Source of the DNA: an uncultured Bacilli bacterium | Lineage (GTDB): Bacteria > Bacillota_I > Bacilli_A > RF39 > UBA660 | Direction: 5' to 3' | Assembly: GCA_934096755.1 (NCBI GenBank) | Contig: CAKOMU010000001.1 | Coordinates: forward strand, 1 to 44,041 | DNA length: 44,041 nucleotides | Shown here: piece by piece, positions 1-44,041 of the stretch | Position numbering within the stretch: position 1 is the stretch's first letter | Layout of the letters: every line of letters begins with the position of its first letter | Program-made: the position numbers and the translations under genes | The notes under the pieces: generated by a model | Seen by the model: only the letters and a program-made list of their open reading frames with translations | The model's database searches: none | What the model was told of the DNA's origin: nothing

Positions 1-108
1 CTTCTAGAAAGGTAGAGGCTTCTAGAAAGGTAGAGGCTTCTAGAAAGGTAGAGGCTTCTAGAAAGGTAGAGGCTTCTAGAAAGGTAGAGGCTTCTAGAAA
101 GGTAGAGG
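1..108. repeat. Perfect tandem repeat, 6 x 18-bp unit CTTCTAGAAAGGTAGAGG (array may continue upstream of the window)
   Basis: Read directly: six identical head-to-tail copies at nt 1-108, followed by CTTTTTATTTATG. Each unit contains the 8-bp palindrome TTCTAGAA and an SD-like AAAGGTAGAGG. Only one + frame is open, reading (SRKVEA)n-FYL. It stops at TGA 120-122, overlapping ATG 119 (ATGA). Confidence 0.95.
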
Positions 109-118
109 CTTTTTATTT

Positions 119-1696
119 ATGAAAAAAATTAATTTGGACAATAAGAAAACACTTGTTTTATCGATAGTGACAGTATTAACGTTGATACTGGTTGTAATCG
201 GGGCAACTTATGCGTATTTTGTGGCTCAAGGTGGTTCATCATCACAAGCAGATGTAAGTGTTAAAACAGCTACAACTGATGTCTTGATATTGTCAACTGG
301 AGAAGAAATAAATATAACTGCTGATCAATTTACTTTTGGTAAAGATATGGGAAATAGGGATGGATCGACGTATGCCAAAGCAGAATTAAGAGCTAATAAT
401 AGTACAAATAATGCTAAAGCAAATTATTATGTGTATCTAGATATTAAAGAAAATAGTTTTATATATACAACTGAAAATAAAACAGCAGAATTAATATTAA
501 CGGTAACTGATCCAGATGGAAATCCTGTAACTAAAGTAAATGGACTAGAATATGTGACTGTCAATGGAATAAGTGGATTTGATGTTACAGATAAAAGTGG
601 GTTATTTACGATAGTAGATAATCATGAAATAGTATCAACAGGAACAAAGATAGAGAATTGGAATGTAGTATTAACGTTAGTAAATTTAGATAGTGATCAA
701 TCACAAAATGCTGGACATGGATTAAAGGCAGTATTAGAAATAACGAAAGATGCTAAAAGTAAAGATAGTACACTAGCTAGTTTAATAAAGTCACAATATA
801 CTGGAACCCAAGGGGAAAATAATTTATATTTGCATGATAGTACTTTAGAAAATGGAGCGGGTGATGGTTCTTATAGATATTCTGGAACTAATGAAACTAC
901 CAATAACTTTGTTTGTTTTGGTTATGATTCCAATGACGGTAGTTGTCCAGATGATTATTTGTATCGTATTATTGGTCTTTTTGGAAATAATATAAAATTG
1001 GTTAAATATGAGTATGCTAAGTCTACTTTGTTAGGATTAGATGGTAATTATAAAGAACAATATAAAGATGATACGGATTCAGATACTACAGGTGGTTATG
1101 TACCACAATATAAAGGAAGTAATTCCACTGGTGAGTTAGGAATGTATGTTTATAGTAATGATACTAATGATAATGCATGGAAAAATAGTAAATTAAATAC
1201 GATTAATTTGAACACTAATTATCTTAATAATCTTGGTTCAAAATGGCGTGATATGATAGCTGAACATACTTGGATTGTTGGAGGTTTTAAGATTGATGAA
1301 GGATTTAGTATTTATGGTTATGTTACTACACCTGCCAACCTGTATGCCGACGAAGTAGCGAGCCCTGCATCTAATGAAGTATATGTTGCTAAGATTGGCT
1401 TAATGTATATGAGTGATTATATGTTTACCGCTGAAAAAAATTCTTGGACAGTGGTAGATGACTTTTATAGCGAAGATAATAAATGGATAAGCATGGGGTT
1501 GTCATTTGAAAGTTTGATTACACCTAGAGTTGAAATTGAAGATGGAGTAAGGCATATATATATTGGTCAGCAAGGTGGCATTGGATATATGAAGTGTAAT
1601 ACTGCAGCTTTAGTAAGACCTACTTTTTATTTGAAAGATTCAATTAAAAGTGTGGGTGGAGATGGTACTAAAAGTTCACCTTATTTACTTTCTTGA
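119..1696 (+). CDS. Secreted protein of unknown function with a SipW-dependent (TasA/camelysin-type) signal-peptide-like N-terminus
   Basis: The N-terminus is MKKINLDNKKTLVLSIVTVLTLILVVIGATYAYFVAQ. It has a basic n-region, a hydrophobic core, then G-A-T-Y-A-Y-F, resembling the GGT(F/W)A(Y/A)F motif of TasA/camelysin signal peptides. The rest is Asn/Thr/Gly-rich with no further TM segment. SD GGTAGAGG lies 10 nt upstream and a terminator follows. Confidence 0.6.
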   Translation: MKKINLDNKKTLVLSIVTVLTLILVVIGATYAYFVAQGGSSSQADVSVKTATTDVLILSTGEEINITADQFTFGKDMGNRDGSTYAKAELRANNSTNNAKANYYVYLDIKENSFIYTTENKTAELILTVTDPDGNPVTKVNGLEYVTVNGISGFDVTDKSGLFTIVDNHEIVSTGTKIENWNVVLTLVNLDSDQSQNAGHGLKAVLEITKDAKSKDSTLASLIKSQYTGTQGENNLYLHDSTLENGAGDGSYRYSGTNETTNNFVCFGYDSNDGSCPDDYLYRIIGLFGNNIKLVKYEYAKSTLLGLDGNYKEQYKDDTDSDTTGGYVPQYKGSNSTGELGMYVYSNDTNDNAWKNSKLNTINLNTNYLNNLGSKWRDMIAEHTWIVGGFKIDEGFSIYGYVTTPANLYADEVASPASNEVYVAKIGLMYMSDYMFTAEKNSWTVVDDFYSEDNKWISMGLSFESLITPRVEIEDGVRHIYIGQQGGIGYMKCNTAALVRPTFYLKDSIKSVGGDGTKSSPYLLS

Positions 1697-1725
1697 AAAA
1701 TAAACTAATTTGTAAAAAAATGAAC

Positions 1726-1753
1726 AAAGTGCTTGTAAAACAAGCACTTTTTT
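1726..1753 (+). terminator. Rho-independent terminator after the 119-1696 CDS
   Basis: AAAGTGCTTG / CAAGCACTTT form a 10-bp stem with loop TAAAA, followed by a T-run. Confidence 0.8.
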
Positions 1754-1761
1754 GGTAGAAT
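1733..1761 (+). promoter_or_regulatory. Sigma-A-type promoter for rpsB-tsf (overlaps the preceding terminator)
   Basis: TTGTAA (1733-1738), a 17-nt spacer, then TAGAAT (1756-1761). This leaves a leader of about 115 nt before rpsB. Confidence 0.5.
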
Positions 1762-1881
1762 TTAAAGTGCTGTAAATGCAAAAAAATAATCATTGATATG
1801 GATTATTATAACGAGTGCCTGAAGAAGGGTGTTATGGTAAGTAGAAGTATCAAGAAGTTAAAACAAAGGAGGGAATAATTT

Positions 1882-2802
1882 ATGGCAGTAGTTTCTATGA
1901 GTTATTTATTAGAAGCTGGAGTTCATTTTGGACATCAAACCAAAAGATGGAATCCTAAAATGAAAGAGTATATTTTTACATCTAGAGATGATATTTATAT
2001 TATCGATTTAGAAAAAACAAGAGCATGTTTAGAAGTGGCATATGAAGAAGTGAAGAATATTGCCAGTAATGGAGGAAAGTTCTTATTTGTAGGAACTAGA
2101 AAACATGCACAAGAAGTTTGTTTAGAAGAAGCAACAAGAAGTAATTCTTACTATGTAACTGAAAGATGGTTAGGTGGAACTCTTACAAACTTTAGAACTA
2201 TTAGAAGAAGAGTTAAAAGACTTGAAGAAATCGAAGAAATGGAAAAAAATGGAACATTTGATTTACTTCCTAAAAAAGAAGTTATTGGTCTTAAAAAAGA
2301 ATATGAAAAATTAAATAAAGTTCTATGTGGTATTCGGGGAATGGATAAACTTCCACAAGCATTAATTATAGTTGATCCTAAAAAAGAATATAATGCAATT
2401 AAGGAAGCTAGAAAATTAAATATTCCAGTATTTGGTGTAGTTGATACTAACTGTGATCCAGATGACGTTGATTATGTAATTCCAGGTAATGATGATGCAG
2501 TACGTTCAATTAAAGTTATGCTTGGTGTTTTAACAAATGCTATTTGTGAAGCAAATGATTTACCTATGGATGATTATGTTACTGAAGATGATAAAAAAGA
2601 TACAGTAAAAGAAAAGAAAAGTGAAAATAAAGATAACGTAAAAGTTGATGAAACTGTTTTAGAAGAAATTAAAGAAATGGAAAAAGCTGATGAACTTGAA
2701 ACTAAGACATTAGCTGACCTTAAAAAATTAGCTAAAGAAGCTGGTATTAAAGGTTATTCAACTATGAAAAAAGATGAATTAATTGAAAATTTAAGTAAAT
2801 AA
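1882..2802 (+). CDS. rpsB: 30S ribosomal protein S2 with an unusual C-terminal extension
   Basis: [19 protein letters not shown] and [11 protein letters not shown] are S2 signatures. SD AAGGAGGG lies upstream. At 306 aa it is about 50-70 aa longer than a typical S2, with an acidic/Lys-rich tail ending in [28 protein letters not shown]. Confidence 0.97.
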
Positions 2803-2813
2803 GGAGGATAATT

Positions 2814-3692
2814 ATGGAAGTAACTGCAAGTATGGTTAAAGACCTAAGAGAACAAACTGGTGCAGGAATGATGGATTGTAAAAAAGCTTTAGCAGAAACT
2901 AATGGTAATATGGATGAAGCTGTTAATTATTTAAGAGAAAAAGGAATTGCTAAATCTGCTAAAAAAGAATCGAGAATTGCTGCAGAAGGTCTTGCTAATA
3001 TTTATATTGAAGGAAATAAAGCTGTTATATTAGAAGTAAATAGTGAAACTGACTTCGTTAGTAAAAATGAAGAGTTTAGAGCGATGATTGATACAATCGG
3101 TAATACTTTAGTTAAAAGTGATGTTAATACAGTTGATGAAGCTAAAGAACTTCAAACTGAAGAAGGTACTATTGGAGAATTAATTATTAATAAAACAGCT
3201 AAGATTGGTGAAAAATTATCTTTAAGAAGATTTGAAATCTTAGAAAAAACTGAAGATGAAGAATTTGGTTCATATATTCATATGGGAGGTAAGATTGCTG
3301 CATTAACCTTAGTTAAAGGTGCTAGTGAAGATGTTGCTAAAGATGTATCAATGCAAGCTGCTGCAATGAAACCTTTATATGTATTTCCTAGTGAAGTTCC
3401 AGCAGATGTTTTAGAAAATGAAAGAACTGTTTTAAAAGAACAAGCTATGAATGAAGGAAAACCTCAAGATATAGCTGAAAAAATGGTTGAAGGAAGAATT
3501 AAAAAATTCTATAAAGAAGTTTGTTTAGCTGAACAAGCATTTATTAAAGATGGTGATATTTCTGTTTCTAAATATGTTGCTAACAACGGTGGAGAAATAA
3601 TTAAAATGGTACGTTATGAAGTTGGCGAAGGTATGGAAAAACGTAATGATAACTTTGCTGAAGAAGTAATGAACCAAGTAAAAGGTAACTAA
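2814..3692 (+). CDS. tsf: Elongation factor Ts
   Basis: VKDLREQTGAGMMDCKKAL is the N-terminal UBA-like signature. The position directly after rpsB and SD AAGGAGG support the call. Confidence 0.97.
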   Translation: MEVTASMVKDLREQTGAGMMDCKKALAETNGNMDEAVNYLREKGIAKSAKKESRIAAEGLANIYIEGNKAVILEVNSETDFVSKNEEFRAMIDTIGNTLVKSDVNTVDEAKELQTEEGTIGELIINKTAKIGEKLSLRRFEILEKTEDEEFGSYIHMGGKIAALTLVKGASEDVAKDVSMQAAAMKPLYVFPSEVPADVLENERTVLKEQAMNEGKPQDIAEKMVEGRIKKFYKEVCLAEQAFIKDGDISVSKYVANNGGEIIKMVRYEVGEGMEKRNDNFAEEVMNQVKGN

Positions 3693-3718
3693 AGTAATCT
3701 GTAAAGATTGCTTTTTTT
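3691..3718 (+). terminator. tsf terminator (weak, AT-rich)
   Basis: AAAGTAATCT / AGATTGCTTT stem with one G.U pair and loop GTAA, running into a T7 tract. Confidence 0.45.
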
Positions 3719-3736
3719 ATGGTATTTTGATATCAT
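3708..3736 (+). promoter_or_regulatory. Promoter of paralog A
   Basis: TTGCTT, a 17-nt spacer, then TATCAT. The same arrangement recurs at 4571-4599 in front of paralog B. Confidence 0.5.
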
Positions 3737-3761
3737 TGGTGTGAATAGGAGAGTGGGAAAA

Positions 3762-4547
3762 ATGAATAAGCATCAATCGTTGTTTATGACTGTAGTGGTG
3801 ATATTTTGCATTGTTTTAGCAGGTGGAGGATGTTTTTATTTAGGAACTAAAATGACTGATAAGAAACTAGAAACAGTTAACACTGATGAAAAGAATGATG
3901 AATCTAAAAATAATACTAACGAAAATTCTAAAGAATTTGCGGTGGTAGAATATCCATCGGCAGTAAACAATATTTTATATAATTATTTAAAAAGTGATGG
4001 TAAAAGTTTTGTTGATTATTTGAATAATTTATCTAATAATTATAAGTTGTATTTGGCAGGTATTTTAGATAATAGAGATTTTAGCAGTTTAAAGCAAAAT
4101 TTGGTTCAATTTTTTGGTAGTGATTTAGATATTAAAGGTGAAGATTTTTATGATATTAAAAGTGATGCAGAACCTTTGTTTAGATATGATGAAAATACAA
4201 AAAGCTTTATATATAATGATAATGCTCCGGCCGGTTGTATTGGTGTTGATTTAGATAGTACTGAAGTATATAACTATCAATTGGATACAATAGATTATAA
4301 AGATGATAGTGTAGTATTAACTTATTATGGATTATATGCTATGCCAGGTGATGTTGGACCTACAACAGTTACTAATAATAAAAATGTTGAGAGAGTATTG
4401 AATTATGATCAAGAAACAGATGGATTAACTGATGAATATTATTTAAAAGAAGCTTTTACTAAAAATAAAAATGATTTCTTTAAATTTGAATATACTTATA
4501 AATTAGTAGATAATAAGTACGTTTTAACTGATTTTAAACAATTATAG
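3762..4547 (+). CDS. Membrane-anchored protein of unknown function, paralog A of a tandem pair
   Basis: I place the start at MNKHQSLF (ATG 3762) with SD AGGAGAG upstream. The track start at 3708 is a TTG inside the predicted -35 box. One N-terminal TM (FMTVVVIFCIVLAGGGCFYLG) is followed by an Asp/Asn/Tyr-rich ectodomain. Confidence 0.75.
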   Translation: MNKHQSLFMTVVVIFCIVLAGGGCFYLGTKMTDKKLETVNTDEKNDESKNNTNENSKEFAVVEYPSAVNNILYNYLKSDGKSFVDYLNNLSNNYKLYLAGILDNRDFSSLKQNLVQFFGSDLDIKGEDFYDIKSDAEPLFRYDENTKSFIYNDNAPAGCIGVDLDSTEVYNYQLDTIDYKDDSVVLTYYGLYAMPGDVGPTTVTNNKNVERVLNYDQETDGLTDEYYLKEAFTKNKNDFFKFEYTYKLVDNKYVLTDFKQL

Positions 4548-4570
4548 AAAGTGTGCATACATTTTGTATG

Positions 4571-4599
4571 TTGCTTTTTTTATAGTATTTTGATATCAT
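4571..4599 (+). promoter_or_regulatory. Promoter of paralog B (duplicated copy)
   Basis: TTGCTT, a 17-nt spacer, then TATCAT. It is nearly identical to 3708-3736 and preceded by a short hairpin (GCATACA/TGTATG). Confidence 0.5.
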
Positions 4600-4624
4600 T
4601 AATATGAATAGGAGAGTGGTAAAA

Positions 4625-5437
4625 ATGAATAAACATCAATCGTTGTTTATGACTGTAGTGGTGATATTTTGCATTGTTTTAGCAGGTGGAGGATGTTTTT
4701 ATTTAGGAACTAAAATGACTGATAAGAAACCAGAAACAGTTAAAACTGATGAAAAAGAAGATGAATCGAAAGATAAGGAAAATGATACTTTTAAAGAATT
4801 TACTGTGGTAAGTTATCCAACTGCTGTAAACAATATTTTATATAATTATTTAAAAAGTGATAATAAAAATTTAGATGATTATTTAAATAGTATATCTAAT
4901 AATCATAAATTGTATTTGGCAGGTATTTTAGGTTATGATGGTATTGAAAATGATTTAGAAAATAAAAAATTAGAGGATTTGAAGAAAAATTTAAATAAAT
5001 ATTTTGGTAGCGATTTTGGTCTTAAGGGTGAAAATTATTTTATTAGCGAAGATGATGAAGTTTGTTTATTTAAGTATAATGAAAATGATAAAGCATTTGT
5101 TTATAATGAAGATACAATTCCTACTGATGTTTTAGTGGATTTAGATAGAACGGAAATATATAACTATAAATTAGATACTATAGATTATAAAGATGATAGT
5201 GTAGTATTAACTTATTATGGATTATATGCTGTGACTGATACTGTTGGACCTACAACAGTTACTAATAATAAAAATATCAAAAGAGTTTTAAATTATGATC
5301 AAGAAACTGATAATCTAACTGATGCAGCATATTTAAGTGATGCTTTTACCAAAAATAAAAACGATTTCTTTAAATTTACTTATACCTATAAACTAATAGA
5401 TGAAAAATATGTACTAGTAGATTTTCAACAAGCGTAA
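4625..5437 (+). CDS. Membrane-anchored protein of unknown function, paralog B of a tandem pair
   Basis: The start MNKHQSLF (ATG 4625) has the same SD as paralog A. The first roughly 36 aa are identical to paralog A, and the C-terminal third is highly similar (LDTIDYKDDSVVLTYYGLYA, VGPTTVTNNKN, NKNDFFKF). Confidence 0.75.
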   Translation: MNKHQSLFMTVVVIFCIVLAGGGCFYLGTKMTDKKPETVKTDEKEDESKDKENDTFKEFTVVSYPTAVNNILYNYLKSDNKNLDDYLNSISNNHKLYLAGILGYDGIENDLENKKLEDLKKNLNKYFGSDFGLKGENYFISEDDEVCLFKYNENDKAFVYNEDTIPTDVLVDLDRTEIYNYKLDTIDYKDDSVVLTYYGLYAVTDTVGPTTVTNNKNIKRVLNYDQETDNLTDAAYLSDAFTKNKNDFFKFTYTYKLIDEKYVLVDFQQA

Positions 5438-5450
5438 GGCTTGTTTTTTT
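5427..5450 (+). terminator. Rho-independent terminator after paralog B
   Basis: AACAAGC / GCTTGTT stem. The loop GTAAG contains the stop codon, and a T-run follows. Confidence 0.7.
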
Positions 5451-5531
5451 GACAAATAATTTACAAATCGAAGGGACTAATCTTTATAAAAAAGACTTTA
5501 TTTGGTAAAATAAAGATGGAGATGTATTTAA

Positions 5532-6146
5532 ATGGCAGAAGAAAAAATTTATATAAAGAATCAACATATGTTTAAAAATAAATGGCAAATGGTTATTTAT
5601 GCAATTCTTTTTTTGTTTCTAATTTATATGTTTATTTATTTAGGGGCTAAAGATTATTCTCATGATATTAGTGATAATAAAAAATTTGCTCAAGATTTTA
5701 ATTTAGTTAGTGAAGACAATGTTTTTACTTATGTAAATGCCACTGAAGCTAGAATGGTGGCAAGTGGAAAAAAAGGAATAGTCTTGTTTGGTACGAAAAA
5801 TGAATGGGTAAATTATTATGCTTCCATTGTAAATAAGGTGGCGAAAGAGGCTGGTATTACGGAAATATACTATTATGATTTTACTAAAAATAGAGCTGAT
5901 AATAATGGTACTTATGAAGATATTGTAGCTAAGTTAAAAAACTATGTGACTTATAATGATAAAGGAGTTGGTGAAATTTATGCTCCTACGTTATTAGTGG
6001 TAAGTAATGATAAAGTTCTTATGTATGATAGTACGACAAGCTTTGTGAAAGGTACTATGACTCCAAGTTCTTATTGGAATAATGTGGTAACAGAAAATAA
6101 AGAAAATGAATTAAGAACTGTCTTTAATGAATATATGAAAAAATGA
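5532..6146 (+). CDS. Membrane-anchored thioredoxin-fold-like protein lacking the CxxC motif
   Basis: N-terminal TM (WQMVIYAILFLFLIYMFIYLG). IVLFGTKNEWVNYY sits where Trx has F-x-x-x-W-C-x-x-C, and APTLLVVSNDKV resembles the cis-Pro loop. Both redox cysteines are absent. Confidence 0.45.
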   Translation: MAEEKIYIKNQHMFKNKWQMVIYAILFLFLIYMFIYLGAKDYSHDISDNKKFAQDFNLVSEDNVFTYVNATEARMVASGKKGIVLFGTKNEWVNYYASIVNKVAKEAGITEIYYYDFTKNRADNNGTYEDIVAKLKNYVTYNDKGVGEIYAPTLLVVSNDKVLMYDSTTSFVKGTMTPSSYWNNVVTENKENELRTVFNEYMKK

Positions 6147-6154
6147 GGTTGTTT

Positions 6155-6910
6155 ATGGAAAATACAAAAAATATTATAGGCGTTTGTTTTTTGGGGGGGA
6201 TTATCTTATTATTTGTAGTTGGTGGTTATTTTTTGATGGATTATATGACACATGAAAATCATACTGGGACAACGGTAGTAAATGATGACAATGATATGAG
6301 AATTGATAGTACTAAAGATTATGTCTATTATGAAAATAGTGAAGAAATTATTGATGAAATATATAAAGAAGATGCTGTTTTAAATTTTAAGGGATTAGAA
6401 AATATTAATGCTGAATTACATCAAGAGTTAAATGAAATTAGTAATACGAAAGCTTATTATACAAATCAAGAATTACCTGAAGGAACGACATGTGATAATA
6501 ATTTATATTCTTTTACATATAGAGAATATAGTGATAATACTTTTAATGATTATGTTAGTCTGGTTGTAAATACTTATGATTATACTTGTGGAGTTGGAAG
6601 TAAAATAAAAAGTATTAAAAGTTATGTTGTAAATAAAAAAACTGGTGAATTATTAACTAATCAAGAATTATTAGATAGTTTTGGGGTTAGTGAGGATACT
6701 ATTTATGAAAGCGTACAAAAAAGATTAAATAATACACAAGTACTTGATGGTGAAGAACAAGTAATAAATATTAGTGAAACTCTTAATAACTTAAAAAGTA
6801 GTGATTATGGAGTTAATAAAGCTTTAAGTGTCAGTAAAAATGGTAAATTGATGTTAAATTTTATTGTAATATCTAATAAAATTAATTATAATGATAGTAT
6901 AGAAATTTAA
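6155..6910 (+). CDS. Membrane-anchored protein, possibly DUF3298/PdaC-like ectodomain
   Basis: I prefer ATG 6155 (MENTKN) because SD TGAGG lies 6 nt upstream. ATG 6143 overlaps the previous stop. There is one TM, and the segment YDYTCGVGSKIKSIKSYVVNKKTGELLTNQELL resembles the GGAH...tGk.l.l.dlf segment of DUF3298 domains. This is recollection, not a search result. Confidence 0.5.
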   Translation: MENTKNIIGVCFLGGIILLFVVGGYFLMDYMTHENHTGTTVVNDDNDMRIDSTKDYVYYENSEEIIDEIYKEDAVLNFKGLENINAELHQELNEISNTKAYYTNQELPEGTTCDNNLYSFTYREYSDNTFNDYVSLVVNTYDYTCGVGSKIKSIKSYVVNKKTGELLTNQELLDSFGVSEDTIYESVQKRLNNTQVLDGEEQVINISETLNNLKSSDYGVNKALSVSKNGKLMLNFIVISNKINYNDSIEI

Positions 6911-6923
6911 GTGAGGAGAAATT

Positions 6924-7454
6924 ATGGATAGTACAGAAAAAAAGATGGTTAATGCGATTGAGAGCTTAAAAAATAGATTATTAAATATTAGAGCAGGTAG
7001 AGCTAATCCAGCGATGCTAAATGGTATTATGGTTAATTATTATGGTAGTTTAACACCAATTCAAAGTATTGCTAATATTACTGTGCCAGAAGCAAGGCAA
7101 TTGTTTATTAAACCATTTGATCGAAGTGCATTAAAAGATATTGAAAAAGCAATTCATGAAGCTAATTTAGGAATTGCTCCTACTAATAATGGAGAAATGA
7201 TTATTTTAACTATTCCTGAATTAACGGAAGATAGAAGAAAAGAATATGTTAAACAAGCAAAAGTAGTAGGAGAAGAAGCCAAAGTTGCTTTACGTAATAT
7301 TCGTCAAGATGCTAATAATCAAATTAAAACTTTGGAATTACCTATGGATGAAGAAAAAATGGAATTAGAAAATGTTCAAGAATTAATAACTAAATATAAT
7401 AAGTTAGTAGATGAAGAAATTAATAAAAAATGTCAAGAATTAATGCAAGTTTAG
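6924..7454 (+). CDS. frr: Ribosome recycling factor
   Basis: LKNRLLNIRAGRANPAMLNGIMVNYYG and LTEDRRKEYVKQAK match frr. SD GAGGAG lies upstream. Confidence 0.97.
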   Translation: MDSTEKKMVNAIESLKNRLLNIRAGRANPAMLNGIMVNYYGSLTPIQSIANITVPEARQLFIKPFDRSALKDIEKAIHEANLGIAPTNNGEMIILTIPELTEDRRKEYVKQAKVVGEEAKVALRNIRQDANNQIKTLELPMDEEKMELENVQELITKYNKLVDEEINKKCQELMQV

Positions 7455-7486
7455 TTAGAAATAATTGTAAAAGTTTGGTATAATAA

Positions 7487-7520
7487 AACTATGAAAGAAA
7501 ATTACTTTCATAGTTTTTTT
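7487..7520 (+). terminator. Strong intrinsic terminator hairpin between frr and the CarD-like gene
   Basis: AACTATGAAAG / CTTTCATAGTT form a perfect 11-bp stem with loop AAAATTA, followed by T7. A TGGTATAAT element (7476-7484) lies immediately upstream, and GGGGGA-N3-ATG (7530) lies immediately downstream. Confidence 0.8.
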
Positions 7521-7529
7521 GGGGGATTT

Positions 7530-7988
7530 ATGAAAAGTTATATTGTTTATCGTAAGGAAGTATGTGAAATACTAAAGGAAGAAAATGGTATTTATGAGTT
7601 GGTGCCGATTAGTGATGATTCGATAAAATATCATATACCAAAGGATTCTCAAGTGTTGAGAAAAATAATATCTAAAGAAGAAATGGAAGAATTGTTAGAT
7701 TTAATTCCAAGTATTGAAGTAATCCCAAGTAAGGATAAAACTTTAGAGAATGTTTATAAAGAATTATTAGCGCATGGTAAACATGAAGATTTGATTAAAG
7801 TGATTAAGACAGCATATTTAAGAAATCAAGCACGTTTATTAAATAATAAAAAAATTAGTGATAAAGACGATGAATATTTAAAAAGAGCTGAAAAATATTT
7901 GTGTGATGAATTTAGCGTTATATTGAATATGAATTTTGAAGATACTAAAAACTTTGTTATAAATAAAGTAAAAGAAGTCAATGTTTAA
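7530..7988 (+). CDS. CarD/CdnL-family-like transcription factor
   Basis: I place the start at MKSYIVYRKEV (ATG 7530). The track ATG 7491 lies inside the terminator stem. The layout (short beta-rich N-domain, IISKEEMEELLDLI, then a helical C-domain) resembles CarD_CdnL_TRCF proteins. Confidence 0.5.
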   Translation: MKSYIVYRKEVCEILKEENGIYELVPISDDSIKYHIPKDSQVLRKIISKEEMEELLDLIPSIEVIPSKDKTLENVYKELLAHGKHEDLIKVIKTAYLRNQARLLNNKKISDKDDEYLKRAEKYLCDEFSVILNMNFEDTKNFVINKVKEVNV

Positions 7989-9078
7989 TTATTGGCTTCT
8001 TTTGTTTTTCATAATTATAAGAATTAGTGTGAGTAAGTATGTCATAGATGATACTAGCATTCAGTTCCGTCTTATATTCTAAAGAATTGATATCAGGGGT
8101 AGTAGGAATAGTTGTTTTTATTTGCTTAAGATATTGTTGTCCCTTAGTATTAAAACCTAATATTTTTGTATATCTTAATTCTTGAGAGTAATTTTTAGGA
8201 ATACTTAAAAGAATATGGATGAACATTCTGTTTAAACGATTGTAAGTATATCTTTTGGTTTTAATTAATTTTAAGAATTCTTCAAGAGTATTAGCTTTTT
8301 TAATGTATTTTTGCAATCTATATTCGATCCCTTCATCGACATCTAAATATTCATTTAAGTGTTTGTCGGTAAGAATTTTTGTCTTTAATAAATAAAAGTA
8401 CAGTTGGTGATTAGGTTCTTTAAGTAATTTACTAGAAAGTGCAGGTAAATATTTTTTTATATCTTCTTTATGTTTTAATTTATTTCTTATATTACTAGCA
8501 CTGATGATGGTATTATTACTAATAGTATCATGATAACTGTTGGTTCTTTTTATTGTAATGGGTGTGATAGGATAATTGTTTTGTTTTATTTGCGATATAT
8601 AAGAAATTCCTAATAAGTCATTTGGGGAAAAAGAAAATGATATGTTGGTAGCTTTGGCAAGGGCAGTTGGATAGTTAAATCCTTGATTTAAATATGATTT
8701 TACTTCTTCTTGATATTGTGTATTTTGCTGCATATTTACTATTTGCAAAAGAAGTTGGATATCGTTACATTCACTACCAAAAATAAGTTTGGAAATATGA
8801 AAATTATTTAAAATAGTGAGTGCATATTTAGCAAATGTATCTGCAGATTGAGTACCATAAAGTGTAGGTAATTCTAAAACTATGTCTATATTTTCTTCTA
8901 AAGCAATTTGGGTTTTGGCTTCTTTTGATAAATAGGAAATTTCTCCTCGTTCTAAGAAATAACCATTTAAAACTAATATAATTATAGCGTCTGGGTAGAG
9001 TTCTTTAATTTTTTTTATGTGATAAATATGTCCATTATGAAATGGGTTATATTCACAAATTATACCGATTGCTTCCAT
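7978..9078 (-). CDS. tmcAL: tRNA(Met) cytidine acetate ligase (YlbM/UPF0348 family nucleotidyltransferase)
   Basis: The N-terminus GIICEYNPFHNGHIYHI is the family HxGH-type signature, and the size is about 366 aa. Confidence 0.8.
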   Translation of the reverse strand: MEAIGIICEYNPFHNGHIYHIKKIKELYPDAIIILVLNGYFLERGEISYLSKEAKTQIALEENIDIVLELPTLYGTQSADTFAKYALTILNNFHISKLIFGSECNDIQLLLQIVNMQQNTQYQEEVKSYLNQGFNYPTALAKATNISFSFSPNDLLGISYISQIKQNNYPITPITIKRTNSYHDTISNNTIISASNIRNKLKHKEDIKKYLPALSSKLLKEPNHQLYFYLLKTKILTDKHLNEYLDVDEGIEYRLQKYIKKANTLEEFLKLIKTKRYTYNRLNRMFIHILLSIPKNYSQELRYTKILGFNTKGQQYLKQIKTTIPTTPDINSLEYKTELNASIIYDILTHTNSYNYEKQKKPIIKH

Positions 9079-9080
9079 AG

Positions 9081-9446
9081 TTAAATATAAAAATATGTGG
9101 AATTCATGATGGCGATTAAAACATCATTTGAATCATAAATATTAGTGTTTAAGATACAAGTTTTATGGCCTTTTTTAATGACAGTACTTTTAGCAATTAA
9201 AAAACTACCTGTACTAGGTTTTAAATAATTTATTGAAGCATTTAAAGTTAAGCTTTTTCCTCCTAATATATTAGCATGTACACCCATAACAGTATCTCCT
9301 AATGAAAAAATTAAACCACCATGAACAATACCAAAGGGATTTAAAGAGTTATCAGTAATTACACATTTGCCAATCGTTTCTTGTTTATCTTCCTTAATTA
9401 TTTCAATATTGTTATATTTAATAAAACTAGTATTTATATTTTGCAT
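9081..9446 (-). CDS. PaaI-family hotdog-fold thioesterase
   Basis: NPFGIVHGGLIFSLGDTVMG motif. The protein is 121 aa. Confidence 0.7.
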   Translation of the reverse strand: MQNINTSFIKYNNIEIIKEDKQETIGKCVITDNSLNPFGIVHGGLIFSLGDTVMGVHANILGGKSLTLNASINYLKPSTGSFLIAKSTVIKKGHKTCILNTNIYDSNDVLIAIMNSTYFYI

Positions 9447-9522
9447 ATTTTTCCTCCTGATATGATTATAGCATTTAAAAAGTACCTAGTAAATGTTATA
9501 ATAGGATAAAAACGGAGGAGTT

Positions 9523-10383
9523 ATGAAAGTTGTAATACTGGGACCAACAGGTGTTGGTAAAACAAAAATGAGTATAGAATTGGCTAAGTGGTTAGATGCT
9601 TGGGTTATTAATTGTGATGCTGTTCAAGTTTATCAAGAATTAAATATTGGTAGTGCTAAAGTGACAGAAGAAGAAAAAGAAGGTATTAATCATTACTTAT
9701 TTGATCTTAAAAGTCCTAAAGATGAATATACAGTTAAAGATTATCAAAAAGATGTGAGAGATATCTTGGATAATAATAAAGATCGAAATTTAATATTAGT
9801 GGGTGGTACAGGTTTGTATGCCTGTGCAGCGTTATATGATTATCGATTTTTAGAGGATATAGATTCTAATGATTATGATGATTTAAGTAATGAAGAGTTA
9901 TATCAATTAGCTTTAGCAAAAGATGAAAATTGTCAAATAGATAAAAATAATCGAGTGCGTTTGTTAAGATTTATTAAAAAAAGTCGTAATTATGTAGAAC
10001 CAAAGTTATTATATCCTGATACTATTTTTATAGGACTTACCACCGATAGATCTAATCTTTATGATATTATTAATAAAAGAGTTGATAAAATGATCGATAC
10101 AGGGTTAATTAAAGAAGTTGAAGAGTTATATCATAAATATCCAGATAGTAGTATTTTAAAAAGAGCGATTGGTTATAAAGAAATTATTAGTTATTTGAAA
10201 CAAGAAATATCTTTAGAAGATGCTATTAATTTAATAAAGAAAAATAGTAGACATTATGCTAAAAGACAATATACATGGTTTAATAATAAAATGAATATTA
10301 ATTGGTTTAACGTTAATTATGATAATTTTGAGTTGACAATTAAAGAAGTAGAGAATTTTATTTCTAGTTGTCAGGATAATTAA
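9523..10383 (+). CDS. miaA: tRNA dimethylallyltransferase
   Basis: P-loop ILGPTGVGKT, NCDAVQVY, GGTGLY and HYAKRQYTWF all match. Confidence 0.92.
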   Translation: MKVVILGPTGVGKTKMSIELAKWLDAWVINCDAVQVYQELNIGSAKVTEEEKEGINHYLFDLKSPKDEYTVKDYQKDVRDILDNNKDRNLILVGGTGLYACAALYDYRFLEDIDSNDYDDLSNEELYQLALAKDENCQIDKNNRVRLLRFIKKSRNYVEPKLLYPDTIFIGLTTDRSNLYDIINKRVDKMIDTGLIKEVEELYHKYPDSSILKRAIGYKEIISYLKQEISLEDAINLIKKNSRHYAKRQYTWFNNKMNINWFNVNYDNFELTIKEVENFISSCQDN

Positions 10384-10418
10384 TTTGTGATATAAATATG
10401 GTTGTGTGGTGAAATTTT

Positions 10419-11663
10419 ATGCATAATAAGAAAAAATTAGGGGTTATATTTATTTGGGGGAGTTTGTTTTTTTTATTTACTTCTATAGTATTTGGTGTTA
10501 TTGGTATACATTCTAATTTGTTGGTTAAAAAGATACTTTGGTATATAGTTATTGGTATAGGTATTTTAAGTTTAATATTGTTATTGGTGGGTATTTTATT
10601 AGTAAGAAAAAAGAAATGGCGTAGAAACTTTAAAAAGTGGCAATTAATAGTAGTATCTTTATTTATTAGTTTATATATTTTAGGCTGTTCTGGTTTTTTG
10701 TTTATTTTATATGGCCCAATTGATACTTTTCGCAATTGGTTAATTACGACGGCGATGGGGACGATGTCACATCAATATTTATGTCAATGGTTTTACAGTA
10801 CAGATGAAATTAATACAGTTTTAGGAGACAATTATATTGATGCTGGAGATGCAGAGACTGATGCTAGTTTGATAGATCATAAAGAAACGATTCATTATGC
10901 TAATGAATATGAAAAACAAATTTTAGAACGTAACAAAAATGATTTATATAAAGTAATTACTTTTGAAGTTAATGGGGTAAAAGCTTATTTGGCAGCGGTT
11001 TATGATGCTAGTAAAATTAGTGTTGGTTATTCTAAATGGTTACATACTAGTGGTCAATATATATATGATATGGCTAAGGAACAAAATTCAGTATTAACTA
11101 TAAATGGTGGAGGATTTAAAGATCCTGGACAAAGTAGTAAGGGTGCTGATCCTATAGGGGTGACCATTAGTAATGGTAAAATTATTACCAATGAAAATAT
11201 TGGTGGAGCTTATGGTGTAATTGGCTTTAATAAAGATAATACTTTGGTTTTAAAACAAAGTACTTCAGCACAAAAATTAATTGATGAAGGAGTTCGTGAT
11301 GCTGTTACAATGGCGCCTTTCTTAATTGTTAATGGTAAGCCATCATTTGTTAAAGGTAATGGTGGATGGGGTGTTGCTGCCCGTACAGCGATTGGTCAAA
11401 GAAAAGATGGTATTGTATTGTTCTTAGTTATTGATAGTAATTATAATCGTACTAAAGGGGCAACAATGGCTGATTTAGTAGAAATAATGCAAAGGTATGG
11501 TGCAGTTAATGCGGCTAATTTAGATGGTGGTACTTCGAGTGTTATGGTAGAAAAACATGGCAGTGGAGATAGTGCTACTTATGATATGTTGAATGATCCA
11601 ATTGATTCAGCTAATAGACATAGAACAAGGGGTATACCAACTATATTTAAAGTTGTAGAATAA
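10419..11663 (+). CDS. Phosphodiester glycosidase (DUF2233/NAGPA-like) family protein with three N-terminal TM segments
   Basis: TINGGGF, RTAIGQRKDG and ANLDGGTSS motifs, with three hydrophobic helices in the first roughly 100 aa. Confidence 0.7.
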   Translation: MHNKKKLGVIFIWGSLFFLFTSIVFGVIGIHSNLLVKKILWYIVIGIGILSLILLLVGILLVRKKKWRRNFKKWQLIVVSLFISLYILGCSGFLFILYGPIDTFRNWLITTAMGTMSHQYLCQWFYSTDEINTVLGDNYIDAGDAETDASLIDHKETIHYANEYEKQILERNKNDLYKVITFEVNGVKAYLAAVYDASKISVGYSKWLHTSGQYIYDMAKEQNSVLTINGGGFKDPGQSSKGADPIGVTISNGKIITNENIGGAYGVIGFNKDNTLVLKQSTSAQKLIDEGVRDAVTMAPFLIVNGKPSFVKGNGGWGVAARTAIGQRKDGIVLFLVIDSNYNRTKGATMADLVEIMQRYGAVNAANLDGGTSSVMVEKHGSGDSATYDMLNDPIDSANRHRTRGIPTIFKVVE

Positions 11664-11710
11664 ATTTAATTATTTTACAACTTTTTATTTTTAAAAAACT
11701 GTCCGTAGAT

Positions 11711-11745
11711 AAGTAATTAAAATTATTAGTTAATTACTTTTTTTT
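11711..11745 (+). terminator. Rho-independent terminator
   Basis: AAGTAATTAA / TTAATTACTT form a 10-bp stem followed by T8. A second hairpin (CTAGAAA/TTTCTAG, about 11757-11775) serves the convergent minus-strand gene. Confidence 0.7.
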
Positions 11746-11769
11746 AAAACAAAAAACTAGAAAATTTTT

Positions 11770-12717
11770 CTAGTTAAATTCTAAATAATATAATTTATTG
11801 AAATTGTGTTCTTCGATAACTGTTTCGCCTTTATCAGCTTCATGCATGGCTTCTGTAGTTACTAAAAAGTAGGTGTGGAATAAGTAATCTTTGTTATCAC
11901 TACTAACTGGGTCATCCCAAGTAAGATCGATGTGTAACCATTCATCATTTACTTTAACAGCGTTCCAAATATGACCTGTTGCTGAATAACTGATTTCATC
12001 TGGTGTCGTTGCTATTTTATAATTATCGTAGCCCAATTTCGTTAAATAGATAGCCATTAAATCTGTATAACCATTACAAGTTGCAAAACCTTCAAATAAC
12101 GGACCATAGGCATTATATGATTTATAATTGCTGGTTTTAGATTCATTTCTTTCAACATCATACTTAGCATGATTGACAATGTAGTCATGAACTGCTTTGA
12201 TTTTATCGTAATCTTCCATATCATCAGTGATAAGAGTACTTAATATCTCATCCGTTTTATTGTCAATGGCTAAAATCTCTTCAGGTGTATATAAGTAATT
12301 AATTTTTAAGGTTATTTCTCCTGAATCATTAATTGTACTTTTAATATTTGTAAAACTATTAAAAGGGTGAACATAATTATTTAAATGAGTAAGAATTAAT
12401 TCATCTCCACTAATTTTAGTTGCATCTTCGACACAATTTTGATATTCCTCTGGACAATAAAAAGTAAAAGTGCTCCATCCATTATCAATCACAGTGTAAT
12501 AAATATTTAAAACATCTTGAAAAGAATAGGGAATATAATCAGTACTTCTTTGAACATATAAATAATCTTTATTTTTAGTATAGTTATTTAAAGGTTTTAG
12601 TACCAGTTGAGGCTCTTTTTCAATTATATTGACAATTTTATCCGTGATGGGATTCATAAAGGCAATAGATACTATTAAAATACATAAACAACATATGGGG
12701 ATAACCATTTTTTTCAT
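11770..12717 (-). CDS. Secreted or membrane-anchored transglutaminase-like cysteine protease domain protein
   Basis: N-terminal hydrophobic segment. FATCNGYTDLMAIYL (Cys), GHIWNAVKV (His) and HIDLTWDD (Asp) make up the transglutaminase-core triad. Confidence 0.7.
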   Translation of the reverse strand: MKKMVIPICCLCILIVSIAFMNPITDKIVNIIEKEPQLVLKPLNNYTKNKDYLYVQRSTDYIPYSFQDVLNIYYTVIDNGWSTFTFYCPEEYQNCVEDATKISGDELILTHLNNYVHPFNSFTNIKSTINDSGEITLKINYLYTPEEILAIDNKTDEILSTLITDDMEDYDKIKAVHDYIVNHAKYDVERNESKTSNYKSYNAYGPLFEGFATCNGYTDLMAIYLTKLGYDNYKIATTPDEISYSATGHIWNAVKVNDEWLHIDLTWDDPVSSDNKDYLFHTYFLVTTEAMHEADKGETVIEEHNFNKLYYLEFN

Positions 12718-12775
12718 TAAAATTAATCACTCTCTTTATTTATATAATAGCAAAAAAAAATAAAGTAAACAATTG

Positions 12776-13039
12776 TTACTTCATATTTTTAATTTTTTGT
12801 GTCAATCTAGATTTTTGACGATCAGCAGTATTTTTCTTGATTAAACCTTTACTAACTGCTTTATCTGTATATTTTTGAATATCTTTGTTCAATTTGTTTG
12901 CTTCTTCAACATTGTCAGCGGCGATAGCCTTTTCGCAGTTTTTAATAAGGTTTTGAACACGCATTTTTAGTTCATGATTATTATCTGTTTTTTTAGCAAT
13001 TACTTTAACAGCTTTTTTTGAACTTTTAATATTTGGCAT
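12776..13039 (-). CDS. rpsT: 30S ribosomal protein S20
   Basis: I trim the start to MPNIKSSKKAVKV (ATG 13039), which has SD AGGAAGGAG 8 nt upstream. The track start at 13078 adds 13 non-conserved residues. Confidence 0.93.
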   Translation of the reverse strand: MPNIKSSKKAVKVIAKKTDNNHELKMRVQNLIKNCEKAIAADNVEEANKLNKDIQKYTDKAVSKGLIKKNTADRQKSRLTQKIKNMK

Positions 13040-13119
13040 AATCTTTGCTCCTTCCTCATTTCTTACTAATTTTAACAAAATTTTTCATAATAAGCAAGGC
13101 ATTTTGTAAATTTTGTACG

Positions 13120-14181
13120 CTATTTCGTTATTTTATCTTGATTGTTTATAAGAATAGTTTTTATTATTTCAATTAGTAATTTTTTTTCATCACTCGTTAA
13201 ATTAGTAGTTTCTTTGATTAAACTGATTGTTTTAGTAAGATGAATTCCGTTTAATTCACTTTTTAACGTGTATCCGGAATTGTATAATATTTTAAAGAAT
13301 GTTTGGCAAAAGCTTTGTCGTTTATTTTGAGGAATGGTTTGAAAGATTTGTTCTATTTTTTGATGAAAAGCTAAAGAATTAGGAGATAATGTTGTTTCAA
13401 TGAATTTGTCGTTTTGAATTAACCATGAGTGAGCATTATGTTGATAGATCCCTAAAGCGTTACTTTTGATAATTTTTTTGGGGCCATCATTATTTAAAAT
13501 CATGCCAATTAAAGATTCTTCAGGATAATAAGCCCGAATTTTCTCTTTAATTTTTTGATATTTATGGCTATTTACAATCTCTTTGGCAAATCCAGGACCA
13601 TCATAATTAAAAGCATAAGCAATTTTATAACGATTTAAAAAATTGGCTTCCATAAGGGCATACATGGCTAAATTTCCTCCCTTAGAGTGACCACCGACGT
13701 AGATTAATAAATCATTTAACTTGATGTTTTCTTTTAAATACTTAGTGGCTTGAATTTGAGCTGGTATGGGATAGCGATAACTCATCATAAAGTTTTCTTC
13801 CCAACCGACGATTAAATCATTGGTACCTTCAAAAGCAATAAATTTAAATAGATGAGGTACTTTAATTGTAATGGCTCCAAATTGTGTGGTTTTACTTTCA
13901 ATGCAAGCGTAAGAATCTATAATATTGTTTTGAAAACGTTTAGATGTGGCTAAAGCTTTCAATAAACTTTTGTTTTTTTCGGTAAATTTATCTTTCGTTT
14001 TAAGACTGAATTTGTTAATTAAACGTTCATAAGCATTTTTAATTGTCGTTGGATGATTAATTAGTCCACGAAAATCAATATATGGAAGTAGAGAATAAAT
14101 GAGAGCATCTATTTCATTAAAAGCTTTTTCTTGATAGGTTAAATCTTTGTTTGCCTGAATATATTTTAAAATGTTGTCCAT
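13120..14181 (-). CDS. Mbeg1-like (DUF2974) alpha/beta-hydrolase or lipase-like protein
   Basis: VGGHSKGGNLAMYA is a nucleophile elbow typical of the Mbeg1-like family. Confidence 0.6.
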   Translation of the reverse strand: MDNILKYIQANKDLTYQEKAFNEIDALIYSLLPYIDFRGLINHPTTIKNAYERLINKFSLKTKDKFTEKNKSLLKALATSKRFQNNIIDSYACIESKTTQFGAITIKVPHLFKFIAFEGTNDLIVGWEENFMMSYRYPIPAQIQATKYLKENIKLNDLLIYVGGHSKGGNLAMYALMEANFLNRYKIAYAFNYDGPGFAKEIVNSHKYQKIKEKIRAYYPEESLIGMILNNDGPKKIIKSNALGIYQHNAHSWLIQNDKFIETTLSPNSLAFHQKIEQIFQTIPQNKRQSFCQTFFKILYNSGYTLKSELNGIHLTKTISLIKETTNLTSDEKKLLIEIIKTILINNQDKITK

Positions 14182-14285
14182 TTAATATCACCGTTACTAT
14201 TATAAAACAAATAAAAATAATTTCCTAGTCTGGTTATTCGACATATTTTGTATTAGTGTCATTATATAATTAATTTGGGATCGAT

Positions 14286-15218
14286 ATGAAAAAAAGAATG
14301 AATTTAAGAAAAAATGTAAAAATTGAATTGGTGAAATTAATAATTATTTTGGGAATTTTAGGGCTTTCTTTTTGGCTTACTTTTAAAATACTTTATAATT
14401 CATTAAATATACAAGTAGATAACTCGTTATATTTAGATTATTTAGTAAATGATTCGATGAGTACTTATAGTTTAGCGGATCTAAGTAATATGACTAGTAC
14501 TGAGTTTTTGTTAAAGTATTCTTTTGGTATTGATAAATTTAATAGTGGTACAGAACTTGATATAACGACACCGGTAGTTAATACTAAAAGTAATGTGGAA
14601 CAATTAGATCCAGTGGTCTATATTTTTAATACACATCAAACGGAAGGATATCGTAGCAATTTTTTGGATACTTTTAATATCAATAATACTGTTTATTTAG
14701 GAAGTCATATTTTAGGAGAATATTTACGAGATTTAGGAATTGGCGTAATAGTTGAAGAAAATAGTATTGTAGATATTTTAAATGCTAATGGTTGGAAATA
14801 TGGTTATAGTTATAAGGCTAGTCGCATGTTGTTAGAAAATGCTTATCAAAATAATAATACGCTTAATTTTTTTATAGATTTACATCGTGATTCTGCCAGT
14901 TATGAACGAACGGTTTTGGAAGATAATGGTGTTAAATATGCTAAAGTTTTATTCGTAGTTGGGTTAGAGCACGAAAATTATCAAGCTAATTTAGATTTGG
15001 CTAAAAATTTAAATGAAAGATTAAAACAAATAAAACCAGGATTGAGTCGAGGGGTGTTAGAAAAAAAAGGACCAGGAGTAAATGGTAAGTATAATCAAGA
15101 TTTTAATCCTAATACAATATTGATTGAAGTAGGGGGACAATATAATTACATAGAGGAAGTTAATAATAGTTTAAAAATAGTAGCTCAAGTTTTATATGAT
15201 TATTTGAAGGGATACTAA
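14286..15218 (+). CDS. spoIIP: Stage II sporulation protein P (engulfment cell-wall hydrolase)
   Basis: N-terminal TM, plus VYIFNTHQTEGY, IDLHRDS and ILIEVGG motifs. The position upstream of lepA matches B. subtilis. Confidence 0.85.
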   Translation: MKKRMNLRKNVKIELVKLIIILGILGLSFWLTFKILYNSLNIQVDNSLYLDYLVNDSMSTYSLADLSNMTSTEFLLKYSFGIDKFNSGTELDITTPVVNTKSNVEQLDPVVYIFNTHQTEGYRSNFLDTFNINNTVYLGSHILGEYLRDLGIGVIVEENSIVDILNANGWKYGYSYKASRMLLENAYQNNNTLNFFIDLHRDSASYERTVLEDNGVKYAKVLFVVGLEHENYQANLDLAKNLNERLKQIKPGLSRGVLEKKGPGVNGKYNQDFNPNTILIEVGGQYNYIEEVNNSLKIVAQVLYDYLKGY

Positions 15219-15541
15219 TGAAAAAGAAAAATAATTGGTTTAAAAAAATTATGATTGTTTTAATAATTATCTTTTTGGGATTATACATAGCTTCTGTAAG
15301 TGGTTATTATGAAGCCCAAGTTAGTAATAAAGTGGCTTTGACAGATGAAGCTATTAGGGATTTTGAAAGAGATGTTTTGGAAGGAAAGACAGTAGATATT
15401 AATACTTATATTCAAAATGAAGATGTCGATTATAGTAATAAGTTTACGAAAACAGGAGAAAATGTTGCTCAGGCAATCATTGATATTATTACAAAATGTT
15501 TTAGTGGATGTTGGGATGCAATTAAGGTTTTATTTTTTTAA
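15218..15541 (+). CDS. Small membrane protein, YqxA-like by position and architecture
   Basis: 107 aa with one N-terminal TM. It lies between spoIIP and lepA exactly like B. subtilis yqxA, and its start overlaps the spoIIP stop (TAATG). Confidence 0.5.
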   Translation: MKKKNNWFKKIMIVLIIIFLGLYIASVSGYYEAQVSNKVALTDEAIRDFERDVLEGKTVDINTYIQNEDVDYSNKFTKTGENVAQAIIDIITKCFSGCWDAIKVLFF

Positions 15542-15575
15542 GTGTTATGTTAAAATAAAAGCTGGGTGATGTACT

Positions 15576-17369
15576 GTGGCTAAAGAACATATACGTAATT
15601 TTTCAATTATTGCCCATATTGATCATGGGAAAAGTACGTTAGCAGATAGAATTTTGGAAATTACAGGAGCTTTATCAAAAAGAGAGATGAAAGATCAAAT
15701 TCTAGATAATATGGATCTAGAAAGAGAAAGAGGTATAACAATTAAGTTAAATGCAGTGAGGCTTAAATACCATTATAACGGTGAAGACTATAAAATTAAT
15801 TTAATTGATACTCCAGGTCATGTCGACTTTTCTTATGAGGTTTCACGAAGTTTGGCGGCTTGTGAAGGAGCTTTATTAATTGTCGATGCTGCTCAAGGAA
15901 TTGAGGCACAAACTTTAGCTAATTTGTACTTGGCGATGGAACAAGACTTAAAAATTATTCCAGTTATTAATAAGATTGACTTACCAAATGCAGATATTCC
16001 ACGAGTAACTAAAGAATTAGTAGATGTCTTAGGTTTTAAAGAAGATGAAATAATTTTATGTAGTGCTAAGACAGGTGAAGGTGTTGAAGATATTATAAAA
16101 GCGGTGATTGAAAGAATTCCAGAACCGGTGATAGATGTTTTTAAGCCTACGAGAGCTTTGATATTTGATTCTTATTTTGATTCTTATCGAGGCGTTATTT
16201 TATTAGTTAAAGTAGTGGATGGTAAAATTAAGCTTGGTGATAAAATTAAAATGATGGCTAGTGGTAGCACTTTTGAAGTAGTTGAGTTGGGAGTTCATAC
16301 CCCAAAAGAATTAAAATATAAAGAATTGCTAAGTGGAGAAGTAGGGTATGTTTGTGCAGCGATTAAAGATATTAGTACCGTAAGTGTGGGAGATACTATA
16401 ACTGTTTTAGGAAATGAAGATGTTATGCCTATAAAAGGGTATAAAGAAATGAAACCAATGGTATTTTCTGGAATTTTTCCAACAGAACCTAATCGTTATG
16501 AAGAGTTAAAAGAAGCCTTAATAAAATTAAAGCTAAATGATGCAGCCTTGCATTTTGAACCAGAAACTAGTGAAGCTTTGGGATTTGGTTTTCGTATTGG
16601 TTTTTTAGGACTTCTTCATATGGATGTCGTAATTACAAGAATTGAAAGAGAATTTGGTATCAATATTATTGCTACTAGTCCTAGTGTTGTTTACAAAGTG
16701 ACTTTAACTGATGGCGATGTGGTAGATGTCGATGCTCCTAATAAAATGCCAGATCGAGCAAAAATATTGAAAATTGAAGAACCATATATATATACTAGTA
16801 TTATTGCTCCATCTACTTACATTGGTGCAATTATGGAACTGTGTCAAAATAAAAGAGGGATATATAAAGCTGTAGATTATATAGATGCTACGAGAATTAA
16901 TGTTCACTATGAAATTCCTTTGGCGGAAATTGTTTATGATTTTTATGACCGTTTGAAAAGTACGACCAAAGGGTATGCTTCTTTTGACTACGAATTAAAC
17001 GGTTATAAAGAAAGTAGTTTAGTAAAGATGGATATTTTATTAAACGGAGAAATAGTTGATGCTTTAAGTGTAATTGTTCATAAAGATTTTGCTTACCAAA
17101 AGGGAAGAAGTATTGTTGGAAAGTTGAGAGAATTAATTCCTAGACAAATGTTTCAAATTCCTATTCAAGCTAGTATTGGCTCTAAAGTTATTGCTAGAGA
17201 AAATATTAGTGCTTTAAAGAAAAATGTGTTGGCTAAATGCTATGGTGGAGATGTTTCACGAAAAAGAAAACTATTGGAAAAACAAAAGGAAGGAAAAAAA
17301 CGAATGAAAATGGTTGGTTCTGTTGAGGTGCCACAAGAAGCATTTTTAGCCGTTTTGGGGGATGAATGA
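15576..17369 (+). CDS. lepA: Elongation factor 4
   Basis: GTG start. [23 protein letters not shown] and NKID form the GTPase motifs, with a conserved LepA C-terminus. Confidence 0.97.
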
Positions 17370-18004
17370 TGAAAGAAAAAATTAAAGAAAACGTATTGAA
17401 TAAAGCAATTAAAGTTGATCAAAATTTATTAAGAGAATGGTATCCAATGCCATCACGAAGAAGTAATTTTATTGCTAATTGTGCACTTACTTTTGGTTTA
17501 CAATTAGAGACTTTAGCTGTTATTTTTGGTAAAACAGAATGGGAAATGCGCAATTATTTGTTAAAAGCTGATTGTGTTTCTTCTTTAAATCGTTTATTTT
17601 ATTCAGGTGTAATTAATCAAGAAGAAGCAATTGCTAATTTTAATCAATTTTATACCAAGTTGACTGATGCTTATAATAATGGGCAAAAGGTTAAGGATAT
17701 TTTGGCAGAAATTTATGATTATAAAGTTTATGAGTTTAAGAAAAATCATAAAGCAGGTCAATCTCTTAGTACAGAAAATATCATGATGTTAATGAAGTAT
17801 CAAGTCAAACATTTGATTTCGACAAAAGAAATGGGGTTGTTATTTAATTTTAATCCTGGGCATTACCGTCGACAAATTAACAAAATAAATTATGAAGTAA
17901 AAAATAGAGAAATTAAAAAATTATTAGCTAATTACTATTCTTTAATTGATAAGAGTGAAAAATCTTTTAAAGAAAATACATTAAAAAGAGTGTACCATGG
18001 CTAA
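17366..18004 (+). CDS. Hypothetical helical protein wedged between lepA and hemW
   Basis: 212 aa with no TM. The start overlaps the lepA stop (ATGA) and the stop overlaps the hemW start (ATGGCTAA). Two HTH-like segments are visible by eye: [19 protein letters not shown] and [20 protein letters not shown]. Confidence 0.6.
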
Positions 18005-19076
18005 GGCCGTTTATGTACATATTCCTTTTTGTCATAATATTTGTTCTTATTGTGATTTTTGTAAGTTTTTATATAATGAAAAGTGGGTATATGCTTATTT
18101 TAAAGCATTAAAAAACGAGATTAATGATCGATATATGGGAGATAAAATTGAAACTATATATATCGGTGGTGGGACGCCTAGTTACCTTAGTTTAAAAGAA
18201 ATTGAAAAATTAATGGGGATGTTAAGTGTCTTGGATACTAGTGAGTTAAAGGAATTTACATTTGAGTGTAACTTAGAGGATATTACAGAAGAATTATTAG
18301 ATTTATTAAAAAAATATCGAGTAAATAGACTTAGTATTGGGATTCAATCATTTAATAAAAAAAATTTGGCTTTTATGGAAAGACAAGCTGATTTTAAAGA
18401 TGCATTATATAAAATGAATATGTGTCGTAAAAAAGGATTTCAAAATATTAATTTGGATTTGATGTATGCCATACCAGGTGAAACATTAAAAGATTTGAAA
18501 AAAGATTTAGAGTTGTTTCGTAAATTAAATCCTACCCATATTAGTGCTTATAGTTTGATATTAGAAGAGCATACCAAAGCTTATGTCAATAAAACTACAT
18601 ACATAGAAGAAGAATTAGATTATGAGATGTATAAATTGATTACTAATATGCTTGATGGTGCTAATCATTATGAAATTAGTAATTATGCAATTGAAGGCTA
18701 TGAATGTTTGCATAATTTAGTGTATTGGAATAATGAAGAGTATTATGGGTTTGGTTTAGGGGCTAGTGGTTATCTAGATGGTATTCGTTATACTAATACT
18801 AAAAATTTAAAAGATTATTTACTAGGTAATTATGTTAGTAGTAGAGAAATTATTAAAGATAAAGAAGCGATGGATTATGAACTTATGCTGGGGTTAAGAA
18901 AGTTTTCCGGCATAAATATTAAAAAATTTTATGAAAAATTTGGTTATAATTTGTTGGAAGTTTATGATTTGAAGAAACTATTAAAAAATAAAGAATTGAT
19001 TAAAAAAAGAGGATATATTTACGTAAATCCTATGTATATGTATGTCATGAATGAGATACTTCTACAAATAATTTAA
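17997..19076 (+). CDS. hemW: Radical SAM heme chaperone HemW (HemN-like)
   Basis: VYVHIPFCHNICSYCDF carries the CxxxCxxC motif. IYIGGGTP is present, and the position after lepA fits. Confidence 0.9.
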   Translation: MAKAVYVHIPFCHNICSYCDFCKFLYNEKWVYAYFKALKNEINDRYMGDKIETIYIGGGTPSYLSLKEIEKLMGMLSVLDTSELKEFTFECNLEDITEELLDLLKKYRVNRLSIGIQSFNKKNLAFMERQADFKDALYKMNMCRKKGFQNINLDLMYAIPGETLKDLKKDLELFRKLNPTHISAYSLILEEHTKAYVNKTTYIEEELDYEMYKLITNMLDGANHYEISNYAIEGYECLHNLVYWNNEEYYGFGLGASGYLDGIRYTNTKNLKDYLLGNYVSSREIIKDKEAMDYELMLGLRKFSGINIKKFYEKFGYNLLEVYDLKKLLKNKELIKKRGYIYVNPMYMYVMNEILLQII

Positions 19077-19111
19077 ATGTTTTAGAGCACACTATAAAGG
19101 GAGATGATAGT

Positions 19112-19519
19112 GTGCTTTTAAATTTGGAAGTTTTAAATGGTGTTATGACGATTGATTTTGATCCATTAATTGATACTTACACTGTTGATGTTGCTAGTGA
19201 TGTCGATAGTTTGGTTCTTAATTATGAATTGTCTACTGATAGTAATCTTAAAATAATCAATAATGAAGATTTAGTAGAGGGAGAAAATATTATTTATTTA
19301 GAAGTAAGTAGTCAAAAAGATATGAATACCTATACTTTATTAGTTAATAAAGAAAGTACACAAAGTGTATTTAATTATGAAAATATGGCTGATAGTTTAG
19401 ATGTTTATCATGAAAAACAACCCAATAGTGTATTAATTGGGGGTGGCACTTTTTTAATCATTATTCTTTGCTTTATAATTATTTTTCGACCAAGACTCAA
19501 GCATAAAAAAGTAAAATAA
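19112..19519 (+). CDS. Small protein with a cadherin-like beta-sandwich-type domain and a C-terminal TM anchor
   Basis: GTG start with SD AAGGGAG 8 nt upstream. L.L.V..G....F.P....Y.V.V.......L is the pattern typical of cadherin-like beta-sandwich domains. The C-terminus is VLIGGGTFLIIILCFIIIF followed by RPRLKHKK. Confidence 0.5.
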   Translation: MLLNLEVLNGVMTIDFDPLIDTYTVDVASDVDSLVLNYELSTDSNLKIINNEDLVEGENIIYLEVSSQKDMNTYTLLVNKESTQSVFNYENMADSLDVYHEKQPNSVLIGGGTFLIIILCFIIIFRPRLKHKKVK

Positions 19520-19597
19520 CTTTTTTTATCAAAATTTTAAAAAAAATCTAAACGAGCCTTCTTTTTAACTAATAAATATAGTGAAGGAGGTGAATAG

Positions 19598-21637
19598 ATG
19601 AAGATAGTTTTACAAAGAGAAGAAAAAGATTGTGGAATATGTTGTCTTAGTATGATTATTCAGTATTATAAAGGTTTTGTACCATTAGAAGTGTTGCGAA
19701 TGGATGCTAAAACTGATAAAAATGGAACATCAGCTTTAAATATGGTTTTGACAGCGCAAAAATATGGTTTTGATGCCATGGGATTAAAATTAGATAATCT
19801 AAGTGATATACCCCAATTGCCTTCGATTGCTCATTTACAATTAAAAAATGGGTATACACATTATGTGTTAATTTTAAAAGTAACTAAAAATAAAGTAACT
19901 ATTATTGATCCTGCAAAAGGAAAGGAGGTTTTAAGTCTTGCAAAATTTAAGCAGGATTGGACTGGAGTAGTTATTGTTTTTTATCCTAAACGGAAAATTG
20001 TTGTGTTAAAAAATAAGACTACTTTATTCAAAATATTAAAAAATATTTATAAACAAGAAAAGAAAATTATAAATATCATTATGATTGTCAATTTGCTTTT
20101 TATTATTCTATCTATCATAGGTGAATATTATCTACAAACTATGATGGGAGTTATTAATGGTTTTTATGATTATCGGTATATCAAATGGTTGTTTTTGTTA
20201 TTCTTTTTCTTTTTGATAAGTAAAATTTGGATGGGAAATTTTCGCCTTTATTTAGAAAATCATGTTCATAAAAGTGTTTCTGGTGTTTTATATCGTGATT
20301 TTTTAAGTCATCTATTTAAACTTCCTTTAGAACAAATTACTTCGCGAAAATCTGGTGATATTGTTGCTAGAGTAGAGGATTTAAACAGTATTAGCCAGAT
20401 TCTCGTGGAATTTGTCGGTGGAATTGTTTTAGATTTAACATTGTTAGCTTTGGTCTTAATAATCCTTATAAATATCAATCTTTATTTATTTATGAGTGTA
20501 TTTATCTTGTCTTTAATTTATCTATTTATTTGTTTTTTTACCTATAAGGTGATTTATAAAAAAGCATATAACAATATTTGTTTAGCTAATGATAGTTTAA
20601 ATAGTTTATATGAGAGCGTTAAAATGATATCTAGTATAAAAAATATGAATTGTGAAGATGTTGTTTTAAAGAAGATGGAAAAGAAAGTATGTAATTTTTT
20701 ATTTGATGAGTTTAAGTTTAAAAATTTATTAAATAAGATAGGTATTTTGAAAAATATAATCGATGAATTATATTTTTTTATGACTACTTCTTTGGGGATT
20801 TGGTTGGTTTTTAAACAAAAAATAGATATTTGGCATTTGATAACATTTAATATGATTTTAAATTTATATGTAAGTTTTATCAAAAAAATAGGTGATGGTT
20901 TACCAAAGTTAAGTATGCTTAGAGCTAGCTTAACTAAGGTTAATGAGTTTTTAAATATAATACCTGAAAAAAGTGGAAGATTAGAAGTATTGAATAATTA
21001 TAGTCTTAAAGGTGTTAATCTCAGTTATCAATATAATTCGCTTAAACAAATTTTTACTAATTTAAATTTTGAAATTAAAGAAGGAGAGTTTGTGTTATTA
21101 AAGGGGCCAAGTGGATGTGGAAAATCCACGGTTTGTCATATGTTAAATAAATGTCTTAGTGATTTTCAAGGTTTGCTGATGATTGGTGATGTTAATATTA
21201 AAGATTTAAGTGTGCAATCCGTACGTAATAATATTTTGTATGTAGGACAAAATGAAGCTTTGGAAACAGATTCGATTTATAATAATATTATCTTTAATCG
21301 AGAAGTTTCAAATGAACTATTTAGAAATGTGTGTGAGATTTGTCATTTAGATCAAATAGTAGAAAATAAAGTTTTACGATATGAAAGTATTATTAGCGAT
21401 GAAGAAGGGACTATTTCTGGTGGTGAAAGACAAAGAATTATATTAGCTCGAGCTTTACTCAATCAATTTAAGATACTTATTTTAGATGAAGCTTTAAGTG
21501 AGGTTGATATGGGGATGGAAATGGATATAATTACAAAATTAAGAAATAGTTTTTGGCAAAAAACAATTATTTTTATTAGTCATAAAAAATATAAAAAAAT
21601 ATTTGATCAAGAAATTGATTTAGGAAAATGTCAATGA
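19598..21637 (+). CDS. Peptidase C39 domain-containing ABC transporter (double-glycine-leader peptide processing and export; ComA/LagD/LcnC type)
   Basis: The N-terminal C39 domain has QREEKDCGICCLSMI (catalytic Cys) and HYVLIL (His). A multi-TM domain follows, then Walker A GPSGCGKST, signature ISGGERQR and Walker B ILILDEA. SD GAAGGAGG lies upstream. Confidence 0.9.
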   Translation: MKIVLQREEKDCGICCLSMIIQYYKGFVPLEVLRMDAKTDKNGTSALNMVLTAQKYGFDAMGLKLDNLSDIPQLPSIAHLQLKNGYTHYVLILKVTKNKVTIIDPAKGKEVLSLAKFKQDWTGVVIVFYPKRKIVVLKNKTTLFKILKNIYKQEKKIINIIMIVNLLFIILSIIGEYYLQTMMGVINGFYDYRYIKWLFLLFFFFLISKIWMGNFRLYLENHVHKSVSGVLYRDFLSHLFKLPLEQITSRKSGDIVARVEDLNSISQILVEFVGGIVLDLTLLALVLIILININLYLFMSVFILSLIYLFICFFTYKVIYKKAYNNICLANDSLNSLYESVKMISSIKNMNCEDVVLKKMEKKVCNFLFDEFKFKNLLNKIGILKNIIDELYFFMTTSLGIWLVFKQKIDIWHLITFNMILNLYVSFIKKIGDGLPKLSMLRASLTKVNEFLNIIPEKSGRLEVLNNYSLKGVNLSYQYNSLKQIFTNLNFEIKEGEFVLLKGPSGCGKSTVCHMLNKCLSDFQGLLMIGDVNIKDLSVQSVRNNILYVGQNEALETDSIYNNIIFNREVSNELFRNVCEICHLDQIVENKVLRYESIISDEEGTISGGERQRIILARALLNQFKILILDEALSEVDMGMEMDIITKLRNSFWQKTIIFISHKKYKKIFDQEIDLGKCQ

Positions 21638-22035
21638 ATTATAGTTATTTAATTAATATACCAGTCAAAATAAAATTTATTTTAGTAGTGTTTATCATAC
21701 AAATAATTTTTATTTTGATACTCATTTTATTTTTTCCTGTTTATCGAGTCTATTCGACTTATTTTTATGTCGATCAAGATTTGATATACATTAAATTACC
21801 TATTAATAACCCTGATATTATTGAGAAAATGGAGTATGGAATAATAAATGAGAAAAAGTATAATTTGATAGTAAAAAATATTAGCCCAGTGATGGTTAAT
21901 AAAGAAACAATGGAAAATTATCAGTTGGTAGCGCTAGAAAGTCCTAAGGAATTTTTTAATGATGAAATTATTAAAATAGATATTTATTATGATAGACAAA
22001 AAGTGTGGAGAAAAATAAAACAATGGTTATTTTAG
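21628..22035 (+). CDS. Small single-TM protein coupled to the ABC exporter (candidate mini accessory or immunity protein)
   Basis: The start overlaps the transporter stop (either ATG 21628 or ATG 21634 in ATGA). N-terminal TM FILVVFIIQIIFILILILFF is followed by a beta-rich region of about 95 aa. It ends 9 nt before peptide gene A. Confidence 0.6.
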   Translation: MSMNYSYLINIPVKIKFILVVFIIQIIFILILILFFPVYRVYSTYFYVDQDLIYIKLPINNPDIIEKMEYGIINEKKYNLIVKNISPVMVNKETMENYQLVALESPKEFFNDEIIKIDIYYDRQKVWRKIKQWLF

Positions 22036-22044
22036 GAGGTAGAT

Positions 22045-22176
22045 GTGAAATTATCAGTGAGTGAATTAGAAAATATTAATGGTGGAAATGTCACGACTTG
22101 GTACATATTAGCTGGAGTTGGGGTATTTTTAGCAGGACTTTTTGTAGGTTTTTTTAATGGTAAATCTTGTAAATAG
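22045..22176 (+). CDS. Double-glycine-leader bacteriocin prepeptide A (43 aa; not in the ORF track)
   Basis: AGGAGG lies 5 nt upstream of GTG 22045. The translation is (M)KLSVSELENINGG / NVTTWYILAGVGVFLAGLFVGFFNGKSCK. The leader fits LSxxELxxIxGG, and the mature part is hydrophobic with G31xxxG35xxxG39. Confidence 0.8.
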   Translation: MKLSVSELENINGGNVTTWYILAGVGVFLAGLFVGFFNGKSCK

Positions 22177-22185
22177 GAGTATTTT

Positions 22186-22341
22186 ATGAAACTTAGTGGA
22201 GAAAAATTAAGCCAAATAGTAGGTGGAGGAGTGACCGTATCCTTGCTTAATTCGTTATCAAGAATTGCAAGTACAATATATGATATTGGCTATGCGTTGG
22301 GATCAACTGTGCGAAAGCTATTTGGATCAAATACTTGTTAA
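22186..22341 (+). CDS. Double-glycine-leader bacteriocin prepeptide B (51 aa; not in the ORF track)
   Basis: SD TAGGAG lies 7 nt upstream of ATG 22186. The translation is MKLSGEKLSQIVGG / GVTVSLLNSLSRIASTIYDIGYALGSTVRKLFGSNTC. The mature part is amphipathic and cationic with GYALG (GxxxG). A terminator follows immediately. Confidence 0.8.
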   Translation: MKLSGEKLSQIVGGGVTVSLLNSLSRIASTIYDIGYALGSTVRKLFGSNTC

Positions 22342-22363
22342 AAAGGTTTAAATAACCTTTTTT
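22342..22363 (+). terminator. Rho-independent terminator closing the bacteriocin operon
   Basis: AAAGGTT / AACCTTT stem with loop TAAAT and a T-run. Confidence 0.6.
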
Positions 22364-22407
22364 ATTACAGAAATTAGGATAAGTTAGCGATTTTTGGCAA
22401 AAAAACG

Positions 22408-22436
22408 TTGTAAAGCTGGACCTCTTTTGTTATAAT
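22408..22436 (+). promoter_or_regulatory. Promoter of rpsU-yqeY
   Basis: TTGTAA, a 17-nt spacer, then TGtTATAAT (extended -10). Confidence 0.65.
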
Positions 22437-22466
22437 ATTTTATGAAAAACGAAGGGAGGGCTGGAA

Positions 22467-22652
22467 ATGACAAAAGTAGTTGTACAAAATGGGAATGTTG
22501 ATTTAGCATTAAAAAAGTTTAAAGCAAAAGTTGCAAGAAGTGGAGTCCCTTCTGAAATCAAAAAAAGAAAACACTATGAAAAACCTGGTGTTAGAAGAAG
22601 AAACGAAATTAAAGAAGGAATTAAAAATTCTCATAAAAGAAATAGAGGATAG
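22467..22652 (+). CDS. rpsU: 30S ribosomal protein S21
   Basis: LKKFKAKVARSGV...KRKHYEKPGVRRR matches S21. SD GAAGGGAGG lies upstream. Confidence 0.95.
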   Translation: MTKVVVQNGNVDLALKKFKAKVARSGVPSEIKKRKHYEKPGVRRRNEIKEGIKNSHKRNRG

Positions 22653-22655
22653 ATA

Positions 22656-23102
22656 ATGTACGAAAAGATTAATGAAGATTTGAAATCAGCGATGAAAGAG
22701 AAAGATACTTTTAAATTATCTGTGTTGAGAATGTTAAAAAGTGCATTGCAGTTAGAAAAAATTGCCAAGAAACATGAACTAGATGATAATGAAGTAGCTG
22801 GTGTTTTAAAAAAACAAGTTAAATTGAGAAAAGATTCTTTAGAAGAATATGAGAAGTATAATAAGGTAGAATTGATAGATTCTTTAAAAAAAGAAATAGA
22901 AATTCTGGCGATGTATTTACCACAAGAGTTAAGTGATGCCGAATTAGAAAAAATTGTTGATGATACTTTTATGGAAGTTAATCCGGAAAGTATGAAAGAT
23001 ATTGGCAAAGTTATGAAAGTTGTAAATGAAAAATTAGTTGGTAAAAATGCTGATATGTCAAAGATTAGTAAATTAGTTAAAGAAAAATTAAGTACGAAGT
23101 AA
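22656..23102 (+). CDS. yqeY: GatB/YqeY domain-containing protein
   Basis: INEDLKSAMKEKDTFKLSVLRMLKSAL matches the family. The position after rpsU is as in B. subtilis. Confidence 0.88.
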   Translation: MYEKINEDLKSAMKEKDTFKLSVLRMLKSALQLEKIAKKHELDDNEVAGVLKKQVKLRKDSLEEYEKYNKVELIDSLKKEIEILAMYLPQELSDAELEKIVDDTFMEVNPESMKDIGKVMKVVNEKLVGKNADMSKISKLVKEKLSTK

Positions 23103-23175
23103 AAAATCAAGAAAAAAACTTGGTTTTTTTTTGAAAATGTGATAGAATAACCTTCGCGAAAGAGAGGAAGTTTTT

Positions 23176-23970
23176 ATGAATAAAATAAATAATGAAGATA
23201 TAAATAAGATTGCTAAATTATTTAAAGAAGAATGTACTAAGGAAGATGTTGCTAAGTTATACAGTGATCCAGAAAAAACGAATAGAATAGATCAAGTATT
23301 AAATGATAATAAAAAGGATTTCTTGAATTATATAGGTGAAAATAGTGAAAGAGTGCAAAATATTGATACTGTTAAGGTTGTTTTCTTTATTGGTTTAATA
23401 GTAAGTTCTTGTGCTTTAGTTCAAAGTGTCGTACTACCAATATTTAACTTATTAATGAACCCTGTTATGTTAGGAGTTGCTCAAACTATATTTCCCATAT
23501 CGTTATTAGGAACTGTATTTTGTCAAGGAGTTAAGCATCATTATGTTAGTAAAAAATATAATGAAGTTTTGGCTAGTATAGATAAATATAAAAAGGAATT
23601 GGTAGTAGAACCAAAGAAACAAGAAATGTTAAAAAAAGAAAGAAACATTACGGAAAAGGAATTATTTCAACAAATATTGAGTGATATTAAGATATTAGAA
23701 AATAATTATAAAGATGAATTGTTTCAAGATCGTTGGGAATTAATTATGTTGGCTAAAGAAATCACTGGTAATTTTGGTATTAATAAAGAAGTGTCTTTTG
23801 ATGAGTTAGAAGAAACTAAAAAAGCAGAATATGTAAAAAAAGTTAGTAGTATAGAACAACATATTTATATGAGTAATTTAAAAACATGGGATAATCAAGA
23901 ACAACATGCGGAAATTCATTTGGAGAGTGATAAATCCTTTTCTTTAACTAGAAGTAAAAATCATCGTTAG
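23176..23970 (+). CDS. Hypothetical membrane protein (two central TM helices, coiled-coil-like C-terminus)
   Basis: Hydrophobic segments VVFFIGLIVSSCALVQSVVLPIF and VAQTIFPISLLGTVFCQG. SD AGAGAGGAAG lies upstream. I recognise no family. Confidence 0.6.
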   Translation: MNKINNEDINKIAKLFKEECTKEDVAKLYSDPEKTNRIDQVLNDNKKDFLNYIGENSERVQNIDTVKVVFFIGLIVSSCALVQSVVLPIFNLLMNPVMLGVAQTIFPISLLGTVFCQGVKHHYVSKKYNEVLASIDKYKKELVVEPKKQEMLKKERNITEKELFQQILSDIKILENNYKDELFQDRWELIMLAKEITGNFGINKEVSFDELEETKKAEYVKKVSSIEQHIYMSNLKTWDNQEQHAEIHLESDKSFSLTRSKNHR

Positions 23971-24061
23971 GTGGTTTTTTTATTTTGGTAAATTTTGTTT
24001 GTATTAATTAACTTTTTATGATAATATTAAGTAGGATAGAAAATATAGAAGGAGTTTTAAT

Positions 24062-25558
24062 ATGAAGAAAAAGATTGTTCTATTAATGACATTATTGTTG
24101 ATGATGCCATTAGTAGTTGGTGCTAAAAAATTGAGCTATTCTCAAACTGGTGCTGTAGGCGGTTCTACAGTTGGTTCTGGTGGAGTATTTCGTGATGTGG
24201 TAGTAGATGGTGATAAGTATGTTGCTGTAGGCTATAGAAAAGATACAAAAGGGTTAATTTCTTTAATTTCGACATTTGATTTTATTGATGAGAAAGAAAA
24301 TTCGAATCTTGCCCCTAATCCGGAATATTCAAAAGAATATAACGGTAGTGCTGAATGTATTGCGTTTAAGGCAATAGATAAAAAAAGTGATGGATATGTG
24401 GTTGTTGGTAATTCACTAGATTGTGGAAATCAATCGCCTAAAGTAGCTAGTATAGTTTTATACGATAAGAAAATAAATTATTATAAAGGTACCAGTATGC
24501 AAAATGGCGATAAGAGTATTTTATTTAATGATGTTGTTGCTACAAGCGATGGATACATAGTTGTTGGTGCTAAACAAAATGCAAGTAAGACTAAAGCTTT
24601 GATTGTCAAATATAATGCTGATTTAACTTCTGTGACTTGGCAAAAAGAAGTTGATATTATTGATGAAAATGGTTTTAGTTCAGTAGTAAAAACTTATGAT
24701 GGTAATTTTGTGGCTGTAGGTAAAGATCAAAATAAAAAAGCAGTAATATATAAGTTTGATGCTAATGGTGATGTTATTTGGGTTAAGTATGGGAATAGTG
24801 ATTTTTCAGCCGATAACTTTAATGATATTACAGAAGCAAGCGATCACAGTTTAGTGGCAGCGGGAAGTTTGAATGATAATTCAGTTATAGTTAAGTTGGA
24901 TGCTTCAGGTAATATGTTGTGGCATAAGGAAAGTACAGCTAGTGAAAAAAATAATTTTAATTCTATTTCAGTAGATGAAAAGAGTTATTTCGTACTGAAA
25001 CAAAAACATGAAGGAACTAATGATAATTATTCAACTAAGACATTGGGAATTTTTGTATATGATGAATCTGGAAATGAGTTATATCATCTTGATGGAACTA
25101 AAGAAGAATATTGGAATTTTGAAAAGTTAAGAATTTATGGAGGGAATTATGTTGTTGTCGCTGGATATAATAACGCTTTGGAGGGCAATACTTCTAATCC
25201 AGATCATGCGATGATATATATGTTATATTATGCAGGACAACATACTATTACTATAAACAATAAAACTAATGGCAGTACTGAGAGTAAAATATATTATGAA
25301 GATGATGAAATAATTTTAAAGGATTTATTAGGTGAATATACAGAAATTAGTATTACTTATGTTAATGGTAATAAATTAGAATTTAATGATGGAAAATTTA
25401 TAATGCCAGATTGTGATGTAGTGATTACTATTATAACAGAAATAAAACAAAACCCTAAAACTGGTAATATTGTGCCAATTTTGTTAGGTACTTGTGGCGT
25501 TGTTGGGGCGGTAGTAATTCTTAATTATACTAAGAAACGAAATAAGTTTTTAAAGTAA
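24062..25558 (+). CDS. Cell-wall-anchored surface protein with repeated beta-propeller-like units and an NPKTG sorting signal
   Basis: Signal peptide MKKKIVLLMTLLLMMPLVVGA. Recurring units DGYVVVGN / DGYIVVGA / DGNFVAVGK / DHSLVAAGS / GNYVVVAGY. The C-terminus is NPKTG (25451-25465), a hydrophobic stretch, then KKRNKFLK. Confidence 0.75.
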   Translation: MKKKIVLLMTLLLMMPLVVGAKKLSYSQTGAVGGSTVGSGGVFRDVVVDGDKYVAVGYRKDTKGLISLISTFDFIDEKENSNLAPNPEYSKEYNGSAECIAFKAIDKKSDGYVVVGNSLDCGNQSPKVASIVLYDKKINYYKGTSMQNGDKSILFNDVVATSDGYIVVGAKQNASKTKALIVKYNADLTSVTWQKEVDIIDENGFSSVVKTYDGNFVAVGKDQNKKAVIYKFDANGDVIWVKYGNSDFSADNFNDITEASDHSLVAAGSLNDNSVIVKLDASGNMLWHKESTASEKNNFNSISVDEKSYFVLKQKHEGTNDNYSTKTLGIFVYDESGNELYHLDGTKEEYWNFEKLRIYGGNYVVVAGYNNALEGNTSNPDHAMIYMLYYAGQHTITINNKTNGSTESKIYYEDDEIILKDLLGEYTEISITYVNGNKLEFNDGKFIMPDCDVVITIITEIKQNPKTGNIVPILLGTCGVVGAVVILNYTKKRNKFLK

Positions 25559-25797
25559 CAAGGTAACGATAAATGAAATTGTAAGATAAAAGCGTACAAA
25601 AAAGTGTATGCTTTTATTTTGGTTCTAACTTAGTAGAGCAAATGGAAACATTACTATTTAAAAAAGAAAAATATATTGATTTTGATTGTAAATGTCAATA
25701 TTTTTTGTAGGTTTTTGTCATTTTTATTTTGTATCGCAATATAAAAAACAGTTGAGCATAGAACTCAACTAGGTTTTAAAGAATATTTTGTGTGTGT

Positions 25798-26838
25798 CTA
25801 TTTTTTGTTGATAGTTTCATTTGTTGATGAACTTTTTTTAGTTTTAAAAAATAATAATAAAAATAGAATAATGATAAATCCTAATAAAATAAAAGGAAAG
25901 ACTTTATAAATAGCAATAGAATTATAAAAGTTATTAGCAACGATTTTATTGGTTAGTAAAAGTATTAAAATTGATAAAATAAAGGAAATTATGTTTTTTT
26001 GCAAATTTAATGTTTCTTTGATTTGGACACTTATTAAAGAGAGAGAAATAAATAAATCAAAGAACCAACTGACACTGATAAAATTTTCAATATTTTCGAC
26101 GAATTGAAAGAAACTAATTTTTCTTAAAATAGCATATTCTGGATAACTATAAATACTGACCATTTCTCCTAAAATGAAAATAATTGTTAATATAACTATA
26201 AGATTGGCAAAGGCAGCGATTAAATAGTATTTTAACGATTCTTTGAAAGTGGTTTTGTTACCTAAATTAATTAGAAAAGGGGCAGTGGATAAAATACAGT
26301 AAATGCCACTAGATTTAAAAAGATTAGAGGTACTTGTCATCATAATGGGGAATATATTACTGACTTTAAGTTCGTTAGTTAGTAACAAAGTTTTAGTAAT
26401 TATTGTTAATATACTTAATATAAAAAGAATAAAGGCTATATAATAAATATTTTTAATTTTTTTGCCATTAAGGTAAAAAGCAAGAAAAATAAAGGGAAGA
26501 CATGACATGATGGTAGGTGTAAAAGGAAGAAAATAGGAATGAATGAAAGTAGATAATATGATAAGAATGATAAAGGTAGTAAATAAAAGATATAGGATAT
26601 AAATTATTTTAAAGATGATATTTAAAATATTATTTTCTCTTAAGCAGTGATTTAAGCTTGGAGAAATTTTCTTTTGAAAATAAGAAAATAAATATAAAAT
26701 ACCAATACCTAAGAGTGTTCCTAGGATGCATGCAATGTAAGAATCTTTGTTACTATATAAAAACATCATCGAAATTCCACCACCTAGAAAAAGAGTTCGA
26801 CTAAGAAAATAAGTGAAGATATTTGTGTTAGTTTTCAT
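25798..26838 (-). CDS. Spore germination protein, GerAB/GerKB-type permease subunit
   Basis: A polytopic membrane protein of about 10 TM, last gene of an operon with the GerA- and GerC-type subunits. Its start overlaps the preceding gene. Confidence 0.75.
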   Translation of the reverse strand: MKTNTNIFTYFLSRTLFLGGGISMMFLYSNKDSYIACILGTLLGIGILYLFSYFQKKISPSLNHCLRENNILNIIFKIIYILYLLFTTFIILIILSTFIHSYFLPFTPTIMSCLPFIFLAFYLNGKKIKNIYYIAFILFILSILTIITKTLLLTNELKVSNIFPIMMTSTSNLFKSSGIYCILSTAPFLINLGNKTTFKESLKYYLIAAFANLIVILTIIFILGEMVSIYSYPEYAILRKISFFQFVENIENFISVSWFFDLFISLSLISVQIKETLNLQKNIISFILSILILLLTNKIVANNFYNSIAIYKVFPFILLGFIIILFLLLFFKTKKSSSTNETINKK

Positions 26839-27901
26839 TTTGCACCTCGTAAATTATCCCTTTTTTATTTATTTTAAATTCAATGTTACTAGTTATGTCT
26901 AGAGATTTCCATATATAATCATTTTTAGATCGATTTTTAGCATAATACTTTTGACTTAACCCTAAAATGTCAGTTCCTTTAAGTTGAATTGTTTTGATGA
27001 AATTAAAAATTAGTTGATTTATTTCTTGAGAAAAACTTTGATTAATTTTTTGAAGATTATCTAAATTACGAATATCAATATTATCAATATTATCGATTAT
27101 TTTGCCATAAAGATTACCAGAGACAGTTATTTTATTTTCGTCTATTTCTATTTGCGGTTTACCAGTTAGAATTGAAATAGTAAAATTTTTATCCTTATTG
27201 GTAATAATTGGTCGATAGAAATTGGATGTTAAAATATTGTACATTTTGGCATCATCGTTAGTGAGTTGAGAGTTATAATCAAAGTTGTGAAAAGTGGTTA
27301 ACCCATCGATTAAAAATTCTTTATCATTTAAAGAAATATTTGTAAAACATGTATCTAAACCAAAGGTGATTATTTCTGCAATGATTTGATCAAAACTTTT
27401 TAAAACACTAATGTCTGAAGAGTATTTATTGTTTTCTAAAGAATCAATTAATGCTGTACTGGCGATAGGAGATTCATTAGTGGTATTATTTAAAATTTCA
27501 CTTGGTTTATTTTGAAAAGTAGAAATGACATAAAAGTTTTCACGGAAATAAGTACTTCTTAAAAAATAATCCATAATGTTACTAAATTGTTTTTTAACGA
27601 TATTTTCGCTGATTACCATCAGTTTGATATGACTATAGTTGGCTTGGTGGGTTAATTTATCACTAGCATTGTTAATGGCTTCTGCTAGAGTTTTACCACT
27701 TGCTGTTTTAGTATAAGAGGTGATTTTGGCAGATTTTTTGTCTATTTTATCGTTTAATATTTCAAATGTTACTTGATATTTATCTTCTTCATAATCAATT
27801 CCAATTGCACTTATAATAGCTAATTTTTCTATTTCTTTATAATCATAACATCCTGTTGTTAGTGTTAAAAATAAAATTATTAAAATCAGTAATCTTTTCA
27901 T
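26828..27901 (-). CDS. Spore germination lipoprotein, Ger(x)C family
   Basis: Lipobox LTLTTGC followed by YDYKEIEKLAIISAIGIDY, which is typical of GerAC N-termini. Confidence 0.8.
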   Translation of the reverse strand: MKRLLILIILFLTLTTGCYDYKEIEKLAIISAIGIDYEEDKYQVTFEILNDKIDKKSAKITSYTKTASGKTLAEAINNASDKLTHQANYSHIKLMVISENIVKKQFSNIMDYFLRSTYFRENFYVISTFQNKPSEILNNTTNESPIASTALIDSLENNKYSSDISVLKSFDQIIAEIITFGLDTCFTNISLNDKEFLIDGLTTFHNFDYNSQLTNDDAKMYNILTSNFYRPIITNKDKNFTISILTGKPQIEIDENKITVSGNLYGKIIDNIDNIDIRNLDNLQKINQSFSQEINQLIFNFIKTIQLKGTDILGLSQKYYAKNRSKNDYIWKSLDITSNIEFKINKKGIIYEVQNEN

Positions 27902-29328
27902 TTTTCCTCCTTTTGTTTAGTGTAATTATGTTTAGTGAATAAAGTGCTTCTTTGAGTATTTTTTACTAATTCTTCTTTTAGAACTGTATTTTGAAAGTAT
28001 TCTTTGTTAAATGGAGAAATAGGGGCGAAAAATGGTTTTTGAAATGATTGAGTGTTAATTGTATAAATGAGAAAATAAAATAAACCTAATGTTAAACCGT
28101 ATAAACCAAAAAAGCCACTAAATAAAATGAAGATAAAACGAAAATAGCGAAGGGCATTATTTAATTCAATAGTAGTGAAGGTTAGACTAGAAATAAAAGT
28201 GATAGCAATAACAATAATCGTGATAGGACTAGCAATACCAGCAGAAACAGAGGCTTCACCTAGAACGATAGCTCCTAGAATGGAAATAGCTGATCCATAA
28301 CTAGAAGGGAAACGTAGATCACTTTCTCTTAAAATTTCACAAACAATAAGCATAATCGTGGTTTCCACTATGGTAGGGAATGGAACTCCACCTCGTTCAA
28401 TTGCAAAATTGAGAAGTAAATTAGTGGGAATAGTTTCTTGATTATAATTCATTAGAGCAATATAAAAAGCTGGGGCAATCATCGAAATTAGAAAAGCGCT
28501 TAGTCTTAGAATCTTAATAAAATTAATGTTCTTGCTTTTATTGTAGTTATCTATGTTAGGATTAATAAAATCAATAAAAAAAGCTGGGACGATTAAAACA
28601 AAAGGTGAAGTGTCTATAACAATTGCTATTTTTCCTTCTAAAAGAGCGGTGGCTACCAGATCAGGTCTTTCAGTTTGCTGATAAGTTGGATAAACTGATT
28701 TATTTTCTCCATCTAAAAGAAAGCCTATAGAACTGGAATCAATTATGCCATCGATGTCGATTTTATGTAATTTCGTTATTATTTTGTTGACCATATCTAA
28801 GCTGGCGATGTCTTCAAAATAAAGAACACTGATATTAGTTTTGGTCTTTCTACCAATGATACATGATTGAGTCTTTAAAGTGTTACTTTTAATTCGGCGT
28901 TTGATAAGGCCTAGATTAATTTGAATATTTTCAGTAAAAGCATCTTTAGGACCATTGATTGAAGATTCCACACTACTTTGTTCTACGGCACGATTGATGT
29001 CTGCTTTTGTTTCAACAGCGATGATTGTTTCATTTAAAATAACTAGTGTAAAACCATTAGTTAAATAAAATTCACATTGATCTGTTTCTTGAATTTTGAT
29101 AGTATTAGGAGATGCTAGAAAACTTTCAATGTTGTGAGAAGTGATTTGATCTTTAACTAAAACTAAATTTTTTAAAATATAGTCGTTTACCTTGTTACTA
29201 CTACTAACTGTTTCTAAGTAAACTAAATAAATGGTTTTAAAAAAATTTCCTTTTAAAGATTTGACAATCAAATCTGGACTATTATTAAATTCTTTTTGTA
29301 ATTTATCGATTAATTTCAAGGGTATCAC
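27898..29328 (-). CDS. Spore germination protein, GerAA/GerKA-type subunit
   Basis: GTG start. The architecture is conserved GerA-family, with a soluble N-domain and then 5-6 TM segments (PFPTIVETTIMLIVCEILRES). Confidence 0.85.
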   Translation of the reverse strand: MIPLKLIDKLQKEFNNSPDLIVKSLKGNFFKTIYLVYLETVSSSNKVNDYILKNLVLVKDQITSHNIESFLASPNTIKIQETDQCEFYLTNGFTLVILNETIIAVETKADINRAVEQSSVESSINGPKDAFTENIQINLGLIKRRIKSNTLKTQSCIIGRKTKTNISVLYFEDIASLDMVNKIITKLHKIDIDGIIDSSSIGFLLDGENKSVYPTYQQTERPDLVATALLEGKIAIVIDTSPFVLIVPAFFIDFINPNIDNYNKSKNINFIKILRLSAFLISMIAPAFYIALMNYNQETIPTNLLLNFAIERGGVPFPTIVETTIMLIVCEILRESDLRFPSSYGSAISILGAIVLGEASVSAGIASPITIIVIAITFISSLTFTTIELNNALRYFRFIFILFSGFFGLYGLTLGLFYFLIYTINTQSFQKPFFAPISPFNKEYFQNTVLKEELVKNTQRSTLFTKHNYTKQKEEK

Positions 29329-29385
29329 CAGTTATATTATTTACCAAATAGTGGTAGTTATGCTAAAATGTTTTTAGGGATGTTT

Positions 29386-30573
29386 ATGAAGTTAAAAATA
29401 GAAAAATATGATGATTTTGGTCGAGGAATAGGTTTTTTAAATAATAAAATTACGTTTGTACCTAATACAGTTGTTGGTGATTTAGTCTTGGTCGATATAG
29501 TAAAAGAAAAATCTAGATACAATGTGGGTAAAATGCGACAAATTATTGAACCATCAATAGATAGAATTCAAGCTCATTGTCCATATTTTACAATATGTGG
29601 TGGTTGTGTGTATCAAAATATTACTTATCAAAACAGCGTGAAAATTAAAAAAGAAATGGTTAAAAATTATTTTCAAAAAGAAGGACTAGTTATCAATCCT
29701 GAAATAGTTTTAAATCCTAATCCTAATCATTATCGCAATAAAATTACTTTAAAAATTAAGGATGGTCAACTGGGTTATTTTAAAAGTGATTCACATGAAT
29801 TAGTAAAAATTGATATGTGTTCTTTGGCTAAGGAAAGTATTAATGAAGTAATCAGGATAGTTAATAATTTGGGAGTAAGTAATGGAGAGATTATATTACG
29901 TAGTAACTATCAGGATCAAATATTAGTAATTATTAAAACTAAAGAAACAATAAAAAATAAATATTTAAATTTAAATAAAAATATTATTGGGATTGTTGTA
30001 AATGATAAATTAGTAATGGGACAAGATTATTTTTTAGAATCAGTCAATGATTTTAAATATAAAGTAAGTTATAATTCGTTTTTTCAAGTTAATTTGGCAG
30101 TGGCTCAAAAAATGTTTAATTTGGTAAAGGAATATATAAATGAAAAAGATATAGTGCTCGATTTATATTCAGGTGTAGGGACATTTAGTTTGACGTCCAG
30201 TGGTGCTAAAACTGTATATGGAGTAGAAATTGTGCAAAATGCAGTTTTAAATGCTCGAGAAAATGCAGTAAATAATAATGTGTTTAATACTCATTTTATT
30301 TTGAGTGATGCTAAAGATGTTTTAAAGTTTAACCAATATTTTAATAAGTTAATTTTGGATCCACCAAGAGCGGGAGTAAGTAATGAAGTAATTGAATTTA
30401 TTAAAGCAAAGAAGCCGGAGATGATTATTTATGTCTCTTGTGATTATCATACGCAAGCACGAGATATTAAATTATTAGAAAATGATTATACAATTATTAA
30501 AAGTTATATTTGTGATATGTTTTCTTATACATATCATGTGGAATGTGTGATTTTACTACAAAGGAAAGATTAG
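29386..30573 (+). CDS. rlmD: 23S rRNA (uracil-C5)-methyltransferase, RumA/RlmD/RlmCD family
   Basis: I prefer the start at MKLKIEKYDD (ATG 29386), which has SD AGGGA 5 nt upstream. A TRAM-like N-terminus is followed by Cys cluster CPYFTICGGC, SAM motif LDLYSGVG, DPPRAG and the catalytic YVSCD. Confidence 0.88.
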   Translation: MKLKIEKYDDFGRGIGFLNNKITFVPNTVVGDLVLVDIVKEKSRYNVGKMRQIIEPSIDRIQAHCPYFTICGGCVYQNITYQNSVKIKKEMVKNYFQKEGLVINPEIVLNPNPNHYRNKITLKIKDGQLGYFKSDSHELVKIDMCSLAKESINEVIRIVNNLGVSNGEIILRSNYQDQILVIIKTKETIKNKYLNLNKNIIGIVVNDKLVMGQDYFLESVNDFKYKVSYNSFFQVNLAVAQKMFNLVKEYINEKDIVLDLYSGVGTFSLTSSGAKTVYGVEIVQNAVLNARENAVNNNVFNTHFILSDAKDVLKFNQYFNKLILDPPRAGVSNEVIEFIKAKKPEMIIYVSCDYHTQARDIKLLENDYTIIKSYICDMFSYTYHVECVILLQRKD

Positions 30574-30832
30574 TAGAAATGCTTAATTTTCAAACATTTG
30601 CAGACTATTATAGATTTCTAAAAGTAGATGAAAATAGTCGTTTAAGAGTACTAGAAAATAAAATTTTAGTAAGTGTATGTACGACATTAGAATAAGGAAA
30701 CACATGACTAAATCACTAATAAATATAATTAAAAAAGAATTTTAATGATGTATTCCTAGACCTAATATATTTATTAAAATATGATATTAAATTTAAGTTA
30801 GATGATTAAAAGACGGTGTTAATTATGCTATA

Positions 30833-31234
30833 ATGATTATTATAGGAGGTAGTCATTATGAAAGATGTGTTTTTTGCGAACAATTTATACCAAATAGAAA
30901 ACCATTATTTGAAAATAACTTGGCTATTGCGTATCTCGATGAATTTCCAGTTAGTAAAGGACACACACTAATTATTACAAAAAGACATGCTGAAACATTT
31001 TTTGATATAACTGATGAAGAGCAAATTGCAATAATTGAATTATTAAATAAGTGCAAAAAATATATAGATAAAAAATGTAATCCTGATGGATATAATGTTG
31101 GATTAAATTGTGGTGAGTCAGCAGGACAAAGTGTTATGCATATACATATGCATTTAATTCCTAGATATAAAGGTGATGTTGATGATCCATGTGGTGGCGT
31201 TAGAGGAGTAATACCGAATAAAAAAAATTATTAA
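30833..31234 (+). CDS. HIT-family (histidine triad) protein; start region anomalous, possible pseudogene
   Basis: CVFCE, FPVSKGHTLIITKRH and HIHMHLIP motifs. The only in-frame ATG (30833) has no SD and overlaps a TGCTATAAT extended -10 (30826-30834). The AGGAGG-N8-ATG at 30858 is in the adjacent frame. Confidence 0.6.
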   Translation: MIIIGGSHYERCVFCEQFIPNRKPLFENNLAIAYLDEFPVSKGHTLIITKRHAETFFDITDEEQIAIIELLNKCKKYIDKKCNPDGYNVGLNCGESAGQSVMHIHMHLIPRYKGDVDDPCGGVRGVIPNKKNY

Positions 31235-31246
31235 GGAGAATTGAAA

Positions 31247-31575
31247 ATGGAAAGAATATATAATAAATTAGTAAGAGATAAAATTCCAAACATAATAAAA
31301 GAAAAAAGAGAAACACCAGTTGTAAGAATATTAGATGAAATTGAATATAAAAATGAATTGGAAAAAAATTATATGAAGAATATAAAGAAGTAATTGAAGC
31401 AACAGGCGATGATCGAGTAGAGGAATTGGCTGATATGTTAGAAGTAATTAGAGCATTAGCTAATTTAGAAAATAAAAATTTAAATGAAGTTATAGCAATT
31501 GCAGATAAAAAAAATGAAAAACGTGGTGCTTTTGAAGAAAAGATTTTTCTTGAAAAAGTTATTGAAAAAGAATAA
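31247..31575 (+). pseudogene. MazG-like or phosphoribosyl-ATP pyrophosphohydrolase-like NTP pyrophosphatase, split by a 1-nt frameshift in an A7 run
   Basis: The first frame reads MERIYNKLVRDKIPNIIKEKRETPVVRILDEIEYKNELEK and stops at TAA 31391-31393. The -1 frame continues LYEEYKEVIEATGDDRVEELADMLEVIRALA...EKRGAFEEKIFLEKV to TAA 31573-31575. The two frames join cleanly if A7 (31362-31368) were A8. SD AAGGAG lies 8 nt before ATG 31247. Confidence 0.7.
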
Positions 31576-31736
31576 AAAAATTATACTATATTATAAAAAT
31601 CAAATTTAAAAATTAATTATTAAAAAGTAAATATATTAGTCAATAGGTTAATATCTAGTAAAGTATCTAATTAAATAAAACACGTTAAAAATAAGGGATA
31701 GATGGTTTTTTATACAACATTTTTGACGTAGTTTTA

Positions 31737-31838
31737 CTACATATTTACTATTGGCAATGATGTGATACAGTATAGTAGAATATGAAATAATTGTATTTTA
31801 AGTGCTAATCTTAGGTCAGAGATTAGTATTTTTTTCAT
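31737..31838 (-). CDS. Candidate 33-aa small ORF (MKKILISDLRLALKIQLFHILLYCITSLPIVNM)
   Basis: SD AGAGG (31846-31850, minus strand) lies 7 nt before the ATG, and the frame is open to TAG. The peptide is moderately hydrophobic. It is fully overlapped by a possible + strand promoter-to-terminator unit. No other support. Confidence 0.25.
   Translation of the reverse strand: MKKILISDLRLALKIQLFHILLYCITSLPIVNM
31803..31835 (+). terminator. Rho-independent terminator, + strand only
   Basis: TGCTAATCT / AGATTAGTA form a 9-bp stem with one G.U pair and loop TAGGTCAG, followed by T7. On the minus strand no U-run follows. Confidence 0.65.
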
Positions 31839-31950
31839 CTTTTGACCTCTTAAATTTAATTTTTATGGCCGAACTTTAGGCCATTATTTATCTAAAAAAC
31901 TATTAAAATTTGGTCGAAAATTGAGAAAAGCTTATTAAAAAAGTGTGTAC

Positions 31951-31997
31951 GTGATATGAACCTCGTTTCTATGTCCAAGAAACGGGGTTCATATCAC
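31951..31997 (+). other. Orphan 20-bp-stem hairpin in a non-coding region
   Basis: GTGATATGAACCTCGTTTCT pairs with AGAAACGGGGTTCATATCAC through loop ATGTCCA. That gives 19 Watson-Crick pairs plus one T.G pair (31963 with 31985). The T.G is a wobble only in + strand RNA. Confidence 0.8.
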
Positions 31998-32055
31998 TTG
32001 TGCTAGGGTAAGTACAGATTCTGATGAACAAAAGAATAGTTATTAGTTTGATAAA

Positions 32056-32087
32056 ATAGGCATCATAAAAGATGTTCTATTTTTTTT
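32056..32087 (+). terminator. Terminator-like hairpin plus T8 upstream of srtB
   Basis: ATAGGCATC / GATGTTCTAT stem with one wobble and one bulge, loop ATAAAA, followed by T8. Confidence 0.4.
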
Positions 32088-32158
32088 CTAAAAAAGGGGA
32101 ATAAATTAAAGACTTCATGCATATAATTATAGTGCAGTAAAATATTGTAGGAGGAACT

Positions 32159-32866
32159 GTGCATGTAAATACAAAAAGAATTGTATTGTTTTTGATTTTG
32201 GGTTTAATAATTTCTGGTTTTATTTTTAAGGGTAGTGTTTTAAGTGATCATCATATTTATGTAAATGGTAATGGTAATGAAGTACAAAAGACCATTAGTT
32301 ACGTTTCACGAGTGAAAAGTTTGCAAAAAAAACATCATAATCAAGATATTGTAGGATTTTTCACTATTCCTGGAACTGATATTGATGAACCAGTGCCTCA
32401 AGGTGAAGATAATGAATTTTATTTGAGTCATGATATAAATAAAGAAAAAAATTTAATTGGATCTGTATTCTTAGATTATAGAGTGAAAATAAATGAACGT
32501 AAGAATTTAATTTATAGTCATAACTCTAGTACATTAGATGTGCCATTTAAAGAATTAGAAAATTATTATCAAGAAGATTATTTTAAAGCTCATCAAAAGA
32601 TTATCTTGGAAGATACTAAAGGAAAACAAGAATATCAAATTTTTTCTATTTTTGTAGAAACTAGTGATTGGCAGTTTATGAAAGTGAAATTTACGGAATC
32701 TCAATGGTTGGAACACTTAAAGTACTTAGAAAATAAATCATGGTTTAAAACACAAAATGAATGGAGCAATCAAGATGAAATTTTAATTTTACAGACTTGT
32801 AGTCATCATCAAGATTATCAAAATTATGAACGTAAATATTTGGTAATAGCAGCAAAAAAGATTTAA
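32159..32866 (+). CDS. srtB: Class B sortase
   Basis: GTG start with AGGAGG upstream and an N-terminal TM. FFTIPGTDIDEPVPQGEDNEFYLSHD and GSVFLDYR match, with catalytic residues in IYSHNS (His), LILQTCS (Cys) and RKYLV (Arg). Confidence 0.85.
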   Translation: MHVNTKRIVLFLILGLIISGFIFKGSVLSDHHIYVNGNGNEVQKTISYVSRVKSLQKKHHNQDIVGFFTIPGTDIDEPVPQGEDNEFYLSHDINKEKNLIGSVFLDYRVKINERKNLIYSHNSSTLDVPFKELENYYQEDYFKAHQKIILEDTKGKQEYQIFSIFVETSDWQFMKVKFTESQWLEHLKYLENKSWFKTQNEWSNQDEILILQTCSHHQDYQNYERKYLVIAAKKI

Positions 32867-32917
32867 AGGTATTAGAAAGAAAAAAACAGAATATTATATT
32901 GGTAAGAAGGAGGATAT

Positions 32918-34342
32918 ATGCAAAAATTAAAAGGATGTTTGCTGTTTTTGGTAGTACTTTTAGGAGGGGTTGTATTAAATGTTAAAGCTTTATCAAAATG
33001 GGATGCTAAAAAAGAAGATTTAATGAATACATCAAGTGATATTTCGGTTAATCTAACAGGTGATAAAATTATTTATACCATACCAGAAAATTATGACGGA
33101 AAGAAAATTTATTTAAATGTCAGTCAAGATGTTGCTAAAATAACTAATGGAACCTATGTGCCTGGGCAATCTAAACCATTTTCTATTGGTATTGTCAATA
33201 ATTCAAAATATACATTTAATTATTTGAATGATTCTTTAAAATTTACTACAGGTAGTATGAAAGAATTAGGAGATAATAATAGTTTTTATCAATATGATAT
33301 TAATGGTCAAATTAGTGGTATTTATGTCAAAAATTCTCAAGCTTTTGATGGACAATTAATTGCTGCTGATTGGTCGATTAATCGAACTCTTAATGATGCT
33401 TTAAAAAAACTTTATTTAGCTTCTACTAGTCTTAAAAGGGAAAAAGTAGGTAATACTTGGAAATATGTTTATTATTTTACAGATGGTACTAATTGTAATT
33501 TTGGAACATCTTGGAGTGCTAATGTTTGTAATAAAATGCTTACAGATGATACTTTGGCTCAAGAATTAATTAGTCAAGGCTATAAAGGCGGAATTCTTGA
33601 TTTAGATAAGTATTATTTAGATTATTATAATAAATTATTTAGTACTAATGTAAAAACTTTAGAAGAATTACCAGAAAAGGCAATTTATGGTTATCGTGAT
33701 TCTGTCAATCAATATTTAGGCGGTATTTTAAATGGAGAAAGATATAAAAATCGTGAAACTAATGCTACAGTTAGTGCCTTAGGTTATAATTGGTTTTATA
33801 ATAAAGGTATTGGTTTTTATCCTATTGAAGATATATCAGGTAATCAGTTAAATGCTAAAAATACCAAAGATAAAAATTTTTATTTAGGTAATTATATGCG
33901 TAAGGAAAATGATGTTACAGAAAAAGTATTTAGAAAAGATTTAGGTATTATTAAGAGTAATACTGAAGCCAGTGTAACACCAATTATGATGTTAATAGAT
34001 TTTACGTATGTTGTAAATGCACATCAAAGTATGGAATTTGCTTTTAATATGGCTTTGGAATTAGAAAGAAAAACAGGAAAACTAATTGTAAATTATGTCG
34101 ATCTAGATGGAAATAAACTGATAAATTCAATTACGAGTGAAGAAGAAGTAGGTAGTAAATATGTTACAGAACAAAAAGAATTTACAGGTTATCAATTTGT
34201 AAAAGTGGTAAATGAACCTAGTGGTAGTTATATTGATGGAACTATTGAAGTTACTTATGTTTATAAAAAAGTAACTAATCAAGTGTTTGAAGAAATAGAA
34301 GAACCAGAAATTTTACCACCAGATACTAATGTTGAATTATAA
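32918..34342 (+). CDS. Secreted MucBP-domain surface protein with no complete sorting signal
   Basis: Signal peptide LLFLVVLLGGVVLNVKA. The C-terminal domain GKLIVNYVDLDGNKL...GSKYVTEQKEFTGYQFV...VTYVYKK is MucBP-like. The protein ends ...EILPPDTNVEL* with no hydrophobic tail. Confidence 0.7.
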   Translation: MQKLKGCLLFLVVLLGGVVLNVKALSKWDAKKEDLMNTSSDISVNLTGDKIIYTIPENYDGKKIYLNVSQDVAKITNGTYVPGQSKPFSIGIVNNSKYTFNYLNDSLKFTTGSMKELGDNNSFYQYDINGQISGIYVKNSQAFDGQLIAADWSINRTLNDALKKLYLASTSLKREKVGNTWKYVYYFTDGTNCNFGTSWSANVCNKMLTDDTLAQELISQGYKGGILDLDKYYLDYYNKLFSTNVKTLEELPEKAIYGYRDSVNQYLGGILNGERYKNRETNATVSALGYNWFYNKGIGFYPIEDISGNQLNAKNTKDKNFYLGNYMRKENDVTEKVFRKDLGIIKSNTEASVTPIMMLIDFTYVVNAHQSMEFAFNMALELERKTGKLIVNYVDLDGNKLINSITSEEEVGSKYVTEQKEFTGYQFVKVVNEPSGSYIDGTIEVTYVYKKVTNQVFEEIEEPEILPPDTNVEL

Positions 34343-34402
34343 AGTTATTTAGAAGAACTCATGAAGTTCTTTTTTAGTGAATATAATTTTAACGAGGTTA
34401 AA

Positions 34403-35008
34403 ATGATCGAATATATATTACAAGCTTTGATGGAGTTTAGTTATTTAGGTCTGTTTTTATTAATCGTTATTGAAAATTTATTTCCTCCCATTCCTTGTGA
34501 AGTAATTTTACTTTTAGCAGGATTTTTGGCTACTAAGACTAATTTGTCACTATTATTTATGATTATTGTGGCTACATTGGGCTCTTTAGTTGGGGCACTA
34601 ATTTTGTATTACCTAGGTTATTTTCTAAATAGTTTTAACAAAAATAGACGGAAATTAAAAATAAAGGAAACAGACCTTAGTTTGGCAAATAGTTGGTTTC
34701 AAAAAAAAGGATATAAAGCGGTTTTTCTGTGTCGTTTTATTCCTATTGTGAGAAGTCTAATATCGATTCCAGCTGGTTTTAATAAGATGCCTTTATTAAT
34801 TTTTCTTATATATACTTTTGGAGGATCTATTATTTGGAATACCGTTTTGTTATGTGCAGGGTTTGTTCTTGGAGAAAATTGGAAATTAGCTTTAGTATTC
34901 TTGGATAGATATAAAAAAATAATTTTAATTTTACTTGTTGTATTAGTAGTTAAAAAAATAATAAAAAAATATAACCAAAATAAAATAATTGTTGTCAAAA
35001 AAATCTAG
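34403..35008 (+). CDS. DedA/SNARE-associated family membrane protein
   Basis: I prefer the start MIEYILQ (ATG 34403), which has SD GAGGT. ATG 34361 lies in the terminator hairpin of the upstream gene. Motifs are ENLFPPIPCEVILLLAGFLA and FLCRFIPIVRSLISIPAG. Confidence 0.8.
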   Translation: MIEYILQALMEFSYLGLFLLIVIENLFPPIPCEVILLLAGFLATKTNLSLLFMIIVATLGSLVGALILYYLGYFLNSFNKNRRKLKIKETDLSLANSWFQKKGYKAVFLCRFIPIVRSLISIPAGFNKMPLLIFLIYTFGGSIIWNTVLLCAGFVLGENWKLALVFLDRYKKIILILLVVLVVKKIIKKYNQNKIIVVKKI

Positions 35009-35056
35009 TTCTTTTGAATGATTCTTGGTATAATAATGGCGATGGGAAGTGAAGTA

Positions 35057-36319
35057 ATGGAAATATCATTATTGCCGGCAGATTGTTATATGATTATTAA
35101 AAAAAGTATAATAACTGATTTTGATAAGAAAATACTCATTTCTTTGTATGAACCAATTGTTGGTCATTTAGCAATTACATTGTATTTAACTTTGTTGAAT
35201 GATTTGGAAGAATATCAACAAGTTTCTAGAGATTTAACCCATCACCATTTGATGAGTTTATTAAAGTGTCCTTTAAATATTATTAAAGAAGCAAGAGAAG
35301 CTTTAGAAGGAGTGGGCCTTTTAAAAAGTTATGTTAAAACTGGCAATGTTAATAATTATATTTATGAAGTTTATTCTCCGTTAAGTCCTAATGAATTTTT
35401 TAATCACCCTATTTTAAATATTGTTTTGTATAATAATATTGGGGCTAAAGAATATGAGTATTTAAGAAAGATGTATCAAAAAATAAAAATTGATACAAAA
35501 GAATATAGAGAAATAACTAAAAATATGGATGATGTTTTTGATAGTTCCAATAGTATTTCAGCGATTGATACTATTGAAAAAAGTATTAATGAAATTACAG
35601 TCAGTGATAAAATTGATTTTGATTTAGTCATGGCTAGTATTCCTAAAGGAATTATTAATGAAAAAGCTCTTAATAAGAAGACCAAAGAATTAGTAAATGA
35701 GTTAGCCTATATTTATAAAATTGATACTTTAAAAATGATGGATTTGATTAGAACTGTTTTAAATGAATATGGAATGATTGATAAAAATAGTTTACGAATT
35801 GCAGCACGGAAGTTTTATCAATTTAATAATGGAGGATTACCAACCTTGATTTACCGTTCCCAACCAGAGTATTTAAAAACTCCGGATGGCGATAGTTCGA
35901 TGCGGGGTAAAATTATTAAAATGTTTGAAAGTATTAATCCAGTTGATTTTTTGTTTAATAAATATCATGGTGTTAAACCAACGAATCGTGATATCAAAAT
36001 TGTGGAAAGTTTAGTAATTGATTTAGAAATGCCACCGGCGGTCGTTAATGTCTTATTGGATTATGTTTTAAGAAAAAATAATAATAAATTATCTTTAAAT
36101 TATATTGAAACAATTGCTGGTCAATGGAAAAGAGCAGGACTTAAAAATGCTAAAGAAGCTATGGACTTTGCGGAAAAAGAAAATAATAGATTTACCAAAA
36201 AATTAAATTCTAAGAAAGAAACAAAAGAACCAGTGTGGTTTAATAAAGTCAGTGAAAAAGGAGAAATGACGAAAGAAGAACAAGAAGAATTAGAAAACTT
36301 ATTAAAGGAGTTTAAATAA
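35057..36319 (+). CDS. Replication initiation and membrane attachment protein (B. subtilis DnaB / DnaD-like family)
   Basis: It lies directly upstream of dnaI and is coupled to it (TAATG). The layout is DnaB_2/DnaD-type, with a C-terminal region IETIAGQWKRAGLKNAKEAMDF. A TGGTATAAT element at 35026-35034 argues against the earlier ATGs. Confidence 0.75.
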   Translation: MEISLLPADCYMIIKKSIITDFDKKILISLYEPIVGHLAITLYLTLLNDLEEYQQVSRDLTHHHLMSLLKCPLNIIKEAREALEGVGLLKSYVKTGNVNNYIYEVYSPLSPNEFFNHPILNIVLYNNIGAKEYEYLRKMYQKIKIDTKEYREITKNMDDVFDSSNSISAIDTIEKSINEITVSDKIDFDLVMASIPKGIINEKALNKKTKELVNELAYIYKIDTLKMMDLIRTVLNEYGMIDKNSLRIAARKFYQFNNGGLPTLIYRSQPEYLKTPDGDSSMRGKIIKMFESINPVDFLFNKYHGVKPTNRDIKIVESLVIDLEMPPAVVNVLLDYVLRKNNNKLSLNYIETIAGQWKRAGLKNAKEAMDFAEKENNRFTKKLNSKKETKEPVWFNKVSEKGEMTKEEQEELENLLKEFK

Positions 36320-37209
36320 TGGAAAAAGTAAAAATGACTTTGGATGAAAAGATAAAATTAGATTTAGAAAAAAATTTAGAAGAATCCTTAAAAAATGATG
36401 ATTTTTGTACTTTAATAAAAAGGTGTAAAATAAAGAAAAAAGATGCTTTAAATAATAATATGAAATTGTTAGATACGTTAGATGAATTAAATCATTGTAA
36501 AAACTGTCAAGGTCTTATGATGTGTAAAAATAAAGTGCAAGGGTATGTGTTTTATCCTAGTTATGAAATGGAATCTTTAAAGTTTGTTTATATGCCTTGT
36601 AAATATCAAAAAGAATTAGAGAAAAAAAGATTAGAAAAAGAGAGTAATTTGAAAGTACTTGATTATGCACGAATACGAGATATCGATGTAACTGATAAAA
36701 ATAGGGCAAAAGTTATTAAATGGTTAAAACAATTTTATGATAATTATGAAAAAGTGAATTCTTTAAAAGGATTATATTTACATGGTAATTTTGGGTGTGG
36801 AAAAACATATTTAATTTCGGCTTTTTTAAATGAATTACGAATAAACAAAAACGCTGTAGTAGAAGTAGTTTATTTTCCAGAATTATTGAGATCTTTAAAA
36901 GATAATTTTGATGATTTAGAAGATAAAATGAATTACTTACAAAATGTCGATATTTTATTAATAGATGATATAGGGGCAGAGAATGTGACAGCTTGGGGAA
37001 GAGATGAGATACTAGGAACGATACTACAATACCGTATGAATCATAAGTTAACGACTTTTTTTACCTCTAATTTTAATATTGAAGAATTAGAAAAACAATT
37101 GGCGATTGCTAAGGGTAGTGAAGATTTGGTTAAAGCAAGAAGAATAATTGAGAGAATTAAACAATTATGTGATGTGTTAGAAGTTATTAGTGTTAATCGT
37201 CGAAATTAA
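36319..37209 (+). CDS. dnaI: Primosomal protein DnaI (helicase loader)
   Basis: N-terminal Cys cluster (CKNCQG...C...C), Walker A GNFGCGKTYL, Walker B LLIDDIGAE and TFFTSN. Confidence 0.9.
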   Translation: MEKVKMTLDEKIKLDLEKNLEESLKNDDFCTLIKRCKIKKKDALNNNMKLLDTLDELNHCKNCQGLMMCKNKVQGYVFYPSYEMESLKFVYMPCKYQKELEKKRLEKESNLKVLDYARIRDIDVTDKNRAKVIKWLKQFYDNYEKVNSLKGLYLHGNFGCGKTYLISAFLNELRINKNAVVEVVYFPELLRSLKDNFDDLEDKMNYLQNVDILLIDDIGAENVTAWGRDEILGTILQYRMNHKLTTFFTSNFNIEELEKQLAIAKGSEDLVKARRIIERIKQLCDVLEVISVNRRN

Positions 37210-37272
37210 AAAAAATTGCTTTTTAAATTATTGAATTTATGGTATTATAGATTTGATGATAGGGTGATTAGA

Positions 37273-38133
37273 GTGAAAAAAATTGAACCGTTATTAAAAG
37301 AAGAAGTGGAAACATTTGGCTTTTTACAACAAGAAAATAAGATGCCAACTAGTAAAGGTACTAATAAAAAGGCTTATATTATCACGGGAATATTAGCTGT
37401 GATAGTATTATTGCTGACTTATAAATTTGTGTATGCTTTTTATATGGGCTTTAAATATTTTGATGATGCTCATGTTAAAAATAGTGAACCAAGTGGAGAG
37501 AAAGTTAAGGATGAGCAAGAAATTTCTTTGAATTCGGTGGTATTAAATGACACTTATGGAAAGATTAATGTTTCTAGAGGAAATTTGGCTTTAAATATTT
37601 ATAATGGCAATGCTATTACTAAAGATAATATTACAGATAGTGTACGTTTAGGTATCTTATTTAAAACTTTGGGATTGGATTGTGATAATTTAAATATTAG
37701 TGTTTCGTATGAAGCTTTAGTGGCAGAAGATAAAAAAATATTTGGAAATGATGAAGGTTTAGAAAGTTTACAAAATGCAGTGACATTTACAATTGATGAA
37801 TATAATATTACTTATGATGAAGCGACAAACTTATATAATGTTTCGATGAATGTTTGTGATGACAATAATTTTATTGTTAAAAATATTTCTAAGGCTACGA
37901 CGAGTGGAGAAGATCTTTATATATATGAATATTTTGGCTATTTTGTGAATAATGGTGATAATACTTATAATGTTTATGGTGATAGTTTGCAAACAGGTAA
38001 TGTTATTACTACTTTTATAGATAACGATGGACAAAGACATTATGGCAATATAGGTATTCTGGCAACATATAAATGGACATATAAAAAGAGTAACGATAAT
38101 AATTATTATTTTTCATCAGTTACTCGTCAGTGA
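37273..38133 (+). CDS. Membrane-anchored protein of unknown function
   Basis: The TM is AYIITGILAVIVLLLTYKFVYAF. I prefer GTG 37273 (SD AGGGTGA) or ATG 37342. The track start at 37216 lies upstream of or within a TGGTATTAT -10-like element. Confidence 0.55.
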   Translation: MKKIEPLLKEEVETFGFLQQENKMPTSKGTNKKAYIITGILAVIVLLLTYKFVYAFYMGFKYFDDAHVKNSEPSGEKVKDEQEISLNSVVLNDTYGKINVSRGNLALNIYNGNAITKDNITDSVRLGILFKTLGLDCDNLNISVSYEALVAEDKKIFGNDEGLESLQNAVTFTIDEYNITYDEATNLYNVSMNVCDDNNFIVKNISKATTSGEDLYIYEYFGYFVNNGDNTYNVYGDSLQTGNVITTFIDNDGQRHYGNIGILATYKWTYKKSNDNNYYFSSVTRQ

Positions 38134-38449
38134 TTTTAATTATTTGTTTCCAAAATAAAGTGAGATTATTAAGATAGATAAGTTTATTGATTTTATCTAT
38201 CTTTTTTATTTGTCCTTGAGTGTTTAGAATAAAACCATTTTTATAATAAGCAATGTTAATTGTATTTTTTAAGTAGTAAGATTCCATGATTTTATTTTCA
38301 ATATTTAGTAGTTCTTCTTCGCTCATAGTAGGTTTAGCAATTTTGCTTTTTTCTTTAATAATTGAATTTAGTACCATTTTATTACTGATAACAGAATTAA
38401 ATGGTTGCCATTTAATCATACCACGGTCAACTTTATTCATGGTGACCAC
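38120..38449 (-). CDS. YolD-like protein
   Basis: RGMIKWQPFNSV motif. It is about 109 aa, and its start overlaps the end of the upstream Y-family polymerase gene, as in uvrX-yolD type pairs. Confidence 0.6.
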   Translation of the reverse strand: MVTMNKVDRGMIKWQPFNSVISNKMVLNSIIKEKSKIAKPTMSEEELLNIENKIMESYYLKNTINIAYYKNGFILNTQGQIKKIDKINKLIYLNNLTLFWKQIIKITDE

Positions 38450-39695
38450 CGATTTTTTGATTTCTTTCTATTGCGGTGGAATCTTCTAAAAGATTAGAAG
38501 CTTTGATAAGACTATTTTTGCCAAAACGAGCTTTAATATCATCGATGACTTGTGATGAATGATTATTGTTATTTTCTTCTTGTAATTCTGTAAATAAATT
38601 TAGTTGAATTCCTTGTTTTTTGACTAAACCACCACAAGAAATAGATACTTTACGAATTGGTTTTTGAGTGTAATAGCGATCAAATATTAAATAACACATA
38701 TCGGTTAGTTCTTTGGTATTATCGGTAGGATTAGCTAGTTTTAAAGAATGATAGAAGCCTCCGGAAATAGTCTTGGAATAACCGATGCCAAAACCTAAAA
38801 TAGTTGTTTGCATATTGTTGTTGCGTAAGCGGGCAGTGATTACTTCAATCATCTCATTAATAATTAATTTGATATTATTTTCATTGTAATCTTTAAATAG
38901 AACTTGAGAATGACTATATGATTTGTCTTTGGGTTGAATTTTAAAGTCACTGATACGGCTTAAATCAATGCCATTAGCATGATTCCATAATTCTTTACCC
39001 ATAATGCCAAATTTATCTTTTAATTTGTTAGCATCATAATGGGCAAGGTCATAGATACTATAAATATTGAGATTATTTAACTTTTTTTCCATACGGGGGC
39101 CAATTCCCCACATTTTGGAAAGAGGAGTGATTGGCCATAACTTGTTGGGGATATCTTCATATGTCCATTTAGCAATACCATCTTTATATTTTTTGGCTTC
39201 AGTGTCCATGGCAATTTTAGCTAGTAACATATTAGGCCCAATGCCACAGGTTGCTGTTAGACCAGTTTTCTTTGTAATGGTTTTTAAAATTTCTTGAGCT
39301 AGTTCATAGTCTGTTTTTTTATATAATTTTAAATAGTCGGTAACGTCTAGAAAGCACTCATCGATGGAGTAGATATGTAAATCTTCTGGGGCTACAAAAT
39401 CAAGGTAAATACTTACAACTTCTTTACTTTTAGTAATGTATAATTTCATACGAGGGGGGACAATCATATATTTAATTTGTTTAGGAATGTCATAAAGACG
39501 AACTCGAGAAGGAACCCCTTGGTTTTTTAAAGCCGGAGTGACTGCTAATGTAATGGCACCATTACCTTGCTTTTTGTTGGCTACTACTAAAGGAACTTCA
39601 AAAGGATTAAGGCCTCGCTCGATACATTCACAGGAAGCAAAAAAACTTTTTAAATCGATACACATAATATTTCTATGGGAATATAAATCAGTCAT
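38433..39695 (-). CDS. Y-family (UmuC/UvrX/DinB-like) translesion DNA polymerase
   Basis: IMCIDLKSFFASCECIERGLNP, YSIDECFLDVT and GIGPNMLLAKIAMD motifs. SD GGAGATG lies upstream. Confidence 0.88.
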   Translation of the reverse strand: MTDLYSHRNIMCIDLKSFFASCECIERGLNPFEVPLVVANKKQGNGAITLAVTPALKNQGVPSRVRLYDIPKQIKYMIVPPRMKLYITKSKEVVSIYLDFVAPEDLHIYSIDECFLDVTDYLKLYKKTDYELAQEILKTITKKTGLTATCGIGPNMLLAKIAMDTEAKKYKDGIAKWTYEDIPNKLWPITPLSKMWGIGPRMEKKLNNLNIYSIYDLAHYDANKLKDKFGIMGKELWNHANGIDLSRISDFKIQPKDKSYSHSQVLFKDYNENNIKLIINEMIEVITARLRNNNMQTTILGFGIGYSKTISGGFYHSLKLANPTDNTKELTDMCYLIFDRYYTQKPIRKVSISCGGLVKKQGIQLNLFTELQEENNNNHSSQVIDDIKARFGKNSLIKASNLLEDSTAIERNQKIGGHHE

Positions 39696-39707
39696 TATAT
39701 CATCTCC

Positions 39708-39719
39708 AAACGTTTGTTT
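39708..39719 (-). promoter_or_regulatory. Degenerate LexA (Cheo) box
   Basis: The minus strand reads AAAC-AAAC-GTTT, which is AAC-N4-GTT with symmetric G-to-A and C-to-T changes relative to GAAC-N4-GTTC. It starts 8 nt downstream of the -10 box and lies just upstream of the SD. Confidence 0.4.
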
Positions 39720-39726
39720 TATAAAT

Positions 39727-39755
39727 ATTATAAGCTAGTCTTATTATTTTTACAA
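39727..39755 (-). promoter_or_regulatory. Promoter of the polymerase-yolD operon
   Basis: On the minus strand: TTGTAA (39755-39750), a 17-nt spacer, then TATAAT (39732-39727). Confidence 0.6.
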
Positions 39756-40052
39756 TTCCTATTTTTGGTAGATTTAAAAATGATTACAAAGTTTATCTGC
39801 TGATATGTGATAATAGTTGTTAAAGTCAATATAAAAATGTATAAAGACTTAGTTTAGGAATTTTTTTGCTTAGTTTTTATCATGATAATGACTGATAGTG
39901 GTATTTATCAGGAGAGTTATGAAAATGTTTGGTCTTTAGATGGATATTTGCATAAAAAATTGGATATACTTTACTTTAAATAAAAATAAAAAAGTGTTAA
40001 GCTAAATATAGAAGTATATTAGAAAATTTAATTGAGTTAATAAGAGGTTAAT

Positions 40053-41044
40053 ATGTGGAAGATTGATGAAATAAAACAAAAACAAGAATATGTTAGAGAA
40101 AGATTAAATAATTGTAATGATCCAAAAGAAAAAGAAAAGCTGGGGTTAAGTTTGCTTGCATATAATTCTTTATTAGATAAGTTAACGAATAATAATTTTA
40201 GATCTCAAAAAGAAGCAGATTTATGGCAATTAGAAGCAAAGTTGATGGTGGGTGATGAAACTTTTTTAAGCGATGAATATTTAAAACTTTTGCTTTTATT
40301 GTGTAATAATATTTTAGAAAAAAAAGTGCCAGAATTAGATAAAGATTCCTTTACTTCTATGAGAGTGTCAAAAGAATCTTTAATAAATTTATCAAAAAAA
40401 TTTTATGCTTCTTTGCATGATAAGGAAATATTGGATTTATCAAATAAACTGTTTAATGATGAATCTTCCATAAACTTTTCAAATGTTGCTAGAAGAGGTA
40501 TGGCTAATTGTAGTGGTTTAACTTTTAATGACTATGTTTTTGATAAAACTTACATAAACGTGACTAGACAGAATAATATTTGTGATTATCAAGTATTTAA
40601 TCATGAAATTATGCATAAAATAGATTATTTGTTTATAGATTTTCTTGAAGAAATTGGTTTTCCTACTCGTGAAGTTCAAATATAAAAAAAACAAAAAGAC
40701 AATTATTTATATTCATTAGCATCTATAACACAAATTCAAATTAAAACACAATTGATAAGTTCATCTGGTTTTAAGAATAGTGTCAATCCAACGATTGAAC
40801 AAATTAGAAAAATATTAAGTCCATATTTAAAAAACAATTATTAGAGATACAGTCAGGTGTAATGGCTTATGGATTAAAAGAACAAATTAAAGCTAATAAA
40901 CAAAAGGGGATTTTATATTTAAAAGAATTTATGAGGAGTATTATACCTAAGAATCAAACTCCTGATTTTTCATATATTGGTTTAACCAATGATAAATTAT
41001 TGCAAAATGAAAATAATATGAGCATTAGAGGAAAAAATAACTAA
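40053..41044 (+). pseudogene. HExxH metallopeptidase-like gene disrupted by an in-frame stop and a frameshift
   Basis: The ORF at 40053-40685 carries NHEIMHKIDY (HExxH). It stops at TAA 40683-40685, but the same frame stays open to TAG 40842-40844. The frame of ORF 40862-41044 is open from 40820, and it joins if the A6 run at 40829-40834 were A7 (...SPYLKKQLLEIQSGVMAYG...). Confidence 0.6.
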
Positions 41045-41094
41045 CCAACTTTAATTAATTTATACTATATTAATGAAAGGAATTGATATAAATT

Positions 41095-41568
41095 ATGAAT
41101 AAAATTTATGATGAATATTATTATAAAATATATAATTGGGCGATCAAAAAAACTAATAATAAAGAAGATGCTGAAGATTTAACCAATAATGTTTTTCTAT
41201 CTATCTTTGAATATCTTAATAAAAATGTTAATGTGGAAAAATTAGAAAATTTAATATGGAAAATTGCTTATAATTTATGGTGCACCAAAGCCAAAAAATA
41301 TATTAAAGAAAAAAACAATGTAACTTTTGATGAAATATATCAAGAAGGATATGAGACTGATATGATAGATAAAATTATATATAAGGAAATAATTGTTAAT
41401 TTAGATAATATTGGCTTAACAGAAAATGAAAAGAAAACGTTCCAATTGTATTATATTAATGACCTTTCAATCAAAGAAATTAGTAATTATGTAAATAACA
41501 AGGAATCTAATATAAAATATTATTTATATAATGCTAGAAAGAAAATAAAGGAGAGATATTATGAATAG
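41095..41568 (+). CDS. ECF-type sigma-70 family RNA polymerase sigma factor
   Basis: Region 2-like DAEDLTNNVFLSIFEYL, and region 4 HTH LTENEKKTFQLYYINDLSIKEISNYVNNKESNIKYYLYNARKKI. The protein is 157 aa. Confidence 0.8.
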   Translation: MNKIYDEYYYKIYNWAIKKTNNKEDAEDLTNNVFLSIFEYLNKNVNVEKLENLIWKIAYNLWCTKAKKYIKEKNNVTFDEIYQEGYETDMIDKIIYKEIIVNLDNIGLTENEKKTFQLYYINDLSIKEISNYVNNKESNIKYYLYNARKKIKERYYE

Positions 41569-42259
41569 TTTAAATTTAGAAAAATATTTGGACATTGTAA
41601 ATGAAGAAAAAATTAAAAGAGGATTAGATAATTACTTGCCCCTTTATCCTATGTTAAGAAATTGTGATGGAAAATTGTATGTTTGTGTGGTTTTAACTAA
41701 CAAAGAGAAAAATGTATGGGAAATAGATGGTAATACCAAACCAGAGTATTGGATTTTAATTGATATAGAAAATGAGAATATTGTAGAATTTAATAAAACA
41801 GTAGATAAGGATTTTGTTAAAGGTAATTTAATAGCTAAAAACAGTAATAACAAGCAAAGCGAAATTTCAAAATATACTGTGGAAAAAGTCTTGCAATATA
41901 AGAATTATCTTATTGAAGATATAAAAAATGAAAAATTGCCTTTACAAAAAAAATTATCATCTATATTAGGTGATGAAATGGAAATTAATGGTGAAGTAGT
42001 AAATATAAATGATTATTTATTATCAAATTTAGAAGAAGATATTAAAGCCAAAATAAACGATTTAGTGGATATTCTTATTCATTCTAAATATGGTTCGATA
42101 ACATTTTATTACGATAATTTATTTAAACAAATTATATCTAATTATAAAAACTCTAAAATCATTGATAGTGATAAAATGAAATTATGTATTGAAATAATGA
42201 ATGATTACTACGATGGAGTTGTAGGTATAGATAATATATTTAATGTTAAAGAGAGTTAA
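41561..42259 (+). CDS. Hypothetical soluble protein co-translated with the sigma factor (candidate atypical anti-sigma or partner)
   Basis: It overlaps the sigma gene by 8 nt (ATGAATAG). The protein is 232 aa with no TM segment and no HxxxCxxC zinc anti-sigma motif. Confidence 0.55.
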   Translation: MNSLNLEKYLDIVNEEKIKRGLDNYLPLYPMLRNCDGKLYVCVVLTNKEKNVWEIDGNTKPEYWILIDIENENIVEFNKTVDKDFVKGNLIAKNSNNKQSEISKYTVEKVLQYKNYLIEDIKNEKLPLQKKLSSILGDEMEINGEVVNINDYLLSNLEEDIKAKINDLVDILIHSKYGSITFYYDNLFKQIISNYKNSKIIDSDKMKLCIEIMNDYYDGVVGIDNIFNVKES

Positions 42260-42346
42260 TTTACAAATGAATTGAGATTTTGTTTAGATGTTGAAAAATA
42301 AAAAATACTTTGTTATGATAAAGATGATTTAGAAAGAAGGATGATT

Positions 42347-43243
42347 ATGATTATTGGTTCTCATGTTAGCTTTAAACAAGATCAGTTATTAGGAAGTGTA
42401 AAACAAGCTTTAGCTTATGGGGCAAATACATTCATGTTTTATACGGGGGCTCCTCAAAATACAGTGCGTAAGCCAATTGATTCTAATCTTACTTTCGAAG
42501 CCTTGGAGTTGATGGAACAAAATGGCATTGATATTAAAAATGTTATTTGTCATGCTCCTTATATCGTTAATTTAGCTAATAGAGAAAAAGAAGATGCTTG
42601 GAATTTTTCTTGTAGTTTTTTGAAACAAGAGCTTAGTCGTATAAGTGAAATGCATGTTCGTTATATGGTCTTACATCCTGGTAATAGTTTAAAACTTGAG
42701 CGAACACAAGCATTACAAAATATTAGTGCTGCTTTAAATTTTATTATTGATGAAGAAACAGAACCAATGATTTTATTAGAAACTATGGCTGGTAAAGGTA
42801 CTGAATGTGGGGTTAATTTAGAAGAAATTAAATTTATTTTAGATCATGTTCAAAGGCCAGAGAAGGTAGGTGTGTGTCTAGATACTTGCCATTTAAATGA
42901 TGCTGGTGTAGATATCAAATATTTTGATGATTATTTAGAGAAATTTGATAAAGTAATTGGCATTGATAAAATTAAATGTGTACATTTAAATGACAGTAAG
43001 AATGAAAGAGGAAGTCATAAAGATCGACATGCTAATATTGGTTATGGTACGATTGGTTTTGAAAATTTAATACATGTCGCTTATATGGACAAATTAAAAG
43101 ATGTTCCTAAAATTTTAGAAACACCATGGGTTTTGGAATATCCGCCATATAAATTGGAAATTTCCATGATTCGTAATAAAGAGTTTATTCCTAATTTAGA
43201 AGAACAACTAGAAAATCTTTATAGAAATGATCCAAATTTTTGA
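42347..43243 (+). CDS. nfo: Deoxyribonuclease IV (endonuclease IV)
   Basis: IGSHVS, HAPYIVNLA, HPG, CLDTCH and HLNDSK metal-ligand motifs. ATG 42347 is better spaced from GAAGGA than ATG 42341. Confidence 0.92.
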   Translation: MIIGSHVSFKQDQLLGSVKQALAYGANTFMFYTGAPQNTVRKPIDSNLTFEALELMEQNGIDIKNVICHAPYIVNLANREKEDAWNFSCSFLKQELSRISEMHVRYMVLHPGNSLKLERTQALQNISAALNFIIDEETEPMILLETMAGKGTECGVNLEEIKFILDHVQRPEKVGVCLDTCHLNDAGVDIKYFDDYLEKFDKVIGIDKIKCVHLNDSKNERGSHKDRHANIGYGTIGFENLIHVAYMDKLKDVPKILETPWVLEYPPYKLEISMIRNKEFIPNLEEQLENLYRNDPNF

Positions 43244-43488
43244 TAATATTCATTAAATACTTGTTTGATTTTTTCAAAGTTTTCTTTTGAATAATGATTT
43301 TGATAACGATTTAAATCAAAGAGATTAGGATTTTTTAAAACATCATACCAATTCTTTTTGATAAAATTATAAGTAAAATCGATTTCTTGGGGGCTTAAAT
43401 TAGCTCCCTTTTTTTGAGCAAAAGTATTGATATCATCTTTAGTAAGTTTATTTATATATCGTTCTATTATATTAAACATAATAATCAC
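43219..43488 (-). CDS. Small DUF2624/YqfT-like protein
   Basis: An 89-aa helical protein convergent with nfo. A small yqfT gene sits next to nfo (yqfS) in B. subtilis, as far as I recall. Confidence 0.4.
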   Translation of the reverse strand: MIIMFNIIERYINKLTKDDINTFAQKKGANLSPQEIDFTYNFIKKNWYDVLKNPNLFDLNRYQNHYSKENFEKIKQVFNEYYQKFGSFL

Positions 43489-43532
43489 CCAGTATATTGT
43501 ATGAAAAGATAGAAAAAAGAAATACTAAAAAT

Positions 43533-44041
43533 ATGAAAAAAGGAATTGTTTATAGTTTATTAATTATGTTTTTAGGTATTTTTTGTATTCGTTTAGGGAT
43601 GATTTTACAAGACTCACCAGAATATAACCAAAAACTTCTAAGTAAAACAGAAATATATGTCTATGGTTTCAGTGCTCCCCGAGGACGCATTTTAGATGTA
43701 AATGGTAAAGTTTTAGTGGATAATGTGGGTGTAAAGACAATATATTATAATAAAATTAAAAATATTAAAGCGAGTGAAGAATTAGAAATTGCTAAGATGT
43801 TAAGTGATTTAATTGATGTTCCAGAAGCTAGTTTAAAAGAGTTAAAAGATTATTATTTACTTACACATGATAATGGTAAATATTTGATAACTGACGAAGA
43901 ATATGAATTACAAGAAAGACGAAAATTAACAAGTAGTGACTTAAATAAATTAAAGTATGAAAGAATAACGGAGGATATGTTAGATTATGATGATCATATT
44001 AAAAAAGTTGCTCATTTGTATAGTTTAATGAATCAAGGTGT
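43533..44041 (+). CDS. Penicillin-binding protein 2 / FtsI-family transpeptidase, N-terminal part (runs off the window)
   Basis: ATG 43533. The TM is GIVYSLLIMFLGIFCIRLGMIL, followed by SAPRGRILDVNGKVLVDN, which is typical of the PBP dimerisation domain. The frame is open to the window end and is not in the ORF track. Confidence 0.75.
   Translation, partial: MKKGIVYSLLIMFLGIFCIRLGMILQDSPEYNQKLLSKTEIYVYGFSAPRGRILDVNGKVLVDNVGVKTIYYNKIKNIKASEELEIAKMLSDLIDVPEASLKELKDYYLLTHDNGKYLITDEEYELQERRKLTSSDLNKLKYERITEDMLDYDDHIKKVAHLYSLMNQG

Follow-up and report, generated by a model that had tools for sequence, protein, structure and literature searches.

What do two small adjacent genes behind a C39-ABC exporter make in an uncultured bacterium: the two halves of an antimicrobial complex, two unrelated peptides, a signal, or an exported component of the producer's own envelope? 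The genes, called pepA and pepB here, lie near the middle of a 44,041-nucleotide contig of an uncultured Bacilli bacterium (CAKOMU010000001.1), and that whole stretch of DNA is referred to below as the window. The original prediction, made from the letters of the window and a list of open reading frames, was of a novel pair of class IIb-like bacteriocin peptides. The reading defended here is that pepA and pepB encode a class IIb-like two-peptide bacteriocin, possibly disulfide-linked, whose antimicrobial activity we infer; it is moderately probable. The features on which the argument depends are these:

19598-21637, plus strand: PCAT exporter, 679 aa, with an N-terminal C39 peptidase, a six-helix ABC membrane domain and a nucleotide-binding domain.
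21628-22035, plus strand: ACC, 135 aa, with an N-terminal TM helix, a beta-rich domain of about 90 aa and a C-terminal helix.
22034-22039, plus strand: Shine-Dalgarno sequence of pepA, AGGAGG, with a 5-nt spacer to the GTG, read from the sequence.
22045-22176, plus strand: pepA prepeptide, 43 aa, GTG start at 22045, from the sequence and the open reading frames.
22045-22086, plus strand: pepA leader, (M)KLSVSELENINGG, 14 residues, double-glycine type.
22087-22173, plus strand: predicted mature part of pepA, NVTTWYILAGVGVFLAGLFVGFFNGKSCK, 29 aa, a TM-like hydrophobic helix with GxxxG (G31, G35) and a C-terminal Cys42.
22175-22179, plus strand: Shine-Dalgarno sequence of pepB, AGGAG, with a 6-nt spacer to the ATG, read from the sequence.
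22186-22341, plus strand: pepB prepeptide, 51 aa, ATG start at 22186, from the sequence and the open reading frames.
22186-22227, plus strand: pepB leader, MKLSGEKLSQIVGG, 14 residues, double-glycine type.
22228-22338, plus strand: predicted mature part of pepB, GVTVSLLNSLSRIASTIYDIGYALGSTVRKLFGSNTC, 37 aa, a cationic amphipathic helix with GxxxG (G35, G39) and a terminal Cys51.
22340-22368, plus strand: weak terminator-like hairpin of 9 bp, -7.3 kcal/mol, followed by a U-rich run (fold z = -1.99).
22408-22436: promoter-like site before rpsU, TTGTAA-17-TATAAT with TG; rpsU itself is at 22467.

The operon runs in the order C39-ABC exporter, ACC, pepA, pepB and weak terminator, and it is tightly packed: the ABC and ACC genes have 10 nt in common, the ACC stop codon runs into the Shine-Dalgarno sequence of pepA, and only 9 nt separate pepA from pepB. 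The hairpin was missed by a consensus terminator scan, which requires at least three G-C pairs; Rfam and tRNA scans of the window gave no match. The two small reading frames, each with its own Shine-Dalgarno sequence, were borne out in coordinates and translation by the sequence and the list of reading frames. They had been called unannotated, which is accurate for the reading-frame track used at the time, but public assemblies (NCBI, ENA and Logan) do predict both as genes, without names. They had also been placed directly after the exporter, which is incorrect: the 135-aa ACC frame (21628-22035) separates the exporter from pepA. A leader pattern of hydrophobic residues at -12, -7 and -4 followed by G[GAS], applied to six-frame start sites of the window with products of at most 90 aa, matched five sites, namely pepA, pepB, two internal starts of a longer gene and one antisense reading frame. 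That pepA and pepB are real genes and not chance reading frames follows from the conservation of the pair across related loci, to which we return below.

Both leaders carry hydrophobic residues at -4, -7 and -12 from the G13-G14 pair, a pattern from which cleavage after Gly14 is predicted in both peptides. The 14-aa leaders of C39-type consensus claimed originally are thus present with all of their positions (-12, -7, -4, -2 and -1), and the claimed mature lengths of 29 and 37 aa agree with the predicted cut. The exporter that would make this cut was also identified correctly. It matches Peptidase_C39 (5.6e-37), ABC_membrane (6e-20) and ABC_tran (2.8e-24) in Pfam, and in NCBIfam it scores 334 bits against TIGR01193 and 303 bits against NF045998 (the Mbov_0121 family), in both cases under the cut-off. 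Its alignment with ComA (8hf7, 3e-74) and PCAT1 (4ry2, 1e-67) covers the full length, with the Cys of the DCG motif, the His and the Asp all in register. The 679-aa protein combines the features by which a PCAT is recognised, an N-terminal C39 domain with a Cys/His/Asp triad, a type I exporter membrane domain and a nucleotide-binding domain. Because Gln6, Cys12, His88 and Asp104 are kept, together with Walker A at 503, the signature motif at 607 and Walker B at 626, it is predicted to be an active-type PCAT rather than a protein with a Cys-less C39-like domain. It resembles ComA and PCAT1 along its whole length and in its catalytic and ATPase motifs, but differs from them in lying below both NCBIfam cut-offs and in the families of its cargo. 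Class IIb systems pair consensus leaders with such an exporter, and in the window both leaders follow the consensus and the C39 catalytic set is intact, with cleavage predicted. The C39 domain would then recognise both prepeptides through their 14-residue leaders, and the exporter would cleave after Gly14 and translocate both products, as its intact catalytic residues and its homology to ComA and PCAT1 suggest.

The two predicted products are chemically complementary, one hydrophobic and the other amphipathic and cationic, just as had been proposed. Mature A (3109.6 Da predicted, GRAVY 0.99, net charge +2) is essentially a bare membrane-spanning helix with little amphipathicity. Mature B (3878.4 Da predicted, net charge +2) is amphipathic, with a muH of 0.55-0.68. 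An AF2 model of pepB built with the family alignment has a leader helix at residues 6-12, one long helix at 15-46 (pLDDT 88-90 over residues 21-40) and a disordered Cys tail, and B is accordingly modelled as one 32-residue helix. The GxxxG motifs noted at the outset in both mature parts turn out to be the conserved ones: the 23 aligned pepA sequences show no variation at G14, G31 and G35 and conservation of 90% or more at G13, F28 and C42, while the 115 aligned pepB sequences never vary at G14 and C51 and reach 90% conservation or more at G13, G35 and G39. A GxxxG in each peptide is a class IIb trait, and here it is carried by G31/G35 in the 23 pepA sequences and by G35/G39 in the 115 pepB sequences.

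How widespread are these peptides? A word-indexed search returned few relatives; an exhaustive profile search started from four pepB sequences returned, at E<=1e-3, the representatives of 267 clusters built at 50% identity. The word "novel" in the original prediction therefore holds in one sense, since no curated family covers the mature parts, and fails in another: with a family of 267 clusters, the pair is not a one-off. The pepA homologues include those designated P0005-P0013. The locus set comprised 24 related loci with context, and a 10-sequence pepB subset gave 18 metagenome loci. Searching genome contigs with the ABC protein found only ABC proteins of at most 27% identity, and none of the 80 loci held pepA- or pepB-like reading frames by HMM. 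All related loci are very low in GC (22-34%). To judge from sequence, pepA and pepB are a large uncurated family of paired peptides from very low-GC uncultured gut Bacillota.

The pairing itself is regular, with a pepA-type gene directly upstream of pepB in 23 of the 24 related loci. The exception (L120) has an orphan pepB with a hairpin in front of it and no pepA upstream. Many bacteriocin loci encode several unrelated double-glycine peptides per exporter, and together with the orphan this is what can be said for A and B being two independent one-peptide (class IId-type) bacteriocins that merely use a common exporter and have no synergy. The fixed A-then-B order in all of the other loci speaks for a functional pair instead, and A, as an almost bare TM helix, would be an odd one-peptide bacteriocin. 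We regard independence of the two peptides as distinctly unlikely.

Could the pair belong to a described class IIb family? Whole pepA comes closest, with 20.4 bits against TIGR03949, the lactobin A/cerein 7B class IIb family, whose cut-off is 21.5; pepB has no match in Pfam or NCBIfam. Among the 23 whole prepeptides of the pepA family, 17 match TIGR03949 at E<=0.01 and 12 match the lactococcin G-beta model, the TIGR03949 match spanning the leader and the Gly-rich hydrophobic stretch. Once the leader is stripped, pepA-family peptides have no TIGR03949 match at E<=1, and lactococcin G-type models are likewise matched by family members only with the leader attached. The window peptides themselves match neither NF038034 and NF038035 (lactococcin G/enterocin 1071) nor Pfam LcnG-beta. 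The likeness to curated class IIb families thus comes from the leader, because it vanishes with it; pepA differs from TIGR03949 both in falling short of its cut-off and in losing the match without its leader, and the mature sequences match no curated class IIb model. Members of TIGR03949 differ in another respect as well: lactobin A and cerein 7B have two Cys that form an intramolecular bridge, as against the single terminal Cys of each peptide here. The family profiles of pepA and of pepB each give a weak match to the leader peptide of CtA in its complex with PCAT1, and apart from that leader no solved structure was matched by the mature parts in the profile searches. The earlier remark that neither mature sequence was recognisable has therefore stood up against both curated families and solved structures. 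A literature search on the family motifs, on disulfide-linked two-peptide bacteriocins and on the related Mycoplasma families found nothing relevant.

Leaders of this kind, and a ComA-like exporter, would equally suit quorum-sensing pheromones of the ComC/BlpC/PlnA type, and a few pepB-family members, which otherwise have scattered leader-type matches only, do weakly match pheromone or induction-factor models through their leaders. That one or both peptides are such pheromones is nevertheless very improbable. Double-glycine pheromones are 17-27 aa long, and the predicted mature parts differ from them both in length (29 and 37 aa) and in having a TM-like helix and GxxxG motifs. A linked histidine kinase or response regulator had been named at the start as the sign that would point to a pheromone. 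Neither HisKA, HATPase_c nor Response_reg occurs in the Pfam listings of the 20-kb neighbourhood in the window or of four related neighbourhoods, and for eight further loci, with 72 neighbour proteins, the families represented at least twice include no histidine kinase or response regulator. Within these neighbourhoods, the bacteriocin reading comes through that check.

Three things went unremarked in the original prediction: the ACC gene, the conserved C-terminal Cys of both peptides and the position of the operon upstream of rpsU.

The cysteines are the most distinctive trait of the family. Each mature peptide has one conserved Cys near its C-terminus, downstream of the GxxxG; in pepA it usually lies within N/R-P-x-K-C. 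Among 153 pepB relatives, 148 have a Cys within roughly the last 0-6 residues and 125 have exactly one Cys. Two pepB peptides end without Cys, P0046 (L117) and P0060 (L116), and in both loci the partner pepA stops after the GxxxG region, without the N-P-x-K-C tail; the tail-less pepA of this clade has another Cys, inside the GxxxG. Cys is missing from the orphan pepB of L120 too. The joint loss in L116 and L117, which counts as a single evolutionary event, tentatively suggests that the A and B tails work together. It also bears on the independence of the two peptides considered above, which would leave both the GxxxG and C-terminal Cys common to A and B, and the disappearance of both tails together in one clade, as coincidences. 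The simplest idea for the paired tails is an interchain disulfide, which may join A to B. To our knowledge, no two-peptide bacteriocin is a covalent disulfide heterodimer, and the literature search turned up no paper on a disulfide-linked one. The class IIb review consulted (PMC2850506) does not contain the word "cysteine", and its sole "disulfide" stands in a reference on sakacin P; one conserved C-terminal Cys per peptide is a point on which pepA and pepB differ from class IIb.

Two further ideas about the cysteines were discarded. That the number of Cys in A strictly follows that in B is not supported: CxC-tailed pepB peptides are paired with single-Cys pepA, and one CGC pepA is paired with a single-Cys pepB. 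Modification of the Cys by the product of the radical-SAM gene hemW (17997-19076) was set aside on two grounds: a lepA-hemW order is commonplace among housekeeping genes, and in most related loci hemW lies away from the cassette.

If the products are bacteriocins, what protects the producer? Class IIb structural operons are described as always including an immunity gene (PMC2850506). Inspection of the operon by Pfam, NCBIfam and the list of reading frames found no CPBP/Abi-type protein and no small multi-TM protein, and the 125 nt between pepB and rpsU hold no further reading frame. The lack of a recognisable immunity gene is thus one difference between the window and class IIb, and the accessory protein is a second: there is no HlyD-size protein in the window, and in place of the class IIb accessory protein of roughly 460 aa stands ACC, with 135 aa and a single TM helix. 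The class IIb-like assignment therefore needs a qualification: the paired leader peptides, the exporter and the GxxxG motifs support it, but neither an immunity gene nor an accessory protein of HlyD size is found in the window. The system is outside every curated class IIb family, and neither of these two canonical components was recognised in the window.

ACC itself may be a minimal accessory protein or an immunity factor, and for the latter role it is the only candidate in the window. Most related loci have a homologue at this position, but it is absent or truncated in L100, L103, L115 and L121, and in some related loci the cassette consists of the ABC, A and B genes alone. No convincing Pfam or NCBIfam family, and no HlyD Pfam match, was found for ACC. 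It matches NF045999 (the MAG1140 family) weakly (E 0.017), residues 14-130 aligning with 8-124 of 126, and two of ten ACC homologues match the same model. A fold search with a single-sequence AF2 model (pLDDT 69) gave no significant match; with a model of that quality, the weak matches (E 0.24-1.7) were to beta-barrel regions of the membrane-fusion proteins Spr0693, MacA, AcrA, MexA and BesA. Together with the 303 bits of the exporter, the end-to-end alignment of ACC recalls the Mbov_0121/MAG1140 pair of Mycoplasma (NF045998, NF045999), and both sides of the comparison come from very low-GC, Bacillota-related lineages; the scores are, however, far under the cut-offs of the two models (500 and 35 bits). 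The literature search found no function for the Mycoplasma pair.

In five other lineages, though not in the window, a third small gene, pepC, begins at the stop codon of pepB. Its product is leaderless, with a basic N-terminus and a TM helix, and its C-terminal residues (about 22) align to the GxxxG core of pepB at 11.6-14.1 bits, or 6.6 bits in one case; the score of pepC against the pepB core was reached by none of 400 composition shuffles. Its position and size are as expected for immunity, which makes pepC a plausible candidate for a decoy-type immunity gene.

The genomic setting speaks for a different function. Of the 22 loci whose downstream sequence is informative, 14 have the cassette immediately before rpsU-yqeY, and it keeps this position even where the S21 protein is only 36-55% identical to that of the window, the whole span being 36%-100%. 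The neighbours of the cassette are housekeeping and sporulation genes, and the pepA and pepB cores are under clear purifying selection. The cassette region is no compositional island, and homologues were found neither on plasmids (tblastn) nor on viral contigs. With its rpsU synteny and without plasmid or phage homologues, the cassette resembles a core locus under stable inheritance more than a typical mobile and patchy bacteriocin island, and a chromosomal position syntenic with rpsU across deep lineages is a further difference from class IIb. Clustering at 90% identity puts the S21 of the window together with a protein of 'Candidatus Onthocola stercoravium', whose genus belongs to Bacilli incertae sedis, which gives a rough placement of the organism. 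An origin as a mobile element was considered and dropped, the plasmid and viral searches being empty.

Such stability, the purifying selection, the neighbours and the inconsistent presence of an immunity gene across loci would all suit an exported membrane heterodimer with a non-antagonistic role in the producer itself, whether in the envelope, in development or sporulation, or in self-signalling, with the PCAT serving for export only. We consider this unlikely, though less so than two independent bacteriocins or a pheromone. Staying in place is not the same as evolving slowly: in a relative whose LepA is 86% and whose HemW is 73% identical, identity falls to 48% for ABC, 38% for ACC, 45% for pepA and 51% for pepB, so the cassette stays where it is and diverges faster than housekeeping genes, a rate that counts against a non-antagonistic role in the producer. 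The gerK genes nearby diverge at a similar rate. Within the neighbourhoods covered, the cassette is linked to neither a receptor nor a regulator gene; the architecture and the peptide chemistry are those of class IIb bacteriocins; and pepC, in the five lineages that have it, is most easily read as immunity.

The class IIb-like reading thus keeps its place as the preferred one. With class IIb (lactococcin G, plantaricin EF/JK and enterocin 1071; PMC2850506) the window shares adjacent, different prepeptide genes in one operon with double-glycine leaders, and with lactococcin G in particular a dedicated C39-ABC exporter in the peptide operon (PMC2850506); the leaders, at 14 residues, differ from the 15-30 of class IIb (PMC2850506). 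The two adjacent prepeptide genes typical of the class are present as pepA and pepB, each with its own Shine-Dalgarno sequence and with one terminator after pepB. The peptides are also alike in being cationic, 29-37 aa long and predicted as helices, with GxxxG in both. By analogy with lactococcin G and the plantaricins, peptides A and B, once exported, would pair helix to helix through their GxxxG motifs in the target membrane, and the pair would permeabilise that membrane or engage a receptor within it. An interchain disulfide between the C-terminal Cys of A and that of B would, on this hypothesis, probably lock the pair, and ACC would serve the exporter as a minimal accessory partner or else be the immunity factor of the producer. 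A bolder version holds that the two peptides form an ancient, vertically inherited system whose active species is a covalent A-S-S-B heterodimer, with decoy self-protection in some lineages by pepC, taken as a leaderless paralogue of B anchored in the membrane, and with the rpsU position as the mark of a core trait of the clade instead of a mobile weapon; taken as a whole, that version is rather unlikely.

If the preferred reading is right, curated resources have missed a large family of two-peptide membrane-active toxins, with at least 267 clusters at 50% identity, whose source is uncultured gut Bacillota and whose mature peptides have no Pfam or NCBIfam model. Peptides A and B are small (3.1 and 3.9 kDa) and their synthesis is feasible, so the predictions are cheap to check. 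The family would add to class IIb biology a conserved Cys pair and maybe a covalent two-peptide complex, a minimal exporter partner of about 135 aa, and possibly a decoy-type immunity. Its stable adjacency to rpsU across deep lineages also bears on a broader question: are peptide systems of this kind always fast-turnover accessory weapons?

The cassette of C39-ABC exporter, candidate accessory or immunity ORF and the two double-glycine-leader prepeptide genes, pepA and pepB, lies directly upstream of the S21 ribosomal protein gene and its neighbor (rpsU-yqeY) in 14 of the 22 informative loci, and this placement is kept even where the S21 protein is only 36-55% identical to that of the window. 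Positional conservation this deep is unusual for a bacteriocin locus.

Cassette directly upstream of rpsU-yqeY
Window, 22342-23102
Related loci L005, L007, L092, L095, L100, L104, L107, L109, L110, L111, L116, L117 and L122

In five other lineages, a third small gene encoding 45-59 aa, here called pepC, begins at the pepB stop or extends across it; the window has no pepC.

pepC genes
L100, 7144-7293
L092, 10311-10475; also L105 and L106, from 7147
L099, from 361
L108, from 3006
L109, from 428

The pepC product has a basic N-terminus and a transmembrane helix, without a double-glycine leader, and its C-terminal ~22 residues match the GxxxG core of pepB at 6.6-14.1 bits, a score reached by none of 400 shuffles. 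In L100, the terminator hairpin is 3' of the pepC ORF rather than of pepB. The pepC product may act as a decoy or an immunity protein.

The two prepeptides have been shortened jointly in one clade, made up of L116 and L117. Its pepB ends in ...FG, without the Cys, and its pepA, whose last residues are GVFCGFFE(K), is missing the N-P-x-K-C tail and has a Cys within the GxxxG motif.

Jointly shortened pepA/pepB pairs
L117, 5375-5658
L116, 541-820

Several ORFs lie upstream of the cassette. Directly before the window's exporter is a 135-aa protein (19112-19519) with a weak Cadherin-like beta-sandwich match (E 2e-4), a C-terminal transmembrane helix and a basic tail; the equivalent slot in L117 holds a CHAP and Cadherin-like protein, and the window protein is not conserved in loci farther removed. 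In a single lineage (L122, 1212-1349), the ORF shortly before the exporter of the cassette is a Cys/Asn-rich one of 45 aa, MNCPNNNETITCPNTSCNNGNGFLIIIVLYILLAIIIGSRRDSLY, with a C-terminal transmembrane segment. Farther upstream in the window, a 212-aa ORF of unassigned function (17366-18004) lies between lepA and hemW, overlapping both. The same slot in the related locus L089 encodes a 343-aa protein with faint SpoIIID and sigma-70 region 4 matches, because of which the protein in this slot may be a DNA-binding regulator.

GC content is very low across the window (1-44041; 23-32%), most of its genes are on the + strand, and GC skew is strongly positive (mostly 0.3-0.44) over almost the entire length of that strand. 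Neither tRNA genes nor Rfam families at gathering threshold were found in these 44 kb.

One protein of the representative library, P0124 (101 aa), consists of pepA-like and pepB-like prepeptides called as a single product, with the junction '...CTSKKW-SIMSEQ...'. The apparent cause of the fusion is gene calling under genetic code 4, with Trp assigned to a TGA stop codon; in that case, the gene caller may have handled some carriers as Mollicutes-like.
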